From the IMG/VR virus record IMGVR_UViG_3300024496_000011: a DNA stretch of 64,000 bases; one strand, given 5' to 3'. Position numbers and translations under genes: made by a program. Shown in pieces: positions 1 through 64,000 of the stretch. The DNA comes from a virus. The first letter of the stretch is position 1, and every line of letters starts with the position of its first letter. A model generated the notes under the pieces. That model had not been told where the DNA came from and did not search any database. It was given only the letters and a program-made list of their open reading frames with translations.

Positions 1-535
1 TACCTTGTGCTCCAGTAGTACCCTGAGATCCTGTAGTACCTTGTGCTCCAGTAGTACCCTGAGATCCTGTAGTACCTTGTGCTCCAGTAGTACCCTGAGA
101 TCCTGTAGTACCTTGTGCTCCAGTAGTACCCTGAGATCCTGTAGTACCTTGTGCTCCAGTAGTTCCTTGTGCTCCAGTAGTTCCTTGAGTTCCGGTAGTG
201 CCTTGAGATCCTGTAGTTCCTTGGGTTCCATCAGTACCTTGAGTTCCTGTGGTTCCTTGAGATCCGGTAGTGCCCTGAGAACCTGTAGCACCTTGAGTTC
301 CAGTAGTACCCTGAGATCCTGTAGTGCCTTGAGTACCTGTAGATCCTTGAGTTCCGGTGGTTCCTTGAGTTCCAGTGGATCCTTGAGATCCTTCAGTACC
401 TTGTGCTCCAGTAGTACCCTGAGATCCAGTGGATCCTTGAGATCCTTCAGTACCTTGTGCTCCAGTAGTACCCTGAGATCCTGTAGTACCTTGTGCTCCA
501 GTAGTACCCTGAGATCCTGTAGTACCCTGAGGACC
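1..535 (-). repeat. Coding tandem repeat with 36-bp period ([12 protein letters not shown]), with degenerate stretches
   Basis: tccagtagtaccctgagatcctgtagtaccttgtgc recurs every 36 nt (e.g. starts at 11, 47, 83, 119). Confidence 0.9.
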
Positions 536-952
536 TACTTGCTGAGTAAATGTAACATCTGCAGTAGTACCATTTGCAGATGCGGTTACTCCTAGACCAA
601 TAAAATTAATTGAAGTAAAAGTTGTACCTATACCAACACCTTCTTCTTTTATCTGAATTCCAGTAAGAGAATTATTGATAATTTGAGTAATGGTTTGAAT
701 ACTATCAATATCTTGCCAATCTACACCAGTATTTGTAGATACTAAAATCTGTCCAGTATTTCCTGATGAATTATCTTTATCATAAACAGCGCCACGAACT
801 CTAACACCACCATTTACATCTAACGATGTAGTTGCATTTGTGGTTCCAATACCAACCTTACCAGTAACCTCAAGTACTGTATTACTCTCGGTATAAGAAG
901 AAATACCAATCTTAAGATTTTTTTGACGGTTGCTGATATATCCTTTTGGCAT
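1..952 (-). CDS. Collagen-like fibre protein, 5' part (continues past the window start)
   Basis: Not in the ORF track because it runs off the window edge. ATG at 952 reads [20 protein letters not shown]...[24 protein letters not shown]..., then uninterrupted Gly-X-Y triplets ([12 protein letters not shown]) from ~555 to the edge. Confidence 0.85.
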
Positions 953-961
953 TGTTCTATA

Positions 962-1291
962 TTAGTTGAGGGTTTCTAGAATACTTGCAATAAATTTTAA
1001 ATCGGTTGCATTACTACCTGATAGTACTAATTTATCTCCACTTTCAAGAACTAATTTTCCTGCAAGAAGATTTGCAGTATCACTTGCAGAAATTGGATAG
1101 TTCTTCAACATTTCAGTATCAGTCGAACTTCTTCGATGAAGTAAAGTCACATCAGCAGAGTTTGCTCCAATATTTGTGACTTGTGCTAAAAGAACTACGC
1201 CAGTATATCCAACTGGAGCAGTGTATACCTCCGTTGGACTTGTTGATACTACTGCGGTAACTGTTTGGAATACATTGAGTGCTAAAGCCAT
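962..1291 (-). CDS. Small beta-rich virion structural protein (109 aa)
   Basis: Clean ORF packed between fibre genes; beta-strand-like pattern; no catalytic motif. Confidence 0.6.
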   Translation of the reverse strand: MALALNVFQTVTAVVSTSPTEVYTAPVGYTGVVLLAQVTNIGANSADVTLLHRRSSTDTEMLKNYPISASDTANLLAGKLVLESGDKLVLSGSNATDLKFIASILETLN

Positions 1292-1295
1292 TTTT

Positions 1296-2876
1296 TTATT
1301 CTCCTAATGCGAGTATAAATGGTGTTATTGTAGAGAACAAACTCTTAGAATAGAATGTTCCACTGATTGTTCCAGTTTGTTGATTTATAACAACACCATC
1401 ACCTATTCTAAAATTTCCAGATTGATCTGTTGAGGTATAAACAACAAGACCACCATTACGAGCATCAGTTTCATTTGCTTGAATTGGTACTCCACCAACA
1501 GCAGGAAGAGCACTTGCAATTGTCACCCCACTTCCAATATATTCAAAAGAATGACCAGATGCTAAAATACGACTTTGTTTAAAAAATGGGACCGTTGTTC
1601 CAACACCAACAGCATAAGGAACATTATCAGTTAAAGTAATTGTGCAAATTCCAGAAATTACTGGAGTGGAACTTTGAATTACATAATATGTTGGAAGTAA
1701 TGAAATAGATGCAGTTGCAGTGTTAACCCCAACATTTGGTGTAGATATGGTTATTGTTGGAGTGGTTTCATATCCTCTCCCACTAGAAACAATTTCAATT
1801 CCAGTAACACTCCCATTTTTAATTTCTGCAACTGCTTGAGCTTGAACTCCCCAAGAAGTAGATGGTGGAGAAATTGTAACTGTGGGTGTTGAAGTGTACC
1901 CTGTTCCGCCGGATGAAACTACTACTCTTCCAATAGTATTATATAAATTACCAAAATAAACTACTTGACCATCAAATGGTCTGGTGTTTCCTAAACCAGC
2001 TAAAACAAATTCACTACTATTTGCCGAAGCATATGTAGTGACAATACCTACAAATTGTTCTGATCCGACTCCATCTGCAACTAATCCATAATTTCCAAAA
2101 GATGAATTTGAGTTTGTTAAATCACAAGCACCACCGGAACCACAATAAACTGCAATATCATTGCAAATAGTGAAAAGTGAAACTAATTGCGCATAACCAT
2201 TGTTAGTAATTGAAACACCAATACCACCTTGATTGTATTGAGTATATGAATCAAGAACCATTGATTTCAAATCACCGCTCGCATGATTTCCATCAATTTT
2301 CATTCCAATGCTATTTGGAATGAAATTAGTACAATTTTGAATATATGGTGATTGTGTGATTGTTCCAGCACCAACTGGATTAAATGCAAATATTGATTTA
2401 CCAGAATTCAGAGTGCCTGTATAAGACATCTCTGCAATATAGTTTCCTGTTGTCACATAAAACAAATCTTGATTTGAATTTTGTGGAGATACTGATACTT
2501 CCCTTAGACTATCTCCAACAATTGAAACTTGTTCTGGTAATGAAAGAGGATTATTCTCTACATAAGATCCAGCACTAACTTTAATAACTGTTCCTGTTGA
2601 TGCTGCTGTGAGTGCTGCTCCGATTGTTCTTTTTGCGTCTCCAAGTTTTTTTCCTGTGTTGGAGTCGCTTCCGTCTTGTGTGACATATAAAATATTAGTA
2701 ACTGTTGCTCCAGCACCGAGTCTTACAATATCGGTGCCAATACCTGCGCGTTCTCTACGAGCAAATAACTCTGCATCATAAGTATTAAGTCCTAATTCCC
2801 CCAAAGGTAAATCATTTACCGTTGGTTTCTTTCCGGGAACGGCCGATCGTTTAATTCTTAGATTAGGATTTGTCAT
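1296..2876 (-). CDS. Virion structural protein with probable parallel beta-helix core (526 aa)
   Basis: YVTQDGSDSNTG...KRTIGAAL and G.Y.E motifs typical of beta-helix N-termini; SGHSFEYIGSG motif shared with the 1818-aa protein; late promoter ATAAATA at 2934-2940. Confidence 0.7.
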   Translation of the reverse strand: MTNPNLRIKRSAVPGKKPTVNDLPLGELGLNTYDAELFARRERAGIGTDIVRLGAGATVTNILYVTQDGSDSNTGKKLGDAKRTIGAALTAASTGTVIKVSAGSYVENNPLSLPEQVSIVGDSLREVSVSPQNSNQDLFYVTTGNYIAEMSYTGTLNSGKSIFAFNPVGAGTITQSPYIQNCTNFIPNSIGMKIDGNHASGDLKSMVLDSYTQYNQGGIGVSITNNGYAQLVSLFTICNDIAVYCGSGGACDLTNSNSSFGNYGLVADGVGSEQFVGIVTTYASANSSEFVLAGLGNTRPFDGQVVYFGNLYNTIGRVVVSSGGTGYTSTPTVTISPPSTSWGVQAQAVAEIKNGSVTGIEIVSSGRGYETTPTITISTPNVGVNTATASISLLPTYYVIQSSTPVISGICTITLTDNVPYAVGVGTTVPFFKQSRILASGHSFEYIGSGVTIASALPAVGGVPIQANETDARNGGLVVYTSTDQSGNFRIGDGVVINQQTGTISGTFYSKSLFSTITPFILALGE

Positions 2877-2936
2877 TCAATCCTCGCATTTTTGGTATTT
2901 ACCGTAGAAAACTCTTATATAAGAGTTATTGATTAT

Positions 2937-3140
2937 TTATGAAAAATCTTCTTCTTGTTTTGTAGTTCTTTTTTGTTTTTGTGATAATTTTTCAACTTGC
3001 AATTGTAAAGAAGAAACCAATTTATTAAGCTGCTCAATTTGAGTTTCTAATACCACATTACTATTATATAATTCAAATGTTTTTTGTTGATATTTTGCAA
3101 GAATTGCCTTTAAGTCTTCTTCAGTCATAAAAAAATACAC
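2937..3140 (-). CDS. Small coiled-coil hypothetical protein
   Basis: Heptad-like L/I/Q/E/K pattern; CTAAATA late promoter at 3156-3162. Confidence 0.6.
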   Translation of the reverse strand: MYFFMTEEDLKAILAKYQQKTFELYNSNVVLETQIEQLNKLVSSLQLQVEKLSQKQKRTTKQEEDFS

Positions 3141-3160
3141 CCAGTTTCCTGGGTGTATTT
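3129..3160 (-). terminator. Rho-independent terminator
   Basis: Minus strand AAATACACCCAG-GAAA-CTGGGTGTATTT followed by a T run, just after the 3180 stop. Confidence 0.85.
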
Positions 3161-3179
3161 AGGATTATCAAATCAAATA

Positions 3180-5696
3180 TCAGAAAGTACCTGCATCAAC
3201 GGTGATATTCTCAAGGAATCTTTCAGTTCCTGTGCAGGAAATAACTTGAGATTGTCCAGCACAATCATTTACCCAAAGTGAACCGATTTCAATAGGAGCA
3301 AAAGTAGAAACTGTGATTTGTGGATTATTAACTCCAGTTCCACCACCATCACTGATTACAGAACCAAACTTAAATCTTCCGTCTCCGTGTTCCCATACAA
3401 CTGCAGATTGCTTTGCGCTATCAGTATAATAGTTGAAGAGAACTCCAAGGTCCCAAGTTGTCGCAGTTGATGGTGCTGCACCATCAACAATACCAAGTTG
3501 AATGGTACGATCTTCTACGGTAAGTGTAGAAGTATTAACTTGAGTTGTGCTACCATTTACATAAAGATTTCCACTAACAGTTAGGTTTGAAGAAACTCCA
3601 ACATTACCGGTAGCATCAATTGTAACTGCTTCTGTTCCATTTGAATGTTGGATGGTTGCAGTTTTAATTGTTGGTGAACTTAATGAAGTACCAACAACAA
3701 CTGCATTGGGAAGACCAACTGTAATTGTTTGAGCTGAAGTAGATGTTTCAATCTCATTTGCAGTTCCTGCAATCGTCAGAGTTTGTGAAGTATTGACAGT
3801 GCTTGAACCACTATCAGCACTCAATCCAAGAGTTAAATCAATGTTTCCAATTTGTGTATCAACATAATCAATAACGGCTGATGAGGTAGGAACTGAAGAT
3901 GTTGAAGTTCCCGAACCAACTGCAGATGAGAATTGGGTAATACCAACCCCGCTTCCTACAGTAAGATTGGTTGTAGTTAGAGCAATACTTACATTTACAG
4001 TATCTAATTCAGTATGACCAGAAATATCCGCACCACCATTACCATCAATTAATCCAGATACTGTTGCTATTCCAGACGCATTAATATTTCTAGTAGAAAT
4101 ATCTTCCCCAACAGATGACCCACCAGAAGTAGAACCAATAGTAACAGAACCAACTGTTAATGTTCCACCAACATAAACCGACTGATTAAATGTTGCAACT
4201 CCAGATACAGTGATGGTATCAGAACTATTATCACCAAGATTTACATTTCCTGCAAGAGTGGTAATTCCAGCAACATTTAAATTGCCAGTAAAAGAAGCAT
4301 GTTGTGTAGTAAAGGTGTTTGTTGCTGGATTGTAGTATATACCATTATCGGTATATACAGTTTCATTTGTGGCAGAACCATTGTTTGCATCTACAAATGT
4401 CACATAATAATTTGCATCGCTATCAGATGCAGTAACAGTTTTAACTTGATCTGCCGAAGATACATTACCAACTAAAGAACCATAAAAAGTTGATGCAGTT
4501 ACTGAGGTGTCACTAATAGTAACTCCAGTTCCGACAGCAAGACGAACACCATTTGCCATCGTGGTGGTGCCAATAGCAACACCATAATTGAAAGCAAAAG
4601 CATCAGTACTAAATCCAAGAGTTCCACTCTTGAACCACATCATTTGCTTGTAAGTATCTGGAAGTGTATTAATTCCAGAAGAGGCAAATGGAACTAATGG
4701 AGTTCCTTCAGTAGATGCAATTGCAACACCTGCATGATTTGCAGTTGTGTCATTTGGTGTTATTGATGTGGTATATCCAAGAACGATATCCTTATTTTGG
4801 ATAAAAACATCTTCGCCTAGTAATGTAATTGTGGTTCCACCAACAGTTACATTACCGTTGACATTCAAATTAGTATTAATCTGTACACTTCCAGTAAATA
4901 ATGCACCATCATTACAAACAATAGAACCAAGTGTTGCTACACCATTAGTATAAATATCTGCCCATCTTTTTCCAGAAGTACCTAAATTATAACTACCAGT
5001 ATCACTAGGAATTAAACTCGATTTAAATTCGCCAGCAACTACAATATCGTCAGTATCACTATCACCGAGATTAATCTGACCGCCATAAAATGTTACTGCA
5101 CCATTAAAATATGATGCGCCAGCCACAGAAAGTCCTGCACCAACGCTAAGATTTTTCTCAACACCTACGCCACCATCAATTTGAACAGCGCCAGTATTAA
5201 CATCACCTAAAGTATTGTCAGTTGTATTACTAAATGTAGTAATACCGGAAAAATCAGAATTTGTATTTACATCAAATAAAGTTCCATTTACAGTGGTGAT
5301 GCCAGTTAATGTCGGATTTGAGAAATTACCATTTGTACCACCAACAGTATCCCATGAAAGAGTTCCGTCTGAAGCAACTTTTAGGAAATATCCGTCAACA
5401 ATTGAGTTAGTATCTGGAAGAACATATGTACCGACGCCTGCTAGAGAATCGGGTGCTTTTAATGTAATAAATCCAGATCCATTTGAAGTTCCTTCAACTA
5501 GATTGAGTCCACTACCAGTTGAAGTTGTTTCTCTTTTCCAATAACGATGTGAACCAAAGAATTTATTAGTTGCTGTGTCTGAGGTTAAACCTACATATAG
5601 GTCATAAGTATCTGTTGTAAATCCAGGTTCACCTGCCCTAAGAGCTGGCAGATTAGCAAGAAGACCTCTTTTAAACTGTAAAACAGGAGCTGCCAT
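3180..5696 (-). CDS. Tail fibre-like structural protein (838 aa, Thr/Gly/Ser/Val-rich)
   Basis: N-terminal LQFKRG...GEPGFTTDT motif (major-tropism-determinant N-terminal type); repeated VSGIATF/VAGITT beta motifs; late promoters at 5709-5715 and 5724-5730. Confidence 0.75.
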   Translation of the reverse strand: MAAPVLQFKRGLLANLPALRAGEPGFTTDTYDLYVGLTSDTATNKFFGSHRYWKRETTSTGSGLNLVEGTSNGSGFITLKAPDSLAGVGTYVLPDTNSIVDGYFLKVASDGTLSWDTVGGTNGNFSNPTLTGITTVNGTLFDVNTNSDFSGITTFSNTTDNTLGDVNTGAVQIDGGVGVEKNLSVGAGLSVAGASYFNGAVTFYGGQINLGDSDTDDIVVAGEFKSSLIPSDTGSYNLGTSGKRWADIYTNGVATLGSIVCNDGALFTGSVQINTNLNVNGNVTVGGTTITLLGEDVFIQNKDIVLGYTTSITPNDTTANHAGVAIASTEGTPLVPFASSGINTLPDTYKQMMWFKSGTLGFSTDAFAFNYGVAIGTTTMANGVRLAVGTGVTISDTSVTASTFYGSLVGNVSSADQVKTVTASDSDANYYVTFVDANNGSATNETVYTDNGIYYNPATNTFTTQHASFTGNLNVAGITTLAGNVNLGDNSSDTITVSGVATFNQSVYVGGTLTVGSVTIGSTSGGSSVGEDISTRNINASGIATVSGLIDGNGGADISGHTELDTVNVSIALTTTNLTVGSGVGITQFSSAVGSGTSTSSVPTSSAVIDYVDTQIGNIDLTLGLSADSGSSTVNTSQTLTIAGTANEIETSTSAQTITVGLPNAVVVGTSLSSPTIKTATIQHSNGTEAVTIDATGNVGVSSNLTVSGNLYVNGSTTQVNTSTLTVEDRTIQLGIVDGAAPSTATTWDLGVLFNYYTDSAKQSAVVWEHGDGRFKFGSVISDGGGTGVNNPQITVSTFAPIEIGSLWVNDCAGQSQVISCTGTERFLENITVDAGTF

Positions 5697-5735
5697 CTTT
5701 TTACCGATATTTAGATGTAATATTATTTAGTTTTT

Positions 5736-6035
5736 TTAAAAACCTCCCCCGTCCAAATCTATTCTATTATTAAGATCAACATCTAGTTGATTTTTAAAAT
5801 CTGTGGGTAATCCTGGTTGTGTTGTTTCTGTAGTTGACGAAGCAGAAAGAACAACATCGGGATTTACTGCTTTATATTTTCCGGTAGCAGAATCATACAT
5901 GATAAGGTATTTATCTTTAACTCCAGATACATCAACATCTAGGAGTTCATTTAAAGTTCTTGCCATAACTACACCTGATGCTACAGTTGCTTTAATTTTT
6001 TGTGCTTGGGATTTTACTCTTACATTGATAGTCAT
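5736..6035 (-). CDS. Small virion-associated protein (99 aa)
   Basis: L.DL.DVDV...YL.MYD..TGK motif and terminal DLDGGGF typical of fibre-associated proteins; ATGA overlap with the upstream ORF. Confidence 0.55.
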   Translation of the reverse strand: MTINVRVKSQAQKIKATVASGVVMARTLNELLDVDVSGVKDKYLIMYDSATGKYKAVNPDVVLSASSTTETTQPGLPTDFKNQLDVDLNNRIDLDGGGF

Positions 6036-6367
6036 ACGGATACAGTTTCCTCTACAATTACATTTCCTTGTAAAACTTTTGATTTTATACCACCAGAAGA
6101 TGTAATAATGATGTCATAATAACATCTTCCGCTCGGTAAAGTTGCAGTAACAGCATTACTCATAGAAATTTTAACTGTACTATCTGATACTGTAGTCAAA
6201 GTTGAAAATGTATAAGCAACTCCTGCTGTTGGGTGTTTTCTCAATTTCGCTGTAGTAGTAGCACCTGTTAAATTCAATCCCAACCCATCTTCAGCGGTTA
6301 GAGAAAAAGTCTCTTCAAAATAAGTTCCCTTATGTATTGTTAAGTTTACCGCAGATACTGCAGCCAT
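6032..6367 (-). CDS. Small Ig-like/BppU-N-like structural protein (111 aa)
   Basis: NLTIHKGTYF...YYDIIITS.GG...KVLQGNV.V pattern; late promoter ATAAATA at 6391-6397. Confidence 0.55.
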   Translation of the reverse strand: MAAVSAVNLTIHKGTYFEETFSLTAEDGLGLNLTGATTTAKLRKHPTAGVAYTFSTLTTVSDSTVKISMSNAVTATLPSGRCYYDIIITSSGGIKSKVLQGNVIVEETVSV

Positions 6368-6393
6368 CTTTTATCTTTAATATTATCAATTAT

Positions 6394-6756
6394 TTATTCC
6401 GAATAAAACTTTATCTCTTTGTACTCTGAATTGCAGAGATCATTAATCTTTCTCTTTATCTCTGCTCTCTTATCATTAGTAATATAAACACTGCGAGCAA
6501 GTTCAATAAATCTTTCACCAAAATCTTGTTTCTTTTCCAGTTCTCTTAATTCATCTTCAATCTTCCAAAGTTTTTGATTCACTTCTCGCAATTCATTCAT
6601 ATACTCAAGAGTGAATTGAGTGATTGTACTTTTAATCAGATTCAATTCATCAAGTTCTTTGAGGACATATTCATTGTCGGTGAACAACGATTTAATCTCA
6701 AGAATTGAAATCTTATCTAATAGTTCACCAACTGACACTGGAATTGTGATTTTCAT
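6394..6756 (-). CDS. DUF6165-like protein
   Basis: MKITIPVSVGELLDKISILEIK...VNQKLWKIEDELR...ELARSVYITNDKRAEIKRKIN matches the DUF6165 pattern as recalled. Confidence 0.75.
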   Translation of the reverse strand: MKITIPVSVGELLDKISILEIKSLFTDNEYVLKELDELNLIKSTITQFTLEYMNELREVNQKLWKIEDELRELEKKQDFGERFIELARSVYITNDKRAEIKRKINDLCNSEYKEIKFYSE

Positions 6757-8291
6757 AGAGGATTATCTAGATCAAAATTAGACTTAATAAATTCAATAAG
6801 TTCTTTATTTTTAGAAGCAACTCCAAGACCAAAAGTATGAGTAAATGTTACTTTTGGTATATCAAGTTCTTCAAAGAACTTCTTCACTCCATATTGATGA
6901 CCATTCAATTCTTCAACACAAGTATCGTGGAAAAGAATTACTCCATTCTCTTTTAAGAAAGGACTCCAAGTTTCATAATCGTGCTTGACGGATTCATATG
7001 CATGATCTCCATCAATATGAAGAATATCAATTTGCTTATCCCAAGTTTTTGCAACATCATCAAACAAACCTTTAATGAAAGTTACATTGTCTTTCATAAA
7101 GAGTTTCTCTTGTTTATTCAAAACATATTCATAAGATCCCTGTGGAGCTGGACCAGTAAATATATCTCCCTCAAAAGTATCAACCCCATAAACATGACCA
7201 ATACGAGGCATACCAAAACAGAAGGTAGAAAATCCTCTATCAACTCCGAGGTCAACAGTTACTTCTGGTTTGATTTGAGTTACTAACCATTCAGCAAATT
7301 TACGATGTCCTCTCCAACAAGAAGGAACATCTTCCAAATTAGTCAAGAATAATTTATCAATAGCATCAATTCTTTCCGAAGAGTGTAGTAAATCTGGATT
7401 AAATCCAGTTGCAAAGATTGTAAGATTTGGATTATTCAATCTTGTAGAAAGTTCAAACAAATATCCAAATGCTTGTGACAAATGAGAACCTCCCATATTC
7501 ATTCCTTCACTGACTGCGTGGAATGCATAGTTCATTCCTCGTTGGAAATCACCAGTAGAAAGTAAGATTTGACTACAACGAATGAAAGCAGTAATTCTAA
7601 AACTATCAAAGTATGGTTTAGAAACATTCAAAAACTCTTGACCATATTCAAGTGCTTTCTCTGTGTTCTTCACATTAAAATAATGATTGAAAATAAACCA
7701 AATCCAATACCAGTTGGATGGATCTTTCTTATGCTCTCTTTCACAGATTGAAAAGTAAAAGAGTTCTTTGTCTATGGTCTTATGAATTTTTTTAGTAATC
7801 TTAATTGTTGTATCTACACTATTTGGATTTAAGTATTCTTCTGTTGGAACAAAGTTAGGAACTTCATGAACAGCATTGACCCAAATATAATTCTTTGTTC
7901 TATGAAACCTTGTATGAACCTCATTAGATTGAACTGGATCTCCTTTACCATTATCATCAAATCTTAAATGATTAAAGGTAGTGAACTCATCAGCAATCAC
8001 ACCAAATCCTTCTGGATAAAACTCATCTACATCTTCATTAAAGTCAAGTGCAAATGCCCAATCAGTTTCAACATAAGAAAGTGCCTGATTTCTTGCAACT
8101 GAAAAATCAAACTCTTCTCTTGTTTGTGGATGCTCATAGACTTTAATACCAGCATCTTTGAGTAGTTGAACCGTGTTGTCTGTACTTCCAGTATCAACTA
8201 CAACTACATCGTCAAACTTCTTTGAGTTTTTAAGAAACTTTTCAATATTTTTTTCTTCGTTTTTTGCAATTGCGTATAGTGTTACTTTCAT
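6753..8291 (-). CDS. GT2 glycosyltransferase / helical repeat / class I SAM methyltransferase (Methyltransf_24-like) fusion
   Basis: N-term IAKNEEKNI...VVVDTGSTDNT...FDFSVARN (GT2). C-term VDLGVDRGFST and IDILHIDGDHAYESV...GVILFHD (methyltransferase). Likely start 8291 (ATGA overlap), not 8306. Confidence 0.85.
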   Translation of the reverse strand: MKVTLYAIAKNEEKNIEKFLKNSKKFDDVVVVDTGSTDNTVQLLKDAGIKVYEHPQTREEFDFSVARNQALSYVETDWAFALDFNEDVDEFYPEGFGVIADEFTTFNHLRFDDNGKGDPVQSNEVHTRFHRTKNYIWVNAVHEVPNFVPTEEYLNPNSVDTTIKITKKIHKTIDKELFYFSICEREHKKDPSNWYWIWFIFNHYFNVKNTEKALEYGQEFLNVSKPYFDSFRITAFIRCSQILLSTGDFQRGMNYAFHAVSEGMNMGGSHLSQAFGYLFELSTRLNNPNLTIFATGFNPDLLHSSERIDAIDKLFLTNLEDVPSCWRGHRKFAEWLVTQIKPEVTVDLGVDRGFSTFCFGMPRIGHVYGVDTFEGDIFTGPAPQGSYEYVLNKQEKLFMKDNVTFIKGLFDDVAKTWDKQIDILHIDGDHAYESVKHDYETWSPFLKENGVILFHDTCVEELNGHQYGVKKFFEELDIPKVTFTHTFGLGVASKNKELIEFIKSNFDLDNPL

Positions 8292-8983
8292 AGATATGTG
8301 CTCCAATCAATACAGGGTGATAAAAAGTCTTTATGTGCGTGTGTAGAATAACCAGGAATACTTGAAATTAAATTTCTTCCTCTCTTATGTAGTTCTAAAA
8401 ATTTACCGTGATCTGCGGAAGGTTCAAAACCAGTTGAGAAGTGTTTATGAACTTCTTTATCTTCTTTGAGTGTCTTGAACTTAACTGCAAAAGTATTAGT
8501 CGTAGAAGGAGTTGGCATCCAGTGAGAATACTTTGTTGCAAGAACTTTTGACATAAAGTCTTTATACATCTCCTGATACTTATCTCCGTGATCATACAAA
8601 GTTACATATTGAACAGGTAGAGTAAATCCATCTATGAGGGCTCTATCCCAGTTTGGACGATGTACATAATCATCTTCAAGGAAATAAATGATTGTATCAT
8701 CATCAAAGTCTTGTGAAAGAATGTGGTCCAGTGTCTTACAGAAACTTTCACTTTCTTTACCGCAGTTGATTGTAATAGAACTTTCATCTTTGAGAAATGT
8801 ATCTTCCTGCTTTCCATAACACTCATCAAAGATGATTGTGTAGTTGGTGGTTTCTGAGTTGAGTGTATTCTTGAAGTTTTGGAATACCTTTTCCTTGTCC
8901 CACCACTCTGGACGATTTGCTCCTGAAAGATTTACTTTGGATGTATAGCAATGTCTTAAAAATACTTCAATTTTCATTTTCAC
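8288..8983 (-). CDS. GT-A-fold glycosyltransferase-like protein (231 aa)
   Basis: IIYFLEDDYVH acidic motif after a hydrophobic strand; YVTLYDH.DKY; position in the GT cluster. Confidence 0.6.
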   Translation of the reverse strand: MKMKIEVFLRHCYTSKVNLSGANRPEWWDKEKVFQNFKNTLNSETTNYTIIFDECYGKQEDTFLKDESSITINCGKESESFCKTLDHILSQDFDDDTIIYFLEDDYVHRPNWDRALIDGFTLPVQYVTLYDHGDKYQEMYKDFMSKVLATKYSHWMPTPSTTNTFAVKFKTLKEDKEVHKHFSTGFEPSADHGKFLELHKRGRNLISSIPGYSTHAHKDFLSPCIDWSTYL

Positions 8984-9485
8984 ACTTCCTAATAAATTCG
9001 TAGATGTTGTTTGAACACAATAATTTAAGATGTTGATTAATCTTTTCTTCTTCCCAATCCCACCACTTGATTTTTAAAAGTTTTTCAATAGCATTCTTTT
9101 CAAATCTATGTTTAATAAATTTTGCAGGATTTCCACCAGTAATAGAATATGGTTCTACATCTTTAACTACATGACTATTATATGCAATAACTGCTCCATC
9201 CCCAATAGTTACTCCACTCATAATAGTTACATTGGATCCTATACAAACATCATTTCCAATTGTCACATCACCATTTGATTTGACATTTCCTTTACCATCA
9301 AAAGTATTAAAAATATCACAATGCATACTACCAAAAGGATAAGTTGTTATCCAATCTGTTCTATGATCTGCCATTAAAATAATATTACAGTTTTCTCCAA
9401 TGGAACAAAACTTCCCTATATGAACCTGTTTATTTCCAGGATGATGAATACTCATCCTTTCTAAACCATAACTATACTTACTCAT
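8967..9485 (-). CDS. Hexapeptide-repeat O-acetyltransferase (CatB/Vat-like xenobiotic acyltransferase family)
   Basis: IGKFCSIG...H...ITTYPF...VTIGNDVCIG...GVTIGDGAVI...KDVEPY...GGNPAKFIK.RF...WWDW. Confidence 0.9.
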   Translation of the reverse strand: MSKYSYGLERMSIHHPGNKQVHIGKFCSIGENCNIILMADHRTDWITTYPFGSMHCDIFNTFDGKGNVKSNGDVTIGNDVCIGSNVTIMSGVTIGDGAVIAYNSHVVKDVEPYSITGGNPAKFIKHRFEKNAIEKLLKIKWWDWEEEKINQHLKLLCSNNIYEFIRKCENEN

Positions 9486-10264
9486 ATGTTAAATTTATCA
9501 TAAAGTTTTACATTTTCTTCACCAATCACTTCTTCTGGTGGTGGTGAAGTTCTTTGAAGTTTAGACCGAATTTGATGAAGATTATCAATACCCCATTCGT
9601 GATCTTTTTCTTCGGCACAAGTATTAAAGATATTAGAAAGATCGTGAATGTGATTTTCTATTTCCAGAAACTCATAAATTTTCTTGAGTTCCTGTTCTGG
9701 ATTTTGTGTAAGATCATTATAATCTACTAGGTGAATATTGTCTCTGTAATTAGTCAAACCATAAACCAAACTTTCATAAGGATCGCAAACATAATTCTTC
9801 CAAAGACATTCAATACGATTGTCAGTATTGATTTCCTTTCCTTCTCTTTTTAAATGAGCATCTACAAAATTATCTGCTTCATTGTTTCTTTGAATGAGTA
9901 AGATATAAGAAGAAAGAACTTCACTAATTCTTCTGTTGGTTGCAATAATTTTTGGTTTTTGGTGAAGAAACTTTTCAATAGAAGAAACATTCTTGCACCA
10001 ACCACGATGTTTATCAAGAACGCAAGGTTTCTCTATGTGATTATAAAAGTTCTCAAGAATTGAATTGTAAGTGTTATATACTACTTGTGGTTTATCATAA
10101 GTATATTGTAAGTCTATTTTTGAAAAACCCTCATCAATCCAACAGAGCAAATCGGCAAGTGGTGATGTTGGAGTTGCTTGTAACTTTGGATGTTGTGAAA
10201 GAATTGAACCAAGTAAAGTAGAACCTGATCTTGGAAGACCAGAAAGGAAAAATAATGTTTTCAT
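9482..10264 (-). CDS. Sulfotransferase (PAPS-dependent)
   Basis: 5'-PSB P-loop FLSGLPRSGSTLLGSILSQHP; DKHRGW; YNDLTQNPEQELKKIYEFL. Confidence 0.85.
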   Translation of the reverse strand: MKTLFFLSGLPRSGSTLLGSILSQHPKLQATPTSPLADLLCWIDEGFSKIDLQYTYDKPQVVYNTYNSILENFYNHIEKPCVLDKHRGWCKNVSSIEKFLHQKPKIIATNRRISEVLSSYILLIQRNNEADNFVDAHLKREGKEINTDNRIECLWKNYVCDPYESLVYGLTNYRDNIHLVDYNDLTQNPEQELKKIYEFLEIENHIHDLSNIFNTCAEEKDHEWGIDNLHQIRSKLQRTSPPPEEVIGEENVKLYDKFNI

Positions 10265-10281
10265 AATTAAGAAATAATGTT

Positions 10282-11460
10282 TTACCGATAATCATCTATG
10301 TAGGTTGTTGCTGCTGCATGAGAATATCCACTAGCAACTTGTTTCCAATTAGTTCCTCCAGCGAATGTTGTTACTGGAGTGGATCTATTGGTTGTTGTAT
10401 TGTCTCCTAGTTGTCCACTACTATTACGACCCCAAGTCCATAAGGTTCCATCAGTTTTGACTGCTGCTGTATAATTGCCAGCACTAGCAACTTGTTTCCA
10501 GTTAGTTCCTCCTGCGAATGTAGTGACTGGAGTTAGTCTATTGGTCCCTGATGTGTTGTCTCCTAGTTGTCCATAAGAATTACGACCCCAAGTCCATAAG
10601 GTTCCATCGGTTTTAATTGCTGCAGTATGATATCCATTAGCACTAAAAGCAACTTGTTTCCAATTAGTTCCTCCAGCGAATGTTGTTACTGGAGTGGATC
10701 TATCAGTTGCTGCATTGTCTCCTAGTTGTCCACTATTATTACGACCCCAAGTCCATAAGGTTCCATCAGTTTTGATTGCTAATGTATGTAGACTTCCTGC
10801 ACTTACTTGTTTCCAGTTAGTTCCTCCTGCGAATGTGGTGACTGGAGTTTGTCTTTGGGTTGTTGTATTGTCTCCTAGTTGTCCACTACTATTACGACCC
10901 CAAGTCCATAAGGTTCCATCGGTTTTAATTGCTGCTGTATGAATTTGACCACAAGCAACTTGTTTCCAGTTGGTTCCTCCTGCGAATGTAGTGACTGGAA
11001 TGGATCTATTGGTTGATGTATTGTCTCCTAGTTGTCCATAAGCATTACTCCCCCAAGTCCATAAGGTTCCATCAGTTTTGATTGCTAATGTATGTAGATT
11101 TCCTGCACTTACTTGTTTCCAGTTAGTTCCTCCTGCGAATGTGGTGACTGGAGTGGATCTATCAGTTGTTGTATTGTCTCCTAGTTGTCCAGTAATATTA
11201 TAACCCCAAGTCCATAGGGTTCCATCTGTTTTGATTGCTACTGTATTATTTACTCCAGCAAAAACTTGTTTCCAGTTTGCTCCGCCAGCAAGTGTTGTGA
11301 CTGGAGTGGATCTATTGGGTGCTGTATTGTCTCCTAGTCGTCCAGAAGAATTATTACCCCAAGTCCATAAGTTCCCCTGCCTAAAAGCATCAGCAGGGAC
11401 GAAAACATCGTCAAAGTTATATGAGAGACCGTCTTGTAAAAAGTTATAAAAGTTTGGCAT
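10282..11460 (-). CDS. RCC1-repeat seven-bladed beta-propeller protein (paralog 4)
   Basis: Seven ~53-aa repeats [22 protein letters not shown]...[15 protein letters not shown]. Confidence 0.9.
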   Translation of the reverse strand: MPNFYNFLQDGLSYNFDDVFVPADAFRQGNLWTWGNNSSGRLGDNTAPNRSTPVTTLAGGANWKQVFAGVNNTVAIKTDGTLWTWGYNITGQLGDNTTTDRSTPVTTFAGGTNWKQVSAGNLHTLAIKTDGTLWTWGSNAYGQLGDNTSTNRSIPVTTFAGGTNWKQVACGQIHTAAIKTDGTLWTWGRNSSGQLGDNTTTQRQTPVTTFAGGTNWKQVSAGSLHTLAIKTDGTLWTWGRNNSGQLGDNAATDRSTPVTTFAGGTNWKQVAFSANGYHTAAIKTDGTLWTWGRNSYGQLGDNTSGTNRLTPVTTFAGGTNWKQVASAGNYTAAVKTDGTLWTWGRNSSGQLGDNTTTNRSTPVTTFAGGTNWKQVASGYSHAAATTYIDDYR

Positions 11461-11461
11461 A

Positions 11462-12637
11462 TTATTGATAATCGTCTATGTATGTGGTTGCTGCTGTATG
11501 ACCAGTTGCACCAGCAACTTGTTTCCAGTTGGTTCCTCCTGCAAATGTAGTAACTGGAGTGGATCTAGTGGTTGTTGTATTGTTTCCTAGTTGTCCGGTA
11601 GAATTTTGCCCCCAAGTCCATAAGGTTCCATCTGTTTTGACTGCTGCTGCGCTCGTTGCACCAATAAAAAAAACTTGTTTCCAGTTGGTTCCTCCTGCAA
11701 ATGTAGTAACTGGAGTGGATCTAGTGGTTGCTGTATTGTCTCCTAGTTGTCCAGTAGCGTTATAACCCCAAGTCCATAAGGTTCCATCGGTTTTGATTGC
11801 TGATACAGACCACGCCCTTGCGGATAAACCAATCTGTTTCCAGTTGGTTCCTCCTGCAAATGTAGTGACTGGAGTTAGTCTTTGGGTTGTTGTATTGTCT
11901 CCTACTTGTCCATAAGAATTAAAACCCCAAGTCCACAAAGTACCATCAGTTTTGATTGCTGCTGTATATCTATATCCACAAACAACTTGTTTCCAGTTGG
12001 TTCCTCCTGCAAATGTAGTAACTGGAGTTAGTCTATTAGTGAATGCTTGATTAATTCCTGCACCGTTAGGAATCCCCCAAATCCATAAGGTTCCATCAGT
12101 TTTTATTGCAGCAGTGTTCCAGTCACCGTTAGTAGATTGTTTCCAGTTGGTTCCTCCTGCAAATGTAGTAACTGGAGTTAGTCTATTGGTTGTTGTATTG
12201 TCTCCTATCGTTCCATTAGCATTACTCCCCCAAGTCCATAAGGTTCCATCAGTTTTGATTGCAGTAAAATTATATCCACCAGCAACTTGTTTCCAGTTGG
12301 TTCCTCCTGCAAATGTTGTGACTGGAGTGGATCTATCGGTTGTTGTATTGTCTCCTAGTCTTCCAGCATAATTACGACCCCAAGTCCATAAGGTTCCATC
12401 AGTTTTGATTGCTGCCATAGCTTGTAAATGGCAACCAGTAACTTGTTTCCAGTTTGCGCCACCAGCAAGTGTTGTGACTGGAGTGTTTCTTTGGGTTGTT
12501 GTATTGGTTCCTAGTTGTCCATAAGAATTACGACCCCAAGTCCATAAGTTTCCCTGCCTAAAAGCATCAGCAGTTACAAAAAGATCATCAACAGCAGCAG
12601 TTGTTCCAAAAATACTAGTGGAAAAATTGGTAGGCAT
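11462..12637 (-). CDS. RCC1-repeat seven-bladed beta-propeller protein (paralog 3)
   Basis: Seven repeats with the same framework; shares N-terminal DAFRQGNLWTWG and C-terminal TYIDDY with paralog 4. Confidence 0.9.
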   Translation of the reverse strand: MPTNFSTSIFGTTAAVDDLFVTADAFRQGNLWTWGRNSYGQLGTNTTTQRNTPVTTLAGGANWKQVTGCHLQAMAAIKTDGTLWTWGRNYAGRLGDNTTTDRSTPVTTFAGGTNWKQVAGGYNFTAIKTDGTLWTWGSNANGTIGDNTTTNRLTPVTTFAGGTNWKQSTNGDWNTAAIKTDGTLWIWGIPNGAGINQAFTNRLTPVTTFAGGTNWKQVVCGYRYTAAIKTDGTLWTWGFNSYGQVGDNTTTQRLTPVTTFAGGTNWKQIGLSARAWSVSAIKTDGTLWTWGYNATGQLGDNTATTRSTPVTTFAGGTNWKQVFFIGATSAAAVKTDGTLWTWGQNSTGQLGNNTTTTRSTPVTTFAGGTNWKQVAGATGHTAATTYIDDYQ

Positions 12638-13005
12638 TAGAGAACTTCCCAGTTATTATCTTTTGAGTAAAAAACAGAAGTATTCATGATACTACTCCAA
12701 TTTCTAAAATATTCTAGTATATCTTTATTTATTTCTTTTTTAATTGAAACCAGTTTAAGATACTGACCTTTCTCATTATTTTCTACTGAAACAAGAACAC
12801 CACACTTATCAGGTCTCATTTCTTCTGCTAAAAGTTCTTGTGCCCAAGCACAGAAATATCCCTCACATAATTTTGGTCTTGCCTTATGAACACTACACCC
12901 AGTATCACACAAAAACTTACAAGACTTTCCACCACCAAACTCATATCCATAAGCAGAACCCTGTAACCAAGTGCAACAGGCAGTGCATTCTCCACACTCT
13001 CTCAT
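12637..13005 (-). CDS. YkgJ/flagellin N-methylase-like cysteine-cluster protein
   Basis: CGECTACC...C.FL...GC.VH..RP..C..YFCAW. Confidence 0.7.
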   Translation of the reverse strand: MRECGECTACCTWLQGSAYGYEFGGGKSCKFLCDTGCSVHKARPKLCEGYFCAWAQELLAEEMRPDKCGVLVSVENNEKGQYLKLVSIKKEINKDILEYFRNWSSIMNTSVFYSKDNNWEVL

Positions 13006-13706
13006 AAGTATTCCACCTCACTAAAGTAATGTGTATAAGGTTCATAGTCACTCATACCTTTCTTTAATGGAATGGGATGATTGTCGGCAATGTAATCACT
13101 ATCAGTATACTCCATAAATGACTTTGCTTTTACATTCTTATTCGTTCCAATCCAAAACTCTCTATCAAAACGATAATCAGTATTCAAATAACTATGGTCT
13201 AGTGTTTGTATATATGAAGCATTTGCCCACCAGAAGTTCCCACAGTAGCATCCAAGACCTTCGTTACTCGTCATAGTCCCATCACCCCATAAAGTCGGTC
13301 CTAGAGGTTTATAGGTCTGTCCTACGCAGTCATAGTTATTCAAATATTCTACACACTCTTTCCATCGGTCAATCACAAAGTATTCCATCATCAATCTCCA
13401 AGAGTTTGCAACAAGAGTTTCTTTGCTTGCTCCTTTCATATGAAAATACAAAATCTTATAGTCTGGATTTTCATAAGCAAAATTCTTAAGTGCAATCAGA
13501 GTTTCTGTTTCTTCTTTCCAATTAGTATTATAAACTACTTTTGCTTTTTCAGGAACATTAAACATCTCTTGATCACCATTCACACCAATATGAATGTAAT
13601 CAGCAGCATCAATTAATCCAGAACAATAAAGTCTATGAATTTGAGATTGATACACAAAAGCACCCATACCTGACTGAAAAGTATGATAAAAGATTGCAAT
13701 TTTCAT
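13002..13706 (-). CDS. Putative glycosyltransferase-like protein (234 aa)
   Basis: ILYFHMKG, YCGNFWWANASYI and R...EFWIG motifs of a family often found in viral glyco clusters; ATGA-coupled on both sides. Confidence 0.45.
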   Translation of the reverse strand: MKIAIFYHTFQSGMGAFVYQSQIHRLYCSGLIDAADYIHIGVNGDQEMFNVPEKAKVVYNTNWKEETETLIALKNFAYENPDYKILYFHMKGASKETLVANSWRLMMEYFVIDRWKECVEYLNNYDCVGQTYKPLGPTLWGDGTMTSNEGLGCYCGNFWWANASYIQTLDHSYLNTDYRFDREFWIGTNKNVKAKSFMEYTDSDYIADNHPIPLKKGMSDYEPYTHYFSEVEYL

Positions 13707-14470
13707 AATGAATATCTATCTCCATCCATACCTTTAATCAAATCAAATCCAAGAACTGGAACATTTAAAATCTTATCTCTGTCTATAAAATGATAAAAAG
13801 AATGTTCAATATCAATTCCAGCAGTCAATTGAATTGCCCTCTCCATATATTCAAAACTTCTTTGAAGAACATTGAAAATATCATTGAACAAAAATCTATC
13901 AAATGACCACAAACCAGTCACAATACTTCCCTTACATCCATAAAGAGTTGCATATATGTTTTCAATATCTTCAAATCTTTCTTCATAGTCATAATATTTC
14001 ATTACATACTTATTCATCAAGAACCTAGTTTTGTAATCATTAATATCAAAGTATTCATTCAGTTTATATCTACCACTTAGTTTGAATACTCTTGTTGCAT
14101 CATTAAAAATATTATGCTCCATCATATGATTTAGAACTAATTGCAAACATCTACATTCCAACATAGATTTTACAAATGTAAATTTATCTGGGTCTCTATG
14201 AAGATTTTCATATAGAGATTTCATATATGGGTCATCACCACATTCAATAAACAAATCACTTTTCTCTATAAACTTCTCCTTATACTCTTCTTTAATAAGA
14301 GTTTCAGAACCTTCATAGATTAGAATATAAGCATCGGGAACTTTATCTTTGATTGATTGAATAGTATCTAATGTCTGCTGAAATCTTTCTTCCGATTTAA
14401 ATGCACTTAAATCATCTTCCTTAAAATGATTAATCGCAGATCCAACTAAAAACAAAAACTTATAGTTCAT
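13703..14470 (-). CDS. Putative glycosyltransferase-like protein (255 aa)
   Basis: R..QTL.TI.SI..K.P...I...EGS and VFKLSGRY motifs; context in the GT cluster. Confidence 0.45.
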   Translation of the reverse strand: MNYKFLFLVGSAINHFKEDDLSAFKSEERFQQTLDTIQSIKDKVPDAYILIYEGSETLIKEEYKEKFIEKSDLFIECGDDPYMKSLYENLHRDPDKFTFVKSMLECRCLQLVLNHMMEHNIFNDATRVFKLSGRYKLNEYFDINDYKTRFLMNKYVMKYYDYEERFEDIENIYATLYGCKGSIVTGLWSFDRFLFNDIFNVLQRSFEYMERAIQLTAGIDIEHSFYHFIDRDKILNVPVLGFDLIKGMDGDRYSL

Positions 14471-15143
14471 AAAAGCACGATGAATGATGTGAAATAATCT
14501 TTTGACCTTCTAATATATTATTTACTCGTGTTGTCCAAAGGTCTGGTATTTGATCTTTAAATTTACTAATTCTAAACCAGTGATAAGTTGCAGGATATAA
14601 AGTTCCTGTTCCATACATTCCATACCCAGAAAGTTTGTATTCTTCCGGACCATCATAACCAACTGGATACATTAATTGATAAGGCATTCCAATCTGATCT
14701 GCTCTCAATGTAAGAAGTTGTGCAGTATCTATTTGAACTCCATTCTGAATAAACCAAGCAAAGTCTGGATTACCCAAAGTATTCCAAGCATCTTTGGTAA
14801 CAATCAAACAAGAAGCAGCAGCATAGATATGATTTCTCATATGCGTATGAGAAATATTTTGAGCATTACCAACAAAAGATTTATTTTCTATTGCCCAGTT
14901 GTATGCTTTTTCTAGAAGTTCTTTACTATGTGGGAGACAATCAATATCTAAGAAGCAAGAAACTTCTTCTTGCTCCATCACAGAAGTCATAAACTTTCCG
15001 TGAGCAGTATAAAGAGTATCATAATCATCTATTGCATCTTGAATATGATAAGTCACATCAATGCCAATATGATTACAGACTTTCTTATGATCTTCCATTA
15101 GTTGCTCTGGAAGATTTTTTGTATAAAAGGTATGAAATCTCAT
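14460..15143 (-). CDS. GT-A-fold glycosyltransferase-like protein (227 aa)
   Basis: CFLDIDCLP DxD motif; H..AAASCL; DTAQ.LT. Confidence 0.6.
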   Translation of the reverse strand: MRFHTFYTKNLPEQLMEDHKKVCNHIGIDVTYHIQDAIDDYDTLYTAHGKFMTSVMEQEEVSCFLDIDCLPHSKELLEKAYNWAIENKSFVGNAQNISHTHMRNHIYAAASCLIVTKDAWNTLGNPDFAWFIQNGVQIDTAQLLTLRADQIGMPYQLMYPVGYDGPEEYKLSGYGMYGTGTLYPATYHWFRISKFKDQIPDLWTTRVNNILEGQKIISHHSSCFYEL

Positions 15144-15595
15144 AAGTAGTCTGTATTAAAACTGATTACGGTTCTTTGTTCTTTTTCTGGTTCAGTGTAA
15201 TGTTCCATTTCACTTGGAAATAAAACTAACAAACCATTTTTTGGTTTGATTTGTTCTGTAGAAAAAATAAGAGGAACTGAATTTTCCCCCACATTTACAT
15301 AGAAAGCACCACTTACGATACTGTCTTCGTGTTTGTGTATTTTTAGTTCATCACCCACATTCATTGTATTAAACCAACTGTTAATAATTTGAAGTGGTTT
15401 TTGATAATACTCATTCAAGTGTTTCTGAATAATCTTTTTTAAGTCAAAGAGTTGTGGATGTTCTAGAATAGGCATTCCATAATTATAACTTGAAACTCCA
15501 CCAGTTACAAGTCCATGTTCTCTTGCTTGTGTTGAGTAAAGTATTTTGAGTATCTTTTCTAGATTTAAAAAAGATAAGTCATACTGCTTTATCAT
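15140..15595 (-). CDS. Putative 2OG-Fe(II) oxygenase
   Basis: WFN...HKH...SGAFYV...LFPSEMEHYT...RTVISFN (HxH...H...R pattern). Confidence 0.8.
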   Translation of the reverse strand: MIKQYDLSFLNLEKILKILYSTQAREHGLVTGGVSSYNYGMPILEHPQLFDLKKIIQKHLNEYYQKPLQIINSWFNTMNVGDELKIHKHEDSIVSGAFYVNVGENSVPLIFSTEQIKPKNGLLVLFPSEMEHYTEPEKEQRTVISFNTDYL

Positions 15596-16928
15596 TCATA
15601 AACTCTCCAAACTCTTTGATAGGTGCATCCCAAGTTCTTGGTTTCTTTTGACGAAACAAATGAACATTATCCCCATACCACATACACTTTCCAGTAGAAG
15701 AAGTCCAAACATAATATTCCATAATCGGAACAAAAACACAAACTTCTTTACCCATAGATGCTGCGACATGAGCAACAAAACTACAAGAAGTCACAACCAA
15801 ATCAAGGTTCATAATGATTGAGAATGTGTCAGCATATTCTCTGTTAGGAACTGACAGTGACTGTTTGATTTCTGGATAATCATTTGCATCCTTATTATCA
15901 GTATAAGTTTGAAGTGAATACAATGAGTATCCTTTGTTTCTCAGAACACTCATATAATCTTTGAGTTCTACTGACCTGAAAGAATTCTGTTCAAATCCAG
16001 AACTAGATGCCCAGAACATACCAACTTTATACCCAGTATCTTCTTTCATCCACTCCCACTTTTTATCAAACTCTGGAATTGTTGAAAGATAAGGTTCTCT
16101 TCCCATATCTTTGAGTTCCAAATTAAGATAATAAGGAAGTGCAAGACCATAAACCCAACAGGCATCTTTTGGAAACTCTGGTTTGTCCCAAATACAAACA
16201 GCATCATAACCATTATGTTTGAAGAGTTCTACAAGTTCTCTACGAGTAGAACTCCAAATTGGTTTCATTCCAAGTTCTTTGAGATGCTTCATAAACCGAA
16301 TATGAATAACCTCATCCCCAGCACCACATTGATTATCAACGATGATGGTTCTTCCTTGAGTTACAGTTCCATCCCACTTTTCAAAATCAGGATGCTTTTG
16401 ATTTTTGTATGCCTCAACCTCTCCTGCTTTGAGAAAGTGTTGAAGACCAGTATGAATATCATCCTTACGGAAGTAATGTCCGGATAGATTATGATATGCT
16501 TTTCGTTCAATCTCTTCTGGTAGTTTCTTTTGAAGGAGATTGAATAGAAGTTTTTCTGATTTCTCTTTCTGATTCAGTGCAGAATATGCAAAAGTTTCTT
16601 CCAGAAGAAGTTCAGTGTCTGTTGGATTTACCTTCTTACACTTTTCAATTTGAGTAATAGACTTCTCTGGATGATTTGATTGATTATAAGCATTAATCAG
16701 ATTCATAGAGGTAGTATATTTCTCCTCCTTTGTCTGTGCTAACTTAAGAGACTTTTCTCCATACTCAATTGCTTTGGAGAAGTTTTTAAGTTCAAAAAAT
16801 ATCTTTGCAATCTCATCATACTGTGAAAATGCTTGTGCTTGTTTTCCAAAGGCATCAAGAAGTTCAAAAGTTAGTTGTTGTTCTTTAAATGAATATAAGG
16901 TCTTTGCAACTAGTTCAAGTGGATTCAT
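15579..16928 (-). CDS. TPR-repeat protein with C-terminal GT-B (GT9-like) glycosyltransferase domain (449 aa)
   Basis: Helical TPR-like N-half; WDG...I.V..Q.G.GDE.I..RF and DLVVTSCSFVAHVAASMG motifs of the TPR-GT9 family. Confidence 0.75.
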   Translation of the reverse strand: MNPLELVAKTLYSFKEQQLTFELLDAFGKQAQAFSQYDEIAKIFFELKNFSKAIEYGEKSLKLAQTKEEKYTTSMNLINAYNQSNHPEKSITQIEKCKKVNPTDTELLLEETFAYSALNQKEKSEKLLFNLLQKKLPEEIERKAYHNLSGHYFRKDDIHTGLQHFLKAGEVEAYKNQKHPDFEKWDGTVTQGRTIIVDNQCGAGDEVIHIRFMKHLKELGMKPIWSSTRRELVELFKHNGYDAVCIWDKPEFPKDACWVYGLALPYYLNLELKDMGREPYLSTIPEFDKKWEWMKEDTGYKVGMFWASSSGFEQNSFRSVELKDYMSVLRNKGYSLYSLQTYTDNKDANDYPEIKQSLSVPNREYADTFSIIMNLDLVVTSCSFVAHVAASMGKEVCVFVPIMEYYVWTSSTGKCMWYGDNVHLFRQKKPRTWDAPIKEFGEFMNDKAV

Positions 16929-16951
16929 ATTTTTGAGTATGATATAGAAGT

Positions 16952-16980
16952 ATTATATCAGATATTAGATGCCCTGTAAA
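16952..16980 (-). promoter_or_regulatory. sigma70-type promoter inside the accessory island
   Basis: TTTACA (16980-16975), 17 nt, TATAAT (16957-16952), with TG at the extended -10 position; directly upstream of the TPR-GT ATG at 16928. Confidence 0.7.
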
Positions 16981-18161
16981 TCGTCAGAGGTTCTTATTGC
17001 TGCTGTATGAGTTTCTCCACCAGAAACTTGTTTCCAATTGGTTCCTCCCGCGAATGTTGTGACTGGAGTGCATCTATTGGTTGTTGTATTGTCTCCTAGT
17101 TGTCCATAAAAATTCCACCCCCAAGTCCACAAGGTTCCATCAGTCTTGATTGCTGCAATATTATTAATAGTACAAGAAACTTGTTTCCAGTTGGTTCCTC
17201 CTGCGAAGGTAGTGATTGGAGTTAGTCTTTGAGTATTGTCATTGACTCCTAGTCCACCAAATCCAGCCGATCCCCAAGTCCATAAGGTTCCATCGGTTTT
17301 AATTGCTGCTGTATGAGTACCACAAGCAACTTGTTTCCAATTAGTTCCTCCTGCGAATGTTGTGACGGGTGTTAGTCTGTCTGTAAATGTATTATCTCCT
17401 ATTGCCCTCCCACCATTAGATCCCCAAGTCCATAAGGTTCCATCGGTTTTAATTGCTGCTGTATGGAATTGCCCCCCAGCAACTTGTTTCCAATTGGTTC
17501 CTCCTGCGAATGTCGTGACTGGAGTGGATCTATTGGTTGTCGTATTGTCTCCTATAGCACCAAAAAAACTACGACCCCAAGTCCATAAGGTTCCATCGGT
17601 TTTGATTGCTGCTGTATGATAACCTCCACAAGCAACTTGTTTCCAGTTGGTTCCTCCAGCGAATGTAGTGACTGGAGTGGATCTATTGGTTGCTGTATTG
17701 TCTCCTAGTTTTCCATAAGAATTATCGCCCCAAGTCCATAAGGTTCCGTCAGTTTTGATTGCTACACTAGTCCCCCTTCCACCAGAAACTTGTTTCCAGT
17801 TGGTTCCTCCAGCGAATGTCGTGACTGGAGTGGATCTATCGGTTGTATTATTGGTTCCTAATTGTCCAAGATTATTACGACCCCAAGTCCATAAGGTTCC
17901 ATCAGTCTTGATTGCTATTGTAACAAGGTATCCAGCAGCAACTTGTTTCCAGTTTGCGCCACCAGCAAGTGTTGTGACTGGAGTGGATCTATCGGTTCCT
18001 GTATTGTCTCCAATAGCAAATATATTACGACCCCAAGTCCATAATTCCGGAGTGATTAACTGACCAGCAATCTGCGGATACACAGACATCAAATAGTCTT
18101 TAGATATAAAACGATTACCTAAATCGCCATCAGATGAACTTGTAAAATTAATATTAGGCAT
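16965..18161 (-). CDS. RCC1-repeat seven-bladed beta-propeller protein (paralog 2)
   Basis: Seven repeats with the same framework. Confidence 0.9.
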   Translation of the reverse strand: MPNINFTSSSDGDLGNRFISKDYLMSVYPQIAGQLITPELWTWGRNIFAIGDNTGTDRSTPVTTLAGGANWKQVAAGYLVTIAIKTDGTLWTWGRNNLGQLGTNNTTDRSTPVTTFAGGTNWKQVSGGRGTSVAIKTDGTLWTWGDNSYGKLGDNTATNRSTPVTTFAGGTNWKQVACGGYHTAAIKTDGTLWTWGRSFFGAIGDNTTTNRSTPVTTFAGGTNWKQVAGGQFHTAAIKTDGTLWTWGSNGGRAIGDNTFTDRLTPVTTFAGGTNWKQVACGTHTAAIKTDGTLWTWGSAGFGGLGVNDNTQRLTPITTFAGGTNWKQVSCTINNIAAIKTDGTLWTWGWNFYGQLGDNTTTNRCTPVTTFAGGTNWKQVSGGETHTAAIRTSDDLQGI

Positions 18162-18810
18162 TTTGAGTTACTGGATTTGAAACTGGAGGAGTAATTTCAA
18201 CTTCATAAACTGCTTCTTTTGTTTCACAAGCATCAATTTCTTGAAGTTTTGCAAGTTCCCAATCATATGCTTCTTGAACTTTTGCATCAATTGCGGCAAT
18301 AATAGTTTGAAGATCTGCTTTTGTCACTTCTACCCATACACCATTCGCAAACTTAAAATTAAAAGGACCGTCACCAGAAACTACTTTTGAAGTCAGAGCA
18401 AGTCTATTTTCTCTATCAGTAGAAACAGTAACTTCAGTATCATTTACAGTAACTTTAATTGTAGTATTTTCTCTGCGTTGCCTTTCTGGTTTTACTTGTA
18501 ATTTATATACTTCTTTAATATCTTCTAGAGTTCTATCTGCTTTCCAATAATTAAAGACTACTTCATCCTCTTTGATTTCGTGAACAGGACCATAAAGATA
18601 CTCATATCTCGGATCAAATTCTGGTTGCTGATTTCTTGTAGGAAGAATTTTTACTTCATCAGTAATTGATAAAGGAACATTCTGATAGTCAGAAGAACTA
18701 ACTCTAAATCTTTCAGGAAGTTCAAGTTCTTCCAGTTCGGAGTTAATCATTCTAACATTAAAACCAATGGGTCCTAATAGTAATTCTTGACCATTAACGA
18801 GTGCGTACAT
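18154..18810 (-). CDS. DUF4376-like tail fibre assembly/chaperone-type protein
   Basis: C-terminal V.TDRE.R....S......WK..NG.WV..T..DL..I......VQ.A.DWE pattern; late promoter ATAAATA at 18830-18836. Confidence 0.65.
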   Translation of the reverse strand: MYALVNGQELLLGPIGFNVRMINSELEELELPERFRVSSSDYQNVPLSITDEVKILPTRNQQPEFDPRYEYLYGPVHEIKEDEVVFNYWKADRTLEDIKEVYKLQVKPERQRRENTTIKVTVNDTEVTVSTDRENRLALTSKVVSGDGPFNFKFANGVWVEVTKADLQTIIAAIDAKVQEAYDWELAKLQEIDACETKEAVYEVEITPPVSNPVTQNA

Positions 18811-18832
18811 ATCCTTATAGTTTTTCTTTTAT

Positions 18833-20041
18833 TTATGAGATGAAGAAGGTAGGATCGGTGCCTGATGTGACTGCTGCTGTATGACAAGGTTCAGATCCAC
18901 CGCTATAAGATCCCAAAGAAGTAGAAACTTGTTTCCAGTTGGTTCCTCCTGCAAATGTAGTGACTGGAGTGGATCTATCGGTTGTATTATTGGTTCCTAG
19001 TTGTGCTGAATAATTACGACCCCAAGTCCATAAGGTTCCATCAGTTTTGATTGCTGCTGTATGCTTGTATCCACCAGAAACTTGTTTCCAATTGGTTCCT
19101 CCTGCAAATGTTGTGACTGGAATACTTCTTCGAGTTGTTGTATTGTCTCCTATTTGTCCAGAATTATTATTACCCCAAGTCCATAAGGTTCCATCGGTTT
19201 TGATTGCTGCAGTATGATTATATCCACCGGAAACTTGTTTCCAGTTGGTTCCTCCTGCAAATGTTGTGACTGGAGTTAGTCTATCGGTTGTATCATTATT
19301 TCCTAAAGAACCAAAAAAACCAGAACCCCAAGTCCATAGGGTTCCATCGGTTTTGATTGCTGCTGTATGATTACTTCCGCCAGCAACTTGTTTCCAGTTG
19401 GTTCCTCCTGCGAATGTAGTAACCGGAGTATTTCTTTGAGTTGTTGTATTGTTTCCTAGTTGTCCAGAATTATTAACACCCCAAGTCCATAAGGTTCCAT
19501 CTGTTTTGATTGCTGCTGTATGTTCTCTTCCACCAGCAACTTGTTTCCAGTTGGTTCCTCCTGCGAATGTAGTAACTGGAGTGATTCTTTGAGTTGTTGT
19601 ATTGTCTCCTAGTTGTCCATAAGCATTACGACCCCAAGTCCATAGAGTTCCATCTGTTTTGATTGCTGTTGTACAGTATACACTACCAGAAACTTGTTTC
19701 CAGTTGGTTCCTCCTGCAAATGTTGTGACCGGAGTATTCTTTTGGGTTGTATCATTATCACCTAAAGCACCAAAAGAATTAGCACCCCAAGTCCATAGAG
19801 TTCCATCAGTCTTAATTGCTGCTGTATGATACTGAAGAGCAGAAACTTGTTTCCAGTTTGCGCCACCGGCAAGTGTTGTGACTGGAGTGGATCTATTGGT
19901 TGTTGTATTGTCTCCTAGTCGTCCAGTAGCGTTATGACCCCAAGTCCATAAGGTATCACCAACCCACTGGTCAATTAACCAACTTTCAGTTATAAAATAA
20001 TTTTCTAAATCTCCTTCTGGAGATAAAAACTGATTAGGCAT
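18833..20041 (-). CDS. RCC1-repeat seven-bladed beta-propeller protein (paralog 1)
   Basis: Seven repeats; start overlaps the stop of the 1010-aa fibre gene. Confidence 0.9.
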
Positions 20042-23000
20042 TTAACTTTCTCTCCAATTCTTCAATACGAATTTGTTGTTCTTTAATTGCTTCAATTAAT
20101 ACACCAACAATATTTCCATAAGAGACTGATTTCAAACCATTACTATTTGTTTCAACTACTTCTGGAAGTACTTTTTCGATATCTTGTGCGATCACACCAA
20201 TTGAAGGTTTATTATTATTTATCCAATCGTAACGCACACCTTCAAGTTGTTTCACAAGTTCAACTGAATTATCTATGGATCTTATATTGGTCTTTTGAGT
20301 TTTATCAGATAATGATGTAAATTGAGTTGCTGAAAGGTTTCCTGTTGCTGGGTTGAACTGTAGTTTTGATGAAGATACATTAACACCAGACAAAGTTCCA
20401 GAAGTTGCATTTTGGAAAAGTGGATATAAAGTAGAATTAGATGAGGTATCATCAGTAATTGAACCAGCACTCCCTGTAGTTCCCTGTGTTCCTGTGGTTC
20501 CTTGAGTACCTTGAGTACCTTGAGTACCTGTTCCAGTTGTACCTTGAGTACCTTGAGTACCTGTTCCAGTTGTACCTTGAGTACCTTGAGTACCTGTTCC
20601 AGTTGTACCTTGAGTACCTTGAGTACCTGTTCCAGTTGTACCTTGAGTACCTTGAGTACCTGTTCCAGTTGTACCTTGAGTACCTTGAGTACCTTGAGAT
20701 CCACCGCCGCCGCCGCCATCGCCAGATGGTCCTTGAATACCTTGAGAACCTGTAGTACCTTGAGTACCTGTTCCTTCAATACCTTGAATACCTTGAGTAC
20801 CTGTTCCTTCAATACCTTGAATACCTTGAGTACCTGTTCCTTCAATACCTTGAATACCTTGAGTACCTGTTCCTGTGGTTCCTTGAGTTCCTTGAAGACC
20901 TAAAATTCCTTGGGTTCCTTGAGTTCCTTGAGTTCCTTGAGTTCCTTGAGTTCCTTGAGTTCCTTGAACACCTTGGATTCCTTGAGTTCCTTGAACACCT
21001 TGGATTCCTTGAGTTCCTTGAACACCTTGAATACCTTGAATACCTTGAATACCTGCCGCGAACGGAGTAGTCCAACTTACACCAGCGCCTGTAGAAACTA
21101 AAACTGATCCTGCAGCACCTACTTGATTATAAAAATCTTTAAGTCCAGAATCAAACTCAATTGTATTGGTGAAGGTAGAAACGCCAGAAACATTTAATTG
21201 ACCGGTTCTAACACTACCAAAGGATCCAATACCAATATAATCAAGGTTTGAACCATTGATTGTCGTAATAATACCAGTGTTTACATATCCAGTATTAATT
21301 ACCGCAGTATTAATAGTACCAACACCAGTTACATTTAGATTTGTAGTGTTGATTACATTATCAGTAAACTGTATACTACCGGCAGCAAATGTTACTCCAT
21401 TTGGAACTTGTGTACTTCCAACACCAACAGCATAATTAAATAAGAATGCATCAGTGGTTCCAGCACCCATTGTATTGCGCTTTAACCACATAATTTGTTT
21501 ATAAGTATCCGGTAAGGTATTAATACCAGATGCTGACATTGAGATTAGTGGATAACCTTCTGTTGATGCAATCGCAATACCACCGTGATTTGCAGTATCA
21601 TCACTTGGTGTTATTGTCGTAGTAAATCCAAGAACAATATCTTTATCTTCTACTCTTACTTGTGCCGCATTAATAATTGTTGATGTGCCACCAATTGATA
21701 AGTTTCCATCAATTGTTAAATTGCCATGAAAAGTTGAGTCTGCTGCATAGACATCAAATTCAGTATTAACTGCTAAAGAACCCGTTGTAGTAACACCAGA
21801 TACAATTACATTAGTTGCATTAAAATTAACAATAGTACCAATACCAGAATAATTTAATGTAGTACCACTTAGAGTTGTTATAATACCAGTATTAATTCTA
21901 CCAATATCAGCATTTACGCTACCAAAGGAACCAATACCACTATACTCTAAGTTTGATCCACTTAGAGTTGTTATAATACCAGTATTAATTCTACCAATAT
22001 CAGCATTTACGCTACCAAAGGAACCAATACCACTATACTCTAAGTTTGATCCACTTAGAGTTGTTATAATACCAGTGTTTACTTGTGCAAGATCACTTGC
22101 TACAGTATTAATAGTACCAATACCAGAGGTAATTAGATTAGTTACGATACCAGTGTTTACTTGTGCAAGATCACTTGATACAGTATTAATAGTACCAATA
22201 CCACTATACTCTAAGTTTGATCCACTTAGAGTTGTTATAATACCATCATCAGATTGAAATATAACGACTGTTCCAAATCCAATATAAGCATCAGTTGTAG
22301 TAACTAAACCAGTAACTGAAACTGAGTTAGCAAATAGTGCTCCAGAAACTGTCACTGATCCATCAGAACCATTTATAGTTACATGATCATTAACAAATTG
22401 AGATCCAAAAATAAAGTTAGAAGTTCCATCAACAACATCAAATCTTAGATCTCCATTTGATGTAAAGATATTTGCAGTTCCACCGGTACCAGGAGTTCCT
22501 AAAGAATTATCATAATAAATTCCAAGATGATCTTGACCAGATCCATCTACATTGTGTCCAACAGTTAATACTGCTAATGTTGGATCAACAACTGCTAGCG
22601 ATGATGTAGTAGTAAATCCAGCATAAAGATCATTCGCAGTTAAAATTCCAACTGTTGCTACGCCAACAACTTCTATGTTATTAAAAGTTGCTTGATCTAG
22701 ATTTATATCATCTGCATATAAATCACCAGTAATTTCTACATCACCTTGAACATATAATGCAGTTTGTCCTGTTGATACTGGTGAGCGAATATCAACAATA
22801 TACGCTGGAGATGTGGTATTAAAACCAGTAAGTCCAGAATTTAATGAAGTAATTACTGTACCACCAAGTCCGATATTAAGTTCACTGACTATAGTGCTTA
22901 CGCCAAGAACACTGATGTGTGTGGCTGCAATTCCACCTATGACTTCCAAAGTATTCTTTGGATTTGATGTTCCCAAACCAACATTATTGGTTATTGCATC

Positions 23001-23066
23001 AACAACGAATATATTACCGTCTACTTCTAATCCATTACGGATAATAAAGTTCTTTTGAATACCCAT
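20034..23066 (-). CDS. Long tail fibre with collagen-like segment and C-terminal peptidase S74-type intramolecular chaperone
   Basis: GTQ/GIQ repeats at ~20465-21055; C-term [12 protein letters not shown]...L.GVRYDW...[16 protein letters not shown]...[17 protein letters not shown] is the S74 chaperone signature. Confidence 0.9.
20465..21055 (-). repeat. Coding collagen-like repeats (9-, 27- and 33-bp units)
   Basis: Runs of gtaccttga/gttccttga; 33-bp unit ccttgagtaccttgagtacctgttccagttgta repeated about five times. Confidence 0.9.
21865..22076 (-). repeat. Perfect 93-bp (31-aa) tandem repeat in the fibre gene
   Basis: ccacttagagttgttataataccagt starts at 21865, 21958 and 22051; encodes [31 protein letters not shown]. 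Confidence 0.9.
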
Positions 23067-23103
23067 TGGAGGAGAGCGCCTACCTTTTTTTTATTTAGGT
23101 ATA

Positions 23104-26100
23104 TTAAACTCTAGTTCCACACTCATCAATTGCACCAGTACTAGAGTAAAAAGCACCAGAACCTGCAATTGCAGATTGAATTTCAGTTACAGTATTATAA
23201 CTGTAATTTACATATACTTCAATCCAATAATTCATTTCTTGAGAAGTGGGAGGTCTATTGAAAGAATTTTTATACTGTTGAGCAATTCTGCTTATTAGAT
23301 CGCTCCAACTAGCTCCTTTAATAGATTGTGTCCATGAAATAGAGATCCAACCTCCTATTCCATTAGATCCGTTAGTATTTTTTCCTCCACCATTTCCACC
23401 AGAACGATAAAGTGCTCCTGCATTAGTTACCGATCCATCACTTCCATTATTAACTCCACCATTACCAGTATTATTAACATTTGTTCCATTATATGTTTGC
23501 CATGAACTGGGAGTTCCACCACCACCAGTACCTCCCAAACTTCTTCCTCCACCATAACCACCTCTTCCTCTTAGAAGATCACTCCAAGTACCATCAGAAT
23601 TTTGAGTTTGAATCGCTGAACCCTGACCAGTCATCCCAAAACTTCCCGTTCCCCCTGAAAGATTTGGAGTCCTTCCAGCATCACCACCAGGAGCACCAGC
23701 ACCACCAGGACCATAGATAATTTTATATATTCTTCCGGGAGAAGTGAAAATAGTACCAAATGCTCTACCTCCTCCTCCACCACCACCACCTAAGCGGGGA
23801 TCTCCACCACCACCACCACCACCACCACCACCATTACACTCACAATTAATTGAATAAACATTATTAGGAACAGTAAAATAGGTCTCAGTTTTTGATGGAA
23901 CACTATTTCCATCATAAGTCTGAGCTCCAGTAGTATTCAAAGATCTTCTCGATTCACTGGCCAACCCATAACCAGAGGCACCAGTATAATAATAAGCATA
24001 ACCCTGTCCAGCATCAGATAAAGTATAATTTATTGCTACACCAGCTGCAACATTTTCTACATTTGTTGTTTTTGTGCAAGATGCAACATTCACTGTAACA
24101 CTCTTAGTTGCAGAATCTGCGCATCCACTATTTGAAACTGCTCTTATTGTATAAGTTGTTGTAGATTTTAAATTATTCAAAGTAATTGATCCCGATGTAG
24201 CACTTACTCCAAAGTTAGAAACCACACTACTTGCGTTGGATGATGACCAACTTAAGGTTACACTTCCGTTATACGCAATGCTTGTCGAACTAGCATTTAA
24301 CTGAACATCAGCAGTACTATTAACCAAAACTGTTATAGAAGAAGTTGCTGTAGTATTATCAGTGCTTCTAGCAGTAATTGAAAAAGTTGTAGTTTGTTTT
24401 AAAGGTCCAACAGAAAGTGATCCTGATGTAGTTACTCCGGTGAATCCATTCGTTGTTATGCTTGCGGCTTTAGTAGTGAACCAAGTTAGTGTGCTACTTT
24501 CATTACAAGAAATTGTAGAAGGATTTGCGGTAATAGTAGCAGTAGGATCATTAGTAGATCTAGAAGATATTGACCAATTAGAAGATGTTGTAATTGGAGA
24601 TGGTATATTATTATTAGCAGTTAGAGTTACAGTTGTTGTTCTTGTTGTCGAGAAATCTGGAGCTGTCATGAAAACAGTACATGCAACTCCAGGAAGAACT
24701 GTTAAATTATTTCCAATAGTACCATTTACATTTAAATATGAACTTGTATTTGAAGTATTAACAACAACTCCACAATCACTATCATAGCTTACTGGAGTAA
24801 AAGTTACAGATTTTAATGAAGCGGGATCTGCATCTGAAACATTAGTAAATGTTGGAGCAACTAATGTACAATTTCTAACAGCACTTTGAACGATCCAGGT
24901 ATCATTAATTGTTTGAGATACGATATTATTAATATCAGTATTATCAGTACCGGAAACATTAAATCTAGTTAAAACTGAACCATTTGAAGCTGGAGAAGTA
25001 GTAATTTTTAAATTAATTACATCACCATTGCGAATTTGAGCAGGATCTGCACTAAAATCCCTTACAACAACACCTCCTCTAGTGATTCTAAATTGTCCAC
25101 CATCATTATTATTTGTTAAGAATGCACTTGCAAAATCATTAGCATGAGTTGTAATTCCAGAAATAGTAATAGGATCACTAATAGTAGATATATTTCTTCC
25201 TTGTCCAGATTTATCCACAAACTGAAACTGATTTGGAATAGTGTCACTTATAATCGGTCTTGTAGTAAGTCTAAAAGTACTAGTAACACCCACAGGAGTA
25301 TTTGCGCCAGTAATTGTTAGAATTGCAGATGTATTTGTACTATAACTAGGAGAAGAATTTAATCGCAAAGTTAAAACATCACCATTATAAACAGTTGTTG
25401 GATTTGCATTAAAATCTCTAACGATAGACGATGCTCTTACAACTTTCAAAAATCCACCAGAAACTGTCGCAGTCAATGGCACAGGAGCTGTAAAAGTATT
25501 AGTATCTGCACCAGATAATACTATTGGAACACTATCAAAAGAAGATGAGAGACCAACATTTACATAATTTGGAAAAGAAAATTGATCGACAGTTGTATCA
25601 GATGCTCTAGTTGAAACAGAAAATGATGCGGTATAAGTTCCTACAGTAAATGTGGTGTTATTAACTTCCGAATAATTTGTAGGTCCTGAAAGAGTTATTG
25701 CAATAGTGTCACCATTTCCAACTGTTGCAGCAACACCTGTCGGACCTCCATTTTTACTGAAAGATCCAATACCAGAAGTAATCGATGCATTTGTAGGAAC
25801 AGAAGTTTCTATTCCAGTAATTGTAATCGTATTACTAGTTCTTACAACACCCAATTCCTGATTAGAAAAACTAGTAAATGTAAATGGATCCGGAGTTAAA
25901 TCTTTATTTCTTGTAGTAACTACCCAATCTTTGTTTAGTTTACCAACTTTAACTCTAGAAAAATATGATTTAGAAAAATCTGCATCAGTTCCTTTGGTAG
26001 TTGGAATCCTAATAGAAATCGTTTGATTATTTCTAACATAAACAGGTCCACTTGTAAATATTCCACTACTAACCGCAATCGATGATCCAGCACTAACAGA

Positions 26101-26271
26101 CACTAATATTTTATTGTTAATTCCACTGATAGTCACTGGTCCAGTAGTATATGCTATACCCGGTTCGGCATTACTCACATTAGTGAAAGAAAAATCATTA
26201 GGCAAATCATCAAGATTTCCTCTATAAGAGTATTCTGAAGAATCTCCAATTGCACCTAGAAGTGGACTCAT
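23104..26271 (-). CDS. Virion structural / fibre protein with tandem Ig-like modules and a Gly-rich domain (1055 aa)
   Basis: Repeated PD.F.F....N...S..ITISGI modules; L.A....I..G.S.TL.W PKD/Ig-like repeats; GGGGGGGG domain near the C-terminus. Confidence 0.7.
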   Translation of the reverse strand: MSPLLGAIGDSSEYSYRGNLDDLPNDFSFTNVSNAEPGIAYTTGPVTISGINNKILVSVSAGSSIAVSSGIFTSGPVYVRNNQTISIRIPTTKGTDADFSKSYFSRVKVGKLNKDWVVTTRNKDLTPDPFTFTSFSNQELGVVRTSNTITITGIETSVPTNASITSGIGSFSKNGGPTGVAATVGNGDTIAITLSGPTNYSEVNNTTFTVGTYTASFSVSTRASDTTVDQFSFPNYVNVGLSSSFDSVPIVLSGADTNTFTAPVPLTATVSGGFLKVVRASSIVRDFNANPTTVYNGDVLTLRLNSSPSYSTNTSAILTITGANTPVGVTSTFRLTTRPIISDTIPNQFQFVDKSGQGRNISTISDPITISGITTHANDFASAFLTNNNDGGQFRITRGGVVVRDFSADPAQIRNGDVINLKITTSPASNGSVLTRFNVSGTDNTDINNIVSQTINDTWIVQSAVRNCTLVAPTFTNVSDADPASLKSVTFTPVSYDSDCGVVVNTSNTSSYLNVNGTIGNNLTVLPGVACTVFMTAPDFSTTRTTTVTLTANNNIPSPITTSSNWSISSRSTNDPTATITANPSTISCNESSTLTWFTTKAASITTNGFTGVTTSGSLSVGPLKQTTTFSITARSTDNTTATSSITVLVNSTADVQLNASSTSIAYNGSVTLSWSSSNASSVVSNFGVSATSGSITLNNLKSTTTYTIRAVSNSGCADSATKSVTVNVASCTKTTNVENVAAGVAINYTLSDAGQGYAYYYTGASGYGLASESRRSLNTTGAQTYDGNSVPSKTETYFTVPNNVYSINCECNGGGGGGGGGGDPRLGGGGGGGGRAFGTIFTSPGRIYKIIYGPGGAGAPGGDAGRTPNLSGGTGSFGMTGQGSAIQTQNSDGTWSDLLRGRGGYGGGRSLGGTGGGGTPSSWQTYNGTNVNNTGNGGVNNGSDGSVTNAGALYRSGGNGGGKNTNGSNGIGGWISISWTQSIKGASWSDLISRIAQQYKNSFNRPPTSQEMNYWIEVYVNYSYNTVTEIQSAIAGSGAFYSSTGAIDECGTRV

Positions 26272-26283
26272 TTACTGCTCTCC

Positions 26284-29200
26284 TCAGCTATATTGTGATT
26301 GAGAATATAAAACTGTATAAGTATTGTTCGCGGTCTTAATAATTACATAAGTATAAACATCAATTCCATTTGCATTACCTGAAGTAATTATATTTCCACC
26401 ATAATATTTTGGTGCTTGGTTAATACCATCAATTTGAACTGTAGCATTATAATATGGAGTAGCACCCTGAGTTGTTATAATAGCAACAGTAGTTGATTCA
26501 CCTACCGAAAGGAAACTATTCAAAGTTTGAGTCGAATTGCCACGGAAATTAATAGTCCAATTACCTTGAGCTTCTGAAGTAAAATAGTAAACATTATTAT
26601 CACCCAAATCAATATTCTGAACTGTTGTTGTAGTCAAAATACCAGAGGTAATTGTCGCAGTTTCAATGATTTCAAAAACTCTTAAAGTTCCATTGATTGA
26701 AGTGCTTCCTTCAACATAAAGTCCAAATCCAGATTTTGCACTTGTTGTTCCAATACCAATTGGAGTTGATGTATGAACTCCGACTGCATCCGTTCTCCAA
26801 ATATCGGAAACATTATAGAGACCAGAACCATCACCACTAAATGAACCAATGAAAGAATTTGAATTGATTTGATTAACCGTAAGATTTATACTTGTAGTAG
26901 AAGTGCTGACAGGGCCAAATCTTCTCCAGTTATTATCGGAGGTATAAACCCATCCCAGAGTTCCACCACTTTCAGGAGTTGCTTGGAAAACAACATCTCC
27001 AGGGTTTCCTGCATTAGATGGAGTTGCAATTCCTACAGTATATTTTCTAGAAATAGTTGCATCACCTTGAATAAAGACCGAACTTGCCTCTAAACCTTTA
27101 GGTGAGGTAGAGGTTAGTTTGTTTGTGAAAACAACTGGTCCATCAAATTTAGAAATAATTTTATTATCAGCACCACCTTCAACACGAATTGCATTACTAA
27201 AGTTACCCTCAACTGGAGTGATTACATTAAGAGATGGTTGATTAGAAATATCTTCCCCAGTTATTGTTTGAATTGGAGTATCAAAGATTTCTTCCTGTCC
27301 AGTGATTGTACTTAACTTCTTATTACCAGAGTATGAAATACCCTTGTCATTCATTCCAGTGAAGAAGTTGATGCCACCTTCAGACTTAAATGATTGTGAA
27401 ATCAATTCTTCCTGTGGCGAAATCTGACGATCCTGACGATCTGGGAATGCAGTTGAATAGTTACCAGGACCATAACCAACATATTCAAAAGTATGTCCAG
27501 AAGCACGAATGATAGAGTGTCTTCTGAATTCAATTGGAGTTGGTTTAATTCTTCTGACCACAGATCCCGCAGTGTGAGATCCACTTAAAGTTCCAAGAAC
27601 ACCTCTGTATACTGAAACAGTATCACTAGTAACAGTCGATTTAATTCTTACGATTTCATCATTAATTTCAAGATAATCACCAATGTTTAAATCCAATCCA
27701 GTTACTGGAATTGTAATTGTACCTACAGTAGGTCCTGTAATAGAGGCAGAAAGGGTCGTTGTTACTCTATCATACTTAGTAACTAAACGGCCACCAAGAT
27801 TTTCATCGTTTGGAGTAACTGTACCAGCATTTGATGCGATACCACGACGATAAAGATAAATTGATCCAGATCCAACTGGAGATGTGGTTCCGACGCCAAT
27901 ATTAATTGCAAATGAAGTTAAACTATTAATCTGCTTAACTGTAAAAGATCCATTATAAAGAGAATTGTCAGCTCCACCTAAAGATATTACATTATTAACC
28001 AATAATCCATGATTATTTGAGGTTGTTACAATTCCAATTCCAGTAGAAGCATTATATGTTAATGAAGAAACTCCTATGGCTTTACCAGTAATAGAAGCAG
28101 ATGAATTTCCGAGGATTAATTGATTTAATCCAGATTCAGCAGTAGGAGATATTGGAGAAATAGGAGTAACTTCTACTTGTTTAGAATTTCCTTGTACAAC
28201 ACCAGAAACTCTATAAAGAGAATTATAAGACTTATAACCAACAGAGGTTATTCCACTGATTTTAATAATTTCATCAACACTGTTATAAATTGAAGTTACA
28301 CTTACAATACCAGCAGTGTGACCAGAAATAGTAGGAACTCCGGATACCGCAAGTGTATTTCCAACTCCAAATGCACTACCACCATCTATTATCTTAATAT
28401 CAGTAATAGTACCACTATCAACTTTAATTCTAGCAGTAGCATTTTTACCAGTACCAGACTCTCCTATCAATGTTGCATTATAAAAATATTCCGTGCCTAT
28501 ACCAGTACCATAACCAGAACCACCAGAAATAATACTTAAATTGGTTGCTCTATTCAATCCATGATCAACTGAAGTAAAGATAGTATGAGATGTACCCACA
28601 GAATCAGAAATAATATTTGTAATACCAACGCCAATATTAAAATCCTTTATTACCTTTTGTATTGTTTCTTTTGTAATACTGTTTTGAGGATCATCAATAA
28701 CTACTTGACCTATTGGATCAGGTAAAGCATACGAAACAGAAGGATCTGGATCAGAAGATGGGTTGTCCCTATTAAGTTGAGGATATAAATTAGTTACTGG
28801 TTGAAGTAATTTAAGATCAGTAAATGGCGTTACACTTGGGGAGTTAGAAGAATTAATAAGAGTTAAATGATATACACCATCTTGATCATTTTTAATATAC
28901 TTTTTAATTTCTTGAGTTCTATAAATCAAATAAGTATCTTTATATTTTTTTCTTTGGAAATATGGTAATGAAGTATTGCGAATTGATGTATTATTAGTAA
29001 ATGTACCTGGATTATCTCCTAAGGCATATCTAAAATGTTTAGAGCTGCTAATACCTGTTACAGTAAATGTACCATTAAAAGCAGAATTTGCAGCTCCTGC
29101 TAAGTTACCTGTACTAGTAACATTTAAAATTTTAACTTGAGATCCTACAGAAAGATCGTGAGGAAGTTCTGTGATGACATCAGCAAAATTTTCTTGCCAA

Positions 29201-31740
29201 GAAGCATTTGCTATAAATCTATTATTTCTTAAATTTGTTACATTTGAAAGAGTTACTGATGATGGATTAAACTGATATCCAATTTCAGTATTTGTTTTTC
29301 CAATTGTAGAATTTGATTCTTGAATGATAAATCCATCAGAAGGAGGTCTAGCTGTTACAGGAGAATCTTTAGGGATAACATAACGAACTCTATAAAGAGA
29401 ATCATTCAAGGATCGAGTATCAGATCTACGAGTGATAAATGTTCTTGAAGTTGCTGAACCAAGAACGGCAGATCCAAAACCAACTAATGCGGGATAAATG
29501 TTATTATCAGTAACTGCAGTACCAACATTTATATACCATGAGTTATTTGAAGTATCATATTGAATTGGATGTCCAATGTCACCCGAATTTTTATCAGACA
29601 CTCTACTTACGACAGTGAGAATACCACCTTTGCTGTTTATGGTAATCTCAGAATCATCAAGAGCATCATTTAAGGTTTGAGCAAGTTTTAATTGATTTGC
29701 AGAAAGTCCAGTAGTAATAGCATAATAGATTTGATTTGGAATGATTCCATCAGGAAGATGTCCATTATTACTAATTACTCTTACAGTTTCTCCATTTAAG
29801 AGCGAATGATTTGTTGTCAAATTAATTATGTTGCTACCAATAGAATTTACTCCACCAGCAACAGCAACACGATATGATTTTTCGGAAGTAATTTCATTTC
29901 CAGTATATTGAGTATTCGGCATAACAATTCTTGCCGAATATTGAGTCGTAATTCCACTTTGAGATATTAATACATTTAACCTATCTTTTTCTTTTGCCCC
30001 AATCCTATAACCTTCCAAAACATTATCTGGTGGAATTGATTGGTTTGTTTCATTATAAAGATAAAGACGACCAGTTGATGCAACACCAACAGTTTGATTA
30101 ACATCTACAGAAGAAAATTCTAGAGTAGTTTCAGATAACTCTAGTTCTTTTGGTGGAATAACATGAGTAATATATCCAACATCATCTTTTTCATATGCAT
30201 TAGCTCTAAATCCAAAAGCAACAAGTGACTTTGCTCCGAAATTGGAGTTTGAATTTGTGATAGATTGGTCTCCACCAGATTCCACCACAAAATGAAGTGC
30301 ATAACCAATAGCAAAAACAGAAACTACCTGAATGAAAGAATCGTTAGAACATTTTATATGATAGTTCTCATATTCTGGTTTATATCTGGCAAGAGAATCT
30401 GTATGAATATTTTCATTTCCACTTACAGTATTATCCTCATATAGTCCAGAAGATGGATTATATTTTACAAAAGCATTATCATCTTTTTGTAGTCCAATGC
30501 CAGTAAACTGCGCAACGACCATGGATTTAAATCCAGTTGCTTTGCTACCATCAGCGTGCATTCCACACATACCATACACTGATCGCATGGAAATATTAAA
30601 GATATATGGAGATGCTGAAGTAACAGTGTCAACAGAAATATTAAGAGTCGCACCTGTCACAGAAGGAAGAGGTACAACTGGAGGTGTTGAAACTTGATAT
30701 TTAATTTGAGTTGTGCTTACGACTTCACTAACAACATACTGTCCATCATAACCAGAAGATGCAATACCCTCAATTCTAATAGGAGTATCTACATCAAGAC
30801 CTAGAGTATTTTGCTCCAGATTTACAGTAATTACATTACTAGAAACAACCCCATCACCAGCTTTAATACTGGTGATGCCAACATTGCCTCCTGTAGATCC
30901 AACAATACGATATTCGTCAATTTTTGGTTGAATATCTAAGGGAGATCCAGTAACTTCTGGCGGAATCTCTCTTCCACTTGCAGGACCATAGGCAATACCA
31001 ATTTTTTCATAATACAGATCCATATCTGTCTTATTGACAGAATAAGTCAGGAAATTGTCATCAATATTAATATCATTGACACCATCAGCGTACTCAAAAC
31101 AAGTTAGTTTGTGGTGAGAAAAGTTAGGTACATAAGTATTTGCAGTGTAATCCTTATAAACTGAACCATTAGGATCTGCATCAAGAATACTAAATTGCCA
31201 GAAGTAACAAATACCAGTTACTTTAAAAATAGCAGATCTTTCAATAGCAGAATTTCTAGGGTCTGGAACATATTTAGGTCTAATTTTTGTTTTTCTTAAA
31301 TCTACACCAACAAGAGAAGTTCCTCTTGGTATTATTACGCCACCACTAACACTATTAAACTTATAAAGAATATTGGTATCAGAATTAATATCAAAATTTG
31401 TAGTAAGATCAAAAGGTTGAAAATCAGTTACAACTTCACCAGATCTAGCACGAAAAGAACCTCCATTTGGGCTTAGTGGAATCCATCCAGGTCTATTATC
31501 GACAATATGTTCTCCTGGATAAACCATGATTGTGGTTTTTCCAAATCGGTCATTATCTAATCCTCTTTGATAAGAGAATCTTGCGGCTTCAATTAATGCC
31601 CTCTGAATAGTTTTAAATGGACGAGTTAAACTATTTCCGCGATTTTCTATAGAATCTGTTGAATCACTACTAGAGGGATCGACATACAAAATTTCCCCTC
31701 TAGTATTTTTCAGAAAATTATCAAGACGACTTAATCCCAT
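26284..31740 (-). CDS. Large virion structural protein (1818 aa)
   Basis: MGLSRLDNFLKN.RG.ILYV.P...D.TDSIEN.GNSLTRPFKTIQRALIEAARFSY is the typical start of large cyanomyovirus virion proteins; late promoter at 31770-31776. Confidence 0.8.
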   Translation of the reverse strand: MGLSRLDNFLKNTRGEILYVDPSSSDSTDSIENRGNSLTRPFKTIQRALIEAARFSYQRGLDNDRFGKTTIMVYPGEHIVDNRPGWIPLSPNGGSFRARSGEVVTDFQPFDLTTNFDINSDTNILYKFNSVSGGVIIPRGTSLVGVDLRKTKIRPKYVPDPRNSAIERSAIFKVTGICYFWQFSILDADPNGSVYKDYTANTYVPNFSHHKLTCFEYADGVNDINIDDNFLTYSVNKTDMDLYYEKIGIAYGPASGREIPPEVTGSPLDIQPKIDEYRIVGSTGGNVGITSIKAGDGVVSSNVITVNLEQNTLGLDVDTPIRIEGIASSGYDGQYVVSEVVSTTQIKYQVSTPPVVPLPSVTGATLNISVDTVTSASPYIFNISMRSVYGMCGMHADGSKATGFKSMVVAQFTGIGLQKDDNAFVKYNPSSGLYEDNTVSGNENIHTDSLARYKPEYENYHIKCSNDSFIQVVSVFAIGYALHFVVESGGDQSITNSNSNFGAKSLVAFGFRANAYEKDDVGYITHVIPPKELELSETTLEFSSVDVNQTVGVASTGRLYLYNETNQSIPPDNVLEGYRIGAKEKDRLNVLISQSGITTQYSARIVMPNTQYTGNEITSEKSYRVAVAGGVNSIGSNIINLTTNHSLLNGETVRVISNNGHLPDGIIPNQIYYAITTGLSANQLKLAQTLNDALDDSEITINSKGGILTVVSRVSDKNSGDIGHPIQYDTSNNSWYINVGTAVTDNNIYPALVGFGSAVLGSATSRTFITRRSDTRSLNDSLYRVRYVIPKDSPVTARPPSDGFIIQESNSTIGKTNTEIGYQFNPSSVTLSNVTNLRNNRFIANASWQENFADVITELPHDLSVGSQVKILNVTSTGNLAGAANSAFNGTFTVTGISSSKHFRYALGDNPGTFTNNTSIRNTSLPYFQRKKYKDTYLIYRTQEIKKYIKNDQDGVYHLTLINSSNSPSVTPFTDLKLLQPVTNLYPQLNRDNPSSDPDPSVSYALPDPIGQVVIDDPQNSITKETIQKVIKDFNIGVGITNIISDSVGTSHTIFTSVDHGLNRATNLSIISGGSGYGTGIGTEYFYNATLIGESGTGKNATARIKVDSGTITDIKIIDGGSAFGVGNTLAVSGVPTISGHTAGIVSVTSIYNSVDEIIKISGITSVGYKSYNSLYRVSGVVQGNSKQVEVTPISPISPTAESGLNQLILGNSSASITGKAIGVSSLTYNASTGIGIVTTSNNHGLLVNNVISLGGADNSLYNGSFTVKQINSLTSFAINIGVGTTSPVGSGSIYLYRRGIASNAGTVTPNDENLGGRLVTKYDRVTTTLSASITGPTVGTITIPVTGLDLNIGDYLEINDEIVRIKSTVTSDTVSVYRGVLGTLSGSHTAGSVVRRIKPTPIEFRRHSIIRASGHTFEYVGYGPGNYSTAFPDRQDRQISPQEELISQSFKSEGGINFFTGMNDKGISYSGNKKLSTITGQEEIFDTPIQTITGEDISNQPSLNVITPVEGNFSNAIRVEGGADNKIISKFDGPVVFTNKLTSTSPKGLEASSVFIQGDATISRKYTVGIATPSNAGNPGDVVFQATPESGGTLGWVYTSDNNWRRFGPVSTSTTSINLTVNQINSNSFIGSFSGDGSGLYNVSDIWRTDAVGVHTSTPIGIGTTSAKSGFGLYVEGSTSINGTLRVFEIIETATITSGILTTTTVQNIDLGDNNVYYFTSEAQGNWTINFRGNSTQTLNSFLSVGESTTVAIITTQGATPYYNATVQIDGINQAPKYYGGNIITSGNANGIDVYTYVIIKTANNTYTVLYSQSQYS

Positions 31741-31781
31741 CTTATTCGTTTATAAGTTCCGTTATGGATTATTTATCCAAT

Positions 31782-31811
31782 AAAAAAACCTCTAGTTATC
31801 CTAGAGGTTTT
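31782..31811 (-). terminator. Rho-independent terminator (possibly bidirectional)
   Basis: AAAACCTCTAG-GATAA-CTAGAGGTTTT with T/A runs on both sides. Confidence 0.75.
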
Positions 31812-31821
31812 ATAAAATTAA

Positions 31822-32025
31822 TTATACTTCTTCTTCCTCTTCTTCATCCTCTTGTTTTTGGTCATCTAGAGTGACTCCAAGTTGATCAAGATATTCAATG
31901 ATACCTTGAACTTTGAGAAGTAAATCTCTTTTTGTTGTTAATTTTGTATTTAAAGAATTAATTTCTTCAATAAGAGTGTTTTGCTTTTCAAGCAACTCTA
32001 AAAGATGATTTTGTTGTTCTGACAT
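31822..32025 (-). CDS. Small coiled-coil acidic hypothetical protein
   Basis: ORF with late-promoter-like ATAAATA at ~32048-32054. Confidence 0.55.
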   Translation of the reverse strand: MSEQQNHLLELLEKQNTLIEEINSLNTKLTTKRDLLLKVQGIIEYLDQLGVTLDDQKQEDEEEEEEV

Positions 32026-32091
32026 ATCAATTCAACCTATTAAAAATTTATTTATCGCATACAACAAAACCTCCATGAGGAGGTTTCGAAG

Positions 32092-32739
32092 TCACACGGA
32101 AGGGGTTTGGTTTTGTATCGCCTTTAGTATTTTAGCGTCTTCTTCTTTCCATGTCAAGCGTTTTTGTAATCCACTATCAAATACAAGTAAATATCTGTGC
32201 TTTCTACTCCGATCTCTCCATTCACCCTCTTGTCCTTTTATTTTTCCACGAGAGTGTTTAGTTCCGTCTGAATAATAGAAATCTTTTTTTCGATCCGTGA
32301 GACCGTAGTACTTAAAGTTGCAAGCGCGATAAATTGTACCAGAATGGTGATCTGAATCAGCATAAGAAAGGATTGCTTTAACTTCAGTATCTTTCCGAAA
32401 TTGTCTAATCGCCTTTGACACAAACCAAGAAGTGATGTTATATTCTCGTGACTGCGTACTAGGGTGGATGCAAAGTCTTGAGAGTTCAAAGAGTCCTTGT
32501 TGTTCGTTTCTTTCAAGTCCAAATGCTCCTTTTGCTATTTCAGGTACTGGTAATCCAGTAAATATACAAACTCCTCGAAGACCGCCAATATTGAGAGGAG
32601 AGAACTCATTTTTCTCAAAGAGTCCATAATTATATCCAGACTTAAAACTTTTGGAAATATCTTTTAAGTAATGATATTGCAATAAAAGATCTTCTGATTG
32701 TTTCTTTGTTACTTTATCAATGTAGAAGTCGGACTTCAT
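32092..32739 (-). CDS. mom: Mom-like DNA adenine-modification enzyme (GNAT fold)
   Basis: LL.QYHYL...YGLF...GVC.F...ELSRLC...SWFVSKAIRQ...ILSYAD..HH.GTIYRACNF.Y.G matches the phage Mu Mom family pattern. Confidence 0.75.
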   Translation of the reverse strand: MKSDFYIDKVTKKQSEDLLLQYHYLKDISKSFKSGYNYGLFEKNEFSPLNIGGLRGVCIFTGLPVPEIAKGAFGLERNEQQGLFELSRLCIHPSTQSREYNITSWFVSKAIRQFRKDTEVKAILSYADSDHHSGTIYRACNFKYYGLTDRKKDFYYSDGTKHSRGKIKGQEGEWRDRSRKHRYLLVFDSGLQKRLTWKEEDAKILKAIQNQTPSV

Positions 32740-32909
32740 TCAGGTTGCTTACACTCTAAAATATATTCCACAGTATTTGCTACATCATTCATAGCATCAC
32801 GAAGGTGTGGTTGTTGTCCAGATTCTTGCTTCAGAATAGGTCTTGAATCATCAGTAAGAATCCAACGCCACTGTTTCATGGACTCACAATACCAAAGATT
32901 AACTTTCAT
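32736..32909 (-). CDS. Conserved small hypothetical protein (57 aa, MKVNLWYC...)
   Basis: The track ORF 32736-33020 probably over-extends; ATG at 32909 is coupled to the upstream small ORF. Confidence 0.55.
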   Translation of the reverse strand: MKVNLWYCESMKQWRWILTDDSRPILKQESGQQPHLRDAMNDVANTVEYILECKQPE

Positions 32910-33057
32910 GTTTGAAGTGCTCCAATTCGACCCAGTTAAGGAGGGTTTGGAATGCACTGATAGAGGCAGGAGTGCAGTTATCTTCCTTAAGTTTTTGAAC
33001 ATAATATTCAAGTGCTTCAATGACCATTTGACGGTCTTGTTGTGAAATAAGTGACAT
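32899..33057 (-). CDS. Small hypothetical protein (52 aa, MSLISQQDRQMVIEALEYYVQKLKEDNCTPASISAFQTLLNWVELEHFKHES)
   Basis: Read manually; below the track cutoff; fills the gap between the tRNA and the next ORF. Confidence 0.6.
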   Translation of the reverse strand: MSLISQQDRQMVIEALEYYVQKLKEDNCTPASISAFQTLLNWVELEHFKHES

Positions 33058-33074
33058 TGGAGTTATAGAACTCA

Positions 33075-33145
33075 AGCCTCTAGACAGAATTGAACTGTCG
33101 TCTCCGCTTTACAAGAGCGGTGCATCACCACAATGCTTTAGAGGC
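33075..33145 (-). tRNA. trnT: tRNA-Thr(UGU)
   Basis: Acceptor GCCTCTA/TAGAGGC; anticodon arm CCGCT-CTTGTAA-AGCGG; T arm GACAG-TTCAATT-CTGTC; no encoded CCA. Confidence 0.9.
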
Positions 33146-33148
33146 AAA

Positions 33149-33418
33149 TTAATCGACAGGCAACATTTCTGGATTTTCCAGTTCAAGTTCAAACATAAGA
33201 GGATGACACTCTTCCAACATCAAATAATATGATGCTTGATAAAGGTCTTCTGGTTCAAATCTTCTTTCGTTATCTGCTAATTTGATTAATTCCAAATCGA
33301 ACATTGATTCGTCTGGAAGGTCATCAAAAGTAAAAGGAATTTGATTTATGAAATACATCAGAACAATTTGGGTTCCGCGATTATACCAAATGTATCTGGC
33401 ATCAATACGGTATTTCAT
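33149..33418 (-). CDS. Conserved hypothetical protein (89 aa)
   Basis: ORF between the two tRNAs; CTAAATA at ~33439-33445. Confidence 0.6.
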   Translation of the reverse strand: MKYRIDARYIWYNRGTQIVLMYFINQIPFTFDDLPDESMFDLELIKLADNERRFEPEDLYQASYYLMLEECHPLMFELELENPEMLPVD

Positions 33419-33458
33419 AAAGGTTCCGTACTTTTGTTTATTTAGAGGTAGAACCTCA

Positions 33459-33542
33459 TAGGAGCGGGGGGAATCGAACCCCCACGGTCATACGACCAGC
33501 AGATTTTAAGTCTGATACGGCTACCAGTTACGTCACGCTCCC
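33459..33542 (-). tRNA. trnL: tRNA-Leu(UAA)
   Basis: GGGAGCG/CGCTCCT acceptor; anticodon loop CTTAAAA; long variable arm GGTCGTATGACC; T arm GGGGG-TTCGATT-CCCCC; no intron. Confidence 0.92.
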
Positions 33543-33550
33543 AAAAAAAC

Positions 33551-33754
33551 TTACGCTTGGTAAGTAATAGGATTATACTTGATAAACTCCCAAAATGTCA
33601 ACTTCATTTCTTTTTGTGACATTCCGCAGTGTTTTGCTGCTTTAGGGAGATTCCACTTTGCTGTAAAGAGTGCTTCATTTGCTTCTTTTACATTTTCGGG
33701 AGTGGTTTTGACTGGTTCCTCTTTGAGGTCTTTGTATGAAATTTTATAAACCAT
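33551..33754 (-). CDS. Small hypothetical protein with helix-turn-helix-like C-terminus
   Basis: ALFTAKWNLPKAAKHCGMSQKEMK resembles an HTH. Confidence 0.55.
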   Translation of the reverse strand: MVYKISYKDLKEEPVKTTPENVKEANEALFTAKWNLPKAAKHCGMSQKEMKLTFWEFIKYNPITYQA

Positions 33755-33817
33755 ACTTTTTCAAAAAAGTAATAAGGGCAATTTTTACCGGGAAAATTTT
33801 TGGACCAAAAATGAAAA

Positions 33818-34000
33818 TTAAAGTGGATTTGCGTATGAGAGAGTCTCTTCATCCACTGCAGAACGAACAAACTCTAGCACATTCATAAATTCATCTACCG
33901 TATCACAGGTCACTTGCTTCTCTGACCCTTCGTTAGAATACAGATACACTGTACGCTTGATAGGGTCCACCACGCAGCGTGAGAGGTACTCGTCTTGCAT
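33818..34000 (-). CDS. Small conserved hypothetical protein (60 aa)
   Basis: ORF directly downstream of a consensus sigma70 promoter. Confidence 0.6.
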   Translation of the reverse strand: MQDEYLSRCVVDPIKRTVYLYSNEGSEKQVTCDTVDEFMNVLEFVRSAVDEETLSYANPL

Positions 34001-34025
34001 TCGGTCGTCCGTTGATTACCTAGGT

Positions 34026-34054
34026 ACTATAGGACCTTTGGGGTCATGTGTCAA
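34026..34054 (-). promoter_or_regulatory. sigma70-type (early) promoter
   Basis: TTGACA (34054-34049), 17 nt, TATAGT (34031-34026). Confidence 0.8.
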
Positions 34055-34361
34055 GGGTTTGTGGACGAGGCAGATCTCTTCTTTCTGCAAAAATCAAATA
34101 ATAAAAATCGGGGGGAAATCCATTTGTATCAATATGAACGGTCAATCCCTGAACTCTTTTAACAATCAATGACTGATTTGCTCCAATAGAAGTCAAATGA
34201 ACAGTTATTGTAGATGGATTAACTAAACCTTCCCATTCGGGAGGAAGATTAATATATTTTTGATTTAAAATACGACCTTGAACAAACAAAAGATGTTTAT
34301 CCGTTAATGGTTGTTCGTAATGAAGAGTTTTTGATTCATCTAAAGGATGTTGAAATTTCAT
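34044..34361 (-). CDS. Stand-alone copy of the C-terminal domain of the 325-aa tail protein (105 aa)
   Basis: HP...L.Y...G.....INLP..W..LV....I.V.LT.IG..Q.L.V...IFAER.D aligns by eye with the end of ORF 36418-37395. Confidence 0.65.
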   Translation of the reverse strand: MKFQHPLDESKTLHYEQPLTDKHLLFVQGRILNQKYINLPPEWEGLVNPSTITVHLTSIGANQSLIVKRVQGLTVHIDTNGFPPDFYYLIFAERRDLPRPQTLDT

Positions 34362-35716
34362 AATACCACATTAGTTACAGTTGATACACCAAGATAGGTG
34401 AGTGCTTTATTATAAGTTATTATATCAGCACGATACGCAGATATTTGTTGTCTTAATCCCCAAATTTCAGATTGAATTTGCTTTCTTTCGTTCCTAAAAG
34501 TATTGGCGACATCTATTTTATAATTTAAAGTACTAATACCAGATGTAATATTAGTCTTCGCAGTATTTAGTTCTGTAATTGCATTTGTTAAATTAGTTTC
34601 TTGAGTTGGGCAAGGTGTTGATGTTGCCAATAAACTAGGAAGTTGAATTGCATCAACCGCAGTAACAAATCCAACGGCAACTCTTTGTCCGTTAAGATTA
34701 ACTGGATATGAAGTAAATCCAACAAGTGAATAATAAATTCCAGCACCAACATCAGGTTCAAAAGTGCTTGGATCTTCCTCATCTACCGCATCTGGATTCC
34801 AAGAAACTGGATTTGGATTTGATCCTGTATTATCATATGCAATAGAAACTCCAATTCCTATTGTACCCGTCGTCATAATTCCGATAGTCTGAGGAGAATA
34901 CGGATCTTTATCGGACTGAATTTCATAATCATCATAATTAAACTCAGTTGTAGATTTTAACACCGTAAAAGTCACATAAGATCCATCAGACTCTGGAGCA
35001 GAAGCAGTTTCTGTGGCAAAAGTATCAAGAGTTAAACTGGTAACTACAGATCCTGTAGTTATTCCGAGAATAGATCTATCCAAAGAAGTAGTCCCTATCC
35101 CAATAATATTACTTGAAGAAGGAAGAACACTTGATTTTGAAGAAGTAACTAATTGTCCTGTGCTAATTCCAATTGTAGAAGAAGATCCAACAACTGAAAG
35201 AACAGTAATTTTGTTTGATCCAAATGCAATCGTTCCTATGAAACTGGTAACAAAAGTATCACCAATATCCTTTGTTACTGGTTCATCATAATATTTAATT
35301 CCATATGCATTTTCGGGAGTATATCCAAAAGTATTATAATTACCATAAGTTGTAAACCCAACACCATCAAAATACTCAACATTTGGAAGTGTACCTGCAT
35401 ATCCAGCAAGAGAAAGTTGAGTTGCAACTAAAGTATAGGTTGTTCCAGCAAATCCAGTTTTTCTCCAAAAAACATCAGTCCTGCATCCTACATTAATACG
35501 ATTCTTATATGCAGCACCAACTGCTTCTATTTTAGCATTTACTGTTCTAACTTCTGATAAAACATCATTATCTAATGATGTAATAATATCGTCATACGCT
35601 CCTTTATTGCCATCAAGTTCGATAATTCTTTCAGAAGAATCCTCAATCGCACTATGAGCATCATCCAACTTAGTCTTTAAATCATCATTAAGAACTGTAT
35701 AATATCTTGGATCCAT
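34358..35716 (-). CDS. Tail/baseplate-associated structural protein (452 aa)
   Basis: Coiled-coil ends around a Thr/Gly/Ser-rich core; late promoter at ~35736-35742. Confidence 0.55.
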   Translation of the reverse strand: MDPRYYTVLNDDLKTKLDDAHSAIEDSSERIIELDGNKGAYDDIITSLDNDVLSEVRTVNAKIEAVGAAYKNRINVGCRTDVFWRKTGFAGTTYTLVATQLSLAGYAGTLPNVEYFDGVGFTTYGNYNTFGYTPENAYGIKYYDEPVTKDIGDTFVTSFIGTIAFGSNKITVLSVVGSSSTIGISTGQLVTSSKSSVLPSSSNIIGIGTTSLDRSILGITTGSVVTSLTLDTFATETASAPESDGSYVTFTVLKSTTEFNYDDYEIQSDKDPYSPQTIGIMTTGTIGIGVSIAYDNTGSNPNPVSWNPDAVDEEDPSTFEPDVGAGIYYSLVGFTSYPVNLNGQRVAVGFVTAVDAIQLPSLLATSTPCPTQETNLTNAITELNTAKTNITSGISTLNYKIDVANTFRNERKQIQSEIWGLRQQISAYRADIITYNKALTYLGVSTVTNVVL

Positions 35717-35743
35717 CTTTTTTCTACTTTTGAATATTTATTT

Positions 35744-36421
35744 TCATAACTCTAACCATTGTGAAGGGTGCGTTGACCCTTGATGATAATTAGAATGTTC
35801 TTTTTTTAAAGTGATTTTTATATCACCTGGAATTGTTATTCTTTCATCTCTTCTTTCTGTAAATTTTTGTGTAAAATGATGCACATGACTTGGAAACAGT
35901 AGTACGGTTCCTTCAATTGGCGTGATTGTATAATAATCGCAATTATATCTGTTAAATCCAAGAAGTAAGTTTCTTTGTTTTGATGTTTCAAATAATCCAC
36001 CAACAACTTCATTTTGATTGGATGGTTGATTTATGCAAAACTTATCAGAAGTTTCATCTGTATTCAAATAATACACGAAACTAATATTAGATTCATTGTG
36101 ATAATGTGGATTTAGTTCTGGAGTATCTTTGTCATGATATCCAATCCAGGATTTTATAATATGATAATCTAGTTTAGTATAATCAACATTCAAATGCGTC
36201 ATATACTCATCAATATTTCTTTTCAAGCTATCAAAAAAAATTTTATACTCTTTTTGGAGATGTAAAAATATTTTACCAGAAAACTCTGGACTTTCATTTT
36301 CATATCCATTAAACCAATATTCCTTTAAAACTTCCAAGTATTTGGATTTAAATTCTTTATGACAATCAACTTCTCCTTGATAAACAACTAGTGGAAATAT
36401 TTCATGTACCTTATTCATCAA
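35744..36421 (-). CDS. Putative 2OG-Fe(II) oxygenase (TIGR02466-like)
   Basis: KSW...HYH..SNISFVYYL...EGTVLLFPSHVHH...RITI. Confidence 0.8.
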   Translation of the reverse strand: MMNKVHEIFPLVVYQGEVDCHKEFKSKYLEVLKEYWFNGYENESPEFSGKIFLHLQKEYKIFFDSLKRNIDEYMTHLNVDYTKLDYHIIKSWIGYHDKDTPELNPHYHNESNISFVYYLNTDETSDKFCINQPSNQNEVVGGLFETSKQRNLLLGFNRYNCDYYTITPIEGTVLLFPSHVHHFTQKFTERRDERITIPGDIKITLKKEHSNYHQGSTHPSQWLEL

Positions 36422-37395
36422 CCACCATTAATAGTATATTCTTTATTATCTCCTGGATAGTCATTAGGTGTCAACCCCTCATATTCTGCAATATTTTTTG
36501 GCGTATCTTTTCTTTCCGCAAAAATAACGAAGTTGCAGTTGATAGGTCCACCAAGATTATTTCTTACAATAATACGTGTCCCCCATTCAATTTTATCAAC
36601 AAATAATTCCTGATACACTCCAATGGGTGTTAAAGATACTCCTATAGTCTCAACATCAACCAATTCTTTCCAGTAATCGGGAAGATTAATTATATTAGAC
36701 CCGCTAAGTTTTCCTCTAAAATAAACTTCTGCTGCAGGTCCTTCTATACAAATGTATCTTAATCGATGTTCACTCTTTGTTGGATGAGGAATATCAAATC
36801 CTTTTTTTGATGCAATTTTTGCTTTCAAAAGTGTAATTGTAGGACTACTGATTAATCCAGCAACAGTAAGTTTTCCACCTATTTTGACTAGTCCAGCTAC
36901 AGTTAATTTTCCACCAACATTTAATTTGGGTGCGATATTTGTTTTACCTACAACATTTACTTTGCCTATCCAATTTAGTTTACTTACAGCAGTTGTCTTT
37001 GGTGATATAAGTGAAACTGTTTTTGCATTAAAAATATTGATAAGTGTAGAGTTGATAGTCATTCCAACTGGACCACCCGCAGGATCACCAATCAAAAGAT
37101 CCGTTGGAGTAGGTGCAGATCCTCTACTACTCACCATCAAAATAGGTAGTGCATTTGTTTCTGGTGCTAAGTAGTTTTTGCTTCTACCTATCATCAAAGT
37201 TGCAGTAGGTCTTGGAAGAGGGTATGTAATAGGAGAACCGATTAACATTGGTCCTTCAACCCAAGCACTTCCATTAATAGGAGGAGTACCAGCACCACCA
37301 CCTAAAACAGTTGCGGGCAATCCAGGAACACCTCCAGGAAGGTTCGCTGTTACTTGAAATTGACCACCAACTAAAAGATTACCTAGATCGGGCAT
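36418..37395 (-). CDS. Tail spike/fibre-like protein with short beta repeats and a C-terminal chaperone-like domain (325 aa)
   Basis: KLNVGGKLTVAG repeats; C-term FDIPHPTK...LRYICIEGP...RG...LPDYW...IFAERKD. Confidence 0.55.
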   Translation of the reverse strand: MPDLGNLLVGGQFQVTANLPGGVPGLPATVLGGGAGTPPINGSAWVEGPMLIGSPITYPLPRPTATLMIGRSKNYLAPETNALPILMVSSRGSAPTPTDLLIGDPAGGPVGMTINSTLINIFNAKTVSLISPKTTAVSKLNWIGKVNVVGKTNIAPKLNVGGKLTVAGLVKIGGKLTVAGLISSPTITLLKAKIASKKGFDIPHPTKSEHRLRYICIEGPAAEVYFRGKLSGSNIINLPDYWKELVDVETIGVSLTPIGVYQELFVDKIEWGTRIIVRNNLGGPINCNFVIFAERKDTPKNIAEYEGLTPNDYPGDNKEYTINGG

Positions 37396-37397
37396 TA

Positions 37398-38012
37398 TTA
37401 ACCTCCAATACTACCAATTAATTTTTTAAGACCATCAATAAATTGTAAAGGACTTACTGCTCCAGAAATAGGTCCAAAAATAAAATCACAATCCTCCAAC
37501 CAATTTCCAGGTCCTCTAATTTTAATATTTCCAGGAGAGGCAACTTGAACTTGTTTTTCTGCTGCAAGATTAATATTTGACGCTGCTTGAATATTAATAT
37601 TTGTTCTTGAATTAATTTCAATACCACCGTTGGCAGCAATTTGAACAAAACCAGTAGTATTACTACTACCACTAGCAATTAACTCAATGTCCTTTGCAAA
37701 TATTCTGATTCTACCATTTGGAGCACCTATAATCATATCACCATTTTTTGCATAGGTTACAAAAGAAACTCCATCAACAGGAGTGGTTCCACAAAGAATT
37801 TGGTATACTCCAGGGCATGAATTCCAAGTGGATCCATTAAATTTTCCAGAACTACCAAACCCCATAAAGTGATCAGATGCCTTAGATGGATTTGTATTGC
37901 GAATCAATGCTGCAAGTTTAGTTCCATCAAATGCAACATCACCAAATCTTAATTCACCTTGTGTTGTGCCTATACGAGAATAGTCCCAACTTGTTTGATG
38001 TCTATCACTCAT
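37398..38012 (-). CDS. gp5 C-terminal-like baseplate spike protein (204 aa)
   Basis: NGDMIIGAPNGRIRIFAKDIELIASG and GGIEINSRTNINIQAASNINLAAEK beta-helix-like repeats, directly after gp5. Confidence 0.5.
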   Translation of the reverse strand: MSDRHQTSWDYSRIGTTQGELRFGDVAFDGTKLAALIRNTNPSKASDHFMGFGSSGKFNGSTWNSCPGVYQILCGTTPVDGVSFVTYAKNGDMIIGAPNGRIRIFAKDIELIASGSSNTTGFVQIAANGGIEINSRTNINIQAASNINLAAEKQVQVASPGNIKIRGPGNWLEDCDFIFGPISGAVSPLQFIDGLKKLIGSIGG

Positions 38013-40324
38013 TCTCTTTTACCTACACAATCTACAACTTCCAAAATTCCAACTCCAGTATCTCTTCTAGTAATTAAATTATTTCCTCTTAAGAATCTAA
38101 AGACTGGTTTAATTATTGCATTATATCCAGTATTACTATCTATACCAATCTCTGGAAGTTCAGTAAATCCTATACCAGTATTTTCTATAGTAATACCAAT
38201 AAGTTGACCATTATACCCAAACTTTGGAGTTAATTTTGTTCCATTATCTGGAGTAACAACAATTTTATCCCCATCTTTATATCCAAATCCAGGATCAGTA
38301 ATTTTAACATCAACAAGCTCAGATATTACGGGATAAATTCCTAGGTTTGGATCTTGAATATCTTCTGGAGGACACTCTGGAGCAGTGCTTGTCGTATCAA
38401 AAGCAGCAACAAATGGAGACTGTCCTGCAAACTGAACATAGTCACCTGTTTTGATTTGCATGATCTCACCAGGACTGTATGGATACTCCCAATTACCATC
38501 AGATCTTCTTATTGTTGATTGACATCTACTTGCCCATACTCTTCCATCACCTCCTCTACTTCCATCTGGTTTAGGTAGATAGTCAGTTCCACTATCAATC
38601 ACAACAATTTTAGTAATTCCTTTCACAATCTCTCCTGGTTTTGGTCCGATATCAGTACCACCAGTTCCTCCAACAATTCCACCAGTACCACCAGTACCAC
38701 CAGTACCACCAGTTCCACCACCAGTACCATCAGTTCCAGTTGTCGGTGGTACATAAGGAACATCACCAATTTCAGCAATAGCAACGGCACCTTTTCCTTT
38801 TCCACAAGAATCTTCAATATTCACAAATGGTGCTTTTGTATATCCATATCCAGAAGAAACAATATCTATACCTAAGATGTCACCTGCAGCACTTACAATT
38901 GCATTTCCAGTAGCACCTTTTCCACCTCCACCCCAGAATGAAATTTTTGGTGGTCCACAAAGAATTGGTCCAACATTACAAGAGTCACCAACACCAGCAA
39001 TCATGGAATTAATATCAAGATTAAACTTGAAATTATTCGGATCTACTATTGATGTCGCTGAAGAAATAATTGATTTTGCTGAGTTCATAATTTTACTCAC
39101 ATCCAAAGAAATTCCTGGAGAAGAAGATCCTTCTAAAGGACTCCATTCGGTAACTTCAGCACATTCTGCTTTCACATCACAAGTAAGAAAATCTAAAAGA
39201 GAAGAAATAGCATCAAGAATAGAATCAATTAATCCTTTAATAGCAGAAATAGTTCCCAAAACAGCATTTAGAATACCATTAACTGCAGATAATATCTGAC
39301 CAATTATCTGACCAACTAATTCAGTCAAAAACTTTTCGACCGCACAGGTTGCCATATTAACATAACGGTCAACAATAGAAGTTAAAAATTTCTCTATTAG
39401 TCCAGCAAGATTATCTAAAATTTTATTAAAGAGGCAAAGAATTAAATCAATTGCTGTTGCTTTTTTTTCTTGAAGTTGAAATCTTTGATTTAAAAATGCT
39501 GCTGCTTTTGCCTTATTAAGAGCCCAATTAATGCCCCTAATTACCATATCTTTTATATAACCAATCAACCATTTTACATATCCAGTTATTTTATCAGCAA
39601 ATCCATTGATTACTGATTTGGCTTCGTTTAAAAAGTTTTCTGCATTTGAAAGGGCACTATTAGGTCCATTGAGTTTATTTCTTAAAGCCTCAATGTCTTT
39701 CTTCATATTCTTAAGACCATTATTGATAGCATTACTATCAAAAGGTTTACATGCAGACGGAACAGCAAAATTTGAAGCTAACTTTGCAAAGTCATCATCA
39801 GACTGAGAAAACTTACAATCTGCTCCTGCTCCATTCAAGTTTGCAACTTTTGATTCCGCAATATTTGACGAAGGAACAACTGCCCATTGGCCAAGTCCAG
39901 CAGAAAATCCAGATTTTGGTGTGCAACCTTTTTGATTCTGACCTTCTTTCTTTTCAGGAAAAACACATAAAGAGTTATTAATTAAACTGGTAATATAGTA
40001 CTGCTTATTAAATCTACTCTTATGAATATTTACAAAAGAATCTGCAGCAAGTGGCATATACATCTGTAGACCAGCTTGCCCTGAAGGAAAATCAGTCTGT
40101 CTTATTGCATCAATTAACTGATCTTCTGGAGTATCTCCAGAATTTAAAAAACACAAACGAACCTTATATCTTTCAGACCAACCTACAGCATCTTTTCCCT
40201 TCTCACCACCGCGATTAGGAATACAAAATTGTTTATAGGTTTCGGCAGATATTTGACCTATTCCAATATATTCATACTCTTTATCAAAATCAAAGATATA
40301 AGGTTTGTTTGAGTAAAATGTCAT
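38009..40324 (-). CDS. gp5: Baseplate hub subunit gp5-like (771 aa)
   Basis: N-terminal GW..RYKVR OB-fold motif; I..SGYGY...P repeats; ends VVDCVG, as in cyanomyovirus gp5. Confidence 0.7.
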   Translation of the reverse strand: MTFYSNKPYIFDFDKEYEYIGIGQISAETYKQFCIPNRGGEKGKDAVGWSERYKVRLCFLNSGDTPEDQLIDAIRQTDFPSGQAGLQMYMPLAADSFVNIHKSRFNKQYYITSLINNSLCVFPEKKEGQNQKGCTPKSGFSAGLGQWAVVPSSNIAESKVANLNGAGADCKFSQSDDDFAKLASNFAVPSACKPFDSNAINNGLKNMKKDIEALRNKLNGPNSALSNAENFLNEAKSVINGFADKITGYVKWLIGYIKDMVIRGINWALNKAKAAAFLNQRFQLQEKKATAIDLILCLFNKILDNLAGLIEKFLTSIVDRYVNMATCAVEKFLTELVGQIIGQILSAVNGILNAVLGTISAIKGLIDSILDAISSLLDFLTCDVKAECAEVTEWSPLEGSSSPGISLDVSKIMNSAKSIISSATSIVDPNNFKFNLDINSMIAGVGDSCNVGPILCGPPKISFWGGGGKGATGNAIVSAAGDILGIDIVSSGYGYTKAPFVNIEDSCGKGKGAVAIAEIGDVPYVPPTTGTDGTGGGTGGTGGTGGTGGIVGGTGGTDIGPKPGEIVKGITKIVVIDSGTDYLPKPDGSRGGDGRVWASRCQSTIRRSDGNWEYPYSPGEIMQIKTGDYVQFAGQSPFVAAFDTTSTAPECPPEDIQDPNLGIYPVISELVDVKITDPGFGYKDGDKIVVTPDNGTKLTPKFGYNGQLIGITIENTGIGFTELPEIGIDSNTGYNAIIKPVFRFLRGNNLITRRDTGVGILEVVDCVGKRE

Positions 40325-40326
40325 TA

Positions 40327-40542
40327 TTAATCTTCGTAAACTCTACATTCTAAAGCTGCTGGATTTTCGTCACAATATAATTCCAGGGGTGTTGGATCAT
40401 GATCATCATCTGGGTGACTAACCTGATATTTTTCTAATGAATCAAGTTCACCTTCCAAGTGTCTTCTTCTCTGTGAACTTGTATTAGGATTATCAAGTTC
40501 ATCTCTATCATCATTAATGTGTTGTTGAAGTGATCTTTCCAT
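40327..40542 (-). CDS. cp12: CP12 Calvin-cycle inhibitor protein
   Basis: C-terminal LELYCDENPAALECRVYED CP12 motif; no N-terminal cysteine pair, as in cyanophage CP12. Confidence 0.9.
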   Translation of the reverse strand: MERSLQQHINDDRDELDNPNTSSQRRRHLEGELDSLEKYQVSHPDDDHDPTPLELYCDENPAALECRVYED

Positions 40543-40553
40543 TTTAGGTTACC

Positions 40554-41825
40554 TTAAACTTTTACACCAAAAGAATCTCTAACTAGAGATAATCCAGTAT
40601 AAGTTTGTGTGGGAGAAATGTAATGACATAACTCCAATATCATATATATACCACTATCTTTGGGACTTCTAATCGGAGTATCCTTTGTAGACAGTTCTGG
40701 TAAGTCGCACTGAATAATATCTCCAGCATGTAAACTAAAGTCTGCTGGTATTTTGATTTCTGTCATAAAGTTTAATCTTTGTCGATAGTTTTGTATTGAT
40801 TGACCTATTGTTTCGGAAACATTGAAGTTTTCTTCTTTGGATTTTTTCAACTGTTGCTCCACAGAATCACCAGTTCCATATGCCATACCAATAGATTTTG
40901 GAGAAGCAAAGAAATTAGTTGGTTGTTTTGTATATTCGGTATAATCAGGAAGATCTAAACCTGCTAAAACTTTTCCAGCATCTTCAGCAATCAAAGGAGA
41001 ATTTTTTTCATAAACAAATTTGGTAAAATCAAAAGTTTCTGTAACAGATCCAAAGGCACTATAGTCTAACTGCTTTTCAACATCAGCAACTCTTACTGCA
41101 TTTGCATCTAAGATTTTATCATCATATCCTGCTGGTATTTCTTCATCAACTTTAAAGTTATAGATATATTTCTTGATTGGTTTCCCCTTAAATATCTCAT
41201 CTGCAGATTTGAAATGAAATCCTTTTGCAGTTTGCCAAAAGAAAAATCCAGCAGTCTTTCCACCTACCGTTGGAATTGCGATTGGTTGAAGTTCTAAGAT
41301 AACTTCAAATGGTTCTTTTCTTAATCCAAAATCAGAAAAAGTATTTAGAGTTTCACTAATGTCTAACTTCTTATCTGTTTTTAAATCATCCTTCAGAATA
41401 CTTTCAACTGTCTTGGAAATTTTACCGCTATATCTTTTCGTTACTCTATTCTTTAAAAGTTTATTATCTAAAAACTCTTTAGAAACAATTTGAGCAATAA
41501 AACTAGATGACTTAAAAGATCTTGTTTCAAAGTTTTTATGAGACAATCTTAATGAATTTCCGTCAGAAAAATCTAAAACATTTCCTACAGCATCAGTGTA
41601 CTTGAAGGAAACCTTTTCTCCTCCCTGAAGTTTAAGTGCTTCTGCTGCAGAAAGTCCAGATTGTCCAGTGTCAACAACGGCAGCACTAATTCTAATAGTA
41701 TGATCAATCATACTTTCACGATACTCAATTCTAGGAGCACCAGTTCTCACATCAAAAGAACTGCCACCAGTGTTTGATGATATTTCAAATAGATTTGCTG
41801 TAGATGCTTCCTTACTTCCAGGCAT
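40554..41825 (-). CDS. Baseplate hub protein (gp27/VgrG-like, 423 aa)
   Basis: YRESM.D.T.R....VVDTG, FFFWQT.KGFHFKS, GD.I.C..P...SGIYMI.ELCH; position upstream of gp5. Confidence 0.5.
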   Translation of the reverse strand: MPGSKEASTANLFEISSNTGGSSFDVRTGAPRIEYRESMIDHTIRISAAVVDTGQSGLSAAEALKLQGGEKVSFKYTDAVGNVLDFSDGNSLRLSHKNFETRSFKSSSFIAQIVSKEFLDNKLLKNRVTKRYSGKISKTVESILKDDLKTDKKLDISETLNTFSDFGLRKEPFEVILELQPIAIPTVGGKTAGFFFWQTAKGFHFKSADEIFKGKPIKKYIYNFKVDEEIPAGYDDKILDANAVRVADVEKQLDYSAFGSVTETFDFTKFVYEKNSPLIAEDAGKVLAGLDLPDYTEYTKQPTNFFASPKSIGMAYGTGDSVEQQLKKSKEENFNVSETIGQSIQNYRQRLNFMTEIKIPADFSLHAGDIIQCDLPELSTKDTPIRSPKDSGIYMILELCHYISPTQTYTGLSLVRDSFGVKV

Positions 41826-41849
41826 AGTTGTTATTTACCGTATTACTAT

Positions 41850-44800
41850 TTACACCACGGGTACAGGTGTTTCTATTGGGACAAAAGCAACTTTTTCAAT
41901 AAAGTAAATTGTGTCCGAAGTATCCGTCTTTCTTATGTCACTATTTGCAAAAGCAACTGTAGAAGAAGTTGGTTGAATTGGTGACAATGAAGCGTTTGCT
42001 CCAGGTCCTGCTGAGTTCCACAATAACCATTTACCATTTCTCCATTCATAATAACTTCCATCTGCTGCTCTTTTTTTCTCACCTTCTTTTGTTCCACTAC
42101 CCAATCCAAATTCTTTAACAGTTGCTCTGAGATATGTATTTGATGCATCTGTAACAGAAATTTCTTGATTTGTTCCTAAGAATCCTCCACCTTTTTTAAT
42201 AAATTTACCTGTTTCTGGGTCATAAACAACTCCTTTGTTACCTATTGGTGAAGGTGTTGATGTTGGTGGTTGGTTTGGTTGTCCTGGTGGATTTTGTTTA
42301 GGAGCAGATCTTAATTTTTCTACAGTTACATTGATAACTCCAGTAGAGTGACTTGCTATTTTACCAAATGCACCATGACTCAAATCTATTATTCTACCAA
42401 GTTTATCAAATCCACCAGTGTCATTAACTCTAACTACAACACTCTTACCATTTGCATTGTTTGTAACTTTTGCCCAAAATGGTTGTCTGCCGTCAAATCC
42501 AGGACTAATCATTGCAGCTGTCATTTTTTTAGAATCAAAAATTTCACCACTAGCAGTTTGTCTTCCTTCCCAATAACTATCATTTGGTCCCCCATAATAA
42601 CTTGCTTGTCCAGAAATCTTTTTTCCTGTTCCTTGTAAATCTGGAGGAACAACTGTTGCTTGTTGTCTTTGGTACTCAAGAATTTTTTGTGGATTTGCAG
42701 GTCCTCCACTTAAATGTCCAAGAAGATATAAGGTTCCTCTTTGATCTTGGATGATTGTTACATTTCCATACCCATCATATCTCGGATCTGTACCTTCTTT
42801 AACATACTTTACAAACTTAAGACCTCCAGTTAGTTTGATTGGCTTCCCTTCGGGCATTGCCCAATCTTCACCTGCGTGTGTTTTCCCCCATCTTGGACCC
42901 GGACCAGAAGTAATAACCCAAGAACTCATTGGTTTACCACCAACAATAATATTATCTCTAACATTGCTTGGAAGATCTGTTTTAGCACCTGTCAAATTTT
43001 CAAAGTGAATATGGGGACCTGTCGAGTATCCAGTTGAACCAACATATCCAATAACCTCACCTTTTACATCTATTCCATCCACACCATCTAATGAATCTCC
43101 CGGTGTAACTCCAGGAACAGTATCTTTACCATCCAAATTCAATTCTCTATTTAAGTTCTGAAGTATTTTTGATGCAGAACTCTCAATAGAAATTGCAAGA
43201 GCATTAGAAATAAATCTACCAATTCTTTCTCCAATACTTAACCCACTTCCAAGTTGCTTTGTTGGAACAGATCCACCATTTGCCATCGCAATGGTTTTGG
43301 AAATATCACCAAAAGAATTATTAAGTTCCATGTTTACTGCATTCTCAACAACAGAACCAAATACATCACCGATTGATCTTGCAAGTTTCTTATCTGGTTT
43401 TTGTCCGAGGGTCATGTCAATGCCAGCACCAAACATTGCACCAGCGAGTCCATTGATAGACCTCATCTTCTTCACATCTTCAGAACTTCTCTTCAGTGCT
43501 CTTAATGCGCTTTTCTTCCCTGGTTCATCTGTTCCATATAACTCTTCGATTCTTAATTTACCGCCAGAATCTTTTCCTGGTTGTGTTTTTTGAGACTGAA
43601 TTTTTGGTGGAGTTTTTCTTGGTATAGTTTTAAGTCTTCTACTAGGTTTAGATAAAGATTGATTTCTTCCACTAACAGTTCCACCTTGCGCTTTTGCTTG
43701 AACTGGTTTTGTATTATAACCAACAACAGTGTCATATAAAGCTTTACCAATCCAATCGCCAGCAAAACCACCAACAAACATTCCAACACCAGCACCAAGT
43801 CCAAATGTTGTTCCTCCAGCAAGAGCAATACCAATTCCTTGTCCTATAGCACTTCCCACTGCACCAGCAGCTGCTCTAGATGGTTTTTCACGAAACACAA
43901 CAGTATCAATAATAAAACCAATTAATGATCCAATAACTGGTACAGCAACCAATGATTTCAAAGATTGTTTTGCACCTTGAGTTGCTAACTGTTTTGTTGT
44001 TTGTTTTGCCGCTTGTTGAGCAGCGACTGATTGTTCAAATGTTAATTTTTTCCTTGCAAGTTGTGATGCAAAATCACCACCCGCTTTAGATTGACCGGGT
44101 AAACGATATCTTCCGGGAGTCATTGCAGTTCCAGCACCAAATCCTCCAGTTGGTTTTGGAACTACGCCACCTAAAGTTTTCGAAACACTTGCTCCCAAAC
44201 CACCAGCAGATCCACCTGGAGTTTTTGGCGCAGTGCTTGCAATCAACATTGCAGCACCAATTGCACCATTCAATACGACATTTAAGTTCTTTGAGAACTC
44301 ATCAAAAGTCTTCTGTGCTCCTTCTCCACCAATCTGTTTAACAAAGTCTCTTGTTTGGTCATATGCTTTATAACCACGATCAATAAAATCAACCACACCC
44401 TGAAGTAAATTTTTAGCAAATCCCTCAATAAATTTACCTACAGGTTCAAGAACTTTTCCAAACTCCATAAGTTTGGGAAGTAATTCTCCATATTGATTGA
44501 AAAGATAACCAAGTAAAGTAAATCCAATAAAACGATTAATTCTATCAAAGATACTTTGTCCAGGAATTGATCCTATGAAATCAGATTTAATATTATTTTT
44601 TTTAACTTTTTCTTCTAATTTTTTTTCTTTCTGTTCTCTTCTAGATTTTTCTTCTTCTTTTCTTTTTGTAGATGCTTCCCTTTGATCTAGTAAAAGATTG
44701 TTGTTTATAATCTTACTTAAACTTATAATTTTTTTCTTAACTACAACTAGACTTCCAGGTTCATCAGTTCCCTTTTTATCTACCGGTTTTAAATCAGAAC

Positions 44801-44912
44801 CTGTTATCTTTTTTACTGAGATACTTTTAACAGGTACAAGAAACTTTGGTTTCTCTATTGCACTACTTTCTTTACTTGGGGGTAAAAGTTTTTTGGAATC
44901 TATAACTGCCAT
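41850..44912 (-). CDS. Tape-measure/ejection-like protein with M23 peptidase (permuted) and RlpA-like lytic transglycosylase domains (1020 aa)
   Basis: GYVGSTGYSTGPHIHFE, then HAGED and LGHL (M23 motifs); GQASYYG...TASGE.FD...TAA...VVVRVNDTG...RIIDLS.GAF (RlpA double-psi barrel). Confidence 0.8.
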   Translation of the reverse strand: MAVIDSKKLLPPSKESSAIEKPKFLVPVKSISVKKITGSDLKPVDKKGTDEPGSLVVVKKKIISLSKIINNNLLLDQREASTKRKEEEKSRREQKEKKLEEKVKKNNIKSDFIGSIPGQSIFDRINRFIGFTLLGYLFNQYGELLPKLMEFGKVLEPVGKFIEGFAKNLLQGVVDFIDRGYKAYDQTRDFVKQIGGEGAQKTFDEFSKNLNVVLNGAIGAAMLIASTAPKTPGGSAGGLGASVSKTLGGVVPKPTGGFGAGTAMTPGRYRLPGQSKAGGDFASQLARKKLTFEQSVAAQQAAKQTTKQLATQGAKQSLKSLVAVPVIGSLIGFIIDTVVFREKPSRAAAGAVGSAIGQGIGIALAGGTTFGLGAGVGMFVGGFAGDWIGKALYDTVVGYNTKPVQAKAQGGTVSGRNQSLSKPSRRLKTIPRKTPPKIQSQKTQPGKDSGGKLRIEELYGTDEPGKKSALRALKRSSEDVKKMRSINGLAGAMFGAGIDMTLGQKPDKKLARSIGDVFGSVVENAVNMELNNSFGDISKTIAMANGGSVPTKQLGSGLSIGERIGRFISNALAISIESSASKILQNLNRELNLDGKDTVPGVTPGDSLDGVDGIDVKGEVIGYVGSTGYSTGPHIHFENLTGAKTDLPSNVRDNIIVGGKPMSSWVITSGPGPRWGKTHAGEDWAMPEGKPIKLTGGLKFVKYVKEGTDPRYDGYGNVTIIQDQRGTLYLLGHLSGGPANPQKILEYQRQQATVVPPDLQGTGKKISGQASYYGGPNDSYWEGRQTASGEIFDSKKMTAAMISPGFDGRQPFWAKVTNNANGKSVVVRVNDTGGFDKLGRIIDLSHGAFGKIASHSTGVINVTVEKLRSAPKQNPPGQPNQPPTSTPSPIGNKGVVYDPETGKFIKKGGGFLGTNQEISVTDASNTYLRATVKEFGLGSGTKEGEKKRAADGSYYEWRNGKWLLWNSAGPGANASLSPIQPTSSTVAFANSDIRKTDTSDTIYFIEKVAFVPIETPVPVV

Positions 44913-47008
44913 TATGATGCTCCTACTAGATCAGAAATACCCAATGACAATGCAATTTTTGATCTGGAATCATTATTACTTGAAATAATGAACTCAGGAA
45001 TTTTAGAACCTCTCGGAATAGAAGGTGTTTTAGTAGGTGATTTAATGGGTGGCAATACTGTATAAGTTGTTTTTGATACGATCACACGAGGACCTGGAGC
45101 AGGTGCTTTGGATTGTGGACCCATAGGAAATCCCATTCTTTTAGCATCATCTAGAGTTGGACTAAATGCTGGTTCAGGAAAAGCCATATCCATAAGAACA
45201 CTACCAACTCCACCACCAAGACCTTTTAAAACTTTAGGAGCAGATGAGAAAGATCTTAATGGTCTTTCTATTGCCTGACGAATTGCAGGAGTTGGTCCGG
45301 TCTTTACCATATTTGGAGTGAATGCCTTGAATGGATTCCACCCTCGATATCCAGTTGCACCAGATTGAAATGCTTTATTACTTCTCGTAATTTGTAAGGC
45401 ATCGTCACCAAATAGTGTTTTTGGATTTGGATTTTTTCTAGCATACTGTCCAAGTCCACCAAACTTTGCAGTATTTTCATTTGGAACTCTTACATTTCTT
45501 CCACGATTCCACCAATTCATAAATCCACGCATAGGATTAAATCCACTCCCACTGCTAGATGAAGTAGGAACAGTGTTAGAACCAATCATTCCACCACCTG
45601 CAGCGAACTGAATATTGTTTGCTATCTTTGGAATATTAGTTCCGCCAGCTTTTTTATTTAAATCTAAAAAGAAATTTGCTCCATGCTTATCAACTGCCTT
45701 TTTAGACATCACAACTTCACCTGGTTGTGCAGCAATTAATTGTGTATCAGGACCAGCACCTGTTATTTTTACACCACTATCGTTAGAAATTCCACCACCA
45801 CCTTCAAATGCAATATCATTTACATCAATTTCCCTATCAACTAAACCACCACCAAAGAAGGATCTTTTACCAACTAATCCTCCCCCATTGTAGTACATAG
45901 CGGACGGAGTTGGCAACCCTATTGGATTTTTAGGTCCGCCTGGAGCATTTAAACTTTGATTTGCAAATGATGCTCCAAGTTTTTGATACCAAGGAGTTTC
46001 TTTACTTTGTAATGTTTTATCTATTTCTTTTTGAGACTTCTGAGTGAGAGGTTTCATTCTCTCAGATTCTTTTATTTTTACAGCTCCACCAATAGCGGCC
46101 GCTGTATATAAACTTAACCAAGGATTAGCAGCAATAAATCTTCCAATTTGAGGAATAAATCCTCTGAGCATTTTAAGAGTAGTTCTTACAAACTTACCAA
46201 AAGGTGTAGCAAATAATCCATATGCAGTCAGTAATGCAGGCCACCAATCCTTTAAAAATCTACCAAGAGATTTTACTTTATCTGCATTCTTAGGATCACT
46301 AAACCATTTTACAAGTTGATTAAATGCATAACCAAGCAAAGTAAACTTAATAAATCTAAAGATGCGATCAAGTATTCCTTGAGCTGGAGCAATAATTTTC
46401 TTTGCAAGTGACTTTAATTGAGTTAGAGGTTTTTCTAGATCCCCTTCGCGTTGTCTTCTTCTACGATCTTCAGATTTCTTTTTCTCTTCTTCTGTTCTCT
46501 TTTTCTTTTCCTTATTTTGAAGTGTCAAACTTTTTAAAATATCATCCAGTGCTTTTTCAATATCTTGTATATCCTTAGAAGAATCTTGTGTTTCTGTAGG
46601 AGTTACTGGAACAATCGCTTTACTTGCAAGAAAAAACTTGTCTCTAGAAATTTGTATTGGTCCAGTTGTACCTATAGTTTCTGCTGTTATTTTTTTCTTA
46701 TTTAATTTAAATCTACCAGTTTTGCCCTTTACTCTTTTAAATTCACTGACAAGTAACTCATCTTCTTCAGTAGAAAGTTTCTTATCAAAACTTCTTGAAG
46801 CAACTAATTTTTCTTTCAGAAGAGAAGTGTATGTACCATAGTCAATATCAAAAACATCCTCTATCCCAAGAAGTTTTAAAATTCTTTCATCTATATTTTC
46901 ATCAACAAGATCCGTTTCTTTAGTACCTTCATACAAAGCAAGAGCGGATTCTTTCTTAGCTTCCGCTCTTATACTTGCAAGTAGGTCGTCCAGATCGTCA
47001 GGTCCCAT
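44912..47008 (-). CDS. Tape-measure/baseplate hub-like protein (698 aa)
   Basis: Charged coiled coil, hydrophobic segment, F.GGG motifs, GPDTQLIAAQPGEVVMSKKAV; follows gp51. Confidence 0.5.
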   Translation of the reverse strand: MGPDDLDDLLASIRAEAKKESALALYEGTKETDLVDENIDERILKLLGIEDVFDIDYGTYTSLLKEKLVASRSFDKKLSTEEDELLVSEFKRVKGKTGRFKLNKKKITAETIGTTGPIQISRDKFFLASKAIVPVTPTETQDSSKDIQDIEKALDDILKSLTLQNKEKKKRTEEEKKKSEDRRRRQREGDLEKPLTQLKSLAKKIIAPAQGILDRIFRFIKFTLLGYAFNQLVKWFSDPKNADKVKSLGRFLKDWWPALLTAYGLFATPFGKFVRTTLKMLRGFIPQIGRFIAANPWLSLYTAAAIGGAVKIKESERMKPLTQKSQKEIDKTLQSKETPWYQKLGASFANQSLNAPGGPKNPIGLPTPSAMYYNGGGLVGKRSFFGGGLVDREIDVNDIAFEGGGGISNDSGVKITGAGPDTQLIAAQPGEVVMSKKAVDKHGANFFLDLNKKAGGTNIPKIANNIQFAAGGGMIGSNTVPTSSSSGSGFNPMRGFMNWWNRGRNVRVPNENTAKFGGLGQYARKNPNPKTLFGDDALQITRSNKAFQSGATGYRGWNPFKAFTPNMVKTGPTPAIRQAIERPLRSFSSAPKVLKGLGGGVGSVLMDMAFPEPAFSPTLDDAKRMGFPMGPQSKAPAPGPRVIVSKTTYTVLPPIKSPTKTPSIPRGSKIPEFIISSNNDSRSKIALSLGISDLVGAS

Positions 47009-47174
47009 TTTGTTGCTGTTTTGTTTTTTCTTCTTCTAGATAATTTTTCAACATTGCAACATAAACATCCCTTTCCCAAGGCATCATGTTTTCAATTTCC
47101 CATAATGAATATTTATGATACTGAATCAAAGCAAAGTTCAACTTATAAAAATTTTCAAGGTCCATATGGACCAT
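46998..47174 (-). CDS. gp51: Baseplate hub assembly catalyst gp51
   Basis: Read manually (58 aa, below the track cutoff): MVHMDLENFYKLNFALIQYHKYSLWEIENMMPWERDVYVAMLKNYLEEEK... Confidence 0.85.
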   Translation of the reverse strand: MVHMDLENFYKLNFALIQYHKYSLWEIENMMPWERDVYVAMLKNYLEEEKTKQQQNGT

Positions 47175-47176
47175 AC

Positions 47177-47896
47177 TTATGCGAAAAAACTGGATAAACC
47201 CTCCAGAACAACTTCACTCTCAACTTCAGTTTTTGGATTCTTAACCTTCACTGAATGCGAAAGTTTAGGCATTGTTTCAAAGAACTTTTCAATCTGCTTG
47301 AACTGAGACGAATTCATTTGTTCTAAAAAGTCAATAAGTTCTTTCTTAGTGACATCGCCAGAAACCCAAATTTCATCTTCAGTATAAATTTTATCAATAC
47401 AACTTGCAACAAGATCAAAAGATTGATCCATATTTGCATCACCAGAAAAATCAAAATTATTTTTAATGAATTGATCCAATGAAGGATATTTCATTTCCAT
47501 AATAATATTATCATCTACTTTAATTTTATTTGTATGATCTTCATTCTTTTGAATTTTGATTTCATCAATATTAATTTTTACGGAAACATAAGTTTCCCCA
47601 TCATCCGGACAAATAATATTAACTTCGACTTCTTCTCCTACAGATTTACCTCGAATATTTAAAAAGAGATATTCAATATCAAAAGTAGGTAACGATTCTA
47701 CTTTAATATTTTTTGTTAGAATACAACTTTTAATTACATTTTTAATTGCTGTTGTAATCTCTTTGGTATTCTCGCTTTCTAATGCAAGAACAAGAAGTTT
47801 TTCTTCCTTAACTAAAAAAGGTCTATATTGAATTTCTTTTCCAGTAGAAGGAAGTTCCAACTCATATGTTGGTGTAGAGATCTTTGGTAAAGGCAT
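47177..47896 (-). CDS. gp26: Baseplate hub subunit gp26
   Basis: MPLPKISTPTYELELPSTG..I.YRPFLVKEEKLL...FDIEYLFLNIRGKSVGE; late promoter AATAAATA at ~47924-47931. Confidence 0.9.
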   Translation of the reverse strand: MPLPKISTPTYELELPSTGKEIQYRPFLVKEEKLLVLALESENTKEITTAIKNVIKSCILTKNIKVESLPTFDIEYLFLNIRGKSVGEEVEVNIICPDDGETYVSVKINIDEIKIQKNEDHTNKIKVDDNIIMEMKYPSLDQFIKNNFDFSGDANMDQSFDLVASCIDKIYTEDEIWVSGDVTKKELIDFLEQMNSSQFKQIEKFFETMPKLSHSVKVKNPKTEVESEVVLEGLSSFFA

Positions 47897-47929
47897 AATG
47901 ACCTATAGATGTTTCAGTGTGATTATTTA

Positions 47930-48667
47930 TTAAGCAATATTTGGTGGCGCAAATCCCTCAAATCCAGCTCCAACAAATCCACCAACATTTCCAGGGAGTT
48001 GCTGTAAACCAAAATTATTTTGTAATGGGCTTTCGTTACCATTACTAGTATTAATAGTGTTTATATTATTCATAAAATATCTGATGTAACTGAAAGATAC
48101 TGTACATTTCAACAATTGTGAAGAGTCATAAGATACTGGCATTGAATTAATTGAGATTGGATATGCGCCAATAAAAGTATACTCAACAAATTTATCAAAA
48201 TCTTTTTCAAATTTTTGCACATACATATCAACTCTATAATCATCTGGAAATTTTACTCTGTAGTAATAATTTCTTTTTGCTTGATCTTTATATTGATCTT
48301 CACCTACAGACCAAGACATCCAAGTTTCAAAAAATTTGATGATCTTATAATCATGATCAACATAAAAAGTAAAATCTATTCTATCATCATATTGTCTTCT
48401 GTAAACATGTCTCTCAGTCACACCAGTGAAATCATTATTAATTTCATGAGTTGCTAAAGAAGATCCTGGAAGAGACGCTTCGGAGCAAGAAAGAGTTAAA
48501 AGTTCTGGATCAATATCAGACTGTCGATCACCAAAAAATTTTGCAGCTTTATTTTTAATTTCTGAAGTATTAAAATAAACTGCATAATGGGAAGTTAATG
48601 CAGGTCTTAATATCTTTGACTTAAGTTCCGAAGTTGGATTAAATTTTGGTGTTTGACCTGAAGGCAT
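47930..48667 (-). CDS. gp54: Baseplate tail tube initiator gp54-like
   Basis: CSEASLPGSSLAT...RRQYD...FTFYVD...FFETW...AYPISINSMPVSY..S.LLKCTVSFSY (gp19/gp54 fold). Confidence 0.7.
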   Translation of the reverse strand: MPSGQTPKFNPTSELKSKILRPALTSHYAVYFNTSEIKNKAAKFFGDRQSDIDPELLTLSCSEASLPGSSLATHEINNDFTGVTERHVYRRQYDDRIDFTFYVDHDYKIIKFFETWMSWSVGEDQYKDQAKRNYYYRVKFPDDYRVDMYVQKFEKDFDKFVEYTFIGAYPISINSMPVSYDSSQLLKCTVSFSYIRYFMNNINTINTSNGNESPLQNNFGLQQLPGNVGGFVGAGFEGFAPPNIA

Positions 48668-48697
48668 TTGCCTATAAATATTTTTACTTATATATTA

Positions 48698-49131
48698 TGT
48701 ATATGAAAAAGATAAAAACACATTCGTATATTTGGGATACAACTAAATTGTGTGAAACATTCAATGTTAATGGAGCAACCATTTTATCCGAAACGTATGA
48801 ATATATTTCCGGAAACCATTTTTCCGGAATGTTAGGCAAAAAACACTCAGATGAAACTAAAAAACAAATGAGTGAAATTGCAAAAGGAAGAAATATGAAA
48901 AAAGCAATTGAGTCTTCTTCAAAAAAAAGAAAAGGAAATCCTGCACATAATATAGGCTGCGAATATCCACAGTTTCAGAAAGGAGGAAAAATAATATCAA
49001 AAGATGGAAAAGTGGTAGAATTTAAATGCATATCCCACATATGCAAAAAATTAAATTTAAATCCAACACATCTAGGTCAGGTCTTATCTGGAAAAAGAAA
49101 ATCTCATAAAGGTTGGAAAAATGCCTCGTGA
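48698..49131 (+). CDS. NUMOD3/NUMOD1-type DNA-binding protein, apparently a nuclease-less homing endonuclease remnant
   Basis: GMLGKKHSDETKKQMSEIAKG (NUMOD3); C-terminal F.CISHICKKLNLNPTHLGQVLSGKRKSHKGWK helix-turn-helix; no GIY-YIG or HNH motif seen. Start uncertain (track gives 48646); TATAAATA at 48673-48680. Confidence 0.6.
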
Positions 49132-49573
49132 CTCCAAGTATCATCAGGGATATTTTCATCCAAAAAATCCAGAAAAATATATTGGAAACTCCCAAAATAT
49201 AGTGTATAGAAGTAGTTGGGAACTAAAATTTATGCAGTGGTGTGATCGCTCACCTAATGTATTAAGGTATGGATCAGAAGAATTTTGTATTCCATATTAT
49301 AATCCAGTAAAACAAAAAGTATGTAGATACTTTCCAGATTTTATTATTGAAGTTCTTGAAAATAATGGAAAAACGCAAAAATATGTGATAGAAATAAAAC
49401 CAAAAAAACAAACAGTTCCTCCAGTTCAAGGAAAAAAGAAAAATAAAACCTATATTAATGAAGTAAATACTTATACAGTTAATCAATCAAAATGGAAATC
49501 AATTCAGGAATGGTGTGATGATCATTTAATTAAGTTTCGCATAATCACAGAATCTGAATTAGGCATAAAGTAA
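49121..49573 (+). CDS. gp4: Head completion nuclease gp4
   Basis: YHQG.F.PKNP.KY.G....IVYRSSWE.KFM.WCD...YFPDF...IEIKP...NQ.KW. Confidence 0.92.
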   Translation: MPRDSKYHQGYFHPKNPEKYIGNSQNIVYRSSWELKFMQWCDRSPNVLRYGSEEFCIPYYNPVKQKVCRYFPDFIIEVLENNGKTQKYVIEIKPKKQTVPPVQGKKKNKTYINEVNTYTVNQSKWKSIQEWCDDHLIKFRIITESELGIK

Positions 49574-49962
49574 TGGAAATCAAAGGGTTCGGGCAATATG
49601 TTGATTCAGGTTCAAAAAGAGTTAATGATCTAAAAGCAAGATTAAAAAAATACAAGTATACTGAACCCGATGATATTATGATGACAATTATGGAAGTCTT
49701 TCGTGAGGGAGACTTCGTTCCTGATGTTGGAAAATATTATACCTTTATATACTCAGCAAAAACAAAAGGATTAAGATATGATGAGTTCCCTTTGATCGCA
49801 ACACTTTCAATAGAAAAGTGGGGATTTACTGGACTTAATTTTCACTGGGGAACAGTCAGAAATTATACTTGGTTTGAAGTAAATAGCAAATTATTAGAAG
49901 TTAAACAAAATGAAATTGACTATCTTCGTTCTCTCGAATATGCAAAGTTTAGAACTAAATAA
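49573..49962 (+). CDS. gp2: DNA end protector gp2-like (short form)
   Basis: VGKYYTFIY.AKT...YDEFPLI...GF.GLNFHW...RNYTW.E. Confidence 0.65.
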   Translation: MEIKGFGQYVDSGSKRVNDLKARLKKYKYTEPDDIMMTIMEVFREGDFVPDVGKYYTFIYSAKTKGLRYDEFPLIATLSIEKWGFTGLNFHWGTVRNYTWFEVNSKLLEVKQNEIDYLRSLEYAKFRTK

Positions 49963-50041
49963 ATAAAAAACATCTATAAATGTCTCATACTCTACAAAAA
50001 ATTGAGATGACTCATCATCTTATGGTTGAGGGAGATTTCTA

Positions 50042-51367
50042 ATGGCAACTGTATATAAAGACACTCCACCCCAATATTTTAAACCAACTATACAAAATAA
50101 TTCAGTTAATGCACAAGGATATTATGTAACTGTGACTGATGGAGTGACAACTGTATTCAGAAAAGGTAAGAATGCATCAGGTCAAGATGAAATTATAAAT
50201 GTTGGAAGTATTCCAAAAGTAGGTAGCGGTGGATTTACAAATACTAGTAATGCAAGCAAAGAAGAAATACAATATTTTACTGCCAATGCAAGAAAAACAG
50301 TCAATGAGCAAGCAGTTCCTGTAGTAAGTAGAGGAATAGGTGGATCTGCTGGGGGAGGAAACGCTAAAATTAATCAAGTCTTAGGGACAAATTTAGCTTC
50401 AACATCAGCAAATCCTACATCAGGAACAAAACCTCCAGATCCACCACTATTACCTCAAGACATATCAGTGTCAATTCCTGACAGCGATATATCAAAATCT
50501 ATAGATGAAACTTTAAAGGTAAATTTAAGGTATCCTTTAGGAATAAATTCAAACGATCAAGATAGAATAAAGTTTAGTGTAAAACAAATTATAGGAAGAA
50601 CAGGTATTAATATTAGTGCAGATGCAAAATTTAATCTAGGAACTAGAGATCTCTCTAAACCATTGGGAACTGTTGTTTTGCCAATTCAACCATCAATTTC
50701 AGATAGCAATGGCGTTGATTGGGGCGGAGCAAATTTAGATCCAATTACAGCATATGCTGCAGCTTTATCGTTAGATATTGCTGCATCAGGAGGAAATATT
50801 GCAGGAGAAGTATCAAGAGCTTTAAATTCAGCTGCAGAAGAATTTAAAAAAGGTTTTGGTGGTCCAAATGATAAAGGTTACAAAAAAGCACTTCAAGTTT
50901 TCTTTGCTCAACAAGCAGTAGGAGCTCAAAACTTATTATCAAGAACTGGTGGAGCAATTTTAAACCCCAATCTTGAACTTCTTTTTAATGGACCAACATT
51001 AAGACCATTCAATTTTACCTTTAGATTATCACCTAGAAATAAACCAGAAGCAGAACAAGTAAAAAAAATTATAAATTTTTTCAAGAAAGCAATGTCAGTT
51101 AAAAAAGCAGCATCTGAAGTATTTTTAAAAGCACCAAATGTTTTTGAAATAGAGTATCAATCAGGAGATGGTAAGTTACACGAATCATTAAATAGAATAA
51201 AAACATGCGCTCTTCTAAATTGCGATGTTGATTATACTCCAGATGGAAGTTACATGACTTTTGATGACGAAAATAAAACAATGACCTCATACCAGTTAAC
51301 TTTAAGATTTAGTGAACTTGATCCAATCTATAATACAGATTATACAAGTCATTCAATAGGATACTAA
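50042..51367 (+). CDS. gp48: Baseplate tail tube cap gp48
   Basis: LRYP...LPI...ISDSN.VDW...G.ILNPNLELLFNGPTLRPFNFTF...P..FEI.Y...IKTCAL...VDYTPDGSY.TF...L.FSEL.PIY. Confidence 0.88.
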   Translation: MATVYKDTPPQYFKPTIQNNSVNAQGYYVTVTDGVTTVFRKGKNASGQDEIINVGSIPKVGSGGFTNTSNASKEEIQYFTANARKTVNEQAVPVVSRGIGGSAGGGNAKINQVLGTNLASTSANPTSGTKPPDPPLLPQDISVSIPDSDISKSIDETLKVNLRYPLGINSNDQDRIKFSVKQIIGRTGINISADAKFNLGTRDLSKPLGTVVLPIQPSISDSNGVDWGGANLDPITAYAAALSLDIAASGGNIAGEVSRALNSAAEEFKKGFGGPNDKGYKKALQVFFAQQAVGAQNLLSRTGGAILNPNLELLFNGPTLRPFNFTFRLSPRNKPEAEQVKKIINFFKKAMSVKKAASEVFLKAPNVFEIEYQSGDGKLHESLNRIKTCALLNCDVDYTPDGSYMTFDDENKTMTSYQLTLRFSELDPIYNTDYTSHSIGY

Positions 51368-51368
51368 A

Positions 51369-52037
51369 ATGTCAAGTTACTTCAGACAAGTTCCAGACTT
51401 TGAATATGTTAATAGAACTGCAGATGCAAAGAACATTTCAGACTATAGAACTGTAAAAAATCTTTTTAAACGCGGAAAACTAAGAGAAGATATTTTTGGA
51501 GATCTTCAATTTTTTACAAAATACAAAATCATTGGAAACGAAAGACCCGATAATGTAGCGTATAAAATTTATCAAGATGCTACACTCGATTGGATTATTT
51601 TATTGTCAAATAATATACTTAATGTTCAAACTGAATGGCCATTATCACAAATTTCATTTGATAATTATTTGATGGATAAGTATGGAACATACTCAAATAT
51701 AAATGCGGTTCATCATTATGAAACAAAAGAAATAAAAGATAGTAATGAAATCATAATAGTTCCAGAGGGACTTAGAGTACCATCCAACTTTTCAGTAACT
51801 TATTATGATCGTATCCTAGGAAGACAAATAAATCGAACAAATATAACTAAAGAAATTACAAATTATCAATTTGAAGAAAAAATTCAAAATGATAAAAGAA
51901 ATATATTTGTACTTAAACCTAGGTATCTAAATGTAATCTTAAATGACATGAATGAACTCATGAAATATAAAAAAGGTGCCGCTCAGTATGAGAGCGACAC
52001 CTTAAAGAAAGGAGACAATATTAGACTTTACACTTGA
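51369..52037 (+). CDS. gp53: Baseplate wedge protein gp53
   Basis: YFRQVPDF.Y...KNLFKR...F.KY.I.G.ERPD.VAYKIY....DWIILL.NNI....EWP. Confidence 0.9.
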   Translation: MSSYFRQVPDFEYVNRTADAKNISDYRTVKNLFKRGKLREDIFGDLQFFTKYKIIGNERPDNVAYKIYQDATLDWIILLSNNILNVQTEWPLSQISFDNYLMDKYGTYSNINAVHHYETKEIKDSNEIIIVPEGLRVPSNFSVTYYDRILGRQINRTNITKEITNYQFEEKIQNDKRNIFVLKPRYLNVILNDMNELMKYKKGAAQYESDTLKKGDNIRLYT

Positions 52038-52985
52038 TCATTCTTCAGCAAGACGCTGGAAATAAGAAAGTGCATCATCTTCATCCTCATCTTCAGTAGT
52101 AATCTTTGGAAGAGAAGGAGACTTAGAACGAGCATAAGACTGCTCTAGTTCTTCTACAACTTTAGATTCAACGGAAGGAGATTGCTCATAACTAGCAAAC
52201 TCATCTTCCTGTTCTACAACTGCACGAGAGCGAGTCGGAGAAGAATTCTTAAGACCGAGAACAGTGTTCATACGGTTCTCAAGTTCTTCATAAGACTTGA
52301 ATTGATCAGGTGCAATAGTAGCAGCTAGAGAATATTGCTTCTTCCAGATTGCTTCAAGAGCATCATCATCACTAAGAAGAGGTTCGACAGGACCAAACTC
52401 AGACTTATCATAATTCCAATACCCATCTTTCTTTACGATCTTGAGTTTGAAATTAGCACCTTGCCAGAAGTCAAAAGGATTGATCGGAGTTTCATCCTCA
52501 AACTCAGGTTGCATTGCTTCCATGATCTTATCAAAGATCTTCTTACCATACTTAAACAGGAAGACTTTACCTTCGTTGGCAGGATTAGAAGGATCCTTCA
52601 CAACATAAATGTTGCTGTAATAAGAGAGTTTACGCTTTTGTTTGCGAACGATTTCTTTGTTTGCTTCGGTTCCACTATTCCAGAGTTGTCGGTTATACTC
52701 AGAAACAGGATCTTTTTGTCCGATAGTGGTCAGAGAGTTCTCAATATACCAACCACCAGGACCTTGGAATCCATGGGAATAAACTTTAGACCAGGGAACA
52801 TCTTCTCCTTCAGGTGCAGGAAGGAAACGAATCACTGCAAAACCGTTTCCAGTTTTATCCAGTTCTGGTTTCCAGAGACGCTCATCAGCACCCCCAGAAG
52901 TTGCACTCATCTTCTCCACTTCTTTTACCAGTTTAGAAGTCAGAGAACCAAGAGAGGATTGTTTTTTAAGATCAGCAAAAGACAT
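52038..52985 (-). CDS. gp32: Single-stranded DNA-binding protein gp32
   Basis: D.RLWKP..DK.GNG.AVIRFLPAP...HGFQGPGGWYIENSLTT...YGKKIFDKI...NPFDFWQGANFKLKI; acidic C-terminal tail. Confidence 0.97.
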   Translation of the reverse strand: MSFADLKKQSSLGSLTSKLVKEVEKMSATSGGADERLWKPELDKTGNGFAVIRFLPAPEGEDVPWSKVYSHGFQGPGGWYIENSLTTIGQKDPVSEYNRQLWNSGTEANKEIVRKQKRKLSYYSNIYVVKDPSNPANEGKVFLFKYGKKIFDKIMEAMQPEFEDETPINPFDFWQGANFKLKIVKKDGYWNYDKSEFGPVEPLLSDDDALEAIWKKQYSLAATIAPDQFKSYEELENRMNTVLGLKNSSPTRSRAVVEQEDEFASYEQSPSVESKVVEELEQSYARSKSPSLPKITTEDEDEDDALSYFQRLAEE

Positions 52986-53032
52986 TAGATTACCTCGGAT
53001 TGTGTACGGATTTGGCTTTTGTGTACTTCGTT

Positions 53033-53061
53033 ATTCTACAGGTCGGAACCTGTTTTGTCAA
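53033..53061 (-). promoter_or_regulatory. sigma70-type promoter for gp32
   Basis: TTGACA (53061-53056), 17 nt, TAGAAT (53038-53033). Confidence 0.8.
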
Positions 53062-53380
53062 TCTGTTCTTTCATCATCTCAAGCATCTTAGACATGTTAT
53101 TGAGAATTATAGTCATATCAGTACCAGGAGGCATTCCCATCATAATCGCAGAATTGACAACTCGTTCTTTCATCTCAACTGCTTCGGGATCATCAGATAA
53201 ACTCATTCTTGTATAAAGAACTTTTTGTTTATCTAAAAGAGTTTCAAGAACTTCAACATGTTGAAGTTTTTCTTCTTTGGTCATTGTAGGAAACTTGAAA
53301 ATGTTTCCGTAAATTTGTTCTTGAAGTTCTGCAATTTGAGTCATTTCTGCTCGGACAACTTCGGAACTAAAAAAACTCAT
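53036..53380 (-). CDS. DUF1825-like conserved cyanophage protein
   Basis: FF.SE.VR.E...I.ELQ...LL.KQ..LYTRMSLSDDPEA..MK; usual position between gp59 and gp32. Confidence 0.75.
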   Translation of the reverse strand: MSFFSSEVVRAEMTQIAELQEQIYGNIFKFPTMTKEEKLQHVEVLETLLDKQKVLYTRMSLSDDPEAVEMKERVVNSAIMMGMPPGTDMTIILNNMSKMLEMMKEQIDKTGSDL

Positions 53381-53976
53381 TGATCCTCCAGGACTATTTC
53401 TTTCAAAAGTTTTCGATAACGAAATACATCAATATTTAGAAATGGATTATATTTTTTAATTCTACGACTGACGGTTTCCCACACTGGGTCTTTAAGTTTC
53501 TTATCAAACTTATTCCCGAACAGGAATATCTTATCATATATCACTAGTGTTTCTAGGCTAATTTTCCCGCTCAGGAACTTTTTTAGAAGCGGTGGATGAC
53601 CCTTTGAACACTTAAAAACATCTTCAAATTTATTTTCTTCAAATAAAGATTGACTTTCTTCTTTGAAAACATAAGAAAGAGACTGTACTTTCTTCTGCCA
53701 ATTTTGATATCTTTCTTCCCCTTCTTTGATCATTTCCCCAATCCAAAGTGTTTCTGGATCAGGACATGAGACAAAGTTGGCAACAAAAAATTCTAGAACT
53801 TCTTTATCTGATTTTTGTCTTGAAATTTTTTCGAACCACATTCTGTCTTTGCGTTTATAAAAAGACTGAACGGTTGCTCTACTTTTACCACAATATTTAA
53901 AATAATCATAACTGTCTTTGGTAAAATGATTTTTCAAAGACAGATAACATTTGTAGGCATCAAAAGGCATCATCAA
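53377..53976 (-). CDS. gp59: Helicase loader gp59
   Basis: Y..YL.LKNHFT...YDYFKY.GK...F.KRKD..WF.K.S...F.ANF...ISLETL.I.D. Confidence 0.92.
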   Translation of the reverse strand: MMMPFDAYKCYLSLKNHFTKDSYDYFKYCGKSRATVQSFYKRKDRMWFEKISRQKSDKEVLEFFVANFVSCPDPETLWIGEMIKEGEERYQNWQKKVQSLSYVFKEESQSLFEENKFEDVFKCSKGHPPLLKKFLSGKISLETLVIYDKIFLFGNKFDKKLKDPVWETVSRRIKKYNPFLNIDVFRYRKLLKEIVLEDQ

Positions 53977-54230
53977 AAAATTAATTTTGCACGGGAGGTT
54001 TTTTTAAGAAAGTTCAATTCCATTGCTTCATACTTTATTTTTTCTTTCAATGGTTTTGATATGAGCTTTGGAACGGATTCCAAATCAATATTGTTTTGCT
54101 CACAGAAATAAACAATAGCATCAATATAATTCATTTCAGTATTAACCTGAACAAGATTTTCAATTTCTTGAGCAAAACTTGATGGGCAGAAGAATTTACT
54201 TTCTAACGCTTTTTCTAATTCATTCTCCAT
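53973..54230 (-). CDS. gp33: Late promoter transcription co-activator gp33
   Basis: F...IE..V......YIDAI..FCEQN.ID.ESVPKLISKPLKEKIK.EA..LNFL; ATG at 54230 more likely than the GTG at 54254. Confidence 0.92.
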   Translation of the reverse strand: MENELEKALESKFFCPSSFAQEIENLVQVNTEMNYIDAIVYFCEQNNIDLESVPKLISKPLKEKIKYEAMELNFLKKTSRAKLIF

Positions 54231-54900
54231 CTGACCTAGTATTGTGATGTACAAATTCTTTGATATACCGAACTAATAGCTTAATATAATCGTCTTTGTT
54301 TCTTTTGTCAAATACCTTTACCTCTCCACCAGGAGTCACCATAAGTGTAATGAGTTTCTTAATAGGTATTTCTGTCAATTCATAATATGCAGCAGCATAA
54401 AACATTTCTTGAACAAAATAATTTTCAATCCACTTTTCTGGTTTAATCTTATCTGATGTCTTGAAGTCTATAACAGCAAGTTCACCTTCGTATTCTGCAA
54501 TACAATCGACTCTTCCCGCAAGTCCAAGATATTCTGAATAGAGTGTGCGCTCAATTGCATGAATATTATTTATCTTGTCCAAATATGGTTTTGCATGATG
54601 ATACATGATTTTTGTCATGGGTTGATAATCATTCCACACAAGTTCTTTGTTTTCAAGATAATCTTGACAGACTTGGTGAAAGTCAGTGCCTCTTGCAGTT
54701 GCTCTTTTAGTAATACGATTTGCTTCTTCTAAACCTACTCGATTTCTCCAATCAATAAAAATTTGTCGATTGTAAAAAGAAGTAACCGAAGTAATTGAAG
54801 GAACCCAATCTCCATTTGGAAGATTATAGAGACGAATCCCATTCATCTCTTTTTTATTTAATTCAAGTTCACCTAGGTAATTATGATGAATAAATGTCAT
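54220..54900 (-). CDS. PD-(D/E)xK exonuclease
   Basis: PSITSV...RGT.FH...E..LYS...AGRVDCIAEYEGELAVIDFKTS. Confidence 0.88.
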   Translation of the reverse strand: MTFIHHNYLGELELNKKEMNGIRLYNLPNGDWVPSITSVTSFYNRQIFIDWRNRVGLEEANRITKRATARGTDFHQVCQDYLENKELVWNDYQPMTKIMYHHAKPYLDKINNIHAIERTLYSEYLGLAGRVDCIAEYEGELAVIDFKTSDKIKPEKWIENYFVQEMFYAAAYYELTEIPIKKLITLMVTPGGEVKVFDKRNKDDYIKLLVRYIKEFVHHNTRSDGE

Positions 54901-55649
54901 GCACCGATTTCCATTTTTGCGAGAATGTATTCTTTAACAAATCCTGAACGAACAATATCATCCACACTAAATTCAATAATATCAATTGATGGCATGATTC
55001 GAAGAATCTTCATGAAATCAACAATTCCATTTTTCTCATTTGTTTTGATGAGATCGGATTGAGTAGCATCACCACAGAAAAGAATTTTAGAATTCTCACC
55101 CACACGAGTAATGATTGAATCAAGTTCATGAAAGTTTAGATTCTGAAACTCATCGACAATGATGATTGCATTGTCTAGAGTTGTACCACGAATAAAAGAA
55201 GTGCTCCAGAAACTAATCGTACCTTGAGTTTTAAGATTTCCATAGAGCATTTCAAAAGAAGCTTCATCAGGCATTTCAAACATGTACTTCACCATGTTCT
55301 TATATGGAATCTGATAAAGACTTGACTTGTCTTCATGATCTCCAGGAAGGAATCCAATTTCACGAGTAGCAACCAAAGACCTTACGATATAAATTTTTTC
55401 ATAAGGACTTTTTTCATCGAGAACATCTTTGATTGCATTATAAAGTGCAATAAAGGTCTTACCAGTTCCAGCGCAACCATAAGCAACAATGTTTTTATCT
55501 AACTTATAAGATTTAAAAAACTCTTCTTGATTGTCAGTAAGAGGTTCAATATTTCTTATAATGTCGAGATTGATTGGTTTCTTTCTCTTCATTTGCCTGT
55601 TGCTCATACCAAATGGAACTGGATTTTTAGGGGTGTTTTTTCTAGGCAT
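54897..55649 (-). CDS. phoH: PhoH-family ATPase
   Basis: Walker A GCAGTGKT; SFIRGTTLDNAIIIVDEFQN; TRVGENSKI.FCGD..QSDL; DIVRSG.V. Confidence 0.95.
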   Translation of the reverse strand: MPRKNTPKNPVPFGMSNRQMKRKKPINLDIIRNIEPLTDNQEEFFKSYKLDKNIVAYGCAGTGKTFIALYNAIKDVLDEKSPYEKIYIVRSLVATREIGFLPGDHEDKSSLYQIPYKNMVKYMFEMPDEASFEMLYGNLKTQGTISFWSTSFIRGTTLDNAIIIVDEFQNLNFHELDSIITRVGENSKILFCGDATQSDLIKTNEKNGIVDFMKILRIMPSIDIIEFSVDDIVRSGFVKEYILAKMEIGA

Positions 55650-55650
55650 A

Positions 55651-55899
55651 TCAGACTGGTTTTACATTTGATCCTGGTACTTTTGATGCTTTGTATAGAA
55701 CATCATTCCATCCAGGGTGAGATTTTTTAAGTCTATCATAGATTTCACCGACTTCTCCTGAATTGGGACAAGTTGACGGATCTGACCAATCCCTATCCCA
55801 ATCTGGATTATCTATTTTCCACTGGTCCCAATCATGAACACTTAAAGTGACTTCTTTTTGTTCACCAGTCTGTTTATTAATAACAGGATATGTTGCCAA
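55651..55899 (-). CDS. Conserved small hypothetical protein (82 aa, TTG start)
   Basis: TYPVIN..TGEQKEV...W..W...NPDW; GGAG Shine-Dalgarno upstream; AATAAATA at ~55926-55933. Confidence 0.7.
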   Translation of the reverse strand: MATYPVINKQTGEQKEVTLSVHDWDQWKIDNPDWDRDWSDPSTCPNSGEVGEIYDRLKKSHPGWNDVLYKASKVPGSNVKPV

Positions 55900-55928
55900 T
55901 GTTACTTCTCCATAGTATGTAAGGATAT

Positions 55929-56660
55929 TTATTCAATCGTAATTGAAGGAGCATCAGAGCATTCTGGACAGTCTTCACGAGTCCATCCAAGTGCTTCAGA
56001 TACCGCAGGGAACTGGCAAGTAAAGATACAACGAACAAGTTCTGCAATCTCCATATGTTCCTTCTGCGTACCGTGTGCAGAGCGAAGATCGATGTAATGT
56101 ATCCATGACCTTACAGAACCGGTCATATAAAGTCTTGTGGGGGTCGCCAAGGGCAGTACGAACCTTGCGCACTCCTTTGCTACTCCTTTCTCCAGAAGAC
56201 GGTTGTAGAGTCTCAGACCCTGCTCAAAATGAACGCGGATGTCTTCGGTCAGAGTCAGTTTCAAATAGTCAGGAATGTCATCAATAGAGTTCTGACGATT
56301 CTTATTGTCTTGACGACGAAGTTCTGGTAGCGGAATAGTTTTATTCAGAAGATTTGTGTCAGCATACCGTTGTGAAAATTCTTGATATGTGAAAGAACGG
56401 TGTCGTAAGATTTGAGCTGCTAGACCGCGAGTGGTGTTAATCTCTACGGTCATACTTGCTTGCTCAAAGATACTCCAGTGTTGATGTTGAATACAGTACT
56501 TAAGGAGACCAGAGAACTTTTCATTATCCTGATTAGCAGGATTAGAAACCCTAGCACAGTATGCCATATGTTTCTCTGCATCAGGAGTAACACTAATCAG
56601 TTTTACTTCTGGTTTCATAAATTCAAATTCTTCAGTCAGCATATCCATCGTCATCGTCAT
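55929..56660 (-). CDS. thyX: Flavin-dependent thymidylate synthase ThyX
   Basis: ARVS...HWSIFEQ...QILRHRSFTYQEFSQRY (ThyX motif)...ECARFVLP...GSVRSWIHYI.LR; true start probably 56642 or 56618. Confidence 0.95.
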   Translation of the reverse strand: MTMTMDMLTEEFEFMKPEVKLISVTPDAEKHMAYCARVSNPANQDNEKFSGLLKYCIQHQHWSIFEQASMTVEINTTRGLAAQILRHRSFTYQEFSQRYADTNLLNKTIPLPELRRQDNKNRQNSIDDIPDYLKLTLTEDIRVHFEQGLRLYNRLLEKGVAKECARFVLPLATPTRLYMTGSVRSWIHYIDLRSAHGTQKEHMEIAELVRCIFTCQFPAVSEALGWTREDCPECSDAPSITIE

Positions 56661-56832
56661 AAAATACTTCGTCGTAATCGTTTAGGTAAGGTGCAATTTC
56701 TTCATATCGTGGTTCTTGTGTATAAGAATCCACATCAGAATTAATCTCTGACTTGAGACATTCTACCAGAGACTCAAGGTTTCTGACAATAATCTTAAGC
56801 TTTTCTTGATTCATGTTTATCAACCTCGACAA
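56632..56832 (-). CDS. Small conserved hypothetical protein (66 aa)
   Basis: KLKIIVRNL..LV..LKSE..SD..SY; immediately downstream of a consensus promoter. Confidence 0.65.
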   Translation of the reverse strand: MSRLINMNQEKLKIIVRNLESLVECLKSEINSDVDSYTQEPRYEEIAPYLNDYDEVFYDDDDGYAD

Positions 56833-56837
56833 AGGTA

Positions 56838-56866
56838 ATTATACACAAAAAAAAGAGGGGAGTCAA
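56838..56866 (-). promoter_or_regulatory. sigma70-type promoter overlapping a terminator
   Basis: TTGACT (56866-56861), 17 nt, TATAAT (56843-56838). Confidence 0.8.
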
Positions 56867-56878
56867 GTCCCCTCTTAA
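56847..56878 (-). terminator. Rho-independent terminator ending the riboswitch/DUF4278 transcript
   Basis: AAGAGGGGA-CTTGAC-TCCCCTCTT followed by a T run. Confidence 0.85.
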
Positions 56879-56879
56879 A

Positions 56880-56978
56880 TCATTTTGCTGCTACCAGAGT
56901 AGCAAGAGATGCTTTACGACGCCTCTCTTCTTTTTGCTTTTGCTCTTTAATGAGTTGAAGTGCATTAAGTTTTTTCAT
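56880..56978 (-). CDS. Small basic peptide (32 aa, MKKLNALQLIKEQKQKEERRRKASLATLVAAK)
   Basis: Read manually; ATGA-coupled to the DUF4278-like ORF; GGAGAGG upstream. Confidence 0.6.
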   Translation of the reverse strand: MKKLNALQLIKEQKQKEERRRKASLATLVAAK

Positions 56979-57127
56979 TTTGACCTCTCCATGGAAAGTT
57001 TATTTCCATTTTCATCAACATAAAACATGGTTCCACGATAGATTTCTACTCGCGGTTCTTGTTTAAATGATTGATTTGGGCGGTTAGCAGTATCATATTC
57101 GATACCACGATATACTACTTTTGACAT
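56975..57127 (-). CDS. DUF4278-like small protein (50 aa), family of the glutamine synthetase inactivating factor IF17 (GifB)
   Basis: Read manually: MSKVVYRGIEYDTANRPNQSFKQEPRVEIYRGTMFYVDENGNKLSMERSK, with two YRG motifs; strong AAGGAG Shine-Dalgarno at 57140-57135. Confidence 0.7.
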   Translation of the reverse strand: MSKVVYRGIEYDTANRPNQSFKQEPRVEIYRGTMFYVDENGNKLSMERSK

Positions 57128-57159
57128 TAGGTTTCTCCTTAATGGTTTAGGTTAAAGAG

Positions 57160-57463
57160 CGTTCCTTCAGTCGGCGTTTGCGTTCGCTATTTGCGAATAG
57201 CGAATGAACGATCCGTTCCGCGTCGGCTTACTTCCGTCCTATTAGGTTTTAGCACTTTACTATGAAGTCCTTTCGGAGTTCTAATAACAATCGGTCCTCT
57301 ATCTTTTGAATTACTACATCGTCGTTTTTAACGATGTCCATTAGTTCCATCGCGGTGTCGCAAGAAACTGCAACCTGTTGGATGCTAGATGCTTGTGGCG
57401 CTGAAACGAAGAGGAAAGGAACCCATGCTAAAAGCAAGAGTGCTTTAGTCATAGGATGAACGG
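57160..57463 (-). ncRNA. Tandem glutamine-riboswitch-like RNA (glnA / Downstream-peptide class), with an ORF in the first P2 loop
   Basis: Unit 1: CCGUUC (57463-57458) / GAACGG (57218-57213), UCCUAU / AUAGGA, then CGGAAGUAA. Unit 2: CGUUC (57210-57206) / GAACG (57164-57160), 9-bp hairpin UUCGCUAUU-CGCA-AAUAGCGAA, then CGCAAA...UGAAG. Confidence 0.7.
57249..57452 (-). CDS. Small protein with hydrophobic N-terminus (67 aa), nested in the aptamer loop
   Basis: MTKALLLLAWVPFLFVSAPQA signal-peptide-like start; no Shine-Dalgarno sequence; AUG sits in the P2 5' strand. Confidence 0.6.
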   Translation of the reverse strand: MTKALLLLAWVPFLFVSAPQASSIQQVAVSCDTAMELMDIVKNDDVVIQKIEDRLLLELRKDFIVKC

Positions 57464-57472
57464 TAGAGGATT

Positions 57473-57525
57473 ATTATACCTCTAATCAACTTATATAGGA
57501 AGTTTTGTGTGTATTTCCTGATACA
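57473..57525 (-). promoter_or_regulatory. NtcA-type box plus -10 element
   Basis: Palindromic TGTA-TCAGGAAA-TACA (57510-57525; GTA-N8-TAC) and TATAAT at 57478-57473, about 10 nt before the aptamer 5' end. Confidence 0.6.
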
Positions 57526-57530
57526 ATTTT

Positions 57531-57857
57531 TTACCTCTCAATATAACTTAATGTATGATTGGTAGCATAAAGTTGTTGGATAATTATATCGCATCCAATT
57601 TTAGGATTACAATCTCCACAAGTATAAACATCCACTGCTGCTTTACCTTCTTCAGGCCATGTATGAATACTAATATGACTTTCTGAAAGTAAACAAATTA
57701 CAGTAACTCCCTGTGGTTCAAACTTTTTTGAAATTGTTTGAACCACAGTAGCACCACTTGCAACTGCTGCATTTTCGAGTAAGTCTATAAGACAACGCTC
57801 GTCGTCCAAAAGGACAAACGAGCATCCATACAAGTTAAGTAGATAATGCTTTCCCAT
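57531..57857 (-). CDS. speD: S-adenosylmethionine decarboxylase proenzyme
   Basis: GKHYLLNLYGC...F.PQGVT.I.LLSESHISIHTWPE...AVDVYTCG (ES self-cleavage site). Confidence 0.95.
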   Translation of the reverse strand: MGKHYLLNLYGCSFVLLDDERCLIDLLENAAVASGATVVQTISKKFEPQGVTVICLLSESHISIHTWPEEGKAAVDVYTCGDCNPKIGCDIIIQQLYATNHTLSYIER

Positions 57858-57864
57858 TTTGACG

Positions 57865-58047
57865 TTAGTTTTCTTCCGCTTCTTTTATTAATGAACTTAT
57901 AATATCTTCCGTACCATCCATCGTTTTAATAGTAAACAAAGATGACCTTTGATATTTTTTAATTTTTTTATATTTTTTAAGAAGTTTATTTAGTTCTTCT
58001 TTATAAATTGCTACTTCAATTTTTTCTTCACTAAAACCTTCACTCAT
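57865..58047 (-). CDS. Small hypothetical protein (60 aa)
   Basis: Coupled ORF in a continuous gene array. Confidence 0.5.
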   Translation of the reverse strand: MSEGFSEEKIEVAIYKEELNKLLKKYKKIKKYQRSSLFTIKTMDGTEDIISSLIKEAEEN

Positions 58048-58382
58048 TTTCTTTTTTTCTTCTCGGGTTGTTTATATCCCCAAAGCTTTGGATTTGTTCT
58101 ACCATATCCAAAATCAATCTTTTTAACAGCACCTGGACCATACTTGTCATAGTACATATCAAAAAGATTTACTCGTTTGGGACAACGAGTTAAATCAATA
58201 TGTTCTTCACCATCAACAACATACCAAATCAAGTATGCATCGTTGGGAAGTGAAGAATCTTTTGCTTTTTCTACAGTAGTTTTTTCAAAAAGAATTTCAC
58301 ATCCATACTCATGAGGCAGAACTTTATTAATCTTGCTTTTATTTTCTGCCATTTTCTTTTTCGCTCCTACTGCTATACTCAT
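58044..58382 (-). CDS. Conserved hypothetical protein
   Basis: YGCEIL.EKTT...A.D.SLP.DAYL.WY...DL.R...VNLFD.YYDKYG...I.FGYG..NPKLWG; start at 58382 inferred from an ATGA overlap. Confidence 0.65.
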   Translation of the reverse strand: MSIAVGAKKKMAENKSKINKVLPHEYGCEILFEKTTVEKAKDSSLPNDAYLIWYVVDGEEHIDLTRCPKRVNLFDMYYDKYGPGAVKKIDFGYGRTNPKLWGYKQPEKKKRK

Positions 58383-58966
58383 GAACGACCACCCCACTGA
58401 ACATCGGGGTATGCTTCTTTTACATTTTCAAGAGTTATTTTGTATTTAGTTTGCAGTTTTTTATCTTTTGTAAGGATCAATAATTCTGCTTCTTTTGGAT
58501 GAAGTCCCTGAAGTAAATTGATAAACATCATCTCTCTACGAATTGTAGATAGACTGTTGTTTCCACCTTTTACATAGTGATATAAATTTTGATACTCTCT
58601 GCGAAGAGAGGTTCTGCCGCGAGCATTAAGATCCTGTCCAGTGGCAGATTCACCACCAGAAGCTTCTCTCATCAAATTCTCAGAAAGAGTTCCAGAATAA
58701 ACAGATTGCTCATCCGCATTTGCATAAGGAACATCACCTTCAGGAAGAAGAGAAACTACAGACTCATCAAAGTTCCAAATAAAAATAGTTTTTAAAGAAT
58801 CATGTTCATAAGTTTTTAAAACTTCAATCTTCTTTGCATTCGATCTCTGCTTTGAAGCAAGTTCCAAAATTTCAAATACAAAAGGATTTGGCGGAAGAAC
58901 TTCGATATTTTCTTCAGTCTTCTTCCTCGTCTTCGTCGGTGTAGTCATAATCGTAATCGTTTTCAA
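58379..58966 (-). CDS. Conserved T4-like hypothetical protein (~190 aa)
   Basis: N.F..EIL.L...KI..L...WNFD..V.S.LPEG.VPY...RRE.MFI.LL.GLHP.EA..L...KDK.L. Confidence 0.7.
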   Translation of the reverse strand: MKTITIMTTPTKTRKKTEENIEVLPPNPFVFEILELASKQRSNAKKIEVLKTYEHDSLKTIFIWNFDESVVSLLPEGDVPYANADEQSVYSGTLSENLMREASGGESATGQDLNARGRTSLRREYQNLYHYVKGGNNSLSTIRREMMFINLLQGLHPKEAELLILTKDKKLQTKYKITLENVKEAYPDVQWGGRS

Positions 58967-59147
58967 ATCGTACAGATACTATTTCGTCAGGTATTACCTG
59001 CCCATTTTCATCAAAAAACTCTGGATGCAAATATGGAGGTTTTGATTCCAATAAATGTCTATAAGTTAACCAACCTATTATACCTCCTACCATAAAAAAG
59101 AGCAATGTGAACATCGTGACGAATGTTATTACATATGCTGTTTCCAT
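58914..59147 (-). CDS. Small membrane protein (77 aa)
   Basis: One hydrophobic helix, then HPEFFDENG and an acidic tail. Confidence 0.65.
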   Translation of the reverse strand: METAYVITFVTMFTLLFFMVGGIIGWLTYRHLLESKPPYLHPEFFDENGQVIPDEIVSVRFENDYDYDYTDEDEEED

Positions 59148-59165
59148 TTTTCTTCTCCAGAGAGT

Positions 59166-59405
59166 TTATTTTTTCCTAATATCAAAATGAAATTCTATAA
59201 AGAAATGAAACTCCCTACGGAATAGAGAAATCATTTTACCAAACTTCACTTGAAAAGTTTTTGGTTCTGGTAATTTTTTCCTCCTATTCCTAAGTAATAA
59301 TTCAATTCCCCGATTAATTTCGGGTTCTGATTTATTTAGTTTGCTTCTTTCGTCTTCCTGGTCTCTTATCATGATTATATCTCCAGGCATCCTCAAGAAT
59401 ACCAT
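59166..59405 (-). CDS. Small hypothetical protein (start uncertain)
   Basis: INRGIELLLR...FQVKFGK.ISLFRREFHF; overlaps the upstream ORF end. Confidence 0.45.
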   Translation of the reverse strand: MVFLRMPGDIIMIRDQEDERSKLNKSEPEINRGIELLLRNRRKKLPEPKTFQVKFGKMISLFRREFHFFIEFHFDIRKK

Positions 59406-59691
59406 GCAGGTAATTTCTTATTTTTCTTGCTTGTGGTTTGGGAATGTGACCATATCCTTCACGAAGTTGTTTATGAATTTCATCAGATCCACCCTCAAGA
59501 TAATCGTCCAAATCCATCACAAGATTACTTAACTCGTGTGCTGTATTGCTTTCAATAAACTGTTCAACTTCTACTTTTTTAGTTCCACGAACTTTTAAAT
59601 AATCATAAAAACTCAAAACAAATTGTCCATTAAAAGCATAATCAATTGCTTTTTCCACATCGTTACAAACTTCGTAAAAATTATTATCCAT
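59332..59691 (-). CDS. Conserved hypothetical protein (119 aa)
   Basis: VEKAIDYAF...YDYLK...D...YL.GG...QLREGYGHIPKP.ARKI. Confidence 0.65.
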   Translation of the reverse strand: MDNNFYEVCNDVEKAIDYAFNGQFVLSFYDYLKVRGTKKVEVEQFIESNTAHELSNLVMDLDDYLEGGSDEIHKQLREGYGHIPKPQARKIRNYLHGILEDAWRYNHDKRPGRRKKQTK

Positions 59692-59927
59692 TAAACTAGT
59701 TTTTGCTCCTGAAGGTATTGAACAGTATCAGAACAACCACCAATGTGTTGATCATTAACAATCACTTGGGGAAAGGTAGATCCATTCCCAAATTCCGCAT
59801 AGAATTCTTCTCGCGTAAAATCGCTATTCAATTTATAAACTACATGCTGTAGTTGCGCCAACTCTAGCACTTGTTGAACTTTTGTGCAATATGGGCAACC
59901 ATCTTTTGAATAAACTGTAAACTTCAT
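59691..59927 (-). CDS. nrdC: Glutaredoxin
   Basis: VYSKDGCPYC...TFPQV......IGG..D. Confidence 0.93.
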   Translation of the reverse strand: MKFTVYSKDGCPYCTKVQQVLELAQLQHVVYKLNSDFTREEFYAEFGNGSTFPQVIVNDQHIGGCSDTVQYLQEQKLV

Positions 59928-59947
59928 AATTGTTATAAAACTGAAAG

Positions 59948-60232
59948 TTATTTAGCGTTAACTGGAATTCCTTGTCCTTCAGGTAACCATACTTGTTGTT
60001 GAAGTTCCACATAAGGTAGTTCTTCTTTTGCTGCAGGTAAACCCAATTGACCAGGAAGCTGTTTATCTGTGGTTGATGTTACTGTAATAACTTGATCTAA
60101 AATAAACTTTTGTTTGCGATAACTTCTTTTATCCTTATCAAATCCAACTAACATCAATGCATCTTTTTCTTCTCCACAGTGAGCAATTACTCTACCTGTG
60201 GTTTTGTCAGTGACCACCCAATAATCATACAT
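59948..60232 (-). CDS. Hypothetical protein (94 aa)
   Basis: Clean ORF coupled to the upstream small ORF. Confidence 0.55.
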   Translation of the reverse strand: MYDYWVVTDKTTGRVIAHCGEEKDALMLVGFDKDKRSYRKQKFILDQVITVTSTTDKQLPGQLGLPAAKEELPYVELQQQVWLPEGQGIPVNAK

Positions 60233-60344
60233 TCTTTTCTTGTGCTTTTGATTGATTATAAGTCTTTGCTGTCGGTCTGTAAAGTCCTGGCCATGTATCT
60301 CTAATGATTTCTGCGAGTTTGTATGGTGTTGTGGAAGTTATCAT
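60225..60344 (-). CDS. Small peptide (39 aa, MITSTTPYKLAEIIRDTWPGLYRP...)
   Basis: Read manually; overlaps both neighbours by a few nucleotides. Confidence 0.5.
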   Translation of the reverse strand: MITSTTPYKLAEIIRDTWPGLYRPTAKTYNQSKAQEKNV

Positions 60345-60415
60345 AAGTCTTGCATAACAGATAATATAAACATTATGATTCCAAAGAGTTGGAATAGTAT
60401 GAGAATAAGAAGCAT
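60341..60415 (-). CDS. 24-aa single-pass membrane peptide (MLLILILFQLFGIIMFILSVMQDL)
   Basis: Read manually; entirely hydrophobic; ATGA-coupled to the next ORF. Confidence 0.35.
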   Translation of the reverse strand: MLLILILFQLFGIIMFILSVMQDL

Positions 60416-60441
60416 AAAAAAAGGAGTTCAGAGAACTCCTT
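60416..60441 (-). terminator. psbD terminator
   Basis: AAGGAGTTC-TCT-GAACTCCTT followed by TTTTT. Confidence 0.85.
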
Positions 60442-60451
60442 GTATTTATTT

Positions 60452-61513
60452 TTAGAGTGCGTTTCCTCGCGGCAGAACCTCTTCTGGGAACACAAAGTTC
60501 TCATGAGGTTGATCGACTGGTGCCATCCAAGCGCGAAGACCTTCATTTAAAAGAATATTCTTTGTATAGAAGGTTTCGAACTCAGGATCTTCTGCTGCTC
60601 TAACTTCCTGACTAACAAAGTCGTAAGCACGAAGATTGAGAGCAAGACCGATAATCCCGATAGAAGATGTCCAGAGACCCATGACGGGAACAAAGAGCAT
60701 AAAGAAATGTAGCCAACGCTTATTGCTAAAAGCAATGCCGAAGATTTGAGACCAAAATCTGTTCGCAGTGACCATACTATAAGTCTCTTCCTCTTGCGTG
60801 GGTTCAAAAGCTTTAAAAGTGTTTGCTTGATCGCCATCTTCAAAAAGCGTGTTTTCTACGGTAGCACCATGAATTGCACAAAGTAGTGCTCCGCCTAGAA
60901 TACCAGCAACTCCCATCATATGGAAGGGGTTGAGGGTCCAGTTGTGGAAACCCTGAAGGAACAACAGAAACCTGAAGATAGCAGCAACACCAAATGAAGG
61001 TGCGAAGAACCAACTGGATTGTCCCAGAGGGTACATCAGGAACACGCTGACGAACACAGCAATAGGACCAGAGAAAGCAATAGCATTGTACGGACGAATA
61101 CCTACCAGACGAGCAATCTCAAACTGGCGGAGCATAAATCCAATCAGGCTGAAAGCCCCGTGGAGCGCCACAAAAGTCCATAGTCCCCCAAGTTGGCACC
61201 ACCTGACGAAATCCCCTTGAGACTCAGGACCCCAAAGTAGAAGAAGAGAATGACCCATAGCGTCAGCAGGGCTGCTGACTGCCGCTGTGAGAAAATTGCA
61301 GCCTTCAAGATAAGAAGACGCCAACCCGTGGGTATACCATCCTGTGACAAACGAAGTGCCAGTAAGCCAGCCACCAAGCGCAAGATAAGCAGTGGGAAAA
61401 AGTAGTAGTCCAGACCAACCCACAAATACAAAGCGATCTCGTTTAAGCCAGTCATCCAGGACATCGAACCAACCTCTCTGAGAAATGGGCGGTGAAAGAG
61501 TTGAAGAAGTCAT
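60452..61513 (-). CDS. psbD: Photosystem II D2 protein
   Basis: [23 protein letters not shown]...[10 protein letters not shown]...EVLPRGNAL; uninterrupted 353 aa. Confidence 0.99.
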
Positions 61514-61534
61514 AGCCTCCTATATCGTTTCTCA

Positions 61535-61568
61535 TATTTATCTTAACATTGCTTAACAAAGAAGTCAA
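61535..61568 (-). promoter_or_regulatory. Composite sigma70 plus late promoter for psbD
   Basis: TTGACT (61568-61563), 17 nt, TAAGAT (61545-61540), overlapping ATAAATA (61541-61535). Confidence 0.7.
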
Positions 61569-61581
61569 TGAGTGTTTGTGC

Positions 61582-61704
61582 TCATCCCCAATAAATTACC
61601 GAAAGAGTGAATACGACAAACACAATGATTGTGAATCCCATCATACCTACACCTGCCCAGATAATCCAGGGTTCCATAGGATGATGTTGATTATTATGAG
61701 ACAT
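61582..61704 (-). CDS. 40-aa single-pass membrane peptide (MSHNNQHHPMEPWIIWAGVGMMGFTIIVFVVFTLSVIYWG)
   Basis: Read manually; overlaps the endonuclease stop; one transmembrane segment. Confidence 0.5.
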   Translation of the reverse strand: MSHNNQHHPMEPWIIWAGVGMMGFTIIVFVVFTLSVIYWG

Positions 61705-62134
61705 TGGTTTTATGCTTTTTAACATATTCTATCATATTCCTAATCAAATCAACATCCTCATTTACATATCCAATAGTTCTATTGCAGACATTACAGAGTA
61801 GACCTCTTACCTTACCAGTTTTATGGTTATGGTCAACATAGAAAACATCTACACCACCACCTCTACCAGATTTTCTACCTTTCGGGTCAGTAGAACCACA
61901 GACAGCACATTTATGTCCTTGTTTTTCTAGAAGATTATTATACTCTTCAATACCAATACCATAAACCCTTTTCAAGTTTTCATCTCTCTTTTTTATAGGG
62001 TCATAGTTTTCTTGTTGCTTTTTTACATAACATTTTTTACATTTACCATGATGTCCATAAGGAGTTCCATTCCTTACTGTCTGGTAAAATTCTGTAAGTG
62101 GTTTTAATTCGTTGCAAATTTTACAGGTTTTCAT
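61694..62134 (-). CDS. Free-standing homing endonuclease, endonuclease VII family
   Basis: N-terminal CxxC...CxxC; YGI...EY..L...Q...CAVC...VDHNH.TG.VRGLLC..CN..IG (EndoVII signature). Confidence 0.88.
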   Translation of the reverse strand: MKTCKICNELKPLTEFYQTVRNGTPYGHHGKCKKCYVKKQQENYDPIKKRDENLKRVYGIGIEEYNNLLEKQGHKCAVCGSTDPKGRKSGRGGGVDVFYVDHNHKTGKVRGLLCNVCNRTIGYVNEDVDLIRNMIEYVKKHKTNVS

Positions 62135-62160
62135 AGTCCTTTGATTAAGTTGTTAAAGTT

Positions 62161-62190
62161 ATTATAGCATAACTTTAAGTATTTAGTCAA
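62161..62190 (-). promoter_or_regulatory. sigma70-type promoter with embedded CTAAATA for the endonuclease
   Basis: TTGACT (62190-62185), 18 nt, TATAAT (62166-62161), with TG extension. Confidence 0.65.
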
Positions 62191-62198
62191 GTAGTCAC

Positions 62199-62225
62199 AA
62201 AAAAAGACCTCTCGAAGGAGGTCTT
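62199..62225 (-). terminator. psbA terminator
   Basis: AAGACCTC-CTTCGA-GAGGTCTT followed by a T run. Confidence 0.85.
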
Positions 62226-62244
62226 AAAAACTATTGAGTTTTTA

Positions 62245-63324
62245 TCAACCGATTGCAGGAGCAGTCAGAGCAACAGGAGTGTTCTGTGCAGTAGCAAGGT
62301 CCAGAGGGAAGTTATGAGCATTGCGCTCGTGCATTACCTCCATTCCCAGTCCAGCACGGTTAAGGACATCTGCCCAAGTATTGAGCACACGACCCTGACT
62401 ATCCAGAATGCTCTGGTTAAAATTCAGACCGTTGAGATTAAAAGCCATCGTGCTTACACCAAGAGCAGTGAACCAGATGCCAACCACAGGCCAGGCAGCC
62501 AGGAAGAAGTGCAGCGAACGGGAGTTATTAAAGGAAGCATATTGAAAAATAAGGCGTCCGAAATAACCGTGAGCAGCAACGATGTTATAGGTCTCTTCTT
62601 CTTGACCGAACTTGTAACCATAGTTCTGTGACTCGTTCTCGGTGGTTTCACGAACCAGCGAGGAAGTAACCAGAGAACCGTGCATAGCACTGAACAGAGA
62701 ACCACCGAACACACCAGCAACTCCAAGCATATGGAAGGGGTGCATCAGGATGTTGTGCTCTGCCTGGAACACAAGCATATAGTTGAAGGTGCCACTGATA
62801 CCCAGAGGCATTGCGTCAGAGAAGGAACCCTGACCAAAAGGATACACCAAGAACACTGCACTCGCAGCAGCAACAGGTGCAGAGTAAGCAACGCAGATCC
62901 AAGGACGCATACCCAAACGGTAGGAAAGTTCCCACTCACGACCCATATAGGCATAGATGCCGATGAGGAAGTGGAACACAACCAGTTGGAAAGGTCCACC
63001 GTTGTAAAGCCACTCATCTAGGGAAGCAGCTTCCCAGATGGGGTAAAAGTGCAGTCCAATTGCGTTGGACGAAGGAATCACAGCACCAGAGATGATGTTG
63101 TTTCCGTACATCAGAGAACCAGCAACTGGTTCGCGGATGCCATCAATGTCCACTGGGGGAGCACCGATGAATGCGATGATGAAACAAGTTGTTGCAGCAA
63201 GCAGACAAGGGATCATCAGCACACCGAACCAACCCACATAGAGGCGGTTGTCGGTTGAAGTTACCCAGTTGCAAAACTGTTCCCAAGTATTCGATTGTCG
63301 TTGTTGTGAAATTGTAGCAGTCAT
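62245..63324 (-). CDS. psbA: Photosystem II D1 protein (no intron)
   Basis: Continuous 359-aa D1: [13 protein letters not shown]...[14 protein letters not shown]...[13 protein letters not shown]; Gln at the position-130 equivalent (GGPFQL). Confidence 0.99.
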
Positions 63325-63337
63325 TGTTTTTAAAAGC

Positions 63338-63431
63338 TAAGTAGTCCATCAGGGAAATGGTGGAGATACTTATTTCCTAAACACCCTTAGTTTAGGATAT
63401 GAGAGACGATTTTATACTCCCTATAGGTCTC
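63338..63431 (-). ncRNA. Structured psbA 5' leader (PhotoRC-II-like)
   Basis: Three helices: GAGAC/GUCUC; CCUAAAC/GUUUAGG; UAAGUA/UACUUA enclosing CCAU-UUCCCUG-AUGG, ending 13 nt before the AUG. Confidence 0.55.
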
Positions 63432-63490
63432 GGTTTGCGGAGAGTTTAACAATGTTGCAAAACATTAAAGATTCGTAACATTTGTTTACC

Positions 63491-63524
63491 TATTTATAAT
63501 ACACCCCTTTCAGAACTCTGTCAA
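63491..63524 (-). promoter_or_regulatory. Composite sigma70 plus late promoter for psbA
   Basis: TTGACA (63524-63519), 17 nt, TATTAT (63501-63496), overlapping TATAAATA (63498-63491). Confidence 0.8.
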
Positions 63525-63528
63525 GCCC

Positions 63529-64000
63529 CTATTTGGGTTTTTTCTGTGCTGCTTTGACTTTTTTATCAATATGAGGATTGCCTGTAGGAGGCATTGCCTT
63601 TGCACTCTCAGGATCTAGACGATTAAATCTATTAGCAACTTTTTTACCATCAACCAAATCTGAATGCATACCATTAACCATTTCTGGTGGTTTTTCTACT
63701 GGGAATCCTAATGGTGCTGGTTTTCCATCATAATACCCAGGAATTTTACCTAATACTTCTTCTGGAGATTTGAGTTTTTTTCTTTCTGAAATTAGTTGTC
63801 CTTTTGGTTCATAATGTGCCAGTCTAACAGGAGGTCCAGATGGAGTTGGTCCAGTATAAGGTCTTTGACCAGGATGTAATGGCTCTCCAGGAGCCCAAAC
63901 AGGAGCGATTGGTGTTGTTTGAGATGGTTTTGCATCTTTTATAGATGGCCAATTTTGAGCGATTTGAGTATCTTGATCCGAAGTAATTTCAACACCAGGT
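63529..64000 (-). CDS. 3' end of a Pro-rich hypothetical protein (starts beyond the window)
   Basis: Open frame from the window edge: ...PGVEITSDQDTQIAQNWP...GYYDGKPAPLGFP...NRFNRLDPESAKAMPPTGNPHIDKKVKAAQKKPK, stop TAG at 63529. Confidence 0.7.
   Translation of the reverse strand, partial: PGVEITSDQDTQIAQNWPSIKDAKPSQTTPIAPVWAPGEPLHPGQRPYTGPTPSGPPVRLAHYEPKGQLISERKKLKSPEEVLGKIPGYYDGKPAPLGFPVEKPPEMVNGMHSDLVDGKKVANRFNRLDPESAKAMPPTGNPHIDKKVKAAQKKPK

Follow-up and report, generated by a model that had tools for sequence, protein, structure and literature searches.

The window analysed here, a 64,000-nt stretch, is part of an 80.9-kb contig of an uncultured T4-like cyanophage and carries a PhotoRC-II RNA, tRNAs, speD and thyX. 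The stretch also occurs in metatranscriptome runs, as assembled contigs, by which its transcription, strand and ends are not reliably shown. On the minus strand, speD is followed by a GTA-N8-TAC box, a TATAAT hairpin, CGUUC-A-UCCUAU, a 67-codon open reading frame (ORF) and AUAGGA-CGG-AAGUA; next come the first GGAACG, a second CGUUCA with a 9-bp hairpin, CGC and GAAG-GAACG, and finally a hairpin that pairs the Shine-Dalgarno (SD) sequence, a 50-aa DUF4278-like gene, an overlapping 32-aa ORF and a terminator. The individual features, labelled after the nested fold that we favour below, are:

57511–57524, minus strand: NtcA-box-like GTA-N8-TAC, recognized from sequence, just upstream of the promoter region.
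57465–57483, minus strand: small hairpin with TATAAT (57478–57473) in its loop, recognized from sequence; probable −10 element.
57458–57462, minus strand: strand a, CGUUC, 5′ strand of outer P1; invariant in all loci.
57451–57456, minus strand: 5′ strand of outer P2, UCCUAU, containing the A and U of the start codon.
57249–57452, minus strand: nested 67-aa ORF of family F1 (AUG at 57452–57450), enclosed by outer P2 as a 208-nt loop.
57422–57455, minus strand: F1-specific local 5′ hairpin, CCUAUG with CAUGGG, competing with outer P2 for the start-codon strand.
57237–57242, minus strand: 3′ strand of outer P2, AUAGGA, 6 nt past the ORF stop.
57234–57236, minus strand: outer linking strand CGG, its last G being the outer linchpin partner (column pairing 3:84).
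57229–57233, minus strand: 5′ half of the E-loop, AAGUA, invariant in alignment A2.
57221–57228, minus strand: 5′ strand of the shared P3, AGCCGACG, pairing with 57176–57169.
57213–57219, minus strand: strand b, GGAACG (57219–57214), and the following G57213, the inner linchpin partner (column pair 26:61).
57206–57210, minus strand: strand c, the second CGUUC, forming the inner P1 hairpin with strand b across a G-A-U loop.
57183–57204, minus strand: inner P2 hairpin, compact in the window; 8 of 9 pairs change on both sides among loci.
57180–57182, minus strand: inner linking strand CGC (column pair 26:61).
57169–57176, minus strand: 3′ strand of the shared P3, CGCCGACU.
57159–57168, minus strand: 3′ half of the E-loop, GAAG (57168–57165), strand d, GAACG (57164–57160; 3′ strand of outer P1), and the outer linchpin C57159.
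57135–57159, minus strand: anti-SD : SD hairpin, CUCUUUAA with UUAAGGAG, from predicted folds; its first nucleotide is the outer linchpin C57159.
56975–57127, minus strand: 50-aa DUF4278/IF17-like gene (Pfam PF14105, phrog_5049).
56880–56978, minus strand: basic 32-aa ORF overlapping the DUF4278 gene, last of the small operon; weak phrog_13986 match.
56853–56876, minus strand: intrinsic terminator; the −35 of the following promoter lies in its loop.

Of 144 distinct regions upstream of related loci, 121 contained the GTA-N8-TAC box, usually 58–62 nt before CGUUCA, and the relatives display TTGACT-17-TATAAT approximately 7 nt before CGUUCA, with the arms of the hairpin stem changing in step. 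A −10 element at 57478–57473 would probably place the RNA start a few nucleotides before CGUUC. At the other end of the cassette, the 50-aa gene matched phrog_5049 (E = 6.5e-8) and, under the cut-off of 25.3 bits, Pfam PF14105 (E = 5e-4; 20.8 bits). A DUF4278-like ORF occupied the equivalent position in 127 of 140 distinct related loci, in agreement with an earlier reading of the locus (the sequence-only reading), which had placed the element upstream of a DUF4278 gene. Since both the box upstream and the DUF4278-like ORF downstream recur, the cassette has the appearance of a host gifB control unit copied into phages, with additional genes incorporated in the fold of its sensor.

When viral contigs were scanned for the 16-nt motif at which the two units of the element meet, more than 119 loci were returned. 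A small ORF was present in one or both of the equivalent hairpins in 70 of 104 distinct related viral loci, i.e. about two thirds (inner only, 40; outer only, 19; both, 11; neither, 34), amounting to 91 ORFs in total, and an inner P2 ORF of 49–69 aa was found in 51 of the 104. The lengths of both units were bimodal, either compact or approximately 160–250 nt, and the aptamer cores were equally intact in ORF-bearing and compact loci. In cyanophages S-PM2 and S-CREM1 the element is also present and follows a promoter of the same kind, but a short hairpin replaces the ORF (a length difference of approximately 207 nt). DSL-LC02 combines a compact first hairpin with a 50-codon ORF in the second, and P-SSM2 a compact outer unit with an inner P2 holding a 49-codon ORF that is unannotated in RefSeq. 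The same junction motif gave mostly chance matches in cellular genomes; among the matches listed, the true context was seen in one of 120, a small phage-like contig binned in an Acetobacteraceae metagenome-assembled genome.

In a sample selected solely on protein similarity, 74 of 77 full-length homologues of the window ORF were flanked by both aptamer halves. Together with the short hairpin found at this place in S-PM2 and S-CREM1, this shows that the split arrangement, in which P2 closes around a 208-nt gene as proposed earlier, is no chance occurrence. In the remaining three, the 3′ half was missing along with the DUF4278 gene, and the first CGUUC had decayed to AGUUC; these close relatives retain the ORF without the sensor and, therefore, the ORF can do without it.

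The 67-aa protein displays a hydrophobic N-terminus followed by a two-cysteine helical core (C31 and C67). All 91 nested ORFs in the sample of related viral loci were intact, and a further 77 recovered by protein search were also open. At E ≤ 1e-8 the nested ORFs form four families: F0 in the inner hairpin, F1 (that of the window) and F2 in the outer hairpin, and F3 in either. Median pairwise dN/dS ranged from 0.18 to 0.45 across these families, with variation greatest at third codon positions; F1 had a median of 0.35, its variable columns being mostly at codon position 3. Two cysteines approximately 36 residues apart are invariant in every family, even at less than 20% identity between families, and the outer and inner family profiles matched each other with 93% probability in a profile–profile comparison, cysteine aligned to cysteine. 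AlphaFold2 modelled the 67-aa protein, with low confidence (pLDDT 66.8), as a helical hairpin that carries the cysteines at its ends.

Homologues of F1 fell into at least 250 clusters at 90% identity, every one of them unnamed; F0, F2 and F3 correspond to PHROGs of unknown function and F1 to none. No match indicating a function for the nested protein was obtained from Pfam, a PDB sequence search or the ESM Atlas. A tblastn search with the 67-aa ORF gave no match among GenBank phage isolates, F1 being known from metagenomic contigs and the window alone. The profile of the inner ORF family returned six weak matches from 401 cyanobacterial genomes, none of them credible, the best being an unrelated small helical ORF of uncertain identity without a surrounding aptamer. 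That the nested gene is real, as had been claimed earlier, is borne out by the intact frames, the dN/dS values and the invariant cysteines and, judged from these sequence features, the nested ORF encodes a real, phage-specific small protein. Together, the nested ORFs establish a family of small two-cysteine proteins, with no assigned function, that is widespread and restricted to phages.

It is barely credible that the ORF is untranslated, with the 208 nt acting as an RNA expansion segment or the 5′ half-aptamer being a dead relic behind which the 3′ unit works alone. Such a reading would suit the nested start, which has no SD sequence and is predicted to be base-paired, and the whole leader, which folds better than its shuffled versions (z = −3.5). 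It is at odds with the 91 nested and 77 protein-search ORFs being open and varying most at third positions (dN/dS < 0.5), with cysteines that stay invariant across such distant families, and with the outer linchpin, which needs the 5′ module and is paired in 100% of loci, ORF-bearing ones included.

At the gathering cut-off of the type-I glutamine riboswitch model RF01739 (35 bits) the window gave no match, and relaxed thresholds recovered 57212–57156 alone, at 33.1 bits. The first unit was thus missed, as the sequence-only reading had expected of covariance models; scans of this kind miss such elements because of the long insertions. The type-II model RF01704 had no match in the window, and on relatives reached 24.6 and 16.8 bits against a cut-off of 33. 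The locus also lacks the pseudoknot of that class: no enclosing helix is present and GGAACG lies 5′ of its CGUUC partner. In S-CREM1, the authors reported a single 99-nt RF01739 match of 44 bits covering both units (PMC9964418).

The positions given earlier for the split aptamer were confirmed on the minus strand, including the AU of the start codon within UCCUAU and AUAGGA 6 nt past the stop, and so was the division of the E-loop halves between the two units, with AAGUA confined to the first and GAAG to the second. What changes is the pairing. On balance, the region 57462–57159 (minus strand), read as a whole, probably forms one composite glutamine sensor and not two aptamers in a row. The outer core would be a complete type-I (glnA-type) aptamer, in which P1 would pair the first CGUUC with the last GAACG, P2 (UCCUAU:AUAGGA) would close round the 67-codon gene, and the E-loop would combine AAGUA from the first unit with GAAG from the second. 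Its P3 would be formed by 57228–57221 with 57176–57169, and its capping (linchpin) pair would be G57234–C57159. An inner, circularly permuted core would sit in the P3 loop, with the GGAACG/CGUUC hairpin as P1, its own P2 and CGC strand and the capping pair C57180–G57213, and would share P3 with the outer core.

In the solved structures, the third base of CG(G/C) pairs with the base just 3′ of GGAACG, and the E-loop AAGUA lies opposite GAAG, adjoining a P3 that opens with A:U (PMC6698751, PMC5393176); the AAGUA half corresponds to positions 23–29 of the crystallised type-I aptamer, the sequence of which is quoted in PMC5393176. The nested reading reproduces these type-I features: a P2 follows CGUUCA and leads into A-CG(G/C), here as UCCUAU:AUAGGA around 208 nt, P3 lies between the E-loop halves (enclosing the second core), and the third base of the linking strand caps against the base 3′ of P1. 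The nucleotides that contact glutamine in the solved structures, i.e. the C1:G pair and G2:C with the linking-strand G (PMC6698751), are present in both cores. AAGUA comes to lie opposite GAAG in the nested reading only, and both halves are invariant or nearly so; the split of the E-loop is explained because the outer type-I core draws its halves from both units.

We compared the two folds over 38 distinct loci (alignment A2), designating the first and second CGUUC as strands a and c, and the first GGAACG and the last GAACG as strands b and d. With a paired to d and b to c, the outer linchpin (column 3:84) was paired in 100% of loci (C:G in 25, G:C in 13, none unpaired) and the inner linchpin (column 26:61) in 97.4% (G:C in 34, C:G in 3, one unpaired). 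The nested P3, which joins the two units, was 81% paired, with four of eight pairs changing on both sides and the last pair occurring as G:C (14), U:A (11), A:U (2) and U:G (1); it contains two conserved A.C or C.A positions. In a permutation test, 301 of 380 P3 cells were paired against 259.7 ± 4.4, and none of 5000 shuffles scored as high; the linchpin and P3 positions form one short block that can be inherited together, and independent changes are fewer than these cell counts imply. All four combinations of the two capping pairs were found, each of which fits the nested fold. One strain whose ORF is identical carries changes relative to the window at both 57213 and 57180, and the same paired change is seen in metatranscriptome contigs. 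The linker between strands b and c varies from 2 to 4 nt among loci, as a loop would.

It is very unlikely that the units form a side-by-side tandem, in which the first CGUUC would pair with the first GAACG around the gene and be followed by a separate, compact second aptamer. This was the main picture of the sequence-only reading, which had also allowed a second, mutually exclusive fold; that alternative, the nested one, is now preferred, the conserved partner of the first CGUUC being the last GAACG (57164–57160). With a paired to b and c to d, the linchpins are paired in only 63% and 60.5% of cells and the local mini-P3 in 34–43% (38 loci). Two complete, self-closed aptamers are not present, either unit lacking one half of the E-loop. 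The tandem arrangement is in keeping with the way Rfam aligns the units singly (20.4–35.6 bits for the compact first units of relatives and approximately 33 bits for second units), and tandem is the literature term for such arrangements (PMC2864571). Energy models divide: when the element is truncated at the last GAACG, minimum free energy is reached by the nested fold, which is 2.3–4.2 kcal/mol better than the tandem fold, and with the downstream sequence included the model pairs the first CGUUC with the first GAACG. Both strands of the nested P1, CGUUC (57462–57458) and GAACG (57164–57160), are invariant in all loci and permit no covariation; support for pairing a with d comes instead from the linchpin, P3, the E-loop and the energies.

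Base pairing of P2 across the gene was counted outward from the junction, between the strand that follows CGUUCA and the one that precedes CG(G/C). Across ORFs, the mean number of contiguous pairs was 5.5 in outer and 6.5 in inner units, falling to 2 or fewer when the 3′ strand was slid by 1–6 nt. The first three pairs contained no mismatch in 56 ORF-bearing units, pair 3 being C:G in 30, U:A in 20 and U:G in 6; MAFFT gapped the 5′ P2 strand in this alignment of ORF-bearing units (A4), in which three pairs are in register and the later ones were counted ungapped. Stems of very different sequence stay complementary among ORF-bearing units. The covariation in relatives that the earlier reading had looked to was found for P2 across ORF-bearing units, but P1 and the P2 of F1 itself are invariant: AUAGGA is constant across F1 loci, with a variable spacer before it. 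As P2 does not vary within F1, its support for the window comes from homology with the other families. We regard a nested architecture with a real gene in P2 as very probable.

In Synechocystis, the type-I switch of the gifB leader turns on IF17 synthesis upon glutamine binding, and C68 and the adjacent bases have been suggested to cover the ribosome site (PMC6212724). In the window, the outer capping base C57159 is the first base of CUCUUUAA, which pairs with UUAAGGAG ahead of the DUF4278 start. By analogy with gifB, glutamine would close the outer core over approximately 300 nt and draw C57159 into the aptamer, and its withdrawal from the anti-SD hairpin would free the ribosome site of the DUF4278 (IF17-like) gene and turn on its translation. 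The folded sensor would also conceal the nested start codon in the P2 strand. Conversely, a ribosome on the nested ORF would block closure, its footprint at the stop reaching the P2 3′ strand and the CGG strand, so that any single mRNA would yield one product at the expense of the other. Folding of the aptamer and translation of the nested ORF would be expected to compete, because the start lies in the P2 strand and the gene inside the aptamer. That nested-ORF translation and the sensor are functionally coupled in this reciprocal way is a serious possibility, at slightly less than even chances.

The F1 leaders add a further structure on the start-codon strand. The local hairpin at 57455–57422 is part of the minimum-free-energy fold, in which it beats outer P2, and was kept in 33 distinct F1 leaders (pair 19:31 being A:U in 23, G:U in 6 and G:C in 3). 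The nested start codon is predicted to be hidden in both folds, since this hairpin also pairs the start-codon strand.

Across the four families, and whichever hairpin holds the ORF, the nested AUG is positioned 9–13 nt beyond the first base of CGUUCA, in the stem or in contact with it; its A and U are always part of the stem, as is the complete AUG in many inner units. The ORFs of F2 read through the stem and stop at the UAA of AAGUAA; those of F0 cross the stem, the CGC strand and P3 and stop at the UGA or UAA that opens the GAAG half of the E-loop. Any ribosome that translated these two families would thus have to pass across the sensor. The nested ORFs differ from leader-peptide attenuators in their length (49–69 aa), purifying selection and invariant cysteines, and no conserved run of glutamine codons is visible in their alignments.

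It is rather unlikely that the nested architecture is right and the gene nevertheless a passenger, merely tolerated in a permissive loop in the manner of endonuclease genes in group I introns, with translation and sensing unlinked functionally. A passenger would agree with the highly variable P2 loops of the compact relatives (63 distinct hairpins among 84), with the occurrence of F3 in either outer or inner P2, as for a shuffled cassette, with the three relatives that keep the ORF and lack the sensor behind it, and with the promoter and terminator stem-loops flanking the region, which are typical of shuffled regions in T4-type phages. A mere passenger is less easily reconciled with the recurrent position of the start at the stem, an argument weakened because homologous families could have inherited it, with the absence from every nested ORF of a leader of its own inside the loop, or with the two families that traverse the aptamer core to stop at the E-loop.

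If the coupling that we consider above operates, the element could, more tentatively, be a two-output translational toggle, in which one ligand-binding RNA would control two genes in opposite senses. At high glutamine, the fold would be locked, the nested start hidden and the ribosome site of the IF17-like peptide free; at low glutamine, ribosomes would enter the nested ORF and their passage would keep the sensor unfolded and the peptide off. The permuted second core, with its shared P3, would serve to make the response sharper or to gate it. The passage of ribosomes through an aptamer would then act as a regulatory input, a mode that lies outside current riboswitch models.

Riboswitch aptamers are usually seen as compact non-coding folds located ahead of genes; here, an aptamer would surround a conserved protein gene and hold a second core within its helix. 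We found no description of a gene inside an aptamer or of a nested core in the literature searched, in which glnA RNAs are described as sometimes tandem (PMC2864571) and the S-CREM1 element is annotated simply as a glnA riboswitch (PMC9964418); nesting or long P2 insertions might be mentioned by Ames and Breaker (2011) or by Ren et al. (2015). Phage use of the glutamine sensor far exceeds that known from surveys, only two glutamine aptamers, in cyanophage genomes, having been listed for phages in 2017 (PMC5473149) against the more than 119 viral contigs recovered here with one 16-nt motif. Combining an NtcA-type box, putative glutamine sensing and an IF17-like peptide, the element offers a testable handle on how cyanophages read host nitrogen status, and it occurs in the laboratory systems P-SSM2, S-PM2 and DSL-LC02.

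With the type-I glutamine riboswitch (RF01739; PMC6212724, PMC5393176), the window element shares the CGUUC and GAACG strands of a putative P1, a P2 after CGUUCA, the CGG strand, the AAGUA/GAAG E-loop, a P3 opening with A:U and a G:C cap involving the nucleotide that follows P1, and likewise the passage from this nucleotide into an anti-SD stretch and a DUF4278-like gene downstream. It departs from that class in that its P2 encloses a 208-nt gene and its P3 loop holds an entire second core, so that a type-I span of approximately 60 nt contrasts with approximately 300 nt here and the window element falls below the Rfam gathering score. With the type-II, or Downstream-peptide, RNA (RF01704; PMC6698751) it shares binding-site nucleotides (CGUUC, the CGC strand and GGAACG followed by G), an inner core without an E-loop and an ORF start abutting the aptamer. 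However, type-II RNAs are pseudoknots in which a 3′ helix encloses GGAACG in its loop, whereas the inner core of the window would be a simple, circularly permuted hairpin. The Mycobacterium tuberculosis B12 switches (bioRxiv 10.1101/2022.06.01.494293) reportedly also involve a small translated leader ORF that interacts with regulation; there the ORF belongs to the expression platform, after the aptamer, whereas the window ORF lies inside the aptamer and, in some families, runs through its core. Tandem riboswitches (glycine; ‘tandem glnA RNAs’, Weinberg 2010, PMC2864571) similarly place two cores in one leader before one gene. Their cores stand side by side, whereas in the window one core would lie inside a helix of the other and share it. 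Group I introns carry endonuclease ORFs in peripheral loops, and there too a helix closes round a gene in a permissive loop and ORFs move between loops. In contrast to these introns, the RNA of the window would be a metabolite sensor in an mRNA leader, with the ORF start in a helix strand and no nuclease encoded.

Three related loci on viral contigs (L130, L131 and L135) encode an ORF 93–96% identical to the 67-aa ORF of the window, with a terminator/promoter stem-loop lying directly 3' of it. These loci are natural deletion variants: the DUF4278 gene has been lost from all three together with the inner core and the 3' half of the aptamer, and AGUUC stands in place of CGUUC. A riboswitch with an ORF inside is also encoded by the classic laboratory phage P-SSM2 (locus L332):

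NC_006883.2, about 245150–245400: riboswitch containing a 49-aa ORF

Neither the riboswitch nor this ORF is annotated in the RefSeq record NC_006883.2, and the ORF is named 'predicted protein' in GU071092. A 3.8-kb contig of an Acetobacteraceae MAG (L221; JBIPLY010000594.1) likewise encodes the double riboswitch, including its two nested ORFs, and is almost certainly a wrongly binned cyanophage fragment.

Within the 67-aa ORF of the window, codons 10–17 form a pyrimidine-rich run:

57400–57425, minus strand: pyrimidine-rich run (GUUCC, CUCUUC)

This run is complementary to purine-rich parts of the aptamer core (GGAAC, GGAAG), and the energy model predicts the CGGAAG region as its partner. ORF and core may engage in an alternative pairing, or the run may be just a by-product of Leu, Phe and Pro codons.

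The sequences flanking the riboswitch and the DUF4278 gene contain further elements, and other RNAs are encoded elsewhere in the window:

57511–57524, minus strand: NtcA-type box (GTA-N8-TAC), about 8 nt 5' of the −35 position
57465–57483, minus strand: small hairpin with TATAAT in its loop, directly before the riboswitch
56880–56978, minus strand: very basic 32-aa ORF, overlapping the DUF4278 gene stop (ATGA)
56838–56876, minus strand: terminator stem-loop with TTGACT in its loop and TATAAT 17 nt further on
63362–63457, minus strand: PhotoRC-II RNA (78.4 bits)
33075–33145 and 33459–33542: two tRNA genes

The TATAAT hairpin is also found at the equivalent position in loci L001, L005, L010 and L011; its arms vary among phages, yet their complementarity is kept (e.g. 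GGUC/GACC, GGGG/CCC). One RNA-library contig is terminated by adapter sequence at 57473, within the hairpin loop. The basic 32-aa ORF showed only a weak PHROG match. The stem-loop at 56838–56876 resembles the promoter-stem-loop cassettes that have been linked to the shuffling of genes in T4-type phages.

The GTA-N8-TAC box is kept in 121 of the 144 related loci. In the window it is centred near −51, differing from the classical activating position (−41.5), and lies clear of the promoter, unlike the arrangement in repressed gif genes, where the box overlaps the promoter.
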